This document shows positions 1 to 64,000 of a stretch of DNA of 64,000 nt, piece by piece. A model generated the notes under the pieces. The model saw only the letters and a program-made list of their open reading frames with translations. It was not told the DNA's origin and did not search any database. Position numbers and translations under genes: made by a program. Origin of the DNA: Bacillota bacterium (GTDB lineage: Bacteria > Bacillota > JAAYKD01); contig OY762825.2 in NCBI GenBank assembly GCA_963666425.2, positions 480,001 to 544,000 of the forward strand, in the 5' to 3' direction. Each line of letters starts with the position of its first letter. The first letter of the stretch is position 1.

Positions 1-92
1 CTTCTATCTCCGCCGTCCCTTCGTCCCTTCGTCCCCTCGTCTCCTCTCATTCCTTCTTTCTCCTCCATCTCATCGCCGTTTCTTTTCTCCCT

Positions 93-235
93 CCCTTAAC
101 ACAATATGTACATCACAAAGCACTGTATCCTTGCTGGAATCATCTTCCCGCTGAATACAGTGCTTTTCACATGCCACTCGACAATATTTAAAACCCACAT
201 CAAGCTGTGCCAACACCCCCGTCCCCCTGTAACAT
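93..235. repeat. 143-bp structured direct repeat, copy 1
   Basis: Near-identical gapless copies at 2086-2228 and 3954-4096. Internal 12-bp inverted repeat AAAGCACTGTAT (117-128) / ATACAGTGCTTT (155-166). Ends in TGTGCCAACACCCCCGTCCCCCTG(T/G)AACA. Confidence 0.95.
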
Positions 236-253
236 GCAACGTAATGCACAAAC

Positions 254-282
254 TTGACAAATTCGCTCATTTACGCTATGAT
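254..282 (+). promoter_or_regulatory. sigma70/SigA promoter of ATPase 1
   Basis: TTGACA-17 nt-TATGAT upstream of an AAGGAGG RBS. Confidence 0.75.
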
Positions 283-305
283 CAATGCACAAAGGAGGTA
301 TTCCA

Positions 306-1514
306 ATGGAAAAACTAATTCCCCGCCCTACTTATTTGGAGCAGCTAAAAAACTTTAAAGATAAGCAGTTGATCAAGGTTGTCACCGGTATACGGCGTTG
401 TGGCAAATCCACCTTGTTTGATCTCTATTGTAACTACCTGAAGGAGCAAGGCGTTTTACCGGAACAGATCATCCGCATCAATCTGGAAGACCCGGATCAT
501 CATGATCTTGATGGCTATTTAAAACTGTATAATCTGATCAAAGAGCAACTGATCCCTGAAAAAATGAATTACATCTTTCTCGATGAAGTGCAAAATGTTC
601 CGGAGTTTCAAAAAGCAATTGATGGCTTGTTTATCAAGAAAAACTGCGATGTCTATATCACAGGATCCAATGCCTATCTGCTTTCGGGCGAACTTGCGAC
701 TCTTCTTTCCGGAAGATATGTTGAAATTAAAATGCTTCCCTTATCTTTTTCTGAATTTATTGAAGGAATTGACGACAGCTCTGATCTGATCCTGAAATAT
801 CAACGCTATATTCAAAACGGTTCTTTTCCTTATCTACTGAAACTGGAAAGAAAGCAAGATATCCAAGCCTATTTGGAAGGAATTTATAACACGATTGTTT
901 TGAAGGATATCGCCGCCAGAAAACATATCTCAGACATTAACATGCTGGACAGTGTCATCCGATATATGTTTGATAACATCGGCAACCTCTGTTCTTCAAC
1001 TCAAATTGCCAATACCATGACATCAAAAGGCCGTAAAATCTCCGTCCATACAGTGGAAAGCTATCTTTCTGCTTTGATGGAAAGTTTTGTGCTTTATAAG
1101 ATTGGGCGGTATGATATCAAGGGTAAGCAATATCTTGCTACAGGAGCAAAGTATTATCTTGCCGACATCGGTCTTCGATACTATCTGCTTGGCACGAAAA
1201 AGGCCGACAGAGGACACATCCTCGAAAACGTAGTCTTTCTTGAACTGCTGCGCCGTGGCTATGAAGTGCATATTGGCAAGCTTGGCCAGACTGAGGTAGA
1301 CTTTCTGGCGATCAACAGCACCGGAGAAGAATATTACCAAGTTGCCTATACTGTTTCCGATGAAAACGGAGAAACTCTTACAAGAGAACTTGCTCCCTTG
1401 AATGCGATTAAGGATCACAATCCAAAATATCTGCTGACGATGGATTTTGAACCGCTCACCTCCCATAATGGGATCAAGCAGATCAATGTTTTACAATGGC
1501 TTCTCAAAAACTAG
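306..1514 (+). CDS. AAA_14 + DUF4143 family ATP-binding protein
   Basis: Walker A GIRRCGKS, Walker B IFLDEVQ, ITGSNA motif, C-terminal LEN...EVDF...YYQV (DUF4143-like). The RBS favours ATG at 306. Confidence 0.9.
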   Translation: MEKLIPRPTYLEQLKNFKDKQLIKVVTGIRRCGKSTLFDLYCNYLKEQGVLPEQIIRINLEDPDHHDLDGYLKLYNLIKEQLIPEKMNYIFLDEVQNVPEFQKAIDGLFIKKNCDVYITGSNAYLLSGELATLLSGRYVEIKMLPLSFSEFIEGIDDSSDLILKYQRYIQNGSFPYLLKLERKQDIQAYLEGIYNTIVLKDIAARKHISDINMLDSVIRYMFDNIGNLCSSTQIANTMTSKGRKISVHTVESYLSALMESFVLYKIGRYDIKGKQYLATGAKYYLADIGLRYYLLGTKKADRGHILENVVFLELLRRGYEVHIGKLGQTEVDFLAINSTGEEYYQVAYTVSDENGETLTRELAPLNAIKDHNPKYLLTMDFEPLTSHNGIKQINVLQWLLKN

Positions 1515-1534
1515 ATTTAGGGGAAATTTACCCC

Positions 1535-2085
1535 TTGCCGTCCCCTTGTCTCCACCTCCGTCGTTCCTCTCCCCATCAATTACATTAGCATCTTATCCTT
1601 AACATTGCCCGTCCGTCGTCCTCTGCCCAACAATTACATTAACATCTTATCCTTAACATTGCCCAAATGTAGGGAACGGTCTTGACCGTTCCGCCGTTCT
1701 CCTTCGTTCCTCGTCCCCTCCGTCGCCCTCTGCCCAACAATTACATTGACATCTTATCCTTAACATTGCCCAAATGTAGGGAACGGTCTTGACCGTTCCG
1801 CCGTCCCTTCGTTCTCCTTCGTTCCTCGTCCCCTCCGTCGCCCTTTCCACCCAACAATAACATTAACATCTTATCCTTAACATTGCCCAAATGTAGGGAA
1901 CGGTCTTGACCGTTCCGCCGTTCTCCTTCGTTCCTCGTCCCCTCCGTCGCCCTCTACTCATAAATTGCATTGGCGTATTAGCAACACATTGTCCAAATGT
2001 AGGGAACGGTCTTGACCGTTCCGCCGTTCCTCGTTTCTACCGTTCTGCCGTTCTCCGTCTTCCATCTACCGTCATCCTCACTCAT
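1535..2085 (+). repeat. Tandem GTAG-REP array (4 copies) with pyrimidine-rich spacers
   Basis: GTAGGGAACGGTCTTGACCGTTCCGC at 1669, 1776, 1893 and 1999. The first three are preceded by TTAACATTGCCCAAAT, the fourth by a variant. Confidence 0.92.
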
Positions 2086-2228
2086 CCCTTAACACAATAT
2101 GTACATCACAAAGCACTGTGTCCTCGCTGGAATCATCTTCCCGCTGAATACAGTGCTTTTCACATGCCACTCGACAATATTTAAAACCCACATCAATCTG
2201 TGCCAACACCCCCGTCCCCTTGGAACAT
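2086..2228. repeat. 143-bp structured direct repeat, copy 2
   Basis: Gapless match to 93-235. Confidence 0.95.
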
Positions 2229-2260
2229 CAGTTATATCTTATACAACAGTATATTTTACG

Positions 2261-2289
2261 TTGACCAAAAGATATATCTGTTGTAAAAT
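2261..2289 (+). promoter_or_regulatory. sigma70/SigA promoter of ATPase 2
   Basis: TTGACC-17 nt-TAAAAT, followed by a GGAGGTG RBS. Confidence 0.7.
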
Positions 2290-2319
2290 AACCACAGCAA
2301 GAATACGGAGGTGTTCCGA

Positions 2320-3531
2320 ATGATTAAACGAGAACGATATCTCAGTCAATTACGCGGCTTTATAGATCAGACAGAGGTAGTAAAAATCATCACAGGCATC
2401 CGTCGAAGCGGTAAGTCTGTGATGCTGCAACTAATACAACAAGAACTCCTGGAAAGAGGTGTTCCGAAGAGCAACATCCTCTCTTTTAACTTCGAGGATA
2501 TGACCTTGCGTCAATACAAAGATGCTAACGTTTTGCACGATCACATAAAAGAAAAAATTGAACATTGCACAGGCCGCGCTTATTTGTTTCTTGACGAGGT
2601 TCAGGAAGTTGACAATTGGGAAAGCTGTGTCAATTCTCTGCGTGTAAATTCCGATGTAGACATCTACATTACAGGTTCCAATGCTAAGATGCTTGCCGGA
2701 GAATATGCTACACTCCTGGCAGGGCGGTACATAGAAATTCAAATCTATCCGTTTTCCTTCCAGGAATATTGTATTGCAATCATTGAAAAACAACCCAACC
2801 TTTCTACGGCGGAATGCTTTCAGAAGTATTTGATTACCGGCGGCATGCCCTTTCTGATTGCCCTTGATGCAGACGAAAACACTGCTAAACAATATTTAAG
2901 TGACATTTTTGCGTCTGTTGTGATAAAAGATATTATGAAACGAAACAACTTTCGGGATGTTGATCTTTTGGAACGAATTATCCTGTTTGTGATAGCTAAT
3001 ATTGGCAGAACTTTTTCGGCTACCAGTATTTCAAAATTTCTAAAAAATGATCATCGCAAGGTTGCCCCCGAAACCGTGATCAACTATTTAAAAGCTTGTG
3101 AGCAAGCTTATCTGTTTCATCGTGTCGGTAGGCTTGATCTTGTGGGAAAGAAAATCCTGCAGGTTAATGAGAAATACTATATCTGCGATCACGGTATCCG
3201 CGAAGCTGTATATGGTAATAATCAGCGAGATATTGAGCTAGTGCTCGAAAATATGGTCTTCTTAGAATTGCTGCGTCATGGTTATAAAGTAACCGCAGGC
3301 CGCATAGGCGAAAAAGAGATTGATTTTGTTGCTGATAAAGCAGGCCAGCGTATTTATGTGCAGGTTTGCTATCTGCTTGCTAGTGAAGATACAGTTCAGC
3401 GTGAATTTGGGGTGTTTCGGGACGTTTCGGATAACTTTCCAAAATATGTGGTTTCCTTGGATGAATTCAATTTTAGTCGTGAAGGCATTGAGCATAAAAA
3501 CATCCGCGACTTTCTGCTCATGGAAATGTAG
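2320..3531 (+). CDS. AAA_14 + DUF4143 family ATP-binding protein (divergent paralogue)
   Basis: GIRRSGKS, LFLDEVQ, ITGSNA, LEN...EIDF...YVQV. The stop TAG lies within the GTAG of a REP. Confidence 0.9.
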   Translation: MIKRERYLSQLRGFIDQTEVVKIITGIRRSGKSVMLQLIQQELLERGVPKSNILSFNFEDMTLRQYKDANVLHDHIKEKIEHCTGRAYLFLDEVQEVDNWESCVNSLRVNSDVDIYITGSNAKMLAGEYATLLAGRYIEIQIYPFSFQEYCIAIIEKQPNLSTAECFQKYLITGGMPFLIALDADENTAKQYLSDIFASVVIKDIMKRNNFRDVDLLERIILFVIANIGRTFSATSISKFLKNDHRKVAPETVINYLKACEQAYLFHRVGRLDLVGKKILQVNEKYYICDHGIREAVYGNNQRDIELVLENMVFLELLRHGYKVTAGRIGEKEIDFVADKAGQRIYVQVCYLLASEDTVQREFGVFRDVSDNFPKYVVSLDEFNFSREGIEHKNIRDFLLMEM

Positions 3532-3950
3532 GGAACGGTCTTGACCGTTCCGCCGTCCCCTCATCCCTTCGCCCGTCCCCTCGTCCCCTCGTCCCTTCGC
3601 CCCTTCACTCCTTCACTCCTTCACTCCTCCGTCGTTCCTCTCCCCATCAATTACATTGACATCTTATCCTTAACATTGCCCAAATGTAGGGAACGGTCTT
3701 GAGCGTTCCGCCGTCCCCTCGTCCCCCGTCGCCCTCTCCCCATCAATTACATTAGCATCTTATCCTTAACATTGCCCGTCCGTCGTTCCTCTCCCCAACA
3801 ATTACATTGACATCTTATCCTTAACATTGCCCAAATGTAGGGAACGGTCTTGACCGTTCCGCCATCCCTCGCTTCCACCTCCCTCATCTCCGTCGTCTCC
3901 TCGTCCCCTCGTCCCCTCGTCCCCTCCATCTCATCACTGCTCCTTTGCCC
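3528..3950 (+). repeat. Tandem GTAG-REP array (3 copies) with 7-bp-period CT-rich spacers
   Basis: REPs at 3528, 3686 (one mismatch) and 3837. Confidence 0.92.
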
Positions 3951-3953
3951 TTT

Positions 3954-4096
3954 CCCTTAGCACAATATGTACATCACAAAGCACTATATCCTCGCAGGAA
4001 TCATCTTCCCGCTGAATACAGTGCTTTTCACATGCCACTCGACAATATTTATAACCCACATCAAGCTGTGCCAACACCCCCGTCCCCCTGGAACAC
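3954..4096. repeat. 143-bp structured direct repeat, copy 3
   Basis: Gapless match to 93-235. Confidence 0.95.
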
Positions 4097-4235
4097 ACAT
4101 TTGCGCTCTTGTCAACTTCAAATAATTTAATTGAGTGTCCCAAAAATACTTTTCCAAATCGGCCGCTCCTTCAATTAAACTTTATTCAGTCGTGCACTGT
4201 GCAACCTATTTAATGAAGTGTAAAGGCTATCATTC

Positions 4236-5189
4236 CTATATTGAACGTAGCTTAATAGGCACAAATATGTCAAGCTGCTTATATCCGAGCCCGCGGTTTA
4301 TTTTCTCGCCTACAAGCATGTGGAACATTGTCCTGTGTCCTTCACGTTCGTCAAGTTCAAATCCACTATTGTCGATCCATGCTTTAATCCCTTTATATAC
4401 CCTGCCATTTATATCATCATCACCGTCGATGGATATTGCGTTTGCGTATAGACCACCTTCAAATTCTATTATTTCATAACCGTTTGTATCTTTTTCATTA
4501 ACCCAGTCTTCTATGGCAACATACCATATCCCTCTGCCATTCGGTTCAAAAAACATAAAATCAAGCGGAGAAAATGATATACCTTTTCGTTTTTCGTCAT
4601 ACTCACAAAACCACTTATCAAAGCTTCCTATAACCTCACTTAAATCGTTAAAGCAACCTGATGAAACCATTCTACACTTAGGTATTTCGACAATCCTGAC
4701 TTCTGGTGCCTTTTTAAGCTTCTCTGTAATATTTAAAAGACTGTTAAAGTGCGAAGGATTTCCTTCGTACCCAACGTTAATTATCTGCTGTTCAATTTCC
4801 TTTGCTTTCTCGTATAAAAGTTTAACATCTGAATCCTTCTGAAAATCACTCCTCTGGATTTGTATTATAAATTCTAAGACTATTTTTTTCAGCTCATGCA
4901 GAAGAGCTACTTCATCATCAATATCGGAAACTTTTTTACCCAGAACATTTAAAACCACCTCGGAACCGGAGGCTCGAAAAATTCTCTGAATATCTTTAAT
5001 GCTGATGTTTAACCTACGAAGTATAAGAATCTGCTCCAACCGTTTTATTGAGGCTTCATCGTACATTCTATACGCATAATCATCATTTCTCTGACTGCTT
5101 ATCAATCCCATATCTTCATAATATCGAAGAGTGCGGGCAGTCACATCATACCTGTTTGATACTTCTTTGATTTTTAATAAATCAGGCAT
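4236..5189 (-). CDS. MerR-family regulator with C-terminal GyrI-like effector-binding domain
   Basis: N-terminal LKIKEVS...TARTLRYYEDMGL...YRMY MerR HTH; C-terminal YEIIEFEGGLYA...DIFVPIK. Confidence 0.88.
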   Translation of the reverse strand: MPDLLKIKEVSNRYDVTARTLRYYEDMGLISSQRNDDYAYRMYDEASIKRLEQILILRRLNISIKDIQRIFRASGSEVVLNVLGKKVSDIDDEVALLHELKKIVLEFIIQIQRSDFQKDSDVKLLYEKAKEIEQQIINVGYEGNPSHFNSLLNITEKLKKAPEVRIVEIPKCRMVSSGCFNDLSEVIGSFDKWFCEYDEKRKGISFSPLDFMFFEPNGRGIWYVAIEDWVNEKDTNGYEIIEFEGGLYANAISIDGDDDINGRVYKGIKAWIDNSGFELDEREGHRTMFHMLVGEKINRGLGYKQLDIFVPIKLRSI

Positions 5190-5223
5190 AGTTTGTTTTC
5201 CCCTTTTCGTTTTTATAAACAAT

Positions 5224-5254
5224 ATAATAATTGCTTCCCCAACGGAAGAGTCAA
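5224..5254 (-). promoter_or_regulatory. MerR-type promoter/operator
   Basis: TTGACT-19 nt-TATTAT with dyad CTTCC-GTTGG-GGAAG inside the long spacer, the hallmark of MerR-regulated promoters. Confidence 0.75.
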
Positions 5255-5441
5255 GAGGAAAGAGAAGAAATAGTAATTAATGCTAGACTCGTTGCTTAGA
5301 TGATTGATTGAGTTTGGAAATAATATCCTTGTCATTGTTTTTATATCCGCATCATACATGAGTAATCTCAAATCTCTTTTTACTTCTTCGATATAAACGT
5401 CTGCGCTTTGAATCCGTACTTACTTTCTATATATACCTGTA

Positions 5442-6911
5442 TCATTTTATGGTTACTCTTTCGCATGTCACGTCAAGCGAAAACCAAAAAACATCGTTCT
5501 TTTTTTCTTTTGCCTTATATAATGCAGTATCGGCCAGCTCAATCAACTCAAATTCATTCTTTATGTTGTTCCAAGCAGTAACTCCGCCAATGGAAACAGT
5601 GACTCGAACCCCCGACTTCATCTTTCCGTTATGAAAGTCAAAAGCCTCAATATTTTGCCTGATTTTTTCTGCGATCAATGTCCCTTCGCTTTGGTTAATA
5701 CCGGGCAAAATAATTAGTATTTCTTCTCCGCCGTACCTGCAAACAATGTTCGACGTCTCAACGCTGTTTTTAATCAAGTCGGAAATATTTATTAGGACGT
5801 AATCGCCGCAGGAATGGCCCCACATGTCATTAAATTTTTTGAAATTGTCGATGTCTAACATAAGAGCCGAAATGCTGATGTTAAAATGTTGAGAAGATTT
5901 AAATATTTTTTCGATTAAGGGAAAAGCATATCTTCTGGAAAGCAGCCCGGTCAGTGGATCAGTTTTTGCATCCTTCCCCAAGATAATCAATTTGCGTCGA
6001 ACATCGTAATTAACAATGTTCTGCCTCAGAATTGCAAGTGTAAGCAGAATAATCCCGAAATCTTTTACAGGTTTCATCAGAAACGAAGCATTGGAAAATC
6101 TTATTAAACAATAAAAATAGACTACCAGATAAGCCAAAATCAATCCGTTTATTAATGTTGGGAATATTCTGGATTTTGAACGTTCCTGATACAAATCAAT
6201 TGTAGTATAATCAACATTGGTTTTATTGCTTTTTATTAGTAAGAGAATAATAATAAGCATAACAAATCCAAGTAATTGCAGATAATCCCCAAGTCCATAG
6301 GAGCTTACGGGGAATATAGCTTCAAAAGCAAATAATAAATCACCAATCGTCCAGATTAAGGCACTTACAGTTAATGGAGTAAAAATTATTTCATCGCTTA
6401 ATATATAGACTTTGCTGGTATAAACATAATAGCCTAGCAGCGCAAAATCTAGGATAGGATAAACAATATTTATAGCTTTGTCAAAATCAAAAACGGGAAG
6501 CAAAAGTTGCGTGGAAAGTAAAGAACGGTCAAAATAGTAAAATATTAAATATGAAAAAACAGAAACAATTAAAAAATCTATAGTAGGTAGCTCCCAAGTT
6601 ATAAGTTTTATATTTCCCCCTAGCGTTGGATTTTTTATCAGATTCTTAGTTCTTTGCTTTAAGTATAGAAATATTGAAAAGTAAAATAAACCATAAAAAA
6701 TGGAATCTATGGGTATATTCATGGGTTTGCTAATTATGTCGAAGCACAATGATCCCAGAATATAAAAGATATCTGCTGAAATAAAGTATAAAAATTCTCT
6801 GTCTCTGTCCCTATGATAACGCCATAAGAAAAAGATAAGCGTTAACACGCAGATAAAAAGCGTATAATCCTGTGTAATTAATTTAAGCATTGCTCCGTTC
6901 CTCACTGACAT
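5442..6911 (-). CDS. Membrane-bound GGDEF diguanylate cyclase
   Basis: Many TM segments; DPLTGL, DIDNFKKFND..GH..GD, RYGGEEI, AD.ALY.AK. Confidence 0.92.
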   Translation of the reverse strand: MSVRNGAMLKLITQDYTLFICVLTLIFFLWRYHRDRDREFLYFISADIFYILGSLCFDIISKPMNIPIDSIFYGLFYFSIFLYLKQRTKNLIKNPTLGGNIKLITWELPTIDFLIVSVFSYLIFYYFDRSLLSTQLLLPVFDFDKAINIVYPILDFALLGYYVYTSKVYILSDEIIFTPLTVSALIWTIGDLLFAFEAIFPVSSYGLGDYLQLLGFVMLIIILLLIKSNKTNVDYTTIDLYQERSKSRIFPTLINGLILAYLVVYFYCLIRFSNASFLMKPVKDFGIILLTLAILRQNIVNYDVRRKLIILGKDAKTDPLTGLLSRRYAFPLIEKIFKSSQHFNISISALMLDIDNFKKFNDMWGHSCGDYVLINISDLIKNSVETSNIVCRYGGEEILIILPGINQSEGTLIAEKIRQNIEAFDFHNGKMKSGVRVTVSIGGVTAWNNIKNEFELIELADTALYKAKEKKNDVFWFSLDVTCERVTIK

Positions 6912-6926
6912 CGTAGCTATAATTCG

Positions 6927-6974
6927 AAAAGCAAGGAAGATCGGTATTGACTTTTACCGATCTTCCTGCTTTTT
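6927..6974. terminator. Strong hairpin, bidirectional terminator-like, just upstream of the GGDEF gene
   Basis: AAAAGCAAGGAAGATCGGTA...TACCGATCTTCCTGCTTTT. Confidence 0.6.
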
Positions 6975-7158
6975 GCATGATAATTCACGGTGAAAAGCTC
7001 TCACCATGAGGGTTATTATAGTTTAGTTATATAGATATTATACTCCAAAGGCACTATTCTCCCAACCACTATCTCAAATCATCTTCGGGGACTGCCAAAT
7101 GGTCTATGTAGTTTATGACTTCCTCATAAGTAAGCTTACGTCCCTGTTGCCATTCAAG

Positions 7159-7252
7159 TGAGTACACCGGAGCAGTTGAGCCACCGGTCCGGGAGCCGAG
7201 AACCACTGTCCTGGTGGAGTGAGAGCCATCTTACCGGAAAAAAGAGAGCCAC
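7159..7252. mobile_element. IS21-family-like terminal fragment
   Basis: TGAGTACACCGGAGCAGTTGAGCCACC start with repeated GAGCCA motifs; related fragments at about 16864 and 17213. Confidence 0.55.
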
Positions 7253-7462
7253 TTGTAGGACATATCCTTTATACTGTATTCATGTGTGTTTTGTCAAGAG
7301 GAAATCCCTGAACTTTTCAAGATGAATTCCCAGAAATAATCACGAGCAATCCCGGAAAAAATCATCGAGGTTATTTAACAGATTGACGTATCAAAGCATG
7401 AGTCATCCGGTAGCTTTGACCCTCAAAAATCAAAAGATGACCATGGTGAACCAAACGGTCAA

Positions 7463-7771
7463 TCATGGCAGCGGCCATCTGTCACATCCATAACAAAAAG
7501 TCTCAAACCTGTATTTCTTCCGGCCTCTCGGGTTCCAATTATCAACAATTCTCTCAACAGGCATTCTACAACCCCACATACAACTGCTACACTTACTATC
7601 ATATGTCCTGGCTGCCAGCCTGTAGTGTCCTCTTTCTCTATATACTTCCAGTTCCGGCGGCACCAGTTCCCAGGGCGATGAGGTGTTGCCGCTGGTATTA
7701 TTTCGTCTGATGGAGTTTAAGCTTAGCAACCTTATAGAAATCAACCGCTTCCGTGTTTGCGTCGGTTACTG
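7463..7771 (-). pseudogene. 3' fragment of a hypothetical gene, truncated by the IS66 end
   Basis: About 160 bp near-identical to 9107-9263; CSSCMWGC motif; homology stops at the IS end at 7772. Confidence 0.6.
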
Positions 7772-8110
7772 GGTAAACGTCAAATAACACACACATAGTC
7801 AAACAAGTCAAGAAATGAGATATTACCTCCAAAAGGAGGTGTAGTCATGGAAACAACAAAAACGCAAAAGTGCAAGAAATACACGAATCCAGAAAAGGCC
7901 GAGCTGCTAATTTTGTATCAGTGCAGCGGAATGTCAGCAAAAACATGGTGTGAAGAAAACGGCATTGGCGTCAGCACACTGCAAAAATGGCTGAATCTTG
8001 ACAGAAAGCAAGCAGACACGAAAGTAACGCAACATTGGGCAGCAATTGCGGTATTGCCTAAAGCCGGAGGCCGCACGGTGCTTTTGCAAGCGGGGAAATT
8101 CAGTATTGAG
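7772..8110 (+). mobile_element. IS66-family remnant (left end plus truncated tnpA-like HTH ORF from 7847)
   Basis: GTAAACGTCAAATAACAC terminus; ORF SGMSAKTWCEENGIGVSTLQKW typical of IS66 TnpA; homologous to 16694 onward. Confidence 0.75.
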
Positions 8111-8136
8111 GTGATGTACCGATCGCCCAATCCAAT

Positions 8137-8451
8137 CTATTTCTTCTTACCTAAATTTGCGTAGTACTCCGCTCCTCTAGTTATACCGTGCTGCATATTC
8201 TTTCCTTTCTCTTCTCTGAGCAATTTGTCAATCGCTTCGGCCACTCGTTTACTGTCACCTGTATCAACGGGGTATGATGGGTTTTCCTGTTCTGCAATTT
8301 TTTTGTCATACACCATCCGGACCTTGATTACTGACTGCAAAATGCCATCCCAGTCCTCATCCCCAACAGAAATTTCATATTCCGTGCCACTCGGATACGG
8401 CTTACTTGCCGGAATCGTCAGGCTTTTTCTTGGGAGAAATCTTCTTGCCAT
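8137..8451 (-). CDS. Hypothetical protein
   Basis: 104-aa ORF with a GAGGA RBS. Confidence 0.6.
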   Translation of the reverse strand: MARRFLPRKSLTIPASKPYPSGTEYEISVGDEDWDGILQSVIKVRMVYDKKIAEQENPSYPVDTGDSKRVAEAIDKLLREEKGKNMQHGITRGAEYYANLGKKK

Positions 8452-8508
8452 TCATATCCTCTTTCCTCTCGTCTTCACTGGTGGTCAATTGATCTTCCTC
8501 CCCGTTTT

Positions 8509-8940
8509 TCACACAGTCACCTGTTTCCTTTCGTACAGCCATACCACCAGCATGCCAATGGCGACACCCACCAACACACCAGAAAAATCCAGCCAGACAT
8601 CGCTAATCTGATCTCCGCGGCCGGAGAAGATTTGAATTGTTTCGTCAATCAACGCAGCGAGGAGCCCCAGGTTAAGGGCTGAGAACATACGCTTCCAAGA
8701 AGCTACAAAGAGCAGCGCCATCTCAAAGCCCAGCAGCGAGAACTCAAACAAATGCGCCATCTTGCGCACGGTCGTATCGGTTACCGTTGCTTTGCCGGTC
8801 ACGGCTTGTTGGATTGGCTGAACGACCGTACTTGTTACTGCATGGCTGTTAGCAGATGATTCGGCAACAGACAGTGCCGATTGTCCCCAGATAAAAAGCA
8901 GCGTGAGAAAAATCAGAACGATCAGGATTTTACGCTTCAA
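8509..8940 (-). CDS. VanZ-family membrane protein
   Basis: VRKMAHLFEF, DETIQIF.GR...DVWLD motifs. Confidence 0.88.
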   Translation of the reverse strand: MKRKILIVLIFLTLLFIWGQSALSVAESSANSHAVTSTVVQPIQQAVTGKATVTDTTVRKMAHLFEFSLLGFEMALLFVASWKRMFSALNLGLLAALIDETIQIFSGRGDQISDVWLDFSGVLVGVAIGMLVVWLYERKQVTV

Positions 8941-9099
8941 TCATTTCACGTTCCTCTCTCTTCGTATTTCGTGCAAGTCATGCCTCGCCCCTACATTTCT
9001 CCACGCGCTCCTATTCATCTATATCCCTATGCTCTGTATTTTGCTGGTCAACCCAATCTTCCTCAACATACACCGCCCCGTTCCGACCTTCCACCTTCC

Positions 9100-9482
9100 G
9101 GTTCGGGCCAGCCTGCGGTGTCCTCTTTCTCTATATACTTCCAGTTCCGGCGGCACCAGTTCCCAGGGCGATGAGGTGTTGCCGCTGGTATTATTTCGGC
9201 TGATGAGTTTATGCTTAGCAACCTTATAGAAATCAACCGGTTCCGTGTTTGGGTCGGTTACTGGTAAGCAATCTCCGGAGATAGTGTCGTTGACTTTGAA
9301 TTGATGTTCGGTATGAGCTGCTTTGCCGATGCCGATGGAGAAGTTGGTTTGCTGGTTGTCCAACTCCCCCTCCAATTGAATGGCATAGCCCAAATAAGTA
9401 TGAGAGGCTTCATGAAATGAACGCGTCAGTCTTATTCTTGGCTGGATTTTATAATTCTTCCTTGAAAGGTTGATTTATCCAT
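9100..9482 (-). pseudogene. 5' part of the same hypothetical gene as 7463-7771, frameshifted and truncated
   Basis: AGGAGG RBS and ATG at 9482, early frameshift, overlap with the 7.6-kb fragment. Confidence 0.55.
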
Positions 9483-9554
9483 GTTGGGTTTGCCTCCTGA
9501 TTAAAAAAATATTATGGGGTATTTTTCCTGGTTACATGTTCATGTACAAGAAGT

Positions 9555-9681
9555 AAATAAAAACCGGTTACATTTCTGTAACCGGTTAAGTTGTATGAGA
9601 ATCAGGTGGGGTGACATTCCCACATCTCCAAACAAAGGGTGACGGCTGCCCGTTCCGTCCTCTGATTCTCATTTCCTTCGC
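9555..9681 (-). ncRNA. Candidate small structured RNA or leader
   Basis: Promoter CTGACA-17-TATACT (9716-9688); 11-bp closing stem ATGAGAATCAG/CTGATTCTCAT enclosing two hairpins; terminator at 9562-9587. Confidence 0.45.
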
Positions 9682-9729
9682 TATTACAGTATAAGTTATT
9701 TTAACAAGATTGTCAGCGCCCACTCTTCC

Positions 9730-10245
9730 CTAATACTTCCTCCAAACCATGCGATCGACAATGCCCGTGTAGCTCTGTATGATCTTGACAACCATGCTGC
9801 TCACATTCAAATCGGCATAATCCGGCACGGGAATGCCAAAATTGCCGTTCCGATTCATCTCTACTGCCGTATCCACCGCCTGCAAGACTTGCTCTATGGT
9901 AATACCGGCCAGAATGAAATTGCCTTTGTCCATTGCTTCCGGACGTTCGGTAGAAGTGCGGATGCAAACTGCCGGGAACGGTTTGCCAATGGCATTGAAG
10001 AAGCTTGCTTCTTCCGGTAGGGTGCCGCTATCGGAAACCACACAAAACGCATTCATCTGCAGATGGTTGTAATCGGAAAAGCCAAAAGGTTTGAGGCTGC
10101 GCACGTTGGCATGAAAAACAAACTGGCGCTGCTCAATAAACTTTACCGCCCACGGATGGCAGCTGTAGATCACCGGTATCTGATATTTCTTCGCCATGGC
10201 ATTGACCGCATTCATCAGCTGCAAGAAATTGGTTTCGGTTGACAG
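9730..10245 (-). pseudogene. wecB: 3' half of non-hydrolysing UDP-GlcNAc 2-epimerase (WecB/FnlC-like), copy 1
   Basis: YSCHP, VVSDSGTLPEE, RTSTERPEA motifs; N-terminal half missing. Confidence 0.85.
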
Positions 10246-10266
10246 ATCCGAAAAAAACATCGATCA

Positions 10267-11712
10267 TTACATTCCTTTTCTAAAGTTATTTGTTCCAAAT
10301 AACTTACTATATTGATCCAATGCATATTGATCTGTCATTCCTGCAATATAGTCGCATACTTTTCTGTTTATAAGTCGTATAAATTTAGGGTCTCTTTTCT
10401 CGTTATTCTGAAAAAGCAAGGCATTCAATTTGTTCCTGCAATCAAAGTCAACTTCTACTTTATTTCCAGAATAATCTTCGATAATTAACCGAATTGTATT
10501 GTCTGGAAGTAATTTAGGGTTTCTTACATAAGAAATGAACAATTGTTTGATTAAATAGTCAGCTTTTTCATCCATAATCTGTGCTGTTTCAGAGAATATT
10601 ACTCTCGAAGACAAGAATTTTTTAAATTCTTTATCTCTCTGAATAAAGTCATCGAAGTCTTCATCATTAATTTCATCAAAATCTTTGAACAATTTCAAAA
10701 TCTGATCTTTAGTAAATGACTCCGATTTACAGTCAAAATTCTTATGAAGGCTTTTAAATCTATAAGCAAAGTGCTTAGCATAAACAATTCTGTAAAACCC
10801 GATGAGAAACGAGGAAAGCCTTGAAAGAAAAGTAGATTTATCTGCTGCTATAACAGATGAGTTAATGCTACGGAGTAACTCAAGTTCTGATCGATTTGGA
10901 ATAGTGTACGAAGAAAAAAAATCATGAATTTTATCAATCATTTCTGATGGTGTCAACAGCCCTGCATAAAGGCCATCTTCAATATCGTGGTGCCGTTGAG
11001 CTATTTCATCAGCATATTGTACTACCATAGCTTCAAAAGTTCTACCTTCATTTACTGAAGCAATGAGTTCATCATATACACTTAGTTCTGTTAACCCATT
11101 TAAAGGACAGGTATCGAACTCATTTCGATTTAAACACTTATTCTCAAGTTCGCTATAAAAACCGCACTGTTTGTATTTTAGATCCGTGTGATTGGAAATA
11201 CCCCATAATGTATAGTTTGTAAGGTTCAAACCATCATACCGCGGAGTTATTTTTTCAAGCGTTTTCAAAACCCGTAAACCCTGCAAATTATGTTTAAATC
11301 CTGCACAGCAAGAAAAATCAGTAGGCATATTGTCAACTCGTATACAACCGTTCATGAACATATTTAGGGTTCTTTCTCCAACATGACCAAAGGGTGTATG
11401 ACCTACATCATGCCCCAAAGCAATAGCCTCCGCAAGATTTGAATTTAAACCTAAATTAGAGGACATTGCTTTAGAAATATGAGCCACTTCAAGAGTATGA
11501 GTTAAGCGTGTACGCATATTGTCGTCAAATCCCGCAACAAAGACTTGGGTTTTACCACTAAGTCTACGGAATTCTTTTGAATATAAAATTCTATCTCGGT
11601 CTTTTTTAAATTCATCACGTAAGGGATCCAAATCTTCTGCAAATTCTCTTTTTGCTAAGTTTGTTTTTGCACAGAACAGTTTACCCGAATTGAGTATTTC
11701 AGTGGAATTCAA
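10267..11712 (-). CDS. dgt: HD-superfamily dGTP triphosphohydrolase (dGTPase)
   Basis: FRRLSGKTQVF, RTRLTHTLEV, HDVGHTPFGH.GE, ADEIA, DYIAGMTDQYA. Confidence 0.92.
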   Translation of the reverse strand: MNSTEILNSGKLFCAKTNLAKREFAEDLDPLRDEFKKDRDRILYSKEFRRLSGKTQVFVAGFDDNMRTRLTHTLEVAHISKAMSSNLGLNSNLAEAIALGHDVGHTPFGHVGERTLNMFMNGCIRVDNMPTDFSCCAGFKHNLQGLRVLKTLEKITPRYDGLNLTNYTLWGISNHTDLKYKQCGFYSELENKCLNRNEFDTCPLNGLTELSVYDELIASVNEGRTFEAMVVQYADEIAQRHHDIEDGLYAGLLTPSEMIDKIHDFFSSYTIPNRSELELLRSINSSVIAADKSTFLSRLSSFLIGFYRIVYAKHFAYRFKSLHKNFDCKSESFTKDQILKLFKDFDEINDEDFDDFIQRDKEFKKFLSSRVIFSETAQIMDEKADYLIKQLFISYVRNPKLLPDNTIRLIIEDYSGNKVEVDFDCRNKLNALLFQNNEKRDPKFIRLINRKVCDYIAGMTDQYALDQYSKLFGTNNFRKGM

Positions 11713-11880
11713 AAAAACACCTCACTCATTGAATTTCGTAAGCACATATCAATATAAAACTATTTGCGTAAAAAAGCCTTACGTTTCCAGGCCTTTATTT
11801 ATTTTTTACTACTTGATCTTTGATATTGGGCTACACTGAGCATTCCGCTGTCTCCCCACGTGCCTCCCCGCTCTGCCCCC

Positions 11881-12351
11881 CTAATACTTCCTCCAAACCA
11901 TACGATCGACAATGCCCGTGTAGCTCTGTATGATCTTTACTACCTTGCTGCTCACATTCAAATCGGCATAATCCGGCACGGGGATGCCAAAATCGCCGTT
12001 CCGATTCATCTCCACTGCCGTATCCACCGCCTGCAAGACTTGTTCTGTGGTAATACCGGCCAGAATGAAATTGCCTTTATCCATCGCTTCCGGGCGTTCG
12101 GTAGAAGTGCGGATGCAAACTGCCGGGAACGGTTTGCCAATGGCATTGAAGAAGCTCGCTTCTTCCGGCAGGGTGCCACTATCGGAAACCACACAAAACG
12201 CATTCATCTGCAGATGGCTGTAATCCGAAAAGCCAAAGGGTTTGAGGCTGCGCACATTGGCATGAAAATGAAACTGGCGCTGCTCAATAAACTTTGCCAC
12301 CCGCGGATGGCAGCTGTAGATCACCGGCATCTGATATTTCTCTGCCATGGC
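11881..12351 (-). pseudogene. wecB: 3' half of UDP-GlcNAc 2-epimerase, copy 2
   Basis: Near-identical to 9730-10202. Confidence 0.85.
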
Positions 12352-12508
12352 ACTAACAACGCTTCTATGGGCTGGGCTCATGAAGTAGCATTCGAACCAA
12401 TAGTATTTATCTCAAAATTAACATCATCTATCTTGACTCATATTACATTTTATGGTAATATTATGTAGCTAGATGATGTTCTGAAATTATATAGAAAGGA
12501 GAAAAGCT

Positions 12509-12688
12509 ATGCTGAAACCTGGGAACAAAGCTCCGAAATCAGGTCAATATGGTATTGTTGGTCCACACGGCGGTAAAATTAACAAAGAAGTTACAGTGGT
12601 AAAAGGCGAGCCATTACCACCAACAGAAAAACCAGGTCAGGGTTATGTATTGAATGACCCAACAAATAACAAGTCAGGAAAACCATAA
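12509..12688 (+). CDS. YjzC-family small protein (59 aa, not in the ORF track)
   Basis: AAAGGAG RBS; MLKPGNKAPKSGQYGIVGPHGG...GEPLPPT..PGQGY. Confidence 0.8.
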   Translation: MLKPGNKAPKSGQYGIVGPHGGKINKEVTVVKGEPLPPTEKPGQGYVLNDPTNNKSGKP

Positions 12689-12788
12689 AATCAAACCAGG
12701 TTACGCTGCCAATATCTTTTGGCAGCCTTTTTTATAAATACAAATAAGAGATTAGGTCATATATGATCCGGATTTTTTCTCTTCATAC

Positions 12789-13397
12789 TTATTTTGGTAA
12801 ATTTGCGTGGAAGTGTTCGATAAATTTAATCTGAAGTTTCAAAGGGCATTCCTCTTCTTTGTATCCTTGATCATTAAGATATTCAAAAAAATCAGCATTG
12901 AAATCCATAAACAGATTTGTGATTTTCCTTGGACTCCATTTATTTGGGATATCCTCGTTTTCAATAAACCAACTTGTTACTATTTTGATTAATTGCTGTA
13001 CATCGTTGTTGTGATACTTAAGGTCAATGCCAGAAATATCAGAAATCGCTTTTTCGTGTTTGTATTTTTCTGCTCCCATAATCATGATTTTTTTCTGTTT
13101 ACCGCTCTCTGAATTCACAAAGTGCTTATAACCATAATCCAAGCCCAATTCAAAGGGCATATTTAACCTATAATACTCAAAGGGAGTAGTCGCTTGTATT
13201 CTGGATAAGTCATGTACGCTAATTCTTGCTTCATTAATTAAACCGGTTATATTCTCCATTCTACTTGTTCCAGCATCGGAATATTCAAGAGCAAGTCTGG
13301 GTACATAACCTAATGTAACAACAGTAAATATTAAACTTCTTAGTAGTTGAGCAAAATCTTTGTCATAAGGGCAATTAATGAATACATTCATATTCAT
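12789..13397 (-). CDS. Hypothetical protein, probable TIR / nucleoside-deoxyribosyltransferase-like fold
   Basis: VFINCPYD, HDLSR, NMPFELG, ISDISG motifs; fold assignment is inferred. Confidence 0.6.
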   Translation of the reverse strand: MNMNVFINCPYDKDFAQLLRSLIFTVVTLGYVPRLALEYSDAGTSRMENITGLINEARISVHDLSRIQATTPFEYYRLNMPFELGLDYGYKHFVNSESGKQKKIMIMGAEKYKHEKAISDISGIDLKYHNNDVQQLIKIVTSWFIENEDIPNKWSPRKITNLFMDFNADFFEYLNDQGYKEEECPLKLQIKFIEHFHANLPK

Positions 13398-13633
13398 TTT
13401 CTTGCCCCTTTCTTTGTACTACTATTTTTAGTATTCAAAGTTGATGAATCCGCTGACTCGATTCTTCCATCTATTGAATGTATATAAAGACTAACATTTT
13501 GATTCATCGCTATTTTTTTCCCATATACAGTTGCTTCACGCTTCGTATCGAATGTTCTAGATGCTTTAAGTGAACCTGCTTTTTTAACACTCCATTTACA
13601 TCCATTTGGAATGACGTGTTGCGCGTTCTTCAT
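13394..13633 (-). CDS. DUF2188-family protein
   Basis: QHVIP...WSVK..G..KAS..FDTK.EA....K.IA......LYIH..DGRI; GGAG RBS; overlaps the next gene (ATGA). Confidence 0.85.
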   Translation of the reverse strand: MKNAQHVIPNGCKWSVKKAGSLKASRTFDTKREATVYGKKIAMNQNVSLYIHSIDGRIESADSSTLNTKNSSTKKGARK

Positions 13634-13751
13634 ATGTTATCTCCTTCCTACAGGTATAATACAGCATTGGAAAGCAAAAAAGCACCATTCTTATTAATAT
13701 CTACTCCCTGCAATAATATCTGCTAAAATAAATTTACTTTTAATTATCGTT

Positions 13752-13853
13752 TCATGTGTTCGATGGAAGTGCTGATGCAAATTGCCGGGATCGGTTTGTC
13801 AATGAAGATAAAGAAACTTGCTTCCCCCCTGATAAGGTTCCGCTATCGAAAAC
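13752..13853 (-). pseudogene. Degenerate third wecB fragment
   Basis: GTTCGATGGAAGTGCTGATGCAAATTGCCGGGATCGGTTTG...CCGCTATCGAAAAC aligns with 9946-10038. Confidence 0.65.
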
Positions 13854-13893
13854 TATTTATAGTTGCTTTTTTCTGATATGCAAAACAACTTTC

Positions 13894-15378
13894 TTAATCT
13901 CTTCTAAATAAATCTCTCGTATATACTTTTTCACGCACATCATCCAAGCAACAGTCATATCGATTGGCGATGATGGAATTGCTCTGTTGCTTAAAAATCA
14001 GGAGATCGTTCACGACCTTGCTGCCGAAAAAAGTTGTACCATTCTCGAGTGACGGCTCATAGATAATGACCGTTGCACCTTTTGCTTTGATGCGCTTCAT
14101 AATTCCTTGAATCGAACTCTGGCGGAAATTATCGGAATTAGCCTTCATAGTCAAACGGTAGACGCCAATTATACAATTTTTTTCCTTATTTTTATCCCAA
14201 GCACTATTCGCCTCATAATATCCAGCAAGATGCAGCACACGGTCAGCAATAAAGTCTTTGCGGGTACGATTACTCTCCACAATCGCTCCAATCAGGTTCT
14301 CCGGCACATCGGTATAGTTTGCTAGCAGTTGCTTTGTATCTTTTGGCAGACAGTAACCGCCATAACCAAATGAGGGGTTATTGTAGTGAGTACCGATGCG
14401 TGGATCAAGGCACACTCCGTTGATGATCTGCTGCGTACTAAGACCTTTTATCTCCGCGTAAGTGTCCAGCTCGTTGAAGAAGCTGACACGCAGCGCAAGG
14501 TATGTATTGGCAAATAACTTGACCGCTTCTGCTTCAGTGAAGTTCATATACAGCGTGTCAATGTTTTCTTTGATCGCTCCCTCCTGCAGGAGGCTGGCAA
14601 AAGTATGAGCAACTTCCACTAATTGTTTGTCCTCCATATCCGTACCAACAATAATACGGCTTGGATACAAATTGTCATATAATGCTTTACTCTCGCGCAG
14701 GAACTCTGGGCTGAAGATGATGTTCTTACTGCCGGTTTTTTCACGTATATGTCTGGTATAACCCACTGGGATGGTGGATTTTATCACCATTATAGCATTC
14801 GGATTATGCTGCATTACCTGCATAATAACAGATTCCATAACGGAAGTATCGAAAAAATTCTTCTGACTATCATAATTTGTAGGTGCGGCAATTATTACAA
14901 AATCCGTATCTGAATAAGCTGCCTTTGCATCCAGGGTGGCAAACAGGTTCAGTTTTCTTGTCGCAAGATACTCTTCGATTTCCGTGTCCTGAATGGGAGA
15001 TTTTTTTTGATTGATCAAATTCACTTTCTCTGGAATAATATCAACAATTCTCACTTCGTTATGCTGTGCAAGCAAGACGGCAAGAGACAATCCTACATAT
15101 CCCGCACCGGCAACTGTTATGGTCATTTTCTTGTGTTCTCCCATCTTATTCTCAACTGAAATTTTCTCTTGCTCGAACAATTCATCTATATCAAAGCCAA
15201 GCACTTTACCCAGTTTCTCTAATTGTGAAATCGATGGAATATAGTCCATACGTTCTATACGGCCAATCATCGCTCGGTTGATACCTGTATACTCACTCAG
15301 CTGTTCCTGAGTATAACCTTTTGTATCACGTTTCATTTTCACAATTTTCCCCAGTGATTCTCGCGAAAAGCTCCTCAT
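13894..15378 (-). CDS. ugd: XRE HTH fused to UDP-glucose 6-dehydrogenase
   Basis: N-terminal [24 protein letters not shown]; then [24 protein letters not shown]. Confidence 0.93.
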
Positions 15379-15520
15379 ATCAACACCCCTCATATGCTTC
15401 TTAAATTATCATATACAATACAGCAATGGTACGGTAAACGCCAACAAATGTCAATTAAATAAAATAATATTTACTCAAAATTAACTTATGCTGTTAAAAA
15501 TAACATCATCGGCAAAATAT

Positions 15521-15550
15521 AAGGGGTTTCCGAAATTGAAACCCCTTTTT
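15521..15550. terminator. Rho-independent terminator-like hairpin after the epimerase
   Basis: AAGGGGTTTC-CGAAATT-GAAACCCCTTTTTT. Confidence 0.6.
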
Positions 15551-15564
15551 TAGTTTTTTGTGAC

Positions 15565-16638
15565 TCAGACCTTGTAATACTCTTTATACCATTCCGCGAA
15601 TTTCCGGAGACCATCCCGAAGGGAAGTTGACGGCTTAAAACCAAAGTCTCGCTCAAGTGCACTTATATCCGCATAGGTTACAGGAACATCACCTGGTTGC
15701 ATGGGAACTAATTCTTTATGGGATTCAAAATCGTAATCCGCAGGCAGTACCTTTGCGCGTATCAGTTCCTGCTGTAGAATATCAACAAAATCGAGTAAGC
15801 TTTCAGGGTGATTATTACCGATATTGTAAACTCTATACGGTGGAAGCGGTAGTCCATCTTCACCATTGACCTTCTCCGGTGCACATTGCATCACTCGCTT
15901 TACACCTTCAACAATATCGTCCACATAAGTGAAATCACGCAAGCAATTGCCATAGTTGAAGATTTGGATAGTCTGACCATTCAGGAGCTTATTAGTAAAG
16001 CCAAAGTAGGCCATATCTGGGCGTCCAGCAGGACCATAAACCGTAAAGAAACGCAAGCCAGTGGATGGAATGTTGTAAAGTTTAGAATAGGCATGGGCAA
16101 ATAATTCATTGCTCTTCTTTGTAGCTGCATAGAGGGACATTGGATTATCAACCTTGTCATCTATGCTATACGGTACTTTCTTATTTGCACCATATACAGA
16201 TGAAGACGAGGCATAAATAAGATGCTCCACTGGATAAAGGCGGCATGCTTCCAAGATATTATAGAAGCCAAGAATGTTGGATTCGATATACACATCGGGA
16301 TGATCAATGGAGTAGCGAACACCAGCTTGAGCAGCAAGGTTGACGACAACATCAAAGTGGTATTTTTCGAATGTGGATGTGACGAGTTCCTTATCCGCTA
16401 AGTTGCCACGAATAAAAAACCAGGAGGTTTCCGAATGCTGCGCTGCAAGTTCCTCTATTTGGCGAAGCCGGTATTCTTTTAAAGATACATCATAGTAGTC
16501 ATTTACAGAATCGAAGCCAACGATGTTTATAGGAGTGACTGTTTTCAACAGTTCTGTGATAAAGTTTGATCCGATAAAACCAGCTGCGCCAGTAATTAGG
16601 ATTTTTTTGTTTTTGAGTTCAACATTAGTCTCAATCAT
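15565..16638 (-). CDS. NAD-dependent epimerase (UDP-glucuronate 4-epimerase-like)
   Basis: GAAGFIG, LAAQAGVRYS, YAATKK, RFFTVYGP.GRPDMA; the AAGGAG RBS favours ATG at 16638. Confidence 0.9.
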   Translation of the reverse strand: MIETNVELKNKKILITGAAGFIGSNFITELLKTVTPINIVGFDSVNDYYDVSLKEYRLRQIEELAAQHSETSWFFIRGNLADKELVTSTFEKYHFDVVVNLAAQAGVRYSIDHPDVYIESNILGFYNILEACRLYPVEHLIYASSSSVYGANKKVPYSIDDKVDNPMSLYAATKKSNELFAHAYSKLYNIPSTGLRFFTVYGPAGRPDMAYFGFTNKLLNGQTIQIFNYGNCLRDFTYVDDIVEGVKRVMQCAPEKVNGEDGLPLPPYRVYNIGNNHPESLLDFVDILQQELIRAKVLPADYDFESHKELVPMQPGDVPVTYADISALERDFGFKPSTSLRDGLRKFAEWYKEYYKV

Positions 16639-16693
16639 AAGTAACTCCTTTGACATTTTCAAAACTTTCTCCATACTATCTTGTGGCCACACC

Positions 16694-17745
16694 GTAACAG
16701 TCAAATAACACCCACGTAGTCAAACAAGTTGAGAAATGAGATAAATACCTTTTAAAGGAGGTGATGTCATGGAAATAGGAAAAGCACAGATATCCAAGAG
16801 ACACATGGAGCAAGAAAGGACCGAGCTGCTAAATTTGTATCTGTGCATCGGAATGTCAAAATATGATTACTCTGGAGTAGTTTAGTCACCGGTCCGCACC
16901 CTCTCACACTATGTGGCTGTTTGGCTCATGTCAGACGTAAGTTTAACAAAGCTCTGCAGTTTGCGCTGACAAAACAAATTCACCTGAAACAAAAAGGTGA
17001 AGCGTTTTGCAATACACTCTTTGAAAAAGAACGACTTACAACAAAAATGTCTGTCTCAGAGCGCTACGACCTGCGCCAGAAAGAATCAAAACCACTGACA
17101 GTGGAGTTTTTCGCGTGGGTTGCACAGCAGACAAGCAACAGTTTACCGCAGAGTCTCTTGGGTAAGGTGCTACCGATACTCAGAATCAGAAAAAAACATC
17201 TGCTCATCTTCTGAGTACTCCGGAGTAGTTTGAGCCATCGGACCGGAGCCCGCGAGCCACTGTACTGGTGGAATGAGTCCTTTGGAGTACAGACATAGTT
17301 TGGATTTAGTAGCTTAGGTCCAAGAATATGTCTTCTCCCCCGATGGCTTCGCCACACCGGAATATCCACCTTCCTAGCAGATGGCCGGCTTAAGCTATCC
17401 AACAATAGAGCGGAGCGAGCGATCAAGCCATTTGTAATTGGACGTAAAAACTGGTTGTTTTGAAACACACCCGCCAGTGCCAGATCTTTTGCTGCGATAC
17501 AGTATTGTAGAGACCGCAAAGGAAAATGATCTTATTCCGTATGCATATCTTGAGTATGTCTTCGAGATGATCTATCGGTATAAAACAGAACCGATAGAAT
17601 CGCTGCTGCAGTGGACAGTGGAAATTCCACTAAGCTGCAAATAGAAAAATTCTCCTTGAGTTAAAAATATCCATATTAGCAAGGGATGACTGTGCCCCTT
17701 CGGGTGGCTTTATTTTTTTCTTGGTGGGTGTTATTTTACGATTAT
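16694..17745 (+). mobile_element. Deleted IS66-family element containing IS21-like end fragments
   Basis: Terminal inverted repeats GTAACAGTCAAATAACACCC and GGGTGTTATTTTACGATTAT; TnpC fragments (CLAHVRRKF, SNNRAERAIKPFVIGRKNWLF, YSIVETAKEN). Confidence 0.85.
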
Positions 17746-17749
17746 GTTA

Positions 17750-18095
17750 TTTTTATCACGCGCTCAAACTGTACCGGTGTACTCACGCTTTTACATAACG
17801 TGTTTCAAACCTACCATCTTTCCGTTGTTGAATGTTGTTACCATTTCTCATTACCCCTCCAAAAGTTTTTTAGTGGTCATCTATTTTTCACTATTAGGTA
17901 GTTCGCTGCTCTCATTGTAAAAGTTAATTATCGCGTGTCATCTTTTACACTCGATTATATCTTCTGATGCTCCTATAAGTATCCTTATAAACTGTCAAAT
18001 AATCCTGATTTTTTGCGGATTTCTTCAGAAAATTTACGATTCACACTTTACTTTCCTCTAATGAATTCTTTTCTATTCAACAAATAATCTTTCTT
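17750..18095 (-). repeat. Diverged copy of 37085-37525 (upstream region and 5' end of the Int-N/PglD fusion gene)
   Basis: CAAACCTACCATCTTTCCGTTG...TTCTCATTACCCCTCCAA and CTTCTGAT...TTTACGATTCACACTTTAC blocks match 37.1 and 37.4 kb. Confidence 0.75.
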
Positions 18096-18578
18096 TTTGG
18101 CCTTTGACATATACTTCGTATGTGAAAAATCATTGTCATGTTTAGTTTTATATTCGTCTATTGTTTCAATTATTTTTGCAGGAATGCCTGCAACAATTGA
18201 ATTATCAGGTACATCTTTCGTCACAATTGCACCACAACCAACTATGCAATTGTTGCCAATTGTCACACCGGGCATTATTATTGCGTCCGTACCTATATGC
18301 ACATTGTTTTTTACCACAATCTTTCCAAATAAATCTACATCATTATAGCCATTATAGAGGTTTCTGATAACCCACGCACCTCCATCATGAGTAACAAACT
18401 TTACACCATAATTAACACGGACATGATCTCCGATTTCAACAAGATATGGTTCAGTACCGAAATCGCAACCTTGCATAAGAGTTGCATTTCCTTTAATGAT
18501 AAGTCCTTCCCTAACCCAATACGATAACGGATTAATTCTACGTAAATACATTTTGTATATTTTCTCAAATATGTTCAT
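18048..18578 (-). CDS. Hexapeptide-repeat (LbH) O-acyltransferase
   Basis: EPYLVEIGD, THDGG, IMPGVTIG...GAIVTKDVP...GIPAK. Confidence 0.9.
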   Translation of the reverse strand: MNIFEKIYKMYLRRINPLSYWVREGLIIKGNATLMQGCDFGTEPYLVEIGDHVRVNYGVKFVTHDGGAWVIRNLYNGYNDVDLFGKIVVKNNVHIGTDAIIMPGVTIGNNCIVGCGAIVTKDVPDNSIVAGIPAKIIETIDEYKTKHDNDFSHTKYMSKAKKKDYLLNRKEFIRGK

Positions 18579-18615
18579 ACTCTCATTTTCCTCCTTTATC
18601 TGTTAATTTCTATCT

Positions 18616-20136
18616 TTACCCCACCCAATTAAACAAATGTTTAATCTTAGTCAGCATAATACTTAATTCATATCTGTAAAAAACAAAATTAATAGCAAGC
18701 GTAATCGCTGAAATGAGAATAGTAAGCATACAAGCGTTAACAATCCAAGAAAAAGAGTCTTTTACCTCAATATAAGAAAGTCTTTGTAGCATAAATGAAA
18801 TTCCAATAGTCGCGAAACTTATCAAATACCTTTTTATTGCATACCAAAATTTATATGCTATCAGGTGCTTAGTCAAATAAATAATCAGATCTATGGTTCT
18901 ATAAACCATCCCCACCAAGGTTCCAACCGCAACACCTACGACTCCATACTTTTGCACCAACAATATAGATACTGCTATGTTAATTCCCGCCTCAATAAAC
19001 GCACCTTTTTGTGTTTCTCTGAAATGGCCTGCAGCATTCACAATCGATTGATATGGTTGACGCAAACAATAGAACATTTCAGCCAATAGTATAAAAACAG
19101 CAAAATCAAAGCGTAAATAATTAGCATCTTGTATACCGGCTGTGTACAGTTTCACAAAGGAAATAATAGTACATAATGCGACAGAAAAAAGAATGCTTGC
19201 CACGAAATGTACGATAAATATGTAAATACGCATTGTATCATCTAGTGTCTTTTTCTCACCCTTTGCAAGCATATCCCCCAATGCTGCTTGAAATGGGTTT
19301 GTTGTCATAGAAATAATGGCATTCAGTCCGTTAGTTATTACAGAATACACCGAATAAACCGACACTTCTTTTAGCGTCGAAAAAATCGTCAGCACAAAAA
19401 TATCCGTTTTCCTATGGACGAAATCTGCTAAAGAATAGCCAGCTCCTGCCCATCTCTGCTTAATGGCTGTATTATCAGCTTCTACATGATTATTAAGATG
19501 GTATTTTTTTACTGTATAAACTCTCAAAACTATCGGTTGAATAATAAATACTGTCGCGCTACTTGCTGTTACCAAATGAATTGAGCAACCAATATATATT
19601 AAAAAAGCTGAAAAAATGATATTTAGTATCGTCGCAATAAGTTGCGTGATGTCGTATACATATGCTCTCTGATCTGCAGTCACTAAAGAGCGATACGTAA
19701 AACCAAAAAGATACTGCGTGATAGTACTCGCGCCAATAATGGCAACTAGCGCTGCAGAATAAAAATAACTAAAACTGCTATTACCAAGAAGTGGATAGAC
19801 AATGGTTAATATGACGACATATACGAAACAAAGAATTGCTATTTTTCTAAAAAAGATTTCTGCTGCTTTGACAACACTACTTATCTGCTTATTATCTGAG
19901 TACGCTAATGGTTTATAAAGTGCAGCTCTTATAACACCACCAACTCCCATTTGTAGTAAGGAAGTATACCCCATAAATTGCGTTATCGAAGCAATTAATC
20001 CGTTTACCTCTGAACCGAATCTACTAAGGATTAGCCGTGGAATAACAAGCGCAGATACAATATTTACAATTGTCAAGACAAAGGCCACTAATGTTGACAC
20101 AAATGCTTTTTGACTTCTTGACAGCGACATTTTCAA
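18616..20136 (-). CDS. Polysaccharide flippase (Wzx-like)
   Basis: 506 aa, about 12-14 TM segments, within a glycosyltransferase cluster. Confidence 0.8.
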   Translation of the reverse strand: MKMSLSRSQKAFVSTLVAFVLTIVNIVSALVIPRLILSRFGSEVNGLIASITQFMGYTSLLQMGVGGVIRAALYKPLAYSDNKQISSVVKAAEIFFRKIAILCFVYVVILTIVYPLLGNSSFSYFYSAALVAIIGASTITQYLFGFTYRSLVTADQRAYVYDITQLIATILNIIFSAFLIYIGCSIHLVTASSATVFIIQPIVLRVYTVKKYHLNNHVEADNTAIKQRWAGAGYSLADFVHRKTDIFVLTIFSTLKEVSVYSVYSVITNGLNAIISMTTNPFQAALGDMLAKGEKKTLDDTMRIYIFIVHFVASILFSVALCTIISFVKLYTAGIQDANYLRFDFAVFILLAEMFYCLRQPYQSIVNAAGHFRETQKGAFIEAGINIAVSILLVQKYGVVGVAVGTLVGMVYRTIDLIIYLTKHLIAYKFWYAIKRYLISFATIGISFMLQRLSYIEVKDSFSWIVNACMLTILISAITLAINFVFYRYELSIMLTKIKHLFNWVG

Positions 20137-20178
20137 TTTCTCCGTTTCAACACTACGTTCTTTGGTTATAGATATATA

Positions 20179-21621
20179 CTAATCATTGATAGCAGTTCGT
20201 TTCCAGCGAAAAGCACTTTCCAATAACCAAACAATAAATATATACACTATTACTTCATAGAAAAAATTCTTTGTTCCGTTTTGCAATGTATTCCTTGCAA
20301 TATATACAAGCGCAGATAAAGAAGCTACCGAGAATAATTCGCTAAAAGCATTTTTAGATCTCACGTTAAACAGTTTACCAAAAACGGCTCCCAGAGCCAA
20401 GGCAAACAAAGGCCCAAATATATAGCCAAAGTTCAGGTATAATTCGGCTATTACTGAAAATCCTACTCCATATTTCAATCCCAAATAAGAAAATGAAAAC
20501 CAGTTGGATAATGACACATAAGGAATTCCAAAGAAAGTTATCATTCTTTCAGAAATCATACCTAACAAGGCAAGTAATAACGTATTGCCATACGGATATA
20601 TATTAGTTCCTGCCGACACTAGGCTTACTAAAGGCGCCATTGACCCCCCCATTTCAAACAAAGCACTCGAAATTGGAGAATCAATTGAATATAATGCCTC
20701 AAACAAATCACTATATGCAAATTGTGAAGACCTAACTTTTGTAACCGCTACCAAAAAAGCTAATGTCACATATCCCATCACACAAATTACAATCAATTTG
20801 CCTTTGTTTACGCGTTTCTCAATTCTTTTTTCCATATGCCAAAACAAAAGTATCATTAATTGGTAAACAAATCCTCTATCTCCAGAAGCAAAACTAATAA
20901 GTGATACAAGTATTAGCGATCCATAAGCATATCTTTTTATTCCTTTATGATTTTCAACATTGCCAATTAAAATTCCCATTATGCAGGGAAAAAACATCAT
21001 ACTTATCAATACCAAAACTGTACTTGTAGCATATGCGTGGTTACCATAATATAATGAACTGTAACCATATCTATTTGCAATTATATAGTTTCTAATCGTA
21101 CAATAAAATGCTATAGGAATAATAACAAATGAAATTATCAAATTCGCATGAAGAAAAGTAGTCTGATTACTCTGATTATTCACTCTTGAAAGTAGGAATA
21201 CCTCTTTCTGTTTCCTGTTATAGAGAAGAAGCAGTCCAGTATTTAGCATTAATAGTGTAAAAAGTGTAATTAATTGTGTTTTGCATAAGATTAAATCGCT
21301 GATAATGAATATATTGTATAATAAGGTTGATCCAATCTCGCGTTCAGCATGGATCCCCAAAGCCCACATAAAGCACTGACCATAATTAAACAAAAAACAG
21401 AACATAATAAATAAAATTTGCTTTGAAAACCAACTTTGTGTTATTTTCTTCCATTGAACAGAATGCAAAATCAACTGCATAATTCCTAACCAACAAAATG
21501 CGAATTTCATTCCACTCAATATTGAATTATTAAAACCATCTAAACTTATATAAATCATAATATATATTGGTAATGCAAAAATAACGATAATAACATTTGT
21601 CTGTTTTACATATTTTCCCAT
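20179..21621 (-). CDS. Polysaccharide polymerase (Wzy-like)
   Basis: Polytopic; GDRG and GVGFSVIAELYLNFG motifs. Confidence 0.78.
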   Translation of the reverse strand: MGKYVKQTNVIIVIFALPIYIMIYISLDGFNNSILSGMKFAFCWLGIMQLILHSVQWKKITQSWFSKQILFIMFCFLFNYGQCFMWALGIHAEREIGSTLLYNIFIISDLILCKTQLITLFTLLMLNTGLLLLYNRKQKEVFLLSRVNNQSNQTTFLHANLIISFVIIPIAFYCTIRNYIIANRYGYSSLYYGNHAYATSTVLVLISMMFFPCIMGILIGNVENHKGIKRYAYGSLILVSLISFASGDRGFVYQLMILLFWHMEKRIEKRVNKGKLIVICVMGYVTLAFLVAVTKVRSSQFAYSDLFEALYSIDSPISSALFEMGGSMAPLVSLVSAGTNIYPYGNTLLLALLGMISERMITFFGIPYVSLSNWFSFSYLGLKYGVGFSVIAELYLNFGYIFGPLFALALGAVFGKLFNVRSKNAFSELFSVASLSALVYIARNTLQNGTKNFFYEVIVYIFIVWLLESAFRWKRTAIND

Positions 21622-21645
21622 GCCATCCCCCGCTTTTTGGGATTA

Positions 21646-22719
21646 TTAGATATTAATTATGCTATAGCAGAACTCCAGCCAATTATTGCATACGATATCA
21701 ACTGACAGTCGATCCTTAATGAGTTTTGCATTCTGACTAATTCTTATCCGTAGTGTTTCATCCTCCGCGATTTTTTCCATAGCTTGTAAAAGGCGGTGAC
21801 AATCTCCAACGGGTACCAAAAGACCATTTTCTTCATCCTCTATCAGAAATTTTGGACCGCCACATGGGCAATCTGTTGAAATACATGGAAGTCCCATCGC
21901 CATAGCTTCCATTAAAGCATTTGGCATTCCTTCAAAATCTGACGACATAACAAACATCTCAGCACTTTTTATTCTTTCAAGTACGTCATTGCATGCTTCG
22001 TTTATAAAGATTTTATGTTGCAATCCTTTTTGAATCACATAGTCTTTTGTCTTATCTCTCAATTCTCCTGAACCATATATATTTAAACAGAATTTCGGGT
22101 GTATCTTAACGAAAAGTGCAAATGAGTCAATCAATAGTTTATGATTCTTCTGCGCCGTTAATCTACCCACTGTTACAATATTTCCTTTCTTAAATTTCGC
22201 TTCAGGTAAATAGCTTGCAAGAAGAGGGTTGGGGATCACTCTAGATCTTTTTTGTATTTTCTCACAATAAAAGGCCCGTGCATCCGGGGTTTGAAATACA
22301 AAGCCATCTGCAAATTGCATAAGTAAACGCGCTATATGCGCTACAAATTTTTTCCCGAGAAAATGATTCGGGTCATTTCTCTCCGAAATGATATGCGGTA
22401 CATGTGTGCCAAATATTGCTGGCACTGTATAAATGCAAAGTGGCACACCCATTGTAATTACAACTGATGGGGATTCGGAAGAAATAATATCATGTAACTT
22501 TCTGACTGTGTTTATTGCTTCCTTTTTGCTTTTCTGTTCAAGTTTGATTAATTTGATATCATTACCCACTTCATAATTGTTATACGAGCTGCCCAAAGCA
22601 ATAACAACTGCATCAATGTTTTGTGAAATCAACCATCTGGCTAATGTAAATGCAACGCGTTGAGCACCTCCCATAGATATATTAGATATAATTATTACTA
22701 TTTTTTCTATTGAACGCAT
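21646..22719 (-). CDS. GT4 glycosyltransferase
   Basis: GGAQRV, SERNDP, EGMPNALMEAMA. Confidence 0.9.
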   Translation of the reverse strand: MRSIEKIVIIISNISMGGAQRVAFTLARWLISQNIDAVVIALGSSYNNYEVGNDIKLIKLEQKSKKEAINTVRKLHDIISSESPSVVITMGVPLCIYTVPAIFGTHVPHIISERNDPNHFLGKKFVAHIARLLMQFADGFVFQTPDARAFYCEKIQKRSRVIPNPLLASYLPEAKFKKGNIVTVGRLTAQKNHKLLIDSFALFVKIHPKFCLNIYGSGELRDKTKDYVIQKGLQHKIFINEACNDVLERIKSAEMFVMSSDFEGMPNALMEAMAMGLPCISTDCPCGGPKFLIEDEENGLLVPVGDCHRLLQAMEKIAEDETLRIRISQNAKLIKDRLSVDIVCNNWLEFCYSIINI

Positions 22720-22865
22720 CTCACATTACTCCCTGCTATTTTACATTTTCTTCTTTTTCCACTTCTATAATGGATAACGATAGTGCTTATTGGACAGGGA
22801 ATCAAGTTATCAATCAGAATTTCTTACATCAAATGGAAAATGTAATGGAGTCTACAATTGCTACG

Positions 22866-24020
22866 TCAATTTTTTAAATAATCAAGCATCCGATTTCTCT
22901 CAATTTGTATTTTTTGTATATAATATTTCTGCGATTCGCGATAATTACGAAGAGCTTGCTGTTCCATGACATCTCTATTCATTCCTTGCAACACATGACA
23001 TATATCAAAAATACAATGATTATCGTTTCTAATAATAAAATCCTTTTCTAGTAATTCTGGAATTCCTCCGGTCATTGCTCCAAGCGCAGGCACTCCTCTA
23101 CTCATTGCTTCAATAAGAGCACGTGGCAACCCCTCTTGCCGACTAGGTTGTGCATATATATCGATAGTCTCTATCCAGTTTAGAACTGCATCATGTGAAA
23201 TCGCACCTTTAAAAACAACTTGTGCTTCGACACCATTCTTAAGCACTACGCTTTTTAAGTAGTGATTGTCACCTCCACCTACAAGCTCATATCGATAATT
23301 TACAATACCTTGTTCTTTTAGTTTCCCCATAGCCTCAATTACGTACTGCTGACCTTTATACCTAACATCAACAGCGGCTGCAGTTCCTATTGTGATAATC
23401 TCTTTGCTGTTTCTTATCCTTTCAATACGTTGCTTAATAATATTATTATGAGGTTCTGTAATTTGAACATTAGAACAGCTTGTAGAAATACCTTTTGTCG
23501 GATAACGTTTCTGTAGAAAGCCATTCGTTACGTAAATAACATACGGGGCGTTATGTATAACCTTTTTTTGTGCAAAAAAAGCTTGAGGTGCTAATATTTT
23601 TCCTTTCCAAGAATAGTTCCATAATGAATCCCAACTACAACCCACCACTTCGGTCAAATATGGTTTTTTATATTTTTTTGCATACTCAATTGCATAATTT
23701 GCTACATAAGAAGGGACACGCGCTACAACATAATTGCTCTTTCGCACCTGTTCTTCAATTATTTTTTTACATAATCCAACATAAAAAAGCCGTCCACGTA
23801 ATGTGTTCAAGTTTGGGATTTCTACATATTTTACATTACTGTGTTTTAAAACCGTGCTTTGCCTACAATCTTCTGTCGAACTAATTCTTGTAACAGATAC
23901 AAATTCATCTGCTAAGTAAAAATAGCGGTCGATGATTTCATCATTTAGTATTCCAGCATGCATATTCCCTTCTATGTCTTTGTATAACGGGCCATCATGA
24001 AAAAAAGCTAATTTGCTCAT
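22866..24020 (-). CDS. GT4 glycosyltransferase
   Basis: QPSRQEGLPRALIEAMS. Confidence 0.9.
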   Translation of the reverse strand: MSKLAFFHDGPLYKDIEGNMHAGILNDEIIDRYFYLADEFVSVTRISSTEDCRQSTVLKHSNVKYVEIPNLNTLRGRLFYVGLCKKIIEEQVRKSNYVVARVPSYVANYAIEYAKKYKKPYLTEVVGCSWDSLWNYSWKGKILAPQAFFAQKKVIHNAPYVIYVTNGFLQKRYPTKGISTSCSNVQITEPHNNIIKQRIERIRNSKEIITIGTAAAVDVRYKGQQYVIEAMGKLKEQGIVNYRYELVGGGDNHYLKSVVLKNGVEAQVVFKGAISHDAVLNWIETIDIYAQPSRQEGLPRALIEAMSRGVPALGAMTGGIPELLEKDFIIRNDNHCIFDICHVLQGMNRDVMEQQALRNYRESQKYYIQKIQIERNRMLDYLKN

Positions 24021-25180
24021 TTATCTTCCTCACACCTAAACATGTCATCTACTTTTTGATAGATTTCATACATCTTAAAAGCTGTATTATCAATGCTCAG
24101 CAATTCATTCACAAATCGAAATCCTTTATCTGCCATCTTCAAAGCATCTATTGGGTGCTCTAAATTCCAAATTACCCGATTTGCTATATCCACTGGTGAA
24201 TGTTTTGGAACAAGCCAACCTGTTTCTCCATTAATTACTATATCAGGAAAACCTCCTACATATGTTGCAATTGTTGGTACTTTATACGCCATAGATTCAC
24301 CTGCTCCTCCTAAATTCTCACTTAAAGAAGGATGGACAGCTATACGAAATTCATGGTATATCTTTGCTACATCAGATCTATATCCAGTGAAAATTATCCC
24401 CCCCGGACATTGCTTTTCGGCATAAGCTTTTACTTTATTTTCGTAATTTTGTGCTGTTCCCCAAGAGCAACCTACAATAATCCCAATTACGTCAGGATAA
24501 GACTTTCTAACGATTTTTATTGCGTCTATAAAATCCTCATGCCCTTTAATACCGCGAAACTGCATTAAGTAATATTTAGGTTTGTAAAAAAGGCTTACCA
24601 TGCCAATCAGGATTTTATCATTACTAATGAAATAGTCTTTATGTAATCTGTCTTCAGTTAAGTCAATATCCATTTCTCTACTTCCACCATAATAATCCAT
24701 ATAAACTCGGTTATCGGGAATGCCTTCTTTCCTATATATTTTCGAAGTATATTTGCATGTTCCAACAAAAACATCCCGGTTTCCTGCTGTAAAAATATCT
24801 ACTTTTCGAAACAACCAATACTCTAAATGTAATGGTCCAGGAATTTGAAAAATTCTTGGAATTCGATGTTGCTTACCGAGCGAAAGACGTAACATAATCG
24901 TCGTCGATACAAAATGTGAGTGAATTAAATCAGGAGATATCTCATTAACAAGCTTCTGTATCTCCTGTCTTCGTTTCCAGAAAGACCACGGACGATTTAG
25001 TGGTAACGATATATCACATTGAATTACATTCATACCAGCTTCGCGATATTTTTCTGCAAAACCACCTTTTCCATTAGGTAGTATCGTAATAATCTCAATG
25101 CCGTGCTCATGAAGCCATTTCGCTTGTCGAAATGCCCACCCGGCACCAATATTCGTTTTGACAACATTCATGACCTTCAT
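24017..25180 (-). CDS. GT4 glycosyltransferase
   Basis: KGHEDF, PSLSENLGGAGES, GGFPDIV. Confidence 0.88.
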   Translation of the reverse strand: MKVMNVVKTNIGAGWAFRQAKWLHEHGIEIITILPNGKGGFAEKYREAGMNVIQCDISLPLNRPWSFWKRRQEIQKLVNEISPDLIHSHFVSTTIMLRLSLGKQHRIPRIFQIPGPLHLEYWLFRKVDIFTAGNRDVFVGTCKYTSKIYRKEGIPDNRVYMDYYGGSREMDIDLTEDRLHKDYFISNDKILIGMVSLFYKPKYYLMQFRGIKGHEDFIDAIKIVRKSYPDVIGIIVGCSWGTAQNYENKVKAYAEKQCPGGIIFTGYRSDVAKIYHEFRIAVHPSLSENLGGAGESMAYKVPTIATYVGGFPDIVINGETGWLVPKHSPVDIANRVIWNLEHPIDALKMADKGFRFVNELLSIDNTAFKMYEIYQKVDDMFRCEEDK

Positions 25181-25470
25181 ATTAAATCACCTATTAAATC
25201 AGATTAAAATCATTGAGTGTTCTACCATACTTAGTATACTCTCAATAACCTAATAAGTACAGAGGATATTGGTATCATAAAGGGGTTTCCGTTCACCGGG
25301 ATTACCAATTAAATTCTAACACCTTCTGAAAGTACAATTAGGACGAATATTTGGATATTCTGGTGGCTGAGCTACAAGGGATGCGGAATACTCATATTCC
25401 ACTGAATACTTCTCTATACAAACCATCTGGATTGTTAAAATAAATATTGCTAATTAATAATATCTATATA

Positions 25471-26160
25471 CTATCCAATTACCATATCACTTATCGAACC
25501 ATACTGGCCATGTCCTGGATACACTATCATGTTTCGATCTAGTTTATTAAAAAGCGGAACAGTAATACTTTGATAGTCATTTTTGCTTCCACTAGGCAGT
25601 TTGGTAATAACAGGACAATTCAACATACTATCTCCGGAGAATAAGCAATTCTTATCAAATAGAATACATATGCTCCCTTTTGAATGACCCGGTGTTTCAA
25701 ACAACTCTAATTGGTGGTTACCAAACGGCAGTTGGTATTTTTCTCTAAACACAACGTCCTGCATAGCAAACTGAAAGGCTTAACATGCAGTTTTTTGACT
25801 TGTAACTTTATTTCTTCGGAATGCATACAGAAAAAGCGCCTCAAAAATATGCGGAGCGGTTTTTTTTTTAGGGTCCTTAATCATCTCTGCACAGATTTTA
25901 TTCGAAATGATACTGCATGCGAACAAATTTCGAAGATAATTCACACCAGATATGTGATCATAGTGTTCATGTGTTAATATAATGTTAAGATTACTTATTT
26001 CCCTATCATGTAGTAAATCGACAGCTTCTTTCGACTTGCAGGGATCAATGACAATCGCAGAGTCAACACTCTCTTCATTCAGCAGTAGCACATACATGCA
26101 AGAGTCTATTGGCTGGAATTTAAAAACATGAATTTCTATATCACAAATCGGACTTGAGCA
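25471..26160 (-). pseudogene. MBL-fold metallo-hydrolase, frameshifted
   Basis: THEHYDH, TPGHS, FSGD and YPGHG are split over two frames; T11 run near 25860. Confidence 0.8.
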
Positions 26161-27219
26161 TTTCACAGAAATCCATACCTCCAAGTTTAATTGTCATCGC
26201 ACACCAACTAAGCCCCGCACCAAATGCACATAAACAGCAATTCAGTTCCTTCGGTTCCAACATATGAGAAGACAAGTTGTGTACAATATCAACAGGAATA
26301 GACGCACCGCTTGGATTGCCATAATTTTTCAACAATATCCATAAACACTTTTTCGCGTGGTATTCCTATCCTATCTGCCAATTTCTGCAACATGAAGCGG
26401 TTAGGCTGATGGAAAATAAACCAGTCAATGTCTTCTTTCTTGATTCCAGCAAATTCAAGAGTATCGTTAATAAGTGGTGGTACTTCTGTCTGAACAAAAG
26501 TAAATACGCCAGAACCGTCCATGCAAAGATTGTCTAATGCTCTATAGTTTTCCACTTCCATCGTCCTTTAATTCTGCCCGTTTCAGCTGAAGAAGGCAAT
26601 CTGGAGCCACCTGCAGGAATAATCAATGCATCACGTCGACTACCATCAGTTTTATAAACCATATGAATAGTCTCAGAGTTTTTGTCGTTTTCGATAACAG
26701 TGACAGTAGCTGCATCACCTATGAGTGGATAACTATTACGGTCTTTCCTGGAAACTTTATGGCTAAGAACATCGGCATTGAATAACAGCACCTTCTTATT
26801 ATCAAGATGTTCAAGTAAAATAAAAGCTTCCATAAGACCAAGAATATATCCGCAGCATCCTTGAGCAAGATCAACACAGAGAACATCCTCCGATAATGCG
26901 CATTCACCATGAAATCACATTACTTACATGCGGCATAAAGTAGTCCGGTGTAACAGTCACAGTAACAATTGCACCTATTTCTTCTTTTGTTATCTTCCCA
27001 GCAGATAGTAGATAGTTTAGGACCATACACACATAAATCCGAGGTAGATGTCTCTGGCTTTGCGACAACATGCTTCTTATATCCCATGATTTTCTTTAGG
27101 CGCATTGTCTGCGATTCTGGAAATAAGTAATTACTTACCTCATCTTCAAAGAAAATTTCATTTTCTGGTAGTACCGCCAAGACACCATTGATTCTTTTCC
27201 CCGAAAACTTTGTTTTCAT
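26141..27219 (-). pseudogene. FabH-like ketoacyl-ACP synthase III, multiple frameshifts
   Basis: Fragments carrying QGCCGY, GDAA, HQPN and YGNPSGASIP lie in several frames. Confidence 0.8.
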
Positions 27220-27446
27220 ACCGCTCTACCATTCTTAGCAACTAATTCTGCTATTGCTTTTATGTTATAGAAATTCTCCGGAACTATATCGAGCGCATCG
27301 ATACGAATGTTGAATTTTTCCTCCAACTCTGTAATAAGGGTGATGCGATCAAATGAATCTAAAAGCCCGTCTTCAATAAAATTGTCAGAATTATGATAAT
27401 CGAATTCTGGTCTCAATCCATTTAAAATCTCGTAAATCTCCTCCAT
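27216..27446 (-). CDS. Acyl/aminoacyl carrier protein (DltC-like)
   Basis: GLLDSF phosphopantetheine motif, PENF; GGAGG RBS. Confidence 0.85.
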   Translation of the reverse strand: MEEIYEILNGLRPEFDYHNSDNFIEDGLLDSFDRITLITELEEKFNIRIDALDIVPENFYNIKAIAELVAKNGRAV

Positions 27447-27462
27447 AAATAATCTCCTCCCT

Positions 27463-28270
27463 TTACGCGTAAATAAGAACTTTAGTCTTTAATCCGTCAA
27501 ATCTGAAACCATACTTTTCGTAAATATGAATTGCCGCCGTGTTTTTGTCCTCAAACCACACGGTAAAACTCCTGCATTCTTGATAGTGTTTAAGCGCATA
27601 CAGCAATAGCGTTGAACCAATCTTATTGCCTTGATATTTCTTATCAACAGCAACTTGGTAGATATATATACTTGCTGCACTTGTCCTCTCTAATAATACT
27701 ACTGCTGCTATTTCTTTATTAACCCTGTATGTGTATACAAGATTCCGCATTATTAGTTGGCTCAAATAGTCGTCATTCGGCAAATGCGAAACATACTTAT
27801 TAAAACTTAATGAAAGTAATTTCTGAACCTGCTCTACATCTCCCGGTGTAGCATTGCAACAATCCTTTCAACAACTCTCCGGTTAATGGCAACGCGCTTA
27901 TTTTCAAGGCACTCATTCTGCTTAAACAGGTATAATCAACAAAGCCAGAATTACACAATGAATCAGAAAATCATATTCACTGGTTTATCTTTGCCAATGC
28001 ATTCTGTGATTAATGGACGCTTCATTACTTCATCTAATAAGTTTCTTAGTGATTCTGTGCAACTAATTGATTTCATAAAAAAAATACAAGCGCCACACGC
28101 TATTATCATTTACAAACAATGCCTCCGTATCTGAATTAGAAACATAAGTAGAGTTGTAAGAATTCGCCAATTGTTTGCAAGGATGATAATGGCAAATAGT
28201 TATTTGACACATAATCTTTATTACTTCTAATATTATTGACTCCTGAAAAATATGCGTTTATATCAAACAT
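27463..28270 (-). pseudogene. GNAT-family acetyltransferase, frameshifted 5' part
   Basis: C-terminal VAVDKKYQGNKIG...N.AAI..YEKYGF; upstream part is broken. Confidence 0.65.
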
Positions 28271-29793
28271 TATTTTGTCATTTCCTTTAACTTAAGTCGG
28301 TCTATCTTTCCATTTTTGGTTCCTAGGCATCTCATCAACACGATGATATACAGTCGGAATCATGTATTTAGGCAATACACTACCGATTGCTTTCCTCATA
28401 TCAGCAAACAAATAAATCTTCGAGAGCTTCGTAGCAAAGTATAATTTCCTTTTTATCATGATCATAAATAACACAACCGTTTTTTCCACGATTCCTAATG
28501 TATTTATGATTACATGTTCAATTTCTGTCAGTTCTATTCTGTATCCGGAATGCTTTAAAAGAGTATCTTTCCTACCACGAAACATGATTTCTCCACGTTC
28601 ATTAACTAACGCGATATCTCCTGTTCGATAAATAATTTCAGGATATGAAGCATTCAATGGGTTTTGCACAAAAACTGCGCCTGTTTTCTCAGGGTTATTA
28701 TAATAACCCATTGCCAACGATGTACCTCTTACGCACAATTCACCTTCTTCTCCTGTTGCAGCAAGCTGATTATTGTCGTTTAAAATCAAAACATCGGTAT
28801 TTTTTGCATGCCCGCCCAATAGGAATGGGCTCATCATCTGATAATTCACGATCCACGATATAGTAGGTACAATCTAGAGTGATCTCTATTGGCCCATATA
28901 GGTTTACAAATATTGCTTGTGGCAATGCTCTCCACCAAATATTAAACTGTTTTTGTTTGGAATACCTCACCAGCAAACCAAACCATATGAAGATGCGGCA
29001 ATGGAATCCTACCAAGTAAACCCATGTTCGCAATATTGGTCATAATAGTCGGAACCCAAAAAATGAAGGACACCTCATGCTCACTCATCATTTGCAGAAT
29101 CCGTGCAGGAAAGGCAGCCAAACTTTCTTGAATGAGTACCATCGTTGCACCTTTGGCCATCATCAAGCATAACTCATAGCTATAAATGTCAAAAACAACC
29201 GGCGAAAGGCACCCTATTATTTCATGATCTTTTAAATCAATGGTTTCCAAAGACCATTCCGTAAAATCGATGAAACTCCTGTGATTCAAAACAACTCCTT
29301 TGGGTATCCCGGTTGAACCTGATGTGTTAATAATGCAAAGTGGATCCGTGTCAATAACCGATAGTAGCTTTTCATACTGTGTTTCATAACAATAATTCAA
29401 ATCAGTCTTACTAAGATTAATGATCTTCCCACGCGGCCAGATACCTTCAACACGCGAAATATCCGAATCATTTGTAATGATGAGTTCTGGTTTGATCAAG
29501 TCAAGGATAGCCTTAATTCTTGTATCCGGTGTCTTGATATCGAGGTTCATGTACGCATTTCCGCTCTTTATGATTGCTATATCAGAAATAACGGATTCAG
29601 CACATTTTGGTAGAAAGACCGCAATAGGTTTCCGAATAACACCATCTACTGCAGTTTCAATGTGTTCTAGTAAAGCATTCGACATTTTATTGACTTTGTC
29701 AAAAGTAAACTTCCGTTCTTTATCAATAACTGCAAACCTTAAAGGTTCTCTATTCAGCATTTCAAAGAAATACTCTAATAAGTTGATACGCAT
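28270..29793 (-). pseudogene. Amino-acid adenylation (DltA/NRPS A-domain) enzyme, frameshifted
   Basis: NTSGSTGIPKGV, FAGE, NLYGP.E, GELC.RG..LA.GY, YRTGD and GYRIEL.EIE lie across three or more frames. Confidence 0.85.
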
Positions 29794-29813
29794 ACTCTTC
29801 GTCTCCCATAGTT

Positions 29814-30872
29814 TCATCCTATATAAGCATTTTTAAAATAATCATCGGTTGCGATAATTGGAAGGATGTCTGCCTTATCCATGGAAAAATCAGTTACACC
29901 CCATGAAAGACCAATACCAAATCCGGCTGAAATGAAGCTTATTTTCTGTGGACAATTCTCTCTCTCAGCTAAATCTGCAATTGTTAATGGGATGCTGACA
30001 CTGCTTGTATTACCATAGCGATCCATTGAAATGGGCATCTTTTCAGATGCAAGTTTGATTTTTTTTCTTATATGTTCAAGCATGAATAAGTTAGCTTGAT
30101 GGAAAACGCAATAATCGTAATTATCAATTGTTCCACCAAAGATTTTGAAGAATTCCTTGAAAGCACGCGGAACTTGAATAATTGCAAACTCAAAAACAGC
30201 GCTTCCATCCATGATAGACTTAATACGATTCAGGTCAAAATGATCAATATCTACTTTAACCCGTGAATTTAACCCTGGTGTAAGAAGTGCTTGGTAACCA
30301 TTTCCATCTGCTTTCAGTAATGTGTGTATTGTGTCATCTCCTGCTTCAATTATTGTCGCAGAACCAGCATCCCCAAATAAAACAGAATTAGAGTGATCAG
30401 CATTATCAGTCAAATATGGAATTAGCGCATCGGCGCAGCAGAAAAGGACCCGGTGTACCAAACCTGCAACTATCATAGATGCAACTACACTCACTCCGTA
30501 TACAAATCCGGAACAACCTAGGTTAATATCAAAAGCCATACAGTCAACATTTAATCCCAATCGCTTCTGCAGGATATGCGCCGTCGCAGGAGTAGAATAG
30601 TCTGGGTGTTGCGTTACTAATACGATGCCATCAAAAGTATCTTTGGAATATCCTTTGTGGGCAATTAATTTCTCGGCTGCAACATAACAAAGGTCTGAGC
30701 AAGTTTGTTGGTCAGACAAAACATGGCGTTCTTTTACACCAGTTGTGCTTATAAACTTTTCAATACTCTCTCTAGTTAATTCATCTGAGGAATCATATAT
30801 ACTATCCACATGAGTTGGAACCGCGCATGCAAGACCTGTTATCTTGATTCCTTGAAATTCTGATGAAGCCAT
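29814..30872 (-). CDS. FabH-like ketoacyl-ACP synthase III
   Basis: NLGCSGF, HQAN, YGNTSS catalytic Cys-His-Asn. Confidence 0.9.
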   Translation of the reverse strand: MASSEFQGIKITGLACAVPTHVDSIYDSSDELTRESIEKFISTTGVKERHVLSDQQTCSDLCYVAAEKLIAHKGYSKDTFDGIVLVTQHPDYSTPATAHILQKRLGLNVDCMAFDINLGCSGFVYGVSVVASMIVAGLVHRVLFCCADALIPYLTDNADHSNSVLFGDAGSATIIEAGDDTIHTLLKADGNGYQALLTPGLNSRVKVDIDHFDLNRIKSIMDGSAVFEFAIIQVPRAFKEFFKIFGGTIDNYDYCVFHQANLFMLEHIRKKIKLASEKMPISMDRYGNTSSVSIPLTIADLAERENCPQKISFISAGFGIGLSWGVTDFSMDKADILPIIATDDYFKNAYIG

Positions 30873-30893
30873 AGTTCTTTCCCTCCTTGAGTA

Positions 30894-31643
30894 TCACAAT
30901 CCGGCATAAACCTGTAGCACTGAACCTGTAATATATTTAGAAGCTTCACTTAGTAAAAAAGCTATCGAATATGCTGCACTATCCAAATCGATTAAGCCAA
31001 GATATTGTTTCTGCAACAATACATCCATATTTCCACCACAATCATCAAAATTATCATGCCATGTAGGTGTATCTACATTCGCAAAAGCAACATTATTAAT
31101 ACGTATCTTTTGCTCTTTCAATTCTAGTGCTGCTACTTTAATAAACCCATTCATCGATGCTTTTGCAGCAGCGTATCCACACTGCAATAGTGCTCCATTA
31201 TCAACTGCTGCAGATGAGATACCCACTATAGAAGCATTGCCATTTAACCTCTTTTTTTGTGATAAACAACGCACCAATTCGAAGAAAGCAAAAGAATGAA
31301 TGTTAAATATCTTCTGTATAAACTCAGGTTTGCTTGCTTTTAAACTACGGCCTTGCATAATTCCGGCTGCATGGCAAAAACCATCCACCGCACCACGCTG
31401 CAGTATTATTTTATTAATCAATTCTTCTATCTGTTCTGTCTCATTTAAGTCGGCTGTATAAAATTCATGACAACCGAGATTGTCCAGCTTACTTAACGTT
31501 TCCTTAAGTTTCTCCTCGTTCCGCGCAATTATTGTTACATTCGCTCCTAATTGACTCACTATAATTGCACATTGCCTCCCGATCCCGGAGGAAGCTCCAG
31601 TAATAAGAATGTGCTTATTTAATAAATTCATTGGATTAATCAT
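30894..31643 (-). CDS. SDR oxidoreductase (FabG-like)
   Basis: TGASSGIG, YAAAK. Confidence 0.88.
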   Translation of the reverse strand: MINPMNLLNKHILITGASSGIGRQCAIIVSQLGANVTIIARNEEKLKETLSKLDNLGCHEFYTADLNETEQIEELINKIILQRGAVDGFCHAAGIMQGRSLKASKPEFIQKIFNIHSFAFFELVRCLSQKKRLNGNASIVGISSAAVDNGALLQCGYAAAKASMNGFIKVAALELKEQKIRINNVAFANVDTPTWHDNFDDCGGNMDVLLQKQYLGLIDLDSAAYSIAFLLSEASKYITGSVLQVYAGL

Positions 31644-31656
31644 TATAGTAGCCTCA

Positions 31657-32532
31657 TTAACAATGCGTTATTCGCTCACCATTTTTTCCAAACATATACT
31701 CATGTGTGAGATCTCTCTCAGTATACGGCAAAACAAAAGTATTAGGATTATTATCTATTCTCGTAACAACCTCACAATAGATGCTTTTTTCAGAAGCACA
31801 TGCAACTTCCAAATTGCCAAGTTTCGCTACATTAAGAATCCCATCCTGCATAAGGTCTCGTTTCAGCTCCGCAAAATTCTTTAATGTTACTCCACCGCAT
31901 TGAGTATTGATAGAATGTACATGTTCAAATCGGTTCCCATCATAATCTATTATATAACCTGAAAACGATTGATCATATCGATAAGGAACCTTCAGCACTT
32001 TTTCAATATGGTGTATATAGGTAAAACACTCATCGAAATCAGCTCCAAAGAAAAGGAATTTGACATCATTAACAAGATGAATCCTTTCAAACCCACTGCC
32101 TGGTCCTAATGCCTGAAAGCCAATTTCTCGATCAACTATACCAGCGTTCTCTCCAACTGCAATCATGGAAAGAAGTGGATCAAATGACCTGTGAACATTA
32201 GGTTGTTTACGTATATATTCAATTAAGGCTCCCATGCTGGTTTTGCTATTGCGCACATCGTAATCTTCATGATTACAGAAACTATATGAAAAAGCTGGGA
32301 AAATAAGCGTCCTTACATTGAGGCTCAATAAAACGTCATATAATGCTTGTAAATATCCTTTGCGTCCCAACTCTGGATTTGGTACACCGAACATTACATC
32401 GGTATGAACAAAGAGAATGTCGCATTGATCTGCACCAATACCCTTTAAACATTGAAGAATATCATTCTTTTTATACTTTCTGTTGTTCGTATCAAGAAAA
32501 ACATAATCCTCACTCATCTCAGTAACCTCCAT
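31657..32532 (-). CDS. AAC(3)-family (Antibiotic_NAT) N-acyltransferase
   Basis: LFVH, TLIFPAFSYSF, MGALIEY.R...RS.DPLLS, FTYIHHIE...VPYRY. Confidence 0.8.
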   Translation of the reverse strand: MEVTEMSEDYVFLDTNNRKYKKNDILQCLKGIGADQCDILFVHTDVMFGVPNPELGRKGYLQALYDVLLSLNVRTLIFPAFSYSFCNHEDYDVRNSKTSMGALIEYIRKQPNVHRSFDPLLSMIAVGENAGIVDREIGFQALGPGSGFERIHLVNDVKFLFFGADFDECFTYIHHIEKVLKVPYRYDQSFSGYIIDYDGNRFEHVHSINTQCGGVTLKNFAELKRDLMQDGILNVAKLGNLEVACASEKSIYCEVVTRIDNNPNTFVLPYTERDLTHEYMFGKNGERITHC

Positions 32533-32544
32533 CTGAGGTAATCA

Positions 32545-33300
32545 TTATATATATCCTCCATCCACTTCAATGACTTTGGCGGTAATAGCAGATGAATCAT
32601 TACTTAGCAAAAAAGCACATACCTTGGCAATTTCTTCTGGCTGTAACCATCCAAATATAGCCCGGTCAACAGCAACTTGCATTTGCGCTTCGTTGTGTTG
32701 TTCTTTTATGACTCGTTCTATCATCTCTGTTTTTACACTACCTGGTGATACAGAATTCGCTCGAATACCTCGTGAGCCACACTCTAATGCTATAACTTTC
32801 GTCGCAGCCTCAATCGCTGCCTTTGAGGCAATATATCCCAATTCATATGCTCTTGGATGATTCACTAACGCTGCCGAAATACCAACAATACTTGCGCAAT
32901 CATTACTATATTTCCTTTTCGTAAACTGTCTAGACAATTCAACAAAAGAATAGAAATTAACATTCATTATGCTGTGTAATCTTTCACGTGTAAGCGATTT
33001 GAGTGGCATGATATACGGGATCCCCGCGCAATGAACCATTCCATCAAGTTTCTCGCCATTAACGAGCATTTGATCGAACAGATCTCCATAATCTTTCTCT
33101 TGACTGAAATCTTGAAATAAAGAAATGTGTCCTTCGCCAGATAATCCTGCTATTATATTTTGTAAACGCTCGTTATCCCTACCAATCAATACCATTCTTG
33201 CTCCAAGATTGGCACAGAGAACAACGGTTGCACGTCCGATGCCGGAAGACGCCCCCGTAACAACTATTCTCTTTCCTGCGAGTGACATCGGCGAAGCCAT
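32545..33300 (-). CDS. SDR oxidoreductase (FabG-like)
   Basis: TGASSGIG, YIASK, VSPG.VKT, VDGG. Confidence 0.88.
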   Translation of the reverse strand: MASPMSLAGKRIVVTGASSGIGRATVVLCANLGARMVLIGRDNERLQNIIAGLSGEGHISLFQDFSQEKDYGDLFDQMLVNGEKLDGMVHCAGIPYIMPLKSLTRERLHSIMNVNFYSFVELSRQFTKRKYSNDCASIVGISAALVNHPRAYELGYIASKAAIEAATKVIALECGSRGIRANSVSPGSVKTEMIERVIKEQHNEAQMQVAVDRAIFGWLQPEEIAKVCAFLLSNDSSAITAKVIEVDGGYI

Positions 33301-33302
33301 AG

Positions 33303-33524
33303 TTATTCCTCCATCAGTGCCATCAAATCTGCTACTGTCTTTTGTTCTTTTACTACAGAACCTTTTATAACTTTCCCAAACTCATCATCCATCATGGCCA
33401 TGAATGAAATGAGAGCAATACTATCCCATTCATCCATATCACCCAATACACTAGCTGGTTGCAAGATTGCTGCTTCAACATCCAATACATCCGCTATAAG
33501 TTCAATCTTTCTTTCATCTTTCAT
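33303..33524 (-). CDS. Acyl carrier protein, third copy of a tandem triplet
   Basis: WDSI motif; 224-bp period. Confidence 0.85.
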   Translation of the reverse strand: MKDERKIELIADVLDVEAAILQPASVLGDMDEWDSIALISFMAMMDDEFGKVIKGSVVKEQKTVADLMALMEE

Positions 33525-33526
33525 AA

Positions 33527-33748
33527 TTATTCCTCCATCAGTGCCATCAAATCTGCTACTGTCTTTTGTTCTTTTACTACAGAACCTTTTATAACTTTCC
33601 CAAACTCATCATCCATCATGGCCATGAATGAAATGAGAGCAATACTATCCCATTCATCCATATCACCCAATACACTAGCTGGTTGCAAGGTTGCTGCTTC
33701 AACATCCAATACATCCGCTATAAGTTCAATCTTTCTTTCATCTTTCAT
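33527..33748 (-). CDS. Acyl carrier protein, second copy
   Basis: WDSI motif; one I-to-T change. Confidence 0.85.
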   Translation of the reverse strand: MKDERKIELIADVLDVEAATLQPASVLGDMDEWDSIALISFMAMMDDEFGKVIKGSVVKEQKTVADLMALMEE

Positions 33749-33750
33749 AA

Positions 33751-33972
33751 TTATTCCTCCATCAGTGCCATCAAATTTGCTACTGTCTTTTGTTCTTTTA
33801 CTACAGAACCTTTTATAACTTTCCCAAACTCATCATCCATCATGGCCATGAATGAAATGAGAGCAATACTATCCCATTCATCCATATCACCCAATACACT
33901 AGCTGGTTGCAAGATTGCTGCTTCAACATCCAATACATCCGCTATAAGTTCAATCTTTCTTTCATCTTTCAT
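33751..33972 (-). CDS. Acyl carrier protein, first copy
   Basis: WDSI motif; one D-to-N change. Confidence 0.85.
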   Translation of the reverse strand: MKDERKIELIADVLDVEAAILQPASVLGDMDEWDSIALISFMAMMDDEFGKVIKGSVVKEQKTVANLMALMEE

Positions 33973-34007
33973 AATTATTCCTCCTGTTTGCTTAACCTTT
34001 TGGTTGC

Positions 34008-34895
34008 CTAATTTTCAATTGTAATAATTTCTGCTTCAGGCAAAGTCTTTTTCACAAAACCTGAAAGTGTATGTCCCGGACCGCATTCTATAAATGAATC
34101 AATTCCATCGTCCCACATATTGAGAAGCGTTTGCTGCCAGTATACAGGTGATGTTACTTGCGCAATCACCTTCTCAATCAGCTGATCCTTACTATGTATT
34201 TTCAACGCATCAACATTCATATAAATAGGAATTTGTGGATCATTGGTACTGATTTCTCTTAAGACTTTTTCTAGTTTTTTCGTAGCTGGTTCCATCAGTT
34301 TACAGTGGAAGGGAGCACTAACAGCCAATTTCACAGCACGCACTTTCCTACTTATGGCTTTTGCGACTAATTCATCGATAGCACTGTTCTCACCAGAAAC
34401 CACAATTTGCTCTGGAGAGTTTATATTAGCAGGAACAACATAACCGTCAACTTCATCACACAAAGCTTGTACTTCCTTAAGTGACAGATTCTTGATGGCC
34501 GCCATCGCACCTTGTCCTACTGGAACGGCCTCCTGCATAGCATCTGCCCTAATTTGAACAAGTTTAAAAGCATTCTCTATTGACAAACATCCAGATACTA
34601 CCAATGCAGCATATTCTCCCAATGAAAATCCTGCTACAGCATCTGCACTGTAACCTTTTGATTTAGCAGCTTCATACGCAGCTAAATCTGCCGCCAACAC
34701 ACACGGCTGCGTGTTGTGGGTGAGATTCAGTTCTTCTTGTGTTCCTTCGAAGCATAAGCTCGATATACTTCTATTAAGGACCTTATCTGCAATATCAAAT
34801 ACTTTTTTGGCCTGTAAAACAGATTCATAGTACTCTTTCATCATTCCAGGTGTTTGTGCACCCTGACCGCTAAAAATCATCGCTGTTTTTCTCAT
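34008..34895 (-). CDS. fabD: Malonyl-CoA:ACP transacylase
   Basis: FSGQGAQ, GFSLGEY, AVSAPFH, ECGPG. Confidence 0.9.
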   Translation of the reverse strand: MRKTAMIFSGQGAQTPGMMKEYYESVLQAKKVFDIADKVLNRSISSLCFEGTQEELNLTHNTQPCVLAADLAAYEAAKSKGYSADAVAGFSLGEYAALVVSGCLSIENAFKLVQIRADAMQEAVPVGQGAMAAIKNLSLKEVQALCDEVDGYVVPANINSPEQIVVSGENSAIDELVAKAISRKVRAVKLAVSAPFHCKLMEPATKKLEKVLREISTNDPQIPIYMNVDALKIHSKDQLIEKVIAQVTSPVYWQQTLLNMWDDGIDSFIECGPGHTLSGFVKKTLPEAEIITIEN

Positions 34896-34905
34896 TGGAA
34901 GCCTC

Positions 34906-35535
34906 CTAAATATCTAAAACTCTTGCTGGATTTCCAAACACCTTTTTCCCTGGGGCGACACTCCGTATAACAATACTACCAGCTCCAACATATGCGCCAG
35001 CCCCGACTATCTTGTTTGGGATAACTGTCGAATGACTACCAATATATGCGCCTTTTCCTATATGAACATGGCCACAAATATCACATAATCCGCTAATTGT
35101 CGCATAATCTTCGATTACTGCATCATGGCCTGCTCCTGAAATTAGTGTTACAAAGTCACCAACTTTAGTATTAGGACTTAGCCCAGCTCCAGGATACATG
35201 ACAATTCCTTCACCTAATGAAACAAAATCAGAAATAATAGCCTCTGGATGAATCACAGAAGTGAAGATAGCACCTTTTCCTTTTAGTAAACTAACAACCT
35301 TCTCCTTAATCACTGGGTTAGCCAAGGCTAAAGCAAACATTTCATTCTCCCCCGGCATCCAGTCTTGAATAGAACCAATAACCAAATAGTCGCATTCATA
35401 TTTCTCTAAAGCCATTGGATTATCATCTATAAAGCCTTTGATGATCCAAGTTGGGTTTTTCTTATTAATTTCTTTACACCATTGAAGCACTTCTCTGCCA
35501 TAGCCACTTGCTCCGACAATTATTAATTCTTTCAT
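34906..35535 (-). CDS. NeuD/PglD-family sugar acetyltransferase
   Basis: IVGASGYGRE, IHP, GHD catalytic motif, GNPAR. Confidence 0.88.
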   Translation of the reverse strand: MKELIIVGASGYGREVLQWCKEINKKNPTWIIKGFIDDNPMALEKYECDYLVIGSIQDWMPGENEMFALALANPVIKEKVVSLLKGKGAIFTSVIHPEAIISDFVSLGEGIVMYPGAGLSPNTKVGDFVTLISGAGHDAVIEDYATISGLCDICGHVHIGKGAYIGSHSTVIPNKIVGAGAYVGAGSIVIRSVAPGKKVFGNPARVLDI

Positions 35536-35568
35536 TAGTTTTACCGTCCGTTACTTCTATCTTTTAAT

Positions 35569-36168
35569 TTAACCCATAAATTCTTCCATCGTTGCTGAAG
35601 TCTCGCTAGTAATACCGTCATGTTTCAGCACAATCTTTATTGTGTCAAAAAAGATTTTCATATCTGTTTTAAAAGTAATGTGCTTTGTGTACCATAAATC
35701 CATTGCAAACTTATCACCCCAAGATACAGCATTTCTTCCATTAGCTTGAGCATAACCAGTAAGACCAGGTCGCACGTCATGTCTGTGATGTTGCTCTTCG
35801 TTGTATCGCTCAAGGTATCTGACGAGGAGCGGCCTCGGACCAATTATCGACATGTCTCCCATAAGAATATTGATTAGCTCAGGTAGTTCATCGAGTGAAG
35901 TGACACGCAAAAACTTTCCGTAGCTATTTAACCTTACTTCGTCCGGGAGCAATTCTCCACTTGCATCTATCCGGTTATCCATTGTCCGAAATTTGATGAG
36001 TTTGAAAATCTTCTCATGCCACCCAGGTCGCTCTTGAATAAAGAACGGATCGCCACCCATGAATATAGCGCCATTGACAATCAGGCATAAAAACAATGGT
36101 GAGAGAACAATAAGAATACCCAGCGTTAATGTAAAATCCAATAGCCGTTTTATATATCTAGCATACAT
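35569..36168 (-). CDS. Initiating phosphoglycosyltransferase (PglC/EpsL-like)
   Basis: KRLLD, KFRTM, SLDELPEL.N.L.GDMS.IGPRP, RPGLTG. Confidence 0.92.
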   Translation of the reverse strand: MYARYIKRLLDFTLTLGILIVLSPLFLCLIVNGAIFMGGDPFFIQERPGWHEKIFKLIKFRTMDNRIDASGELLPDEVRLNSYGKFLRVTSLDELPELINILMGDMSIIGPRPLLVRYLERYNEEQHHRHDVRPGLTGYAQANGRNAVSWGDKFAMDLWYTKHITFKTDMKIFFDTIKIVLKHDGITSETSATMEEFMG

Positions 36169-36527
36169 TTCTGAACCTCACTCAAAACACAATCTAGTTG
36201 TCTCAATAATCTTGCTCGGCTCAACCGTGGTAAGCTAATTACCAGATGGTAAGCATAGTCCAAGTTGAAAAAATCCGCGTTAATATCAGTGTTTGTGTTA
36301 GCCGGAGTGATGAAAGTGTCAAGCAGATTTCTACCATTACGAAACAGAAACAAATGAATTCATTAGTACATAGGTTGGAGATTTCATCGACTTCTGGATT
36401 TAGCGGTCTTCTGCGCCAAGAATCAGGGTATCAAGGCATCTTATCAAGCGCAATATTTACTTATCTTTTATGTTTTCTTATCAATGACATTGTTCTTTCT
36501 CCTGCTTTGGAAGGCAATAAAGCTACA

Positions 36528-37160
36528 TCACCTACGCAGTCCATGCGAGCTAACAACCTCGCCACAATCTATCAAAGTCCAGTCCTTAACCACTGCATAT
36601 CTGTCAATGGTGGAACCACTTGAAATGATACTTCCCATACCAATTACAGCTCCAGCGCCAATAGTTGCGCCTGCGCACACAACTGTTCCTATGCCTATCG
36701 TTGCATTAGAGGAAACCACTGCGGCTGGATGAATCAACTTCGGAATAATAAAGCCCTCATTAATCAATCTCTGCATCCACTTAGCACGCAAAGTGTTATT
36801 ACCAACAGCAGGAATTGCAACTGTGTATTCATCTGAAAACCGGCCGGAATCATCACACATTCCTAAAGTATTTGTTTTTGATATGTCATCATCCAGAAAG
36901 CTTATCTTACGAAACAGACGAAGGCTCTGCACCAACTCCAATACTTCCTCACCGTAGCTACCTGCTCCAAGGATTAGCAAGTTCAGTTCTTTTATGATAG
37001 GTGGTTTGTATACGATTTTGCTACGCTTTTGTTCTGCCTCTTCGTACGTTTGGCCGTAACAATAGCCATATTGAATCTGACCGTTTTTATCACGCGCTTT
37101 GATGTAACGTGCTTCAAACCTACCGTCTTTCCGTTGGTGAACGTTGTTACCAGTTCTCAT
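36528..37160 (-). CDS. Fusion of an integrase N-terminal DNA-binding-like domain and a PglD-like domain
   Basis: N-terminal NVHQRKDGRFEARY...YGYCYGQTYEEA; then LLILGAGSYG, FLDD, VGNN..R, IHP and hexapeptide repeats; GGAGG RBS. Confidence 0.75.
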   Translation of the reverse strand: MRTGNNVHQRKDGRFEARYIKARDKNGQIQYGYCYGQTYEEAEQKRSKIVYKPPIIKELNLLILGAGSYGEEVLELVQSLRLFRKISFLDDDISKTNTLGMCDDSGRFSDEYTVAIPAVGNNTLRAKWMQRLINEGFIIPKLIHPAAVVSSNATIGIGTVVCAGATIGAGAVIGMGSIISSGSTIDRYAVVKDWTLIDCGEVVSSHGLRR

Positions 37161-37172
37161 TACCCCTCCAAT

Positions 37173-37283
37173 AGTGGTCTTAAGTGGTCATTAATACAAT
37201 TTAACAATGAGATTATAACCCAAAACAACTTATATTACAAGAGTTTCTGAAAATATGCATCAGATACTTATTGATGACCACTT
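37173..37283 (-). promoter_or_regulatory. Internal sigma70 promoter flanked by AGTGGTC repeats and a 15-bp inverted repeat
   Basis: TTGTAA (37240-37235)-17-TATAAT (37217-37212); AAGTGGTCATTAATA (37182-37196) versus TATTGATGACCACTT (37269-37283). Confidence 0.7.
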
Positions 37284-37582
37284 TTATCGCCATGTATAGT
37301 AGTCGTTTATGTTTAGCTGTTAATTTACCCGCCGCGCTCCCTGGCGTGGTAATTAGCATGGGTTGCCTTTAACATCCGGTTATCTCTTCTGATACCCTCT
37401 ATATGTATTCACCTAAACTATCCGTAAACCCTGATTTGTAACGGGTTTCTTCAGTGAGTTTACGGCTCACACTTTACATTCTTCTATTGAGTTCTTTTTG
37501 TTCATCAGATATTTTTTATTTTTTTGATATATTCTTCGCATTTTAAACCGTTTGAAAAAACCTACTAATAAGTGTTTCCGCT

Positions 37583-38689
37583 TCACAGGCTTTTAATTAT
37601 CCTACATACTCTATTTAAATCCTCAACAGTCATCTTCGTATCGCTTGGCAAGCAAACTCCCATCTCGAATATTTCTCCTGAAATACCAGCGCCAATAAAA
37701 TCATATTTCTCAAAGAATGGTTGCAAATGCATTGGTTTCCAAATTGGTCTTGTTTCAATATTTTCTTTCTCTAAAGCTAATATAACATCAAATGGCTTTA
37801 TTTTTCCACTTAAAGTAATGCAAGTTAGCCAACAATTAGGATTATTCCAGTCATTAATAGGCATAAAATGAATTCCATCCAATTTGCCTAATTCTTTTTT
37901 ATAAAAATCAAAAATATACCTTTTCTTAGCAATTCGTTGCTCCAATACTTTGAGTTGCCCTCTGCCGATACCTGCCACAATATTACTCATCCGGTAGTTA
38001 TAACCTAATTCGCTGTGTTGATAATGCCTTGCTTTATCTCGGCTCTGAGTTGACCAAAATCTTACTTTTGTTATTCTCTCTTCATTATCGGAAACCAACA
38101 TACCACCACCTGAGGTAGTGATGATTTTGTTTCCGTTAAAAGAAAAGATGCCATAGTTCCCAAAGGTACCCGTATGTTTTCCTTTATAGGTGGTACCTAA
38201 GGATTCCGCTGCATCTTCGATTAATGGAACATTATGCTTTTTGCATAACTCCATGATTGGGTCCAAATCGGCTGCAAGACCATAGAGATGAACAACAATT
38301 ACCGCTTTTACATTTGGATATTTCTCAAATGCTTCTGCCAGCAATTTAGGATCCATATTCCAGGTTTTTTCATCGCTATCGATGAAAACAGGAATCGCAT
38401 TTTGATAAATCACCGGATTGATGGTAGCGGAGAAAGTTAAGCTGGGGCAAAACACGATATCTCCTGCTCCAACTCCAGCAGCTACGAGTGCCATATGAAT
38501 TGCTGCTGTACCTGAAATTAAAGCTGCCGCATGTTTTGAGCCAACATAGGCAGCTAATTCGGTTTCAAATCCTGTTACATTTGCTCCCAAAGGAGCAATC
38601 CAGTTTGTGTCGAAAGCCTCTTTTACATATGCTTGCTCATAACCTTCATCACTCATGTGAGGTGATGATAAATAAATCCGCTCTGCCAT
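37583..38689 (-). CDS. DegT/DnrJ/EryC1 sugar aminotransferase (PglE/EpsN-like)
   Basis: YLSSPH, SGTAAIH, EDAAESLG, SFNGNKIIT..GGG. Confidence 0.93.
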   Translation of the reverse strand: MAERIYLSSPHMSDEGYEQAYVKEAFDTNWIAPLGANVTGFETELAAYVGSKHAAALISGTAAIHMALVAAGVGAGDIVFCPSLTFSATINPVIYQNAIPVFIDSDEKTWNMDPKLLAEAFEKYPNVKAVIVVHLYGLAADLDPIMELCKKHNVPLIEDAAESLGTTYKGKHTGTFGNYGIFSFNGNKIITTSGGGMLVSDNEERITKVRFWSTQSRDKARHYQHSELGYNYRMSNIVAGIGRGQLKVLEQRIAKKRYIFDFYKKELGKLDGIHFMPINDWNNPNCWLTCITLSGKIKPFDVILALEKENIETRPIWKPMHLQPFFEKYDFIGAGISGEIFEMGVCLPSDTKMTVEDLNRVCRIIKSL

Positions 38690-38834
38690 AACATCACTTC
38701 TCCTTAATTATAAATTAGATTTATAAAAATAACTGAACTTCTATTTTCGGCATGATTAATATGGTTTCCTGCAAAAAAATTCTCTTAAACTGCATTTTAT
38801 TTAGAAAAAAATTTGTAGATAGTATTATTGAACA

Positions 38835-40721
38835 CTAATCCATTTCACTCATTTCTGGTGCTTCCGCAGCAGAGAAATTGACTTCATCCGCATTGTGGTA
38901 AGTTGATACCACTTGCATCATGGCGGAACGAATGGTTGCATTGCCGCCTTCTTCCAGCGCTTTTGCTAATATTGCCAGTTTTTCTTCTAGAATAGCTCTG
39001 GTAATTGGCTCATCACGCTCAATAAAGATGAGTTCATTTTCGGTTTTATTCAGATCCTTTTTCCTCATCAACAGCTCTTCATAAAGCTTTTCGCCGGGGC
39101 GCAATCCAATTTCTACAATCTTAATATCTTCGTAGGGCTTTAAGCCGGAAAGTCGAATCAAGTTTTCGGCTAGATCCAAAATGCGCACCGGGTTACCCAT
39201 ATCGAGTACATAAATTTCGGATTTGGCCGCCATAGCCCCAGTCTGCAGCACAAGCTGTGAGGCTTCAGGTATCGTCATAAAGTAGCGGATGATGCGGTTA
39301 TCGGTAATGGTCACCGGTCCACCACTTTCAATTTGCTTTTTAAATAATGGGATTACAGAACCATTGGAACCTAAGACGTTGCCGAAGCGGACCGCCACAA
39401 AATCGGTCTTGCTGTCTTTACGGCTTTGGATGATTTTCTCGCACATGCGCTTGGAAGCACCCATAATATTGGTTGGGTTAACGGCTTTATCGGTAGAAAT
39501 GAGGATGAATTTCTGCACTGCATATTTCTCGGCCAGGTTCGCTAAAACGTAAGTACCAAAGACATTGTTCTTCACAGCTTCGCTGCAGCTTTGCTCCATA
39601 AAGGGTACATGTTTATGCGCAGCGGCGTGGAAAACAATTTCTGGCCGGTAGATAGCGAATAGTTCATCCATCTTATTTTCATCCCGCACGGAGGCAATTT
39701 CCACCGCCAAATTCAATTTTAAGCCGTAAGTGCGGATCAGTTCTTGCTGAATATCGTAAGCGTTATTTTCGTATATATCAATAATGACGAGTTGTTTTGG
39801 CTGCAACTTTGCAATCTGCCGGCAGAGTTCGCTGCCAATGGAGCCGCCGCCGCCGGTGATCAGAATCTTCTTGTTGCGGTAAAACTCCTTGGCTTCCGGG
39901 CTGTTGACGGTATGCGTGTTGCGGAAAAGCAGGTCTTCAATGTGCACGTCGCGCAAGGTCAGTTTGTGTTCGGAAAGGCCGTCTTCCAATAAGGGGTAGT
40001 CATACATTTTTACTGGGCAATCGGTGACAGAGTATTTTTCGTAGATCTCTTTTTTTTGCTCGGGTGGCAGATCCGGCAGGGCAATGATAAATTGCTGAAT
40101 TTGATATTTGGTAATCATTTCATTTAAATCGGCAGAAATGGGAATTACCCGGACGCCTTTGATCAGGCTGCCAATCTTGAGGGGATCGCTATCGATAAAA
40201 CAAACAGGGTGATATTTCTTTTTGCGGTCGTTGATCAATTCGGTAATTAGTAAAGAGCCCACTGCACCGGCGCCTACGATGGCGATGTTGAGCTTTTCAA
40301 TGCCGGTTTGTTCCGCGGTTTCTTTTTGGCGCAGATAACCGCGCAGAATTTGGTAGAGGAAACGAGCAGAAAGGGTGGCCAGTGTTGCCACTGAGATTAA
40401 GGCAACGCTTCTGAGGAAGGTAATATGGGTAGGTAGGACATTGCTGAGCAACAGATAAGCGATGCCGGCAATCAGGTCGGAAATGACCAATTGGAAGTAT
40501 TCGCTGGCTTGGGCATAACGCCAGACATTGGAATAGATGTGGAAGAGGAAGCGGCAGACGCTAACCAAGAAGAGGATGAGTAGGGCATGGGTAATACGCT
40601 CGGTCGTAGAGAGCTTGGTGACTTCGCTGGGGTAGTAGCCCAGCATGAGTAAGCTCGAGACGAGAAAGCAGGTAAGGTCAACGAAGATGAGGGTAATTTT
40701 GTGGCGGCTTTTGCTGTTCAT
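38835..40721 (-). CDS. UDP-GlcNAc 4,6-dehydratase (PglF/CapD-like)
   Basis: Four TM segments; GGGGSIGSEL, HAAAHKHVP, STDKAV.PTNIMGASKR, RFGNVLGS.GSV. Confidence 0.93.
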   Translation of the reverse strand: MNSKSRHKITLIFVDLTCFLVSSLLMLGYYPSEVTKLSTTERITHALLILFLVSVCRFLFHIYSNVWRYAQASEYFQLVISDLIAGIAYLLLSNVLPTHITFLRSVALISVATLATLSARFLYQILRGYLRQKETAEQTGIEKLNIAIVGAGAVGSLLITELINDRKKKYHPVCFIDSDPLKIGSLIKGVRVIPISADLNEMITKYQIQQFIIALPDLPPEQKKEIYEKYSVTDCPVKMYDYPLLEDGLSEHKLTLRDVHIEDLLFRNTHTVNSPEAKEFYRNKKILITGGGGSIGSELCRQIAKLQPKQLVIIDIYENNAYDIQQELIRTYGLKLNLAVEIASVRDENKMDELFAIYRPEIVFHAAAHKHVPFMEQSCSEAVKNNVFGTYVLANLAEKYAVQKFILISTDKAVNPTNIMGASKRMCEKIIQSRKDSKTDFVAVRFGNVLGSNGSVIPLFKKQIESGGPVTITDNRIIRYFMTIPEASQLVLQTGAMAAKSEIYVLDMGNPVRILDLAENLIRLSGLKPYEDIKIVEIGLRPGEKLYEELLMRKKDLNKTENELIFIERDEPITRAILEEKLAILAKALEEGGNATIRSAMMQVVSTYHNADEVNFSAAEAPEMSEMD

Positions 40722-40764
40722 TATGTAGTCTCCCTAGTTTAGTGGAGGTAAAAATATTAGAGGG

Positions 40765-41375
40765 GTACGAGGACGGAGAGGACGGGGATGATAGTGGGAA
40801 ATGATATGAGTAGAACATGAAGGGTGAGATGGGGACGAGGGACGAGGGACGGAGGACGGAGGACGGAGGACGGAGGACGCGGAATGGTCAAGACCATTCC
40901 CTACATTGCGAGATCGTTGGAAATATGATGAGTAGAATTTGAAGGGTGAGATGGGACGATCGTTGGAAATAAGATGAGTAGAAGATGAAGGGCTAGATGG
41001 GGGCGGGGGGACGGGGAACGAAGGGACGCGGAATGGTCAAGACCATTCCCTACATTGCGTGATAGTGAGAAATAAGATGAGAAGAATGAGGTAGATGAAT
41101 AAAGGCGAGGGAACGGAGGACGGGGGACGGGAGGACGAGGTCAAGGGACGCGGAATGGTCAAGACCATTCCCTACATTGCGTGATAGTGAGAAATAAGAT
41201 GAATAGAACGTGAAGGGTGAGATGGGACGAAGGACGGAGGGACGCGGAATGGTCAAGACCATTCCCTACATTGCGAGATCGTTGGGAATAAGATGAGTAG
41301 AAGATGAAGGGAGGATGAGGACGGAAAGAGAGAAATAAGACAAGTAGAATTTTAAAGGTGAAATGGGGGCGATGA
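40765..41375 (-). repeat. REP array (4 copies, AAT variant) with purine-rich satellite; a fifth copy lies at 41680
   Basis: GCGGAATGGTCAAGACCATTCCCTAC at 40879, 41028, 41150, 41244 and 41680; (GGACGGA)n at about 40847-40878. Confidence 0.92.
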
Positions 41376-41886
41376 AGAAAATGAATAGTCATTTTTCTGC
41401 ACATTTCCATGTTTGGATTTCTATTCCAACCGGCTACATATTGCAGCCAATTGCCTTCTTTTTTACGAAAGCATTGGTCTGTTTAATCAAAATCGCGAAG
41501 TCGAACTTCTGCCTATTTCTACTTCCATTTTATTCATAAACCATTCGCTTGAAATCCGGGGAACTCCTTTATTTCAATTTAAAGATAATAGATTCTTTTT
41601 GTTTGTTGGTTTATGGTAAGGAAAAGCATGTTATTCCTGTTGTTTTAACATTTATTGTAATGTTAATTTTTGTAAGGACGCGGAATGGTCAAGACCATTC
41701 CCTACATTGCGAGATCGTTGGAAATGATACAAGAAAATATGTGCATATGCAAAACGGCCGGGAATGCTCGATACAGTTAGAGGGTTTCGGCGCATGAACC
41801 CCGCGAATCGCGCAGAATTGGTCTTCTTCTTGATTACAATATAATAATACCTTAATATAATGTGTTTTATTCCGTTAGGTAATAAT

Positions 41887-41915
41887 TGACATTTTCTATC
41901 TATTAATTTAAGATA
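41887..41915 (+). promoter_or_regulatory. sigma70 promoter
   Basis: TTGACA-17-TAAGAT in an AT-rich region. Confidence 0.6.
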
Positions 41916-41958
41916 TTTCAAGGTGTTAATTCCAAATTAGTTGAAAGGGGTGTTTCGT

Positions 41959-42615
41959 TTGGTGATCGACTTTCAGTCTGTAAGAAAACAAATTGTGGCG
42001 CTTCTTCCCTGCTATTTACCGGAGGGGGGTAATGGCTGCCGCGTCTTGCTGCGCAACGGTCAGGAGCTTCTCTTTAGAAACCGCATTGCAAAAGTATGGA
42101 ACGACTACCTCATGCTTTGGGGTTTGGCTGACGATGCCCTGGAGCATGCCTATGCCCACGGTAAATTAACCCCGGTGCCGCTGACCAATCAGCATACCTT
42201 TCTTTGTCTGCGCGTGCGCAAGGCATTGGTGCAGGGCGACAGCGTTTATGGTTATATCGAGCACGAAAGCCTCGATTACCCTATCGGCTCCGCGCGGGAA
42301 GCGCTGCACGAAATCACCTGCTGCGGACACCATATTGAAATCATCACCAGCATCGGCCATCTGCAAATGCAGCGCCAAAAGGCAATTGCGGTGCAGCAAG
42401 CCTGGCAGGAATATCATAACAGACCGTCGCAGAAAATGACCGAATCGCTGCTGATGCGGGATTTGCTGATTATGAAGTATAAATTGCTCAGTTTCATTCT
42501 CAATAGTGAACAGCCGGAGCAGCGCCTGACAGAGATCAACGATGATTATGCCATTTTGCAGAACAGAACGGCCGCTTTCCTGCTGGAGGAACCGATTCAG
42601 CCTTTGAGAAAATAA
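41959..42615 (+). CDS. ComK-like putative DNA-binding protein
   Basis: IVALLPCY...GNGC and P.PL....FL.LRVRK....GD..YGYI resemble clostridial ComK-family proteins; AAGGGGTG RBS. Confidence 0.5.
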   Translation: MVIDFQSVRKQIVALLPCYLPEGGNGCRVLLRNGQELLFRNRIAKVWNDYLMLWGLADDALEHAYAHGKLTPVPLTNQHTFLCLRVRKALVQGDSVYGYIEHESLDYPIGSAREALHEITCCGHHIEIITSIGHLQMQRQKAIAVQQAWQEYHNRPSQKMTESLLMRDLLIMKYKLLSFILNSEQPEQRLTEINDDYAILQNRTAAFLLEEPIQPLRK

Positions 42616-42645
42616 ACAGCCGAATTGGCTGAGAACATATAAAAC

Positions 42646-42691
42646 AGCAAGACAGGTCCTGAAGAGACAAATCTTCGGGGCCTGTCTTGCT
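42646..42691. terminator. Bidirectional terminator
   Basis: AGCAAGACAGGTCCTGAAGA...TCTTCGGGGCCTGTCTTGCT between convergent genes. Confidence 0.75.
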
Positions 42692-42737
42692 TTATGGGGC
42701 GACGTGTTCGGGTGCCCTCTAGAGGAAGTTGCTTGCT

Positions 42738-44015
42738 TTATTCGTTGACTTTATGACCAGTGAGTGTGCCAAGGTTGCTGAAACCGCTCTCACCCATAAC
42801 GAAAATACTGCAGTTGTTGATCAGGATGCCGCTGCTGCTGTTGAGGAAAGCGCCGCCGCTGACCCGCAGGAAGAAACCGTCGAGGATTATAGTGGCTTCA
42901 TTGCTAAAGCTGCCGCCGATCACATCCAGCATGCCACCGTGTGTGTTGACATTACCAGCTTTGAGGAAGATCGAACCCCGGTTAATCACTTCGCCGCTGA
43001 AGAGACGCAGCTGACCGCCAATGGGGCCGTTGTCGCTGAGATCCGGCAGTGAACTGGCCGCCAGGTTGATGGCGCCGTTGTTGATCAGTTTGCCGTTGTT
43101 CTGCACCGCCAACACGGAATAGTTGATGAAATCCGGGCGGATGCTGTCGGCACCCAGGATGTTCAGCGTGCCGTTGTTGGTGAGTGTGCTCTCCACATAA
43201 AAATCGTTGCCGCGGTTGACGGTAACGGTTACCCCGGCCGGAATGGTGAGTTCGCCGCTGATGATCACGGGTGTGCCGATGGAATCGACGGTGATCAGGT
43301 TGTAACTGCCGGATGCCAGTGCCGTTTTCAGGGTGTCGTAAGAGGAAACGGAAATGGTGCTGGGAGCCGGTTCGGCCACAATAGCTATGGCATTGGCGTA
43401 GGCATCGTTCGTGAAAATGTTATCGGCAATCAGCTTTTTGGCCAGGTTCAGGCTGCCGGTTTTCAAATCTGCCTGCAGAGCCGCCCAGGAAATCAGGCTG
43501 ACATCCGAGCGCAGAAAGTTTGTTGTATCCACACCGCTGGGCAAGATGCCCACCGCTGCCGCCAGTGTGTTCGGTTCGTTCCAGACAAAATCGCCTTCCG
43601 TATCGCTGTAGTTGAGGGCGCGCAGCATAAAGGTGAGATACATGTCGGCATCGGCATTGCCTTTGCCGAATTCCGTGGCGGAAATGCCCATGGTCAGACC
43701 CTTGCTGTAAGCGTAACCAACATAATTGTCGGCCCAGGCATCCACATCGGTAAAGGGATGTGTCCAGGTTCCGTTGAGCGCTTCCGTTTCTTTACCCAGG
43801 GTGCGGATCAGCATAATCATGGCTTCGGTGCGGGTGGGTGCTCGGTTGAGAGCAAAATCGGTATCCGATACCCCCTGAAATAAGCCGAGGGTTTTCAGCG
43901 CCTGCGCTTTGGTTTCGGCTTCCGCGCTGTTGGCGGCATAGACCGGTGTCAGCAGGCACATGCTCAAAGCCAGCACAAAAAGAAAGCTGATGAGACTCTT
44001 TGCTGTGATTTTCAT
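42738..44015 (-). CDS. Secreted SLH-like (S-layer homology) protein with Asn/Gly-rich beta-repeat C-terminus
   Basis: Signal peptide MKITAK...PVYA; LGLFQG...TR.EA and PFTDV..WA..YVGYAY..GL..G. Confidence 0.8.
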   Translation of the reverse strand: MKITAKSLISFLFVLALSMCLLTPVYAANSAEAETKAQALKTLGLFQGVSDTDFALNRAPTRTEAMIMLIRTLGKETEALNGTWTHPFTDVDAWADNYVGYAYSKGLTMGISATEFGKGNADADMYLTFMLRALNYSDTEGDFVWNEPNTLAAAVGILPSGVDTTNFLRSDVSLISWAALQADLKTGSLNLAKKLIADNIFTNDAYANAIAIVAEPAPSTISVSSYDTLKTALASGSYNLITVDSIGTPVIISGELTIPAGVTVTVNRGNDFYVESTLTNNGTLNILGADSIRPDFINYSVLAVQNNGKLINNGAINLAASSLPDLSDNGPIGGQLRLFSGEVINRGSIFLKAGNVNTHGGMLDVIGGSFSNEATIILDGFFLRVSGGAFLNSSSGILINNCSIFVMGESGFSNLGTLTGHKVNE

Positions 44016-44127
44016 TGTTTGTTTCCCTTGCCTTTCCTGATATTTCGTTTGCAACAGCTCTATTTTACAGAAACGGGGTAAACAAAAGGTGAGCTGGCAG
44101 CCCACCTTTTCAAGACAATTTGCTTTT

Positions 44128-45717
44128 CTATTCTGTTTTTGCCGCAAAGAGGCGGTCGGCGTTGGCCAGGAGAACGGCAGTCTCGCCTTTGCTAATGTCT
44201 TCCGGACGGCCGACACCGCTCAGCATGCCGCTCTTTTCGGCAAATTGTAGGGCAACCCGCACACCGGGGTAAACGCCGTTGTCGTCTTTGAGGCTGGTAT
44301 AATCGGTTACCTTTTCCGGCCAATAGATTTTCACCGCCACATAGGTCATCACATCGCGCGGTAAATATTGCTCGTCGCCCATGCCCCAGGGCAGGAAATT
44401 GTGCTCGCTCTCGTGCGGCAAACCTTCTTCCGGCAGGGCGTAGACATAGTCGCGGTCGTAGCCGTAGAGTTCGGTTAAGATGGTTTTCACAAAACCAATG
44501 TCGGCATAGGCAGCGGAATCGTCAAACAAATGGGTATTGAATTTTTGCTGCAGGTAGGTGATCGCGTCGGTCACGCGTTCTGCATCGGTGGCGACGGTGG
44601 GGATGATTCCCTCGGCAAAGGGGTTGTAGGTGGCGGCGCGATACCAGCGTAAGCCAGCCCACACAGAGAGCGCAACAGCTGCCAACAGGCAGACGCTCAG
44701 CAGGATTTTATGCCGCAGCTGCGCCGCCGGGTTTGCTTCTTGCAGCGCTTTCTTCAGCGCCGCTGCGTTGCGGAAGCGTTCATGCGGCGCAAAAGCGGTG
44801 CACTTGTTAATGATTTTGGCCAGCGGCGGGTAGATGGCGCACTTGTTGTTGGCTTTCTCGCTGCCGGTAAAGAGAAAACGCAGCAGGATGCCGAAGGAAT
44901 AGATATCGGCGCGGCCATCTGTCTGCGAAAAACCGTATTGCTCCGGCGGGGCATATTCGCGGGTGCCGAAGAATTGCGTATCTGTTTCGGCTTGCTGGTG
45001 ATAGACGCGGGCAATGTCAAAGTCAATCAGCACAAGTCTGCCATCCGGACGGATGATGATGTTTTGCGGTTTGATATCGCGGTGAATCACGGGGTTTTCC
45101 TGGCCGTGCAGGTAGATTAAAATATCGCAGAGCTGCAGACAGAGCGCCAGTTTACTGGCCTGATCGGGCGATTGCTCTGCTAAGCAGCGGTTGGGTGGAC
45201 AGAGCGGCAGTTTACTGGCCTGATCGGGCGATTGCTCTGCTAAGTAGCGGTTGGGCGGACAGAGCGGCAGTTTACTGGCCTGATCGAGCGATTGCTCTGC
45301 TAAGTAGCGGTTGGGCGGACAGAGTGCCTGTTTGCTGGCCTGATCGGGCGATTGCTCTGCTAAGTAGCGGTTGGGTGATTGCTCTGCTAAGTAGCGGTCG
45401 AGCGATTTGCCTTCGATATACTCGCGGACAATGCAGACTCCCCTGTCGTTCTCGAATTCATCCGTAAAAGCCGGCAGACCACTGTGATGCAGCCCTTTCA
45501 GGATGCTGCTCTCATGCACCAGGGAGTAGAGCTGCTTATCGTAAAATTTCGCCACATAGAGCCTGCCGGTTTGCTTTTGCCGCACCAGAAAGGTTTCGGT
45601 ACCGTGGCCGTTGGCCAAACACTCCAGCTGATCGTATTGCGCTAAAAACGCAGCGGGATAAGCTGTTTGATCGAGAGAATTGAGAATTTCATTCACCGCT
45701 GTTTGCAGATTGTTCAT
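44128..45717 (-). CDS. Membrane Hanks-type Ser/Thr kinase with an internal tandem repeat
   Basis: VAK, HRDIKPQN, DFD, GTREYAPPEQ, DIYS.G; one TM segment; SLH-like tail. Confidence 0.9.
   Translation of the reverse strand: MNNLQTAVNEILNSLDQTAYPAAFLAQYDQLECLANGHGTETFLVRQKQTGRLYVAKFYDKQLYSLVHESSILKGLHHSGLPAFTDEFENDRGVCIVREYIEGKSLDRYLAEQSPNRYLAEQSPDQASKQALCPPNRYLAEQSLDQASKLPLCPPNRYLAEQSPDQASKLPLCPPNRCLAEQSPDQASKLALCLQLCDILIYLHGQENPVIHRDIKPQNIIIRPDGRLVLIDFDIARVYHQQAETDTQFFGTREYAPPEQYGFSQTDGRADIYSFGILLRFLFTGSEKANNKCAIYPPLAKIINKCTAFAPHERFRNAAALKKALQEANPAAQLRHKILLSVCLLAAVALSVWAGLRWYRAATYNPFAEGIIPTVATDAERVTDAITYLQQKFNTHLFDDSAAYADIGFVKTILTELYGYDRDYVYALPEEGLPHESEHNFLPWGMGDEQYLPRDVMTYVAVKIYWPEKVTDYTSLKDDNGVYPGVRVALQFAEKSGMLSGVGRPEDISKGETAVLLANADRLFAAKTE
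45139..45397 (-). repeat. In-frame 60-bp tandem repeat (about 4 copies) plus a 27-bp duplication inside the kinase
   Basis: Encodes (PNRYLAEQSPDQASKLPLCP)n. Confidence 0.92.
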
Positions 45718-45851
45718 TTGCTTTCACCGCTTCCAATTAGGGGTAATTTTATTTCGTGTAGGACAAAGTTGGTTGGTTGTGCAGAACGCTGGTAGGTTGT
45801 TCAAAGCGACGTTGGTGGAGTGATCATTTACTTTCGCTGCTAGCAGGCCAT

Positions 45852-46305
45852 TCATTTGCTTTCGCCGTTGCCAATCAAGGGTAATTCCATTTCGTGTAAA
45901 ATGCTTTGGGTTTCCACAATAGTCATGCCATGATGTAAGCAGTAAAGGATGGCGGCATCGCGTTTGATGCGTGGATAAAGCAGGCTCATACCGGCGCAGC
46001 GTAGCAGTTCCTGCGCCGTTTCCACATTGGCGGCAAAGCCAAAGGCCAACTGCAGCACAGTATCGCGGGAGGGGTTGCGCGTACCTTTGAAGAGCTGATG
46101 ACCAAAGGAACGCTCGATGTTCGCTCGTTTGATGATGCGCTCCGGCACCAAGCCTTGTTCGCGGCAGAGCGATGTGATTTTTTCGCTGAAGGCAGGCAGC
46201 TGCATTTCCTCGGCGTTTTTTTTTCATGAATTGCTCCAGATTCGAGGTTTTAAACAAACGCTTAAAAAGCATGCTGGTTTTGCCTTGATTTGCCGATTCA
46301 CTCAT
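45852..46305 (-). pseudogene. XRE-like HTH regulator with one frameshift in an A9 run
   Basis: MSESANQG...FMKK joins NAEEMQLPAF...GTRNPSRD if the A9 run (46216-46224) is read as A8. Confidence 0.75.
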
Positions 46306-46339
46306 GCTGCTCACTTCTTTCTTTGCCTTTGACGGTACT

Positions 46340-47799
46340 GCGCGGGGTGTGGTGGCGGAGGATGGGGACGAAGGACGGGGTACGGGGAGGTGTAAATGTT
46401 TTGGACGGGATGGGTGTTTGGGACGGTATGGGACAGAGTTACGCGGAATGGTCAAGACCATTCCCTACCTTGCACAATGTTCATAACAAACCTGCAATGT
46501 ATTTATGAAACGCCAAAATACATTGGTTAAACGATAAATCACGTTGGTAAACCACCAATTTACATTGGGCAAAACGATAAATCACGTTGGTAAACCACCA
46601 ATTTACATTGCGAAACGATAAATCACGTTGGGTAAACCACCAATTTACATTGCGAAACGATAAAACACATTGGGTAAATGTAGGGAATGGTCTTGACCAT
46701 TCCGCAACGTATCGCATAAGTCCGCAAAGGTATATAAAACCGTCAAAGCATGCTGCATGGTTACCCGGACTTGAAACATGGGAACCCATGCTTGGGACGG
46801 GGTTACGCGGAATGGTCAAGACCATTCCCTACCTTGCACAATGTTCATAACAAATCTGCAATGTATTTATGAAACGCTAAATCACGTTGTTAAAAACGAT
46901 AAATCACGTTGGAAAATCACCAATTTACATTAGCAAAACGCTAAAACACATTGGAAAACCACCAATTTACATTGGCAAAACGATTAATCACATTGGACAA
47001 ACCACCAATTTACATTGCGAAAAACGATAAAACACATTGGTCAAACCACCAATTTACATTGCGAAAAACGATAGAATATGTTGGGTAAACCATCAAAATA
47101 CATTGGCAAAACGATAAAATACATTGGGTAAACCAACAAATTACATCGGACTAAACGATTAATCACATTGGGCAAATGTAGGGAATGGTCTTGACCATTC
47201 CGCAACGTATCGCATAAGTCCGCAAAGGTATATAAAAACGCTAAAATACGTTGGTCAAATCACCAAACCACATCGGACTAAACGATTAATCACATTGGGT
47301 AAATGTAGGGAATGGTCTTGACCATTCCGCAACGTATCGCATAAGTCCGCAATGGTATATAAAACGTCAAAGCACATTGCATGGTTACCCGGACTTGAAA
47401 CGTGGGTATCCGAGCATGAAACATGGGAACCCATGCTTGGGACGGGGTTACGCGGAATGGTCAAGACCATTCCCTACCTTGCACAATGTTCATAACAAAT
47501 CTGCAATGTATTTTTGAAACGCTAAATCACGTTGTTAAAAACGATAAATCACGTTGGACAAACCACCAATTTATATTGCGAAAAACGATAGAATATGTTG
47601 GGTAAACCATCAAAATACATTGGCAAAAACGATAAATCACATTTGGGAAACCACCAATTTATATTGCGAAAAACGATAAAATACGTTGGACAAACCACCA
47701 ATTTACATTAGCAAAACGCTAAAACACGTTGGGTAAATGTAGGGAACGGTCTTGACCGTTCCGCAACGCATCGCATAAATTAGCTTAACCATTCCCTAC
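46340..47799. repeat. BIME/REPIN-like composite: 7 REPs in both orientations, about 21-bp minisatellite arrays and a terminal half-REP
   Basis: REPs at 46443(-), 46680(+), 46807(-), 47178(+), 47305(+), 47452(-), 47739(+); half-REP at 47788-47799. Confidence 0.92.
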
Positions 47800-48335
47800 C
47801 CTTTCAATTTCGGTTCGGCATGATATAAGCGGAAGTAATCAAACACGCAATCCTCGCCATCATAGGGCAAAACACGCGTGTCGCAATAAGTAAATCCAAG
47901 TTTTTCAATCACGCGGCGGGAAGATTTGTTTTCTGGTTTGACAATAGCAGAAAGCGCAGTCTGACCCGCTTCTTCCATTGCCCACCCGATCATCGCTTTG
48001 GCCGCTTCCGTAGCATAACCTCTGTTTTGCTGCTCATCGCTGACGGCGAATAAAACTTCAATTTCACCATTTAACTCCTGCTTTGGCGCAGCGCCCACAT
48101 AACCAATCAGCCGGTTGTTCTCTTTCAGCTCAATCGCCAGCAATTGGCAAGGCTCTTCGTTATTGCATTTGGTCTTCAGCCAGCGGATCCACTTCTCTGC
48201 CGCTTCTTTGCTTACCAGCACCATATCGGACATAAAATGCGCCACAATGGGTTGTTTGCTGAGGTGAGATGCCGCTTCAGCATCCGCTTCGTCAAAGGAA
48301 CGCAGCAGCAAACGTTGTGTTTCTATTTGTAACAT
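47796..48335 (-). CDS. RimJ/RimL-like GNAT N-acetyltransferase
   Basis: IETQRLLLR, RGYATEAA, N..SRRVIEKLGF; GGAGG RBS. Confidence 0.9.
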   Translation of the reverse strand: MLQIETQRLLLRSFDEADAEAASHLSKQPIVAHFMSDMVLVSKEAAEKWIRWLKTKCNNEEPCQLLAIELKENNRLIGYVGAAPKQELNGEIEVLFAVSDEQQNRGYATEAAKAMIGWAMEEAGQTALSAIVKPENKSSRRVIEKLGFTYCDTRVLPYDGEDCVFDYFRLYHAEPKLKG

Positions 48336-48344
48336 GAAAAATGC

Positions 48345-48588
48345 CTCCATATAAAATAAATCCTCCTCAGCAACATTGCCAAGGAGGATAGATAAAACGA
48401 AACAAAGCAAAGACGCAGACATTTTAATGCGACAGCCCGCTGCGATTCTATTCTCTTCTTGACAATAAACTAAGGTTCCTGAAATTGCTTAACCAATTTC
48501 TTTTTGTCAGAAAGATTTATAGTATCATTGGTATGCCCCTTTCAAGTGAAGTTAAGGGCACTATAACAAAGGCAGCGGTTATTGTCAA
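48345..48588 (-). promoter_or_regulatory. Promoter and long leader with micro-uORF (Met-Ile-Leu) and terminator: putative attenuator
   Basis: TTGACA-17-TATAGT (48588-48560); GAAAGGGG RBS plus ATG ATA CTA TAA (48528-48517); hairpin at 48360-48389 with a T-rich tail. Confidence 0.6.
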
Positions 48589-48614
48589 GGAAAAAAAGTC
48601 TTAATTTTTCCAGT

Positions 48615-49709
48615 TTATTTTGTGGTTTCGTAGGTTCTTACCGTCATTAATATGGCTGCTTCGCGGGTTGCCATGCCATAACCGGCTGCGATCTGCGCCG
48701 TGGTGGTGGCTTTCGGCATGAAATTACCGGAAGTATCGCCCAGGATGATGCCAAGTTTAAACATGTATTTGGTAGCTTCCGCTGCCCAGGAGGAAATCTC
48801 CTTTTGATCCGGGAAATCCGGCACACCTGTGATGCTATAATCGGCATTGGGCCGCATGGCGGTGATGGCACGGAAGAGCATTGCCGCGCATTGTTCGCGA
48901 TTGATCAGCATTTGTGGTGAAAAAGCGGTTGGTGAAGTTCCCGCCGTAATTCCCAGTGCATAGGCTTTGAGTATGACCGGATTAGTGGTATCGGTAAAGG
49001 GATTGATCGCCACCGGTGCGGCAGTGGTCAGCGTGACTTTTTCATAGAGCAGCACGGCCAACTCGCAAAATTCCTCGCGTGTGGTGGGTTTGGTTAGATC
49101 GGCTCCTTGCAGTATTTTTGGAATCAGACCTAATTCGTTGGCTTTTTTCAGCTCCGGTTCGGCCCAAGCACTGGCATCGGAGTAGAAAGCGGTGGTTCCG
49201 ATGCTTACTTCATTAGAAACAGCAGAATAGATCGGGTCTACATCTGGCCAACCTTCGTAATAATCGTAATAAACATGCAGCCGATAGGTATAGACATGGC
49301 TTTTAATGTCAACGGAGGTCAGGCTGCCTTCATCGATGGGATCGAAAGTCACGGCAAAATCAGTGGCGATGACCGGTGTTTCGCCATCTTCGCCGCCGGT
49401 AAAGACATTGATATAACCACCGCCGCCATAGTCACCCCAGTCGCCCTCATCCAGCTTCACGGCGTACTCCCAAAAGACCGAACCACCGGCGGGCGCTTCG
49501 CTGTCCAAATTGAGCACGCTTTGGGGCAGATAGACCAGCGCTTCAAAATAAGGCGCACCGCTTTCGTAGTATTTCAGCTCAATGCTCTTCATGGTGGGTG
49601 CCTCCAGCACAGAGGGAACGCCTTGCGGCAGAGCAGCCAGTGTGTTCATCGGCAGCATAATGATCATCAGCATGAATATAATGAAACAAGCCAGGTAATT
49701 TTTCTTCAT
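48615..49709 (-). CDS. Secreted SLH-domain protein
   Basis: Signal peptide; DASAWA, TREEF, PFTDT, LGITAG...F.P..INREQ, ISSWA. Confidence 0.85.
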   Translation of the reverse strand: MKKNYLACFIIFMLMIIMLPMNTLAALPQGVPSVLEAPTMKSIELKYYESGAPYFEALVYLPQSVLNLDSEAPAGGSVFWEYAVKLDEGDWGDYGGGGYINVFTGGEDGETPVIATDFAVTFDPIDEGSLTSVDIKSHVYTYRLHVYYDYYEGWPDVDPIYSAVSNEVSIGTTAFYSDASAWAEPELKKANELGLIPKILQGADLTKPTTREEFCELAVLLYEKVTLTTAAPVAINPFTDTTNPVILKAYALGITAGTSPTAFSPQMLINREQCAAMLFRAITAMRPNADYSITGVPDFPDQKEISSWAAEATKYMFKLGIILGDTSGNFMPKATTTAQIAAGYGMATREAAILMTVRTYETTK

Positions 49710-49775
49710 CTTGATATCCTCCTCTTGAGATAATTGAAATAAGTGATTTGGTATTCGACAAAATGCCAGTCTGGT

Positions 49776-50114
49776 TCAGACGTTTTGCGGCATATTGCTG
49801 CGATAGCGGATGATCAGCTCAGCGCGGGATTTGACCTGCAGTTTCTTATAAATACTCGTCATATGTGTATTGGCCGTGGAGTATTGCACGGAAAGCTGCT
49901 TAGCTGATTCTTTCAGCGTAAAACCTTCCAGGAGAAGCAGAAAGAGTTCCCGCTCACGCGGGGTTAAGAAAGCCAATCGCCGGGTTTGTTCATTACCGGA
50001 AAGAGTGGATGATGCCGCTGCCAATAGCACTTCACCGGAACTGAGCTTTGGTTTGGGTGCGTTTTTTCCGGATGGCGCGGCTAGCTTTTGCCGGAATGCC
50101 TCCCATAGTTTCAC
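49776..50114 (-). CDS. Small stand-alone LuxR HTH regulator
   Basis: LTPRERE...G.TLKE.A..L.V.YST..TH...IYKKL.V.SR.EL. Confidence 0.88.
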   Translation of the reverse strand: MKLWEAFRQKLAAPSGKNAPKPKLSSGEVLLAAASSTLSGNEQTRRLAFLTPRERELFLLLLEGFTLKESAKQLSVQYSTANTHMTSIYKKLQVKSRAELIIRYRSNMPQNV

Positions 50115-50274
50115 ATTTTCACACCTCCTACTGTTGCCACATTCGTTTTGCTATGTTTTGGATCACGTTTTGATTTTGCCTGTTTTTAGACCAGCCGTCT
50201 ATTCATTAGTTCTGCTGAAATGTAAAATAGCGCCTCATTAGTTCTAATGAGACGCTGTTTTTATTGAGTTTTCG

Positions 50275-50700
50275 AGACCGTAATATGGAAAACCACCAAT
50301 ATGCATTATGCAAAACGATGAACTACGTTGGGCAGAACGATAAAAACATATTAGTAAAAAAACGATGAACCACGTTGGAAAACCATCACTATGCATTATG
50401 CAAAACGATGAACCACGTTGGGCAGATGTAGGGAACGGTCTTGACCGTTCCGCAACGTCCCGCATAAATCGGCTTGATAGGTTAACAGCTGCGTGGTATG
50501 GGATCGAGGTTAAAAAAGAACGAAGAACGAGGAACGAAGAACGAGGAACGTGGTCACGCGGAATGGTCAAGACCATTCCCTACCTTGCACAATGTTCATA
50601 ACAAATCTGCTTTGGCTTATTCCGAACGCCAAAGCACGTTGGGCAAAACGATTAATTGCATTGCGAGATCACGCGGAATGGTCAAAACCATTCCCTACGC
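50275..50700. repeat. REP composite (3 REPs) with 21-bp and 7-bp satellites
   Basis: REPs at 50428(+), 50558(-), 50673(-). Confidence 0.9.
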
Positions 50701-50728
50701 CGGAGTGATTTTACCATAACATGCTTTC

Positions 50729-52168
50729 TTATTCGGTGAGGTAATCTTTGAACATCAGTAACAATTCTGCTCTGCTGTTGATGCCCAATTTGCGATAGGC
50801 AGAATTATAATAGGTGTTGACAGTAGAGTAAGCAATTGGCAGTATTGCGGAAATTTGGCGCAGCGTGTAGCCACGCAGCAGCAGATCACAGACTTCTGCT
50901 TCGCGCTTGCTTAAGCCGTATGGTTTGAACAAAGCCAATTGATCGCCGCTTACGTCTGTGTAAGCGGAATCTCTCCCCCAATCGTTGACGTATTCCGCCC
51001 GCTCCATCAGCGGTGAAACAAACATAAAAGCAATCATTACTACCGCGGATAGAATGGAAGCGTAAACGGAAACCTGCATCGTACCAATTCGACTGATCAG
51101 ATTACCTAAGACAATACCGGAAATACCGCCGCCGATGCCAATAGAAAAGATGAATAATTTAATATAGCGCAAGCTGTTGTATTTTTTGCCAATCACCCCA
51201 AGGATGTAATACATATTAATCATGCCAACCGTGCTTCCTAAACCCAGTAAAACAGCAAAAGGCAACGCCAGTTGCGGTAGTTGCTGGCTGAATGCGTTGC
51301 ACATCAGTCCAATGGTGACGCTGGAAAAAGTGATGTTTCCCAGCCAGATATATGCTTTTTTTGCATAGGCATAAATCAGCAGATAAAACACGCAGCCCAA
51401 AATGCCACCGAAATAATAACCGGTTAGAATACCGATGTTAATCCCACTGGGCAAAGCATTGAGAATTCCCTTACCCACACCTTTACATAAAATGGCGATA
51501 GCACAGTTGAAAAGCAGTGACAAATAGATACGAGAATTCATGACCGACTGTGTTTCAGGGGGAGTTGAATCCTCATTTTCTGTTGCGGTCTCGTCTGTTT
51601 GCGGCCGAAAAAAAAGAATCATCAGCAGAGAACTGAGCAGCAGTGCACCGGAGAGCAACGGTTCCGTCCAGATAAATAGGTTATTTTCTCTGAATATGGC
51701 AGTAAACTGAATGAGCAGGTTGCTGGCGACCACCGCATAAAGCTTTTCGGTGTTATTGAGCGTGAACACAAACGGAATCAGAATGCAGATGTTAACACAA
51801 CCCATAGCAACAGCACTAACGGTCGCAGCGATTATTCTTATTTGCGGATTAACCGAAATGTAGAAGGCAATCAAACCAGCAAAGATCAGGAGCGCACCAA
51901 TGCGGGCAGCTTTGGCGAACCATTGCCTGCGGATCAGAAAAACAAACAGCGCCGAAGACAACAGGATGGTGATATGCATCAGATTTCGGATTTGTTGATC
52001 AAAAGCGGTATCCCTGAGGGGAGAACCCAACCACCAGGAAGCAAAAATGCCGATCCAGGCATAATACAACACCCAGATGGCAAGGTAAGGTAGATTTTCC
52101 AGGCGAAGGCCATGCGGATGAACTACATTTTCCGGGGGCAATTGATATTTCATTGTCGTTTCCTGCAA
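50729..52168 (-). CDS. Polytopic (MFS-like) membrane sensor fused to a C-terminal LuxR HTH
   Basis: About 12 TM segments, then LSKREAEV...G.TL...YSTV......YRKLGI.SR.EL. Confidence 0.85.
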   Translation of the reverse strand: MQETTMKYQLPPENVVHPHGLRLENLPYLAIWVLYYAWIGIFASWWLGSPLRDTAFDQQIRNLMHITILLSSALFVFLIRRQWFAKAARIGALLIFAGLIAFYISVNPQIRIIAATVSAVAMGCVNICILIPFVFTLNNTEKLYAVVASNLLIQFTAIFRENNLFIWTEPLLSGALLLSSLLMILFFRPQTDETATENEDSTPPETQSVMNSRIYLSLLFNCAIAILCKGVGKGILNALPSGINIGILTGYYFGGILGCVFYLLIYAYAKKAYIWLGNITFSSVTIGLMCNAFSQQLPQLALPFAVLLGLGSTVGMINMYYILGVIGKKYNSLRYIKLFIFSIGIGGGISGIVLGNLISRIGTMQVSVYASILSAVVMIAFMFVSPLMERAEYVNDWGRDSAYTDVSGDQLALFKPYGLSKREAEVCDLLLRGYTLRQISAILPIAYSTVNTYYNSAYRKLGINSRAELLLMFKDYLTE

Positions 52169-52264
52169 AATGATTCCTCCTTGTTAGCAGCACGGCATTG
52201 GTAAGGTTTGGCTAATGTTATAAGGAAAATACGGAATGGAAAACGGAGCCACAAAGAATGAAGA

Positions 52265-52930
52265 ACCAGGGATGGGGGATGGGGGATGGGGAACGGGGTG
52301 ACGGGATGACGGGATGACGGGATGACGGGATGACGGGATGACGGGATGACGGGATGACGGGATGACGGGATGACGGGATGACGGGATGACGGGATGACGC
52401 GGAATGGTCAAGACCATTCCCTACCTTGCACAATGTTCATGACAAATCTGCAATGGATGTATAAAACGCCAAAGCACGCTGGGTAGAAATGATAAAACGC
52501 AATGGTAAACCGCAAAACCACATTGGGATACCATCAAAATACATTGGGAAAACGATAAATCACGTTGGAATACCATCAAAATACACTGGGAAAACGATAA
52601 ATCACAATGCTAAACCGCCAAACCACATTGGGATACCACCAATATACATTGGGAAAACGATAAATCACGTTGGTAAACCGCAAAACCACATTGGGATACC
52701 ACCAATAAACATTGGGAAAACGATAAATCACGTTGGGTAAATGTAGGGAACGGTCTTGACCGTTCCGCAACGTATCGCATTAATTAGCTTAATAGGCTAA
52801 CGGTTGCGTAGGATGGGAACGAGGTTACAAAAAACGAGAGACAAGGTTACGCGGAATGGTCAAGACCATTCCCTACCTTGCACAATGTTAATGACAAATC
52901 TGTAATGGATGTATAAAACGCCAAAGCACG
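52265..52930. repeat. REP composite: (TGACGGGA)12, 3 REPs and a 21-bp array
   Basis: 8-mer at 52299-52394; REPs at 52399(-), 52743(+), 52851(-). Confidence 0.93.
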
Positions 52931-52978
52931 CTATGTAGTTGTAAGGATGGTTTGGTTACATGCGCTCCACATCACTAC

Positions 52979-53455
52979 TCATCGAGGGGAATAATGCTCA
53001 TCGTCTTCCCACTTCAATGGATTTTCATCGATATATTGCCAAACGCCTAAATATCCTTTTTCGTCGCGGATGACATGATCATAAAACGACTTTTGCCAAA
53101 TTTCCGCATTCGGATTTGTTTCGTGAATTCGTTTGGAAACACCAGCTTTATACAAACCAACAATGGTAGACAAATTTGGAAACGATGTTGATTGTTCCAC
53201 TGTATCGTTGCACCCGATGATAACGATTGCATGCACATGATTTGGCATAATAACATATTTATCAATTTGCACACCATCAAAATGCGCTGCAATTTTCAAG
53301 ATTTCCGCTTCGGCAATTTCACCATATTCGTTGAGCGCATTAATCCCGCCGAATAAATGCGCTTTTTTGTGTGTGCATAGAGTAATATGGTAATAGTTTT
53401 GATTTGAATAATCATAATCCGGCAATCGAGGTAATTTTCGATTTGGCAAGTCCAT
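52979..53455 (-). CDS. REP-associated tyrosine transposase (RAYT; HUH Y1 nuclease)
   Basis: RK..RL..YDYS, YHIT.CT, MPNHVH (HUH), WQKSFYDHVIRD, YIDENP; GGAGG RBS; REPs on both sides. Confidence 0.92.
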   Translation of the reverse strand: MDLPNRKLPRLPDYDYSNQNYYHITLCTHKKAHLFGGINALNEYGEIAEAEILKIAAHFDGVQIDKYVIMPNHVHAIVIIGCNDTVEQSTSFPNLSTIVGLYKAGVSKRIHETNPNAEIWQKSFYDHVIRDEKGYLGVWQYIDENPLKWEDDEHYSPR

Positions 53456-53529
53456 ACAGTAAAACCTCCGATTCGAAACGGGAAAACGTGGGAGCGGGGC
53501 GAGGTTGTGGTAAAACAAGACTGTGGGGC

Positions 53530-54126
53530 GAAGAACGAGGAACGAGGAACGAGGAACGAGGAACGGGGAACGGGGAACGAGGAACGAGGAACGAGGAACG
53601 GGGAACGAGGAACGGGGAACGAGGAACGAGGAACGAGGAACGAGGAACGGGGAACGAGGAACGAGGAACGGGGAACGGGGTTACGCGGAATGGTCAAGAC
53701 CATTCCCTACCTTGCACAATGTTCATTACAAATCTGCAATGGTATATGTGAGGGCTACAAGGTACGAGGTTACAAAGAACAAGGAACAAAGAACGGGGAA
53801 CGAGGAACGAGGTGACGCGGAATGGTCAAGACCATTCCCTACCTTGCACAATGTTCATTACAAGTCTGCAATGGATGTATAAAACGCCAAAATACATTGG
53901 CAAAACGATAAATCACGCCAAACAGCATTGGGAAACCATCAATATACATTAAAAAACCGATTAACCACATTGGGCAGATGTAGGGAACGGTCTTGACCGT
54001 TCCGTAACGTCCCGCATTAATTAGCTTAATAGGCTAACGGGTAAGTGGCATGGGAACGAGGGATGAAGAACGAGGTTATGGGGAACGAGGAACGGGGTTA
54101 CGCGGAATGGTCAAGACCATTCCCTA
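53530..54126. repeat. REP composite: about 21 x GGAACG(A/G) heptamer and 4 REPs
   Basis: Heptamer at 53533-53680; REPs at 53685(-), 53817(-), 53980(+), 54102(-). Confidence 0.93.
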
Positions 54127-54139
54127 TCACTAGAATTTT

Positions 54140-55138
54140 TCAGACAAGCGCATTAATCTCAGCTTCCATTCGTCGCAGTGTAAACATGATTTCTTCAAAG
54201 CTCGGTGACGCTCCGAAGATCATATTTTTCATATGCTCATAGCCCTCTGCAAGAATGGGAATGCAGTCTTCTGGCGGGATCAACCGGATTGTGCCGGGGT
54301 GAGCCATGTCATATCTTGCAGCGTTGGTCGGATAGAAGCGAGCTTTAAATGCTACGACGTGCTCCAAAAGCGGTAAATCGGCATAGGCCTTTGCTTTCAC
54401 AGGAGACTTATCTATACAGTATAGGTCGTAATAATGCCGCGAATAGCGGCTGGAAAATTTGTCTTTAGCACGGAACGCCTCTTTATGAAGGATAGTCACC
54501 TTCTCCCAAAAAGTGCGCTCCGCCATGACGGTCAGAACGCTTGTAGAGGAAGTCTTGAAAGTATGCGGATATCGTTCCGCGGCGTATGAAGTAATTGTGG
54601 TGGTCTGCGTTGGTGTCCATGCCACCAGAGCGCCAATTTCCATGCGTACAACACTCACGATTGCGTTATCGTCAAAAATCCTAGGGTATGCAAAACACAC
54701 GGTCTGCGGCTCGTTGTCGTCTATAAAGAGCTCGAAGGGATCTGACAACTGCAGTGCAAAATCCACTTTAAGGCGTGGCAGAAAAACATCTTTTAGAAAG
54801 TTGCCGGTTCTGATGTCCATGTCTTTATTAAACTTATCCTGCCTGGTTTTAGTGCGTTCATTCCATGGTTCTGAATCAGCAAACCCAAGGACTCGCCAGT
54901 CGAGGATGATGTCGATATCCTCAGAAAAACGCTCAATCAGCTTATAGCACTTAGAGAGGCTGGTACCTCCCTTGAATGCCATATGCTTTGCCCATGGGCT
55001 TTGATGAAACAAGTAGCCCAGTACCCAACATACCCAAAAGTCTTTTTCTGCCATTGCCTCTGGCAGTTTAATGTCATGAGCCGTTGCGAGAAAGAGTTCC
55101 TCGCGCTCATCGCGGCTGAGTTTTGCGACACTATTCAT
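54140..55138 (-). CDS. AbiEii-family nucleotidyltransferase toxin (type IV TA)
   Basis: EKD, FKGGTSL.K, RFSEDID, ERTFWEK, RHYYD. Confidence 0.9.
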   Translation of the reverse strand: MNSVAKLSRDEREELFLATAHDIKLPEAMAEKDFWVCWVLGYLFHQSPWAKHMAFKGGTSLSKCYKLIERFSEDIDIILDWRVLGFADSEPWNERTKTRQDKFNKDMDIRTGNFLKDVFLPRLKVDFALQLSDPFELFIDDNEPQTVCFAYPRIFDDNAIVSVVRMEIGALVAWTPTQTTTITSYAAERYPHTFKTSSTSVLTVMAERTFWEKVTILHKEAFRAKDKFSSRYSRHYYDLYCIDKSPVKAKAYADLPLLEHVVAFKARFYPTNAARYDMAHPGTIRLIPPEDCIPILAEGYEHMKNMIFGASPSFEEIMFTLRRMEAEINALV

Positions 55139-55148
55139 AGTCGCCCTC

Positions 55149-55754
55149 CTAACATATTTTTCGTATGAGATCATAAACCCACGACGTGATACGCTTTGAC
55201 TCATTCAGCATTTGTGCTTTTTCATCATCGGATAGGAGTTTCGAGATACCTAGTAGCTCTTTGTCAGTGACGCTGCCTTTGCCCAGTGCTTTCAATGCCT
55301 GGACTACGAGCGCGGTTTTATATGATATGTTTATAAGCTCATTTTTGTTGTCTGTGTGTTTGAATTTCAACATCATTCCATTCACTTCATAGACCTTATA
55401 CGGACCGTCGCTGACATAAAGCCAAACAGCGGGAACTTGTGTCGATAAACCCAGCATATTCAAAGCGGTATCACCGTAGGGGACAATTGTCCAACCGTAG
55501 TTACGGGCTATCGCTTTGGCGATGTCATCTGTGCGTGGTGAAACGTACTTGTTCAGGAGTTCGCTAAAGCGGGGTTTCACATAGATACCGCGCATGATGC
55601 GCTGCAGATCTCCCGTTTCTTGGAGACGATCTAGACACATATTTATTTTAACAGATTCAGCAATGTCGAAAAAATCAGATGGAATAAAAACGGCACCTTG
55701 TTTTGCATCCTGTATACGTTTTTTTACTTGCTCCAAATAATCTGGGCGCTTCAT
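55149..55754 (-). CDS. AbiEi-like antitoxin (DUF6088)
   Basis: L.RL...G.L.RI.RGIY, G.TA.N.LGLSTQVP...Y.SDGP; upstream of AbiEii. Confidence 0.85.
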   Translation of the reverse strand: MKRPDYLEQVKKRIQDAKQGAVFIPSDFFDIAESVKINMCLDRLQETGDLQRIMRGIYVKPRFSELLNKYVSPRTDDIAKAIARNYGWTIVPYGDTALNMLGLSTQVPAVWLYVSDGPYKVYEVNGMMLKFKHTDNKNELINISYKTALVVQALKALGKGSVTDKELLGISKLLSDDEKAQMLNESKRITSWVYDLIRKIC

Positions 55755-55770
55755 ATGCTCACCTCGTTTC

Positions 55771-55808
55771 GTTATAAAAAGTATATACTATTTATAACCA
55801 ATAATCAA
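55771..55808 (-). promoter_or_regulatory. abiE promoter with a 28-bp operator palindrome
   Basis: TTGATT-17-TATACT; GTTATAAATAGTATATACTTTTTATAAC overlaps the -10 box. Confidence 0.7.
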
Positions 55809-55954
55809 GATTTTATGTGAGAAATTTATATTGTCAAAAAACACATCATTGAATTATTCCATTTTCAATGCCGATATTTCGTTACGGGATTGGGTTTTTA
55901 ATTGAATAATATCAGCATTTATTGCATCGAAACGATTTAGTCATAAGTGGCGAA

Positions 55955-56830
55955 AGGGGGTGACGCGGAATGGTCAAGACCATTCCCTACCTTGCACAAT
56001 GTTTATAACAAGTCTGCAATGGATGTATAAAACGCCAAAATACATTGGCAAAACAATAAATCACATGGGTCAAAACGCAAAACCACATTGGGATACCACC
56101 AATATACATTTAAAAACCGATTAACCACATTGGGCAGATGTAGGGAACGGTCTTGACCGTTCCGCAACGTATCGCATTTATTAGCTTGATAGGCTAACGG
56201 GTACGTGGTATGGGAACAAGGTTACGGGGAATGAGGAGCGAGGAACGGGGTGACGCGGAATGGTCAAGACCATTCCATACCCTGCACAATGTTCATGACA
56301 AGTCTGCAATAGTATATATGAGGGTTACAAGGTACGAGGTTACAAAGAACGAGGAACAAAGAACGGGGAACGAGGGATGAAGAACGAGGAGCGAAGTTAC
56401 GCGGAATGGTCAAGACCATTCCCTACCTTGCACAATGTTCATGACAAATCTGCAATGGATGTATAAAACGCCAAAATACATTGGCAAAACGATAAATCAC
56501 ATGGGTCAAAACGCCAAACAACATTGGGAAACCATCAATATACATTAAAAAACCGATTAACCACATTGGGCAGATGTAGGGAACGGTCTTGACCGTTCCG
56601 CAACGTATCGCATAAATTAGCTTGATAGGCTAACGGGTACGTGGGTTGGGAACTAGGGATGAAGAACGAGGTTACGGGGAACGAGGAACGAGGTGACGCG
56701 GAATGGTCAAGACCATTCCCTACCTTGCACAATGTTCATTACAAATCTGCAATGGTATATATGCAGATTAAGAGGAACGAGGGACGAAGAATGAGGTTAC
56801 AGGGAACGAGAGACGATGAACGTGGTTACG
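55955..56830. repeat. REP composite (6 REPs) adjacent to the tRNA 3' end
   Basis: REPs at 55965(-), 56140(+), 56255(-), 56401(-), 56576(+), 56698(-). Confidence 0.92.
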
Positions 56831-56851
56831 AAAAACATGGTTACACGAATT

Positions 56852-56890
56852 GAAAGCCCGTCTGAATTGTAATAATTCAGACGGGTTTTC
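56852..56890. terminator. tRNA terminator
   Basis: GAAAGCCCGTCTGAATT-GTAAT-AATTCAGACGGGTTTTC. Confidence 0.8.
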
Positions 56891-56893
56891 TGT

Positions 56894-56969
<76 letters not shown>

Positions 56970-57000
56970 ATGTTTATGCAGTTTTGCGGCAACAGTGAGT

Positions 57001-57029
57001 ATTTTAACTTAGAAGCGAAAATTTGTCAA
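57001..57029 (-). promoter_or_regulatory. tRNA promoter
   Basis: TTGACA-17-TAAAAT. Confidence 0.8.
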
Positions 57030-57072
57030 GGGGTTAATGGCAGGAATTTCGCTCTGCCGGTAAAAATCCGCC

Positions 57073-57117
57073 CATCAAAAAGAGGCAAGTTCCGCTGACG
57101 CCTGCCTCTTTTTGATG
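57073..57117 (-). terminator. Terminator after the TraB-family gene
   Basis: CATCAAAAAGAGGCA...TGCCTCTTTTTGATG. Confidence 0.75.
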
Positions 57118-57125
57118 TTTATTGC

Positions 57126-57245
57126 TTAATTCAAATAATCCACCGTATAACCTGCTTCGCTCAGCAGATCCAGAATCATGCAGCTGGGTGGTAAAATGCG
57201 TTGCCCCGGTTATCGCAAAGTAAGTCTTTGAATCTTCTCTCTGCA
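57126..57245 (-). repeat. Diverged tandem duplication of the last about 120 bp of the TraB-family gene
   Basis: Aligns with 57259-57378, with scattered substitutions and one indel. Confidence 0.85.
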
Positions 57246-57259
57246 ATGGGGAGTATTAC

Positions 57260-58648
57260 TTAATTCAAATAATCCACCGTATAGCCTGCTTCGCTCAGTT
57301 GATCCAGAATCATGCCACTGGTGGTAAAGTGCGCTGCGCCGGCTACCACAAAGTAAGTCGTTGAGCCTTCTCCCTCCAGCAAAGAGATGAGGATGTCGGT
57401 CATTGCTTTGTCTCTTTGCCCCAACAACAGGTTGCTGAATTCGTCGTTCGGGTCCACTTCGGTGCCGATGATTGCCTGAAAAGCAGCCAAATCGCCTTGA
57501 ATCCAGGCCTGCTGCATGTTTTTGACCTGTTCGCCGGAATCGGCTGCCGGGTCTTGGCTCAAGGCGCTATCCAGTTGGCTGTTCAAATATTCAGTCTGCA
57601 GCTGCAGAGACATATTATCGAAGAGCTGGCCTTGTTTGGCGTAGCCTTCCAATTGAAACACCTGCTTGCCGTTGACATAGGCGTCCTGCAGGAGTTGGTA
57701 ATCCACGCCCAGCATGGCGGCGACTTGGGCATCTTCGGTATCTTCAGAGGAGCTGGCTGCCAGGGTCGAGACAAGATTTGCTACATACCAGGGTTTGTAA
57801 TTGCTCAGGTATGCTCTGGTGTAGCCAAAAGGCGACAGATAAGCGTCCAATTTTTCCGCGGTGCTCGCATCAATGACATCATAAAGACTTTGTCCGTCCG
57901 GATAAGTCGCCAGCGCCATAAAAACGAGGGAGCCGTTGGGGTCGAATAAATTCACTTCCGCCCAGAGCGAGCTGGCTGTCGCATAGGCATCTTGAATCTC
58001 CTGGCTCAAGGGATACATGGAATAGTCACCGATATGGATCGAACCCAGCAGATAGAGCGTGTTCTCGGCGCTGCTGACCTGCCAGAAAAAACCTTTCGCT
58101 CCGCTGTCGGCTGCTTGGTAGGCGTCGGTAATCAGGCGGCTGGCAAAAATCACCGCTTGTTCCGTTGTGCATTGCCAACCCAGCTGATAATCGCCTGCCG
58201 TTCCGTAGCCCTCTAAGAGACCGCGGCTGCTGAAATATTCCGCTGCCGATGTGGCTGTCTCGTATTCCGGCAGCAGACCGTTCCATTGGTAGCGATCCAG
58301 ACTTTTATAGAGACGCGCGATGACATTGCGTCTGGTTGTGTTCAGATCATAGCTCTCCCGGTAGTTTTCGTTCAGCGGCAGGCCGATTGCATCCAGTTTG
58401 CTTTCAACAGCATCCATCAGTGCGCTCAAGTTGCGCTGTGTAATGGGATAACGGAAGCTCTGATTATACCAGTCGAGCGGGTAGATGCCGTAGGTTTCGG
58501 CGTCCAGCAGATCGTTGACCGCCCAGTTGCTGACGGTCGCATCGGGCTCCTCCGCTGCGGTTACCGTGCCGCCAAAGACGGCGAAAAGCAGCGTCATTCC
58601 CAATGCTAAGAGCAGAATTCTGCGATTCCAATGCAATAATTGTTTCAT
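57260..58648 (-). CDS. Secreted TraB/GumN-family protein
   Basis: Signal peptide; LYLLGSIH, KPW, GVD, LE...Q, FVVAGAAH. Confidence 0.85.
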   Translation of the reverse strand: MKQLLHWNRRILLLALGMTLLFAVFGGTVTAAEEPDATVSNWAVNDLLDAETYGIYPLDWYNQSFRYPITQRNLSALMDAVESKLDAIGLPLNENYRESYDLNTTRRNVIARLYKSLDRYQWNGLLPEYETATSAAEYFSSRGLLEGYGTAGDYQLGWQCTTEQAVIFASRLITDAYQAADSGAKGFFWQVSSAENTLYLLGSIHIGDYSMYPLSQEIQDAYATASSLWAEVNLFDPNGSLVFMALATYPDGQSLYDVIDASTAEKLDAYLSPFGYTRAYLSNYKPWYVANLVSTLAASSSEDTEDAQVAAMLGVDYQLLQDAYVNGKQVFQLEGYAKQGQLFDNMSLQLQTEYLNSQLDSALSQDPAADSGEQVKNMQQAWIQGDLAAFQAIIGTEVDPNDEFSNLLLGQRDKAMTDILISLLEGEGSTTYFVVAGAAHFTTSGMILDQLSEAGYTVDYLN

Positions 58649-58685
58649 AGGAGTTCAGTTCCTTCTTTCGGGTAGTGATTGGTCT

Positions 58686-59336
58686 CTAACTAAAAGTGCG
58701 CAAGGAGCGCAGCGCTTTGGCATAATCCGCGGCGCCAAAAACAGCGGAGCCGGCCACCAGCACATCAGCGCCGGCCTGGATGACTTGTGCCGCATTCTGC
58801 GCGTTGATGCCGCCGTCCACCTGGATCAGGGCATGCGCGCCGCAGGCGTTGATTTTCTGCCGCAGCGCTGTGATTTTTGCCAAGGTAGCCGGGATAAATT
58901 TCTGGCCGCCAAAGCCGGGATCGACCGACATCAGCAAGACGAGATCCAGTTCCGGCAGCAGGTAATCGAGTACGTCAAGCGGCGTATGCGGGTTGAGGGC
59001 AAGGCCGGCTTGCAGGCCAAGTTCTTTGATTTTAGCAATGGCGCGGTGCAGATGTGGCGTCGCTTCCGCATGAATGACCAAAAGGTCGGCGCCGGCAGCG
59101 GCAAATTGCTCGATAAAGCGCTCCGGTTGGGTGATCATCAGATGCACATCCAAAGGGATGTTCACGCGGCCCCGCAGCGCCTGCACAATGGGCAGACCGA
59201 TGGAGAGGTTCGGCACGAACTGTCCGTCCATCACGTCAATATGAATCCAATCGGCGCCGGCGGCAACAACCGCCTGCACTTCGGCTAAAAGGCATCCAAA
59301 ATCGGCCGAGAGGATGGATGGTGCGATCATGGTCAT
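58686..59336 (-). CDS. rpe: Ribulose-phosphate 3-epimerase
   Basis: APSILSADF, HIDVMDG.FVPN, DVHLM, PGFGGQ, VDGG. Confidence 0.97.
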   Translation of the reverse strand: MTMIAPSILSADFGCLLAEVQAVVAAGADWIHIDVMDGQFVPNLSIGLPIVQALRGRVNIPLDVHLMITQPERFIEQFAAAGADLLVIHAEATPHLHRAIAKIKELGLQAGLALNPHTPLDVLDYLLPELDLVLLMSVDPGFGGQKFIPATLAKITALRQKINACGAHALIQVDGGINAQNAAQVIQAGADVLVAGSAVFGAADYAKALRSLRTFS

Positions 59337-60208
59337 GAGTAAAGCCCTCTTTCTCTGTCTTTCATTTCCGTCAGGAACTTCAGGTAAGCCGCATAGCGAT
59401 CCGCGGCGATTTTACCTTCGGCTAAAAGCTGTTTGACGGCGCAGTCCGGTTCTTTGTCATGCACGCAGGAGATAAAGCGGCATTGACCCAAGGCCGGGCG
59501 CATTTCCGGAAAATAATCAGCCAGGAGGCGCGGTTCCACCAAAGGCAGATCGAGGTGATAAAAGCCAGGCGTATCGGCAATCAAACCGTCTTCCGGGCGG
59601 CCGTAGAGTTCCGCATGCCGGGTGGTGTGTTTGCCGCGCTGCGATTTTTGGCTGATTTCACCGGTTTCCAACTTCCAATTGGGGTAGAGGCAATTGAGCA
59701 AACTCGATTTCCCCACACCGGAAGGACCGGCAAAAACGGAAATCTTGCCCTGCAGCAACTGACGCAGTTCGGCAATGCCAAGTTGTTCCAAAGCGGAGGT
59801 GCGCAGGATGGTGTAACCGGCCAGAGCATAGTCGGCCATCATCCGATCGACCTCTTCCCTGTCACTGAGATCGCTTTTTTGCAGCACGATAATTGGTACA
59901 ATGCGATGAATTTCCGCCTGCAGCAGCATTTTATCCAAGAGTTCCCGTTGCAGTGCCGGCTGGCTGTAGGCAAAGACCAAGATCAGCTGATCGACATTGG
60001 CTAAGCTCGGACGATCCAGCTCATTGCGGCGCGGCAGGACTTTTTCGATCATCGACTTGCCGCCCTCCGTTTCAATCTCCACCAGATCGCCAATTAAGAT
60101 ACCCTGTTCTTTGTGTTTGCCGCGGCTGCTGCCGCGATAACGATTGCCCTCTCGGTCCTGCATTTGATACAATCCGCCCACTCGTTTGATTACGATGGCT
60201 TCTGTCAC
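59333..60208 (-). CDS. rsgA: Ribosome small subunit-dependent GTPase A
   Basis: GPSGVGKSS, RGKHTTR, DTPG, CRF.SC.H..EPDC. Confidence 0.96.
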   Translation of the reverse strand: MTEAIVIKRVGGLYQMQDREGNRYRGSSRGKHKEQGILIGDLVEIETEGGKSMIEKVLPRRNELDRPSLANVDQLILVFAYSQPALQRELLDKMLLQAEIHRIVPIIVLQKSDLSDREEVDRMMADYALAGYTILRTSALEQLGIAELRQLLQGKISVFAGPSGVGKSSLLNCLYPNWKLETGEISQKSQRGKHTTRHAELYGRPEDGLIADTPGFYHLDLPLVEPRLLADYFPEMRPALGQCRFISCVHDKEPDCAVKQLLAEGKIAADRYAAYLKFLTEMKDRERGLYS

Positions 60209-60221
60209 TCATTACACCTCA

Positions 60222-62039
60222 TCAATATTTCTTGGTCGATTCCAATACGCCATTGCGGTAAATTTCAATGGTAGCCGGTGCCACAATGGGGATATCCAGC
60301 ACCAGCGGTGCGTCGCCTTTATGATGCGTTTTTTCATAGACGGTGCGGACCGGCGAAGAGATGCTGTTGTCGCGCACCACAATACTGATTTTGCTGACGC
60401 CAAAATCGTCAAAGGTGATGGTGATGTGTGCCTGGGTGGCGCCCAGATTTTCCACCACATTCACCGCGCTGCCGGCTGCCACTTCATACTGCGGTGCCGG
60501 TTCCTGAGAAACGATGGTTTTAGCGGCTTGGGTTTCATCTACAGTCGAACCGGTGGCGCCCAGTTTTAAACCAACCGAGGTCAGGGCTGTCATCGCCTGT
60601 TCCAGTGTCATGCCGCGCAGATCGGGTACTTTGACCTTCTCCGGCCCGGAAGAAACCGTTAGGGTGACCGAACTGCCGGTCGGCGCCCGTTTGAACGATT
60701 CCGGGTCTTGCTTGATGACTTTACCGGCTTCCACCGTGGTACTGCTTTCCGGTTTGATCACGACATTAAATAACTCATTGGTCAGGGCAATGCTGGCTTC
60801 GCGTTCGGTTTTGCCGGTGACCAGCGGTACCTGACGCAGTTCCGGCCCTTTGCTGACCGTGAGATAGATGGAGCGCGAGCGCTTGACTTCGGTATCGCCG
60901 GAGGGTGTCTGGTGGATGATCACATCCTCTTTGACCTCCTGATCGTAACGTCTTTCCGTAATTTCATAGGAGAGCCCGGCGGCGTCAAAGAGTTTATCGG
61001 CTTCGGTCAGGGTTTTGCCGATCACCGATGGCACCATCACAATGGTATTGTCGCGGCTGCTCTGCCACCAACTGTTGAAAATCAGGATGCCGCCGGAAAA
61101 GAAGATGATAGCGGCCAGCAGCTGAATCAAGAGGCGCATCCAGCGCTTTTTTTTGCGCACCGCCTCTGCTTTCTCCAGTGAGGTTGGATTGCGTTTGGGC
61201 CGCTTGGTGACGGGCTGCAAACCGCTTTTTTGCACGCTCTCCAGATCCGCCAATAAGTCGCTGGCGCTTTTATAGCGGTCGCGCGTGTCTTTTTCCAACA
61301 ATTTCATCACAATATCTTCCAATTGCGGTGGAATATCGGGACGGAAATCTTCCAGCGGCGGTACCGCTTCGCGCACGTGCTTTAAAGCCAGTTCAATGGG
61401 GGTGTCGCCGATAAACGGCACCCGCCCGGCCAGCATTTCGTATAAAACAATGCCGACCGAATAGAGATCCGATTGCTCGTTGACCGGTTTGCCCTGCGCC
61501 TGTTCCGGTGAGAAATAATGCACCGAACCGATGATGGCGCGGGTATTGGTCAGGGTGGAAGTGGAGACGGTGAGTGCAATGCCAAAATCGGTCAGTTTGA
61601 TCATGCCGTTTTTGTCCACCAGAATATTGTGCGGTTTGATGTCGCGGTGAATGACCTTATTGGTGTGCGCATGCTGCAGGGCTTTGGCAATCTGACAGGC
61701 AAAGTTGACGACTTGTTCGTAGCTAAGGTTGCCGTTGCCGATCAGTTTATCGAGGGTGGTGCCTTCCACCAGTTCCATCACGATATAATAGGGCGGCGTT
61801 TCTACCTGCACGTCGTAGGTCGTAACCAGATTGGGATGGTTGAGGCGCTGCAGTGATTCGGCTTCCCGGCGGAAACGGCGCAGAAAATCTTCATCGGAAT
61901 CGAATTCTTCCCGCAGTACTTTGATGGCCACAAAGCGGTTCTCTTTTAAGTCTCTGGCTTTGTAAACATGCGACATGCCGCCGCTGCCCACCAATTCGAG
62001 AATTTCATAGCGTCCTTGCAGTAATTTTTCCATCATCAT
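60222..62039 (-). CDS. prkC: PASTA-domain Ser/Thr kinase
   Basis: GSGGMS.VY, HRDIKPHN, DFGIA, GSVHYFSPEQ, TM segment, PASTA repeats. Confidence 0.95.
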   Translation of the reverse strand: MMMEKLLQGRYEILELVGSGGMSHVYKARDLKENRFVAIKVLREEFDSDEDFLRRFRREAESLQRLNHPNLVTTYDVQVETPPYYIVMELVEGTTLDKLIGNGNLSYEQVVNFACQIAKALQHAHTNKVIHRDIKPHNILVDKNGMIKLTDFGIALTVSTSTLTNTRAIIGSVHYFSPEQAQGKPVNEQSDLYSVGIVLYEMLAGRVPFIGDTPIELALKHVREAVPPLEDFRPDIPPQLEDIVMKLLEKDTRDRYKSASDLLADLESVQKSGLQPVTKRPKRNPTSLEKAEAVRKKKRWMRLLIQLLAAIIFFSGGILIFNSWWQSSRDNTIVMVPSVIGKTLTEADKLFDAAGLSYEITERRYDQEVKEDVIIHQTPSGDTEVKRSRSIYLTVSKGPELRQVPLVTGKTEREASIALTNELFNVVIKPESSTTVEAGKVIKQDPESFKRAPTGSSVTLTVSSGPEKVKVPDLRGMTLEQAMTALTSVGLKLGATGSTVDETQAAKTIVSQEPAPQYEVAAGSAVNVVENLGATQAHITITFDDFGVSKISIVVRDNSISSPVRTVYEKTHHKGDAPLVLDIPIVAPATIEIYRNGVLESTKKY

Positions 62040-62821
62040 TGCGCACCTCTCGTTTCAGAGAGATAGAGAGCCGTTATAGCGGAAATATTATCAAAACCAC
62101 CACGCTCGTTGGCCAGTTCAATCAATTCATTGGCTGTGGCGCTGGGGTCTTTCATTTTTTTTAAGGCGGTCTGCAGTTCGTTGTCCGTCACCAGCGTGTA
62201 GAGACCGTCACTGCAGATTAATAAACGCGAGTAGGGCGTTAGTTCCAGGACTTTGGTTTCCGCCAGCAGCTTGCCGGCATAACCCAAAGACTGGGTGAGG
62301 ATATTACGGTTGGGATGGGTTCTGGCTTCTTCCGGAGAAATCTGGCCGGAGCGCAGCAATTCAGCCGCCCAGGAGTGGTCGGAGGAGATTTGGTGCAGCT
62401 TGCCTTCATCATAATGGTAAAATCTGCTGTCGCCGATATGAAGCATGTATAAAAACTGATTGATTTCCACGACAGCGGTCAGCGTGGTGCCCATCGCCGT
62501 ATAGCGGGGATCTTCTTTGGCCGCCAAGAGAATGGCGTCGTTGATTTCGGCCGCCATCTGCTTGAGCAGCTTGGGCCAGAGAGAAATCGCATCCTCCGCC
62601 GGCCAGAGCAGTTCCGGGTTGCGCAAAAATTGCAGAGAAGTTTCAATGGCTATTTTGCTGGCGGTATCGCCGCCCAAATAACCACCGATGCCATCGGCAA
62701 CGGCCAGAAAATGAATCGCTTTCGCATCATCGCGTTCCAAACGCCCGGCAAAAAGAGTATCCTGATTCATCGCACGTACTTTTCCGGTGTGAGTGGCAAC
62801 ACCATAATGTAGTTGCTTCAT
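62036..62821 (-). CDS. prpC: PP2C-family Ser/Thr phosphatase (Stp1/PrpC)
   Basis: R..NQD, VADG.GG, MGTT, GDSR, CSDGL, DNIS. Confidence 0.94.
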   Translation of the reverse strand: MKQLHYGVATHTGKVRAMNQDTLFAGRLERDDAKAIHFLAVADGIGGYLGGDTASKIAIETSLQFLRNPELLWPAEDAISLWPKLLKQMAAEINDAILLAAKEDPRYTAMGTTLTAVVEINQFLYMLHIGDSRFYHYDEGKLHQISSDHSWAAELLRSGQISPEEARTHPNRNILTQSLGYAGKLLAETKVLELTPYSRLLICSDGLYTLVTDNELQTALKKMKDPSATANELIELANERGGFDNISAITALYLSETRGAQ

Positions 62822-63879
62822 TTTCTGTTTCCTTTCCGTATTTGGTGCTGCCCGCGCAATTGACCGCAGGCGGCAAAGATATCGGAACCCATTTCCCGGC
62901 GCAGGGTGACTTCAATGCCCATTTGTTTCAGGAGATCGGCAAAGGCTTGCGTGTTGTCCGGTTTGGAGCGGTATAAGTTGCTTTCCGGCACGGTATTGAG
63001 CGGAATCAGGTTGACATGACAGAGCATGTTGCGCATTTTTTGCACCAGTTCGCGGGCATGTTCCGGTTTGTCGTTGATCGAATCGATTAAGTTATACTCA
63101 AACGTGATGCGGCGCTTGGTGGTATCGCTGTAGACTTTACAGGCGGCCAGCAATTCGTCCAAAGGGTAATGCTTGGCAATCGGCATCAGCTGCTGGCGGA
63201 TGCTGTCATTTGGCGCATGCAGCGAAATGGAGAGGTTGATCGGCAGATCTTCCTGCATCAGGCGTTCAATCTGCGGTGTCAAGCCACAGGTAGAGACGGT
63301 GATATGCCGGTAGCCGATGCCCAAACCCCAGTTGGCGTTGGCAATCTGCAGAAAGCGCAGGACCTGATCGTAATTGTCCAGCGGTTCGCCCATGCCCATC
63401 AGCACCAGATGGCTGATGCGGTCGCCGCCGTCGAGATCGCGCATGACCAAGACTTGGCCCAGCATTTCACCGGCCGATAAATTGCGCCGAAACCCGTTCA
63501 GTCCGGTGGCGCAAAAACGGCAATTCATTTTACAGCCGGCCTGTGTGGAGACGCAAACGGAATTGCCATAGTTATACTTCATTAAAACACTTTCGATCAT
63601 CTCATGATCCCAGAGCGACATCAGCGCTTTTTTGACGGGATCCTGCTTCGATTCGTAATACTCTTCCACAACCGGCATGCCGATTTCGCTGACTTCGGCT
63701 AATTTTTCGCGGAAACTCAAAGAAAAATCGGTCATTTCCGCAAAATCGGCCGCGCCTTTGCCATAAATCCAGCTGCATAATTGACGGGCGCGAAACGGCT
63801 TCTCCCCCATTTGCTGCATGGCGGTTTCCATCTCGGGCAACGTCATCCCTAACCAACGAATTTTTTGTTCACTCTGCAT
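62818..63879 (-). CDS. rlmN: Dual-specificity RNA methyltransferase RlmN
   Basis: C.M.C.FC radical-SAM motif, MGMGEP, ACGQL. Confidence 0.96.
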   Translation of the reverse strand: MQSEQKIRWLGMTLPEMETAMQQMGEKPFRARQLCSWIYGKGAADFAEMTDFSLSFREKLAEVSEIGMPVVEEYYESKQDPVKKALMSLWDHEMIESVLMKYNYGNSVCVSTQAGCKMNCRFCATGLNGFRRNLSAGEMLGQVLVMRDLDGGDRISHLVLMGMGEPLDNYDQVLRFLQIANANWGLGIGYRHITVSTCGLTPQIERLMQEDLPINLSISLHAPNDSIRQQLMPIAKHYPLDELLAACKVYSDTTKRRITFEYNLIDSINDKPEHARELVQKMRNMLCHVNLIPLNTVPESNLYRSKPDNTQAFADLLKQMGIEVTLRREMGSDIFAACGQLRGQHQIRKGNRK

Positions 63880-63943
63880 TACAATACCTACTCCTTCAAT
63901 ATTTAACATTTTATAGTATGAGAGGATCACCTCTCCTCGGGGG

Positions 63944-64000
63944 TCATTTCAGATCAGGGAGCGCTGTTGGTTCACTCTTCTTGCTGAGCATGGCCAGAAA
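63944..64000 (-). CDS. C-terminal end of the upstream gene (probably RsmB), partial
   Basis: Open frame FLAMLSKK...LK*; the conserved order rsmB-rlmN-prpC-prkC-rsgA-rpe is known in Bacillota. Confidence 0.5.
   Translation of the reverse strand, partial: FLAMLSKKSEPTALPDLK

Follow-up and report, generated by a model that had tools for sequence, protein, structure and literature searches.

Three copies of a 143-bp site lie at the start of the window (the whole stretch of DNA analyzed, 64,000 nucleotides), and each is followed by cargo: two ATPase genes and a gene for a MerR-family regulator. The features are listed below with their strand.

93..235, plus: extended site, copy 1, made of a 113-bp passenger and a TIR
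117..166, plus: hairpin with a 12-bp stem in the passenger of copy 1, at the same place in copies 2 and 3
206..234, plus: TIR of copy 1, 29 nt, with the fixed outer joint at its 3′ end; it belongs to a TIRYT gene outside the window
254..282, plus: promoter-like site of ATPase 1, sigma-70-like
306..1514, plus: ATPase 1, cargo, AAA_14/DUF4143; PADLOC candidate PDC-S01
1537..2085, plus: CT-rich spacer and four GTAG REPs (1669, 1776, 1893, 1999)
2086..2228, plus: extended site, copy 2, with its TIR at 2199-2227
2261..2289, plus: promoter-like site of ATPase 2, sigma-70-like
2320..3531, plus: ATPase 2, cargo, AAA_14/DUF4143; PDC-S01; stop codon inside the first GTAG REP
3528..3953, plus: three GTAG REPs (3528, 3686, 3837) and CT-rich spacer
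3954..4096, plus: extended site, copy 3, with its TIR at 4067-4095, the last TIR of the window
4236..5189, minus: MerR-family regulator, cargo, convergent; the matching G001 site has other DNA next to it
52979..53452, minus: GTAG-type RAYT, probable source of the GTAG REPs and not of the terminal box
G000:C1:435359-436096, 44 kb upstream of the window: TIRYT gene P0001, flanked by the TIRs

The preliminary description reported three near-identical, gapless repeats whose identity stops abruptly after a terminal box, and our results agree. The copies at 93, 2086, and 3954 align without gaps, with 5, 7, and 8 pairwise mismatches, and their identity ends at the box; when 83 chromosomal boxes are compared, the bases are already mixed at the position right after the 29-nt unit. 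The 12-bp hairpin that it described, which lies at 117-166 in copy 1, is well supported (z = −3.9; 0 of 200 shuffles folded equally well), and 2 of its 23 predicted pairs show a compensatory change among the 18 copies compared. The box alone has no stable fold: z scores of −0.1 to −1.1 against shuffles gave no support to a stable hairpin there. The promoter scan listed no promoter within the 143-bp site, and an Rfam scan of positions 1-8000 gave five matches, all far under the gathering scores.

The cargo was also largely as first described, with two distant AAA_14/DUF4143 ATPases (37% identical) and a convergent MerR gene. The sigma-70-like sites after copies 1 and 2 differ, in a scan where sites of this kind were not enriched over shuffled sequence. 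GTAG REPs (187 copies) do precede copies 2 and 3, and they likewise precede copy 1, just beyond the window edge. The array reaches 12 kb further upstream of the window, with three additional extended copies. Several of its cargoes are multi-gene operons, and the only transposase gene between sites is an IS110, in a spacer. A genome-wide spread of the repeat without a consistent sharp junction had been raised as a point against the first interpretation; the terminal box does occur genome-wide (108 copies in the assembly), yet it keeps its sharp junction, and the 143-bp extension is restricted to this locus. The search of the genome contigs for related loci returned one locus only, and the metagenome scan returned 11, with the 143-bp site in 1.

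The last 29 bp of each 143-bp copy are the TIR of P0001, a TIRYT-type HUH/Y1 transposase. Its gene is flanked by TIRs in inverted orientation, one of which overlaps the stop codon, and has no GTAG REP at its flanks. This is the arrangement described for TIRYT genes, where the TIRs have a GGGG-led motif, overlap the 3′ end of the gene, and have extra copies as singles, dimers, or clusters (available text of Di Nocera et al., 2013, PMC3733652). The TIR motif here, GGGGACGG, agrees with 7 of the 8 positions of the GGGGWSAS consensus, one base off. P0001 has 245 aa and matches PF01797 (Y1_Tnp) above the cut-off; its NF047646 score (78.1) is just below the cut-off of 80, and its only PDB match was to TnpAREP 4ER8. 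Residues H60, H62, Y117, N121, and P122 (HuH and Y-x-x-x-NP) are invariant in eight aligned sequences, an SS motif follows W136, and seven of the eight share a conserved C-terminal block that is missing from the 53-kb RAYT. TnpA-Y1 subclass 2.1 has about 240 aa, HuH, Y-x-x-x-NP, SS, and a C-terminal helix-turn-helix-like extension (available text of Quentin et al., 2018, PMC6006769); the helix-turn-helix label is taken from that paper, and no Pfam HTH model matched P0001 at E ≤ 0.001. From sequence, we assign the box to a subclass-2.1 HUH/Y1 transposase (TIRYT) as its TIR, with cutting activity predicted.

The 108 TIRs comprise 63 singles, 32 in inverted pairs, and 13 in tandem. They were present in 2 of the 31 genomes searched, the same two that encode the P0001 enzyme at 86-100% identity; TIR patterns had no match in G033 and G028. 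By hand count, 21 of 35 homologous loci had their own GGG(G)AC/GGGGTC-type TIRs. The G-rich strand of single TIRs was on the leading-sequence strand in 45 of 56 cases (hand count), a figure in which the copies are non-independent and gene orientation confounds.

The TIR has a constant outer end, to which many unrelated sequences are joined. For 18 of the 83 outer ends, a convergent stop codon is no more than 4 nt away (null mean 0.96, maximum 5 in 2000); the link is weaker in G290 (2 of 20), and GTAG REPs show none (2 and 0 of 140). Re-copied upstream sequence directly follows 25 of 135 TIRs, with a period of 10-350 nt (control, 3). Junctions have no common target sequence, and several cut into genes, at unrelated sequences. 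The AbiEii-like cargo is cut at codon 250, and all five of its homologues (5/5) end at 250-258. Of 13 junctions put through an automatic search, 4 had no identifiable donor.

The blocks between sites differ among alleles, and the variable cargo content and order and the sharp junction that the preliminary description spoke of were all found. At the same sites, a second strain and a sister species have alleles with other cargo (Wadjet, an AbiEii-like pair, Kiwa), and cargo content and ATPase order differ among three alleles (C1, C17, and G001). ATPase 2 has the same TIR junction in all three with different neighbours; it is 98.7% identical to the sister-species copy and 90.2% identical to that of the second strain. 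Past the last G001 site, the DNA has no match in G000 and only a weak IS66 match (E 0.012, under the cut-off). At G001 TIRs outside the array, the outer neighbour differs from that in C1 in 7 of 8 comparable cases (hand count), with gaps of up to 11.7 kb. Of 67 internal alignment ends of G001 loci against C1, 13 are no more than 7 nt from an outer end (hand count), and 3 of these are near an inner end as well; the G001 loci had been chosen around TIRs, a choice that favours breaks at those points.

Among candidate drivers of the array, the HUH/Y1 enzyme P0001, working in trans, ranks first. On balance, the array was probably built by one-ended nick-and-join at the TIR combined with homologous exchange, and it is probably not an integron. 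The enzyme would nick single-stranded DNA at the outer end of the TIR, probably on the G-rich strand, and would remain bound to the 5′ end of the TIR until any nearby 3′ end released it. If that 3′ end came from re-synthesis into the inner side, a tandem copy of the inner DNA and the TIR would result; new sites would arise in this way, with the 113-bp passenger and the REP spacer hitch-hiking. A 3′ end farther out would give an adjacent deletion, with the neighbour trimmed until selection halts the process at a stop codon or promoter, and the 3′ end of incoming DNA would attach new cargo. The shared 143-bp and REP arms would allow whole blocks to be exchanged between strains or species by homologous recombination. 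The outcome would be a cassette-like array of co-oriented blocks, each with one boundary fixed and the other variable. New joints appear to be rare because, of the 9 TIRs on contigs C4, C8, and C16 of the same species, 7 keep the outer neighbour that they have in C1, and because the ATPase 2 and JetC junctions are identical across species. The DNA flanking the array is 93-97% similar between species (81-90% for most other blocks), and therefore exchange need not respect block boundaries. Counting against this mechanism are the rarity of new joints, this similarity beyond the array, the absence of any cargo block from a second locus of the same genome, and the distance of the enzyme, 32 kb from the nearest site of the array and 44 kb from the window.

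We put forward more tentatively, as a possibility, that TIRYT and TIR form a dedicated gene-capture platform, an HUH-based counterpart of the integron, which would join incoming single-stranded DNA to the TIR end, trim it to the gene end, and keep defence- or resistance-type genes in growing, shufflable arrays.

The first alternative involves no capture: TIR-ended mini-elements would hop locally into island DNA of other origin, and RecA recombination between repeats would shuffle or delete blocks. Most TIRs are indeed singles or inverted doublets between ordinary genes, and ATPase 1 exists both with a TIR and, in C17, with native upstream DNA and none. Tandem duplication and deletion alone explain the swap in ATPase order, and in C17 a second copy of ATPase 2 survives behind a site as a 3′ fragment. 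However, the junctions listed include no clean empty allele, with both flanks the same and the site missing; where the TIR is absent, one flank differs too. Cargo trimmed to gene ends at the TIR and large indels that start at its outer end also speak against this explanation, which we consider rather unlikely.

A true cassette system, in which TIR × TIR recombination excises blocks as defined circles that are re-inserted at another TIR, is less probable still. It would fit the ATPase 2 block: C1 and G001 share both of its boundaries and the site variant downstream of it, and its neighbours differ on either side. It would also fit the cargo-less sites (5 of 18 aligned sites run straight back into spacer), which bear out a point of the preliminary description, and the second array, of small cassette-like genes (GNAT, NUDIX, HAD, APH, Adenyl_transf, and Arr). 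Against it, junctions fall inside genes and at unrelated sequences, the second boundary is variable, and within any one genome no cargo block turned up at a second locus. In the contigs of four read runs, whose joints mostly lie among repeats, no circle or intermediate was seen. The genome search gave neither an integron integrase over the cut-off (best TIGR02249 score 86.7 against 265, 1.6 Mb away) nor a serine resolvase. Of the integron-like character first proposed, the layout stands; the absence of such an integrase, the form of the junctions, and the variable other block end go against it.

The preliminary description suggested that the RAYT at 53 kb drives the array in trans. An HUH/Y1 enzyme in trans is still the best candidate, but not that one: GTAG REPs flank the RAYT, which has no box within 48 kb, and the box flanks the other Y1 gene. 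That the RAYT builds the array via GTAG REPs, with TIRs as passengers, is very improbable. GTAG REP clusters do lie upstream of most sites, and in C1 and G001, though not in C17, ATPase 2 runs at its 3′ end straight into a GTAG REP. However, the 187 GTAG REPs lack the stop-codon link, the sharp joints lie at the TIR, and no GTAG REPs of this family are listed with the TIRs of the second array or of the G290 array. As the source of the sharp boundary the RAYT is largely refuted, and it may have made some of the variable second boundaries.

Mis-assembly across repeats in a mixed metagenome bin is hardly credible as the origin of the differing alleles: bin contamination is 6.85% and no contig from four read runs spans the array, but C17 and G001 share the JetC junction, which turns up once more as a loose end in run X3, three assemblies agree on the ATPase 2 junction, metagenome locus L024 shows further cargo at a diverged site, and the TIR-to-cargo joints are unique sequence, independent of order across repeats.

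Subclass 2.1 ranks second in size among the groups of Y1 HUH transposases and is found in 14.9% of species, with no demonstrated substrate or role in the available text (PMC6006769), and binding and cutting of the TIR by TIRYT are proposed as future work in the available part of PMC3733652. This locus supplies a precise candidate substrate (the 29-nt TIR), a predicted cut (the outer end), and predicted products (tandem copies, adjacent deletions, and cargo joints), so that the role is directly testable. If the capture platform exists, it bears on a group (probably Bacillota) in which 74 of the 301 genomes of our phylum sample have TIRYT homologues; complete integrons were reported in no Firmicutes genomes (available text of Cury et al., 2016, PMC4889954). 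If the enzyme builds arrays by nick-and-join, this would explain how bacteria without integrons collect and exchange defence and accessory genes.

IS91/ISCR elements use an HUH enzyme for one-ended rolling-circle transposition, have one fixed and one variable end, and carry adjacent genes. Their arrays are consolidated by homologous recombination, and they have a Y2 transposase in cis and ori and ter ends. Here, in contrast, there are a Y1 enzyme in trans, symmetric TIRs, and no fixed target tetranucleotide; Y2_Tnp (PF04986) had no match in the genome search, nor in the control genomes. A subclass-2.1 TnpAREP lies beside prochlorosin genes and was proposed to multiply or diversify its neighbours (bioRxiv 10.1101/2020.03.09.984088). 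The enzyme subclass is the same, but no inverted repeats were found in that case, there is one cargo family, and an added note by the authors withdraws the causal claim.

Integrons and CALINs likewise have co-oriented sites between accessory or defence genes, often at stop codons, with variable content and order (available text of Cury et al., 2016, PMC4889954). Here there is no IntI over the cut-off and apparently no attC/attI anatomy, and the cargo has promoter-like sites of its own, both orientations, sizes of up to 8-10 kb, and non-specific joints. An attC site is a long imperfect palindrome with R and L boxes and one fixed crossover; a box without a stable fold and junctions without a shared target sequence argue against it. 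Integron cassettes are promoterless and are excised as circles, whereas both ATPases have promoter-like sites and several cargoes are operons.

TIRYTs are already published, and we found no paper on such arrays, which points to the array-building route via TIR ends being undescribed; an earlier listing of this TIR type may nonetheless exist in Figure 9 or the supplementary files of PMC3733652 and PMC6006769. The TIRtron/TIRYT (PMC3733652; PMC6006769; RAYT group 1, Bertels et al., 2017, PMC5581495) has the same flanking TIRs, GGGG-led motif, 3′ overlap, dispersed TIRs, and C-terminal extension. In the available text of these papers it appears without cargo, co-oriented arrays, extended locus-specific sites, or activity, all of which but activity were seen here. 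In the REPtron/TnpAREP-BIME system, an HUH enzyme likewise works on dispersed repeats in trans: the related TnpAREP of E. coli cuts single-stranded DNA and joins it again in vitro, and a similar model of nick, re-synthesis, and strand transfer was published for tandem amplification (available text of Ton-Hoang et al., 2012, PMC3333891). Unlike its repeats, the TIR has neither a GTAG foot nor a stable hairpin, and the products here include kilobase gene blocks and not only repeat units.

All three 143-bp copies lie where the preliminary description placed them, with 5, 7 and 8 mismatches, and the genes between them are, as it described, two AAA_14/DUF4143 ATPases and a convergent MerR gene. The two ATPases share 37% identity. 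The reported 12-bp stem in the inner part of the site folded better than 200 of 200 shuffles, and two compensated pairs were found in it among 18 copies. The window covers G000:C1:480001-544000. The array begins 12 kb ahead of the window start; six site copies lie on contig C1 within 468-484 kb, all on the same strand. Each site ends in a 29-nt box, and the 113-bp passenger before the box is confined to the array locus.

The box was present in 2 of the 31 genomes searched, namely the present genome and that of the sister species G001, with 108 copies in the assembly (63 single, 32 in inverted pairs, and 13 in tandem). Contig C1 has two Y1_Tnp genes. P0001, a transposase gene outside the window (C1:435359-436096), has boxes on both sides in inverted orientation, one of them overlapping its stop codon. 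Its motifs, length, and C-terminal block match subclass 2.1, which Quentin et al. (PMC6006769) treat as identical to the TIRYTs described by Di Nocera et al. (PMC3733652). The G001 enzyme is 86% identical to P0001, with the same box frame around the gene. Homologues were found in 74 of 301 genomes of a phylum sample, and by hand count 21 of 35 homologue loci carry same-type TIRs of their own. Since the box frames P0001 and co-occurs with the enzyme, and homologue loci have their own TIRs, it is the TIR of a TIRYT, and the 3' end of the box marks where the element ends on its outer side. The TIRYT gene's upstream region and a TIR are repeated at C1:438521, 2.3 kb away (G000:C1:436263-439837; L004:6264-9838); an AraC gene and a C45 hydrolase gene lie between the two copies, and G001 lacks this stretch.

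The other Y1_Tnp gene, the RAYT at 53 kb in the window, previously proposed as a possible driver of the system in trans, does not encode the enzyme of the box: GTAG REPs flank it, and no box lies within 48 kb. REP arrays with 7-8-bp microsatellite-like spacers surround this gene (window 52300-54100).

Contigs C2, C4, C6, C8, C16, and C17 are another strain's alleles of C1 regions (95-99% identical), which explains part of the contamination figure of the bin. C17 is the second-strain allele of the locus, with a left flank 98% identical; the sister species has its orthologous locus on G001:C17.

Cargo order in the three alleles
C1: adhesin of 3383 aa, ATPase 1, ATPase 2, MerR
C17: adhesin, Wadjet-type operon, ATPase 2, ATPase 1, 3' fragment of ATPase 2, third ATPase, Schlafen-domain gene, epimerase fragment, Kiwa
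G001: Wadjet III, AbiEii-like pair, ATPase 2, stretch with a weak IS66 match

Variable cassette order and cargo-less sites, both raised in the preliminary description, were found: the order differs among the three alleles, and 5 of 18 aligned sites return to spacer, the other 13 opening onto nine different cargo starts. Further AbiEii-like cargo follows a diverged site on one metagenome contig. The C1 copy of ATPase 2 shares 98.7% identity with its sister-species counterpart and 90.2% with that of the second strain; therefore, blocks move between lineages, although the array flanks are likewise more similar between species than the core is.

Three mutually distant (36-38%) PDC-S01-type ATPases are gathered at the locus across alleles (window 306-1514, 2320-3531; L002:17251-18510). 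Giant genes of 3383 aa (an SLH/Ig-repeat surface protein; G000:C1:469193-479344, L001) and 3634 aa (C1:337793-348700) both terminate no more than 1 nt from the outer end of a TIR, and the G001 locus lacks them. An IS110-family element lies within a GTAG REP array (G000:C17:11307-12834, L002); C1 has nine near-identical copies, with ends at REP positions where checked. At the edge of a polysaccharide locus (window 7847-12400) is a patchwork of a transposase-like HTH fragment, VanZ, two partial UDP-GlcNAc 2-epimerase copies, and a dGTPase-like gene (PADLOC).

Immediately beyond the TIR outer end the bases are already mixed in composition, and similarity to TIR-less alleles of the outer DNA starts within a few bases of it. 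Donor sequences, found for 9 of 13 junctions, share no common target sequence. Several joints cut into genes, at the start of an AbiEii gene that is intact on C4, in the tail of ATPase 2, and in the middle of an epimerase. The second boundary of each block is variable, meeting REP spacer or entering the passenger at differing points. Among 39 TIRs examined, eight G001 copies lay outside the array with sufficient flank and an orthologous inner side; the outer neighbour differs at seven, and those that map on both sides show gaps of 1.6 to 11.7 kb. In comparisons within the species, it differs at only 2 of 9, one via an IS. When G001 loci, picked around TIRs, were aligned to C1, 13 of 67 internal alignment ends were no more than 7 nt away from an outer end (hand count; rough expectation below 1). 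Upstream sequence is re-copied directly after the TIR in 25 of 135 cases, with periods of 10-350 nt (control, 3).

Of the 83 chromosomal outer ends, 18 have a convergent stop codon within 4 nt, where 2000 null draws gave a mean of 0.96 and never more than 5; 10 additional genes run into the TIR. The comparison sets gave 2 of 51 for inner ends and 2 and 0 of 140 for GTAG REPs. AbiEii-like cargo is truncated at codon 250, and five homologues terminate at 250-258. The proximity of outer ends to stop codons most likely reflects trimming stopped by selection; gene ends may instead be targeted directly.

A second array (G000:C1:2817940-2899106, L068-L072) has 18 more co-oriented TIRs, six of them with a second passenger of 70-110 bp, unrelated to the first. 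They lie among restriction genes and genes of the GNAT, NUDIX, HAD, APH, Adenyl_transf, and Arr types; the small accessory genes that they separate include APH, a streptomycin adenylyltransferase-like gene, and a rifampin ADP-ribosyltransferase-like gene. At places where C1 has remnants, the strain contig C4 carries an AbiE pair and a type I restriction system that is complete. G290, a genome from another family, carries co-oriented TIRs in runs that share an inner extension; the stop-codon link is weaker there (2 of 20). Two of its TIR runs, in opposite directions, adjoin a polysaccharide locus (G290:C7:36444-107897, L064-L066).

IS91-type movement is one-ended. The data show an outer end that is fixed and partners that vary, together with local re-copies and variable cargo, and we consider one-ended nick-and-join at the TIR, with homologous spread of blocks, the probable mechanism by analogy with HUH chemistry, our model for the nick and attack steps (PMC3333891). 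The enzyme would nick the outer end and remain attached to the TIR, a 3' end close by would attack to yield duplication, deletion, or new attachment, and homologous arms would let blocks spread. The ATPase swap could have arisen if the unit [site, ATPase 2, ATPase 1] was duplicated and deletions then ran from TIR ends, which fits the ATPase 2 3' fragment retained as such a remnant on C17. The G-rich strand is on the lagging-strand template for 45 of 56 single TIRs, as expected for a Y1 enzyme, in a hand count that is confounded. Against nick-and-join stand the stability of joints across species, the finding of no block at two loci, and the fact that no circle was seen among the contigs of four sequencing runs. 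Local hopping of the element without capture of cargo seems unlikely to us, and movement as true circular cassettes still more doubtful.

The element, part of a system first suggested to be integron-like, is not an integron, as a search of the genome for an integron integrase was negative; it belongs to the TIRtrons, a kind already published. In a search of the main texts of mostly open-access literature, no paper on cargo arrays bounded by TIRYT ends came up. Closest is a preprint on prochlorosin genes (bioRxiv 10.1101/2020.03.09.984088), the authors of which withdrew their causal claim. The present locus contributes a set of three alleles, sites that are long and specific to the locus, and statistics with controls.
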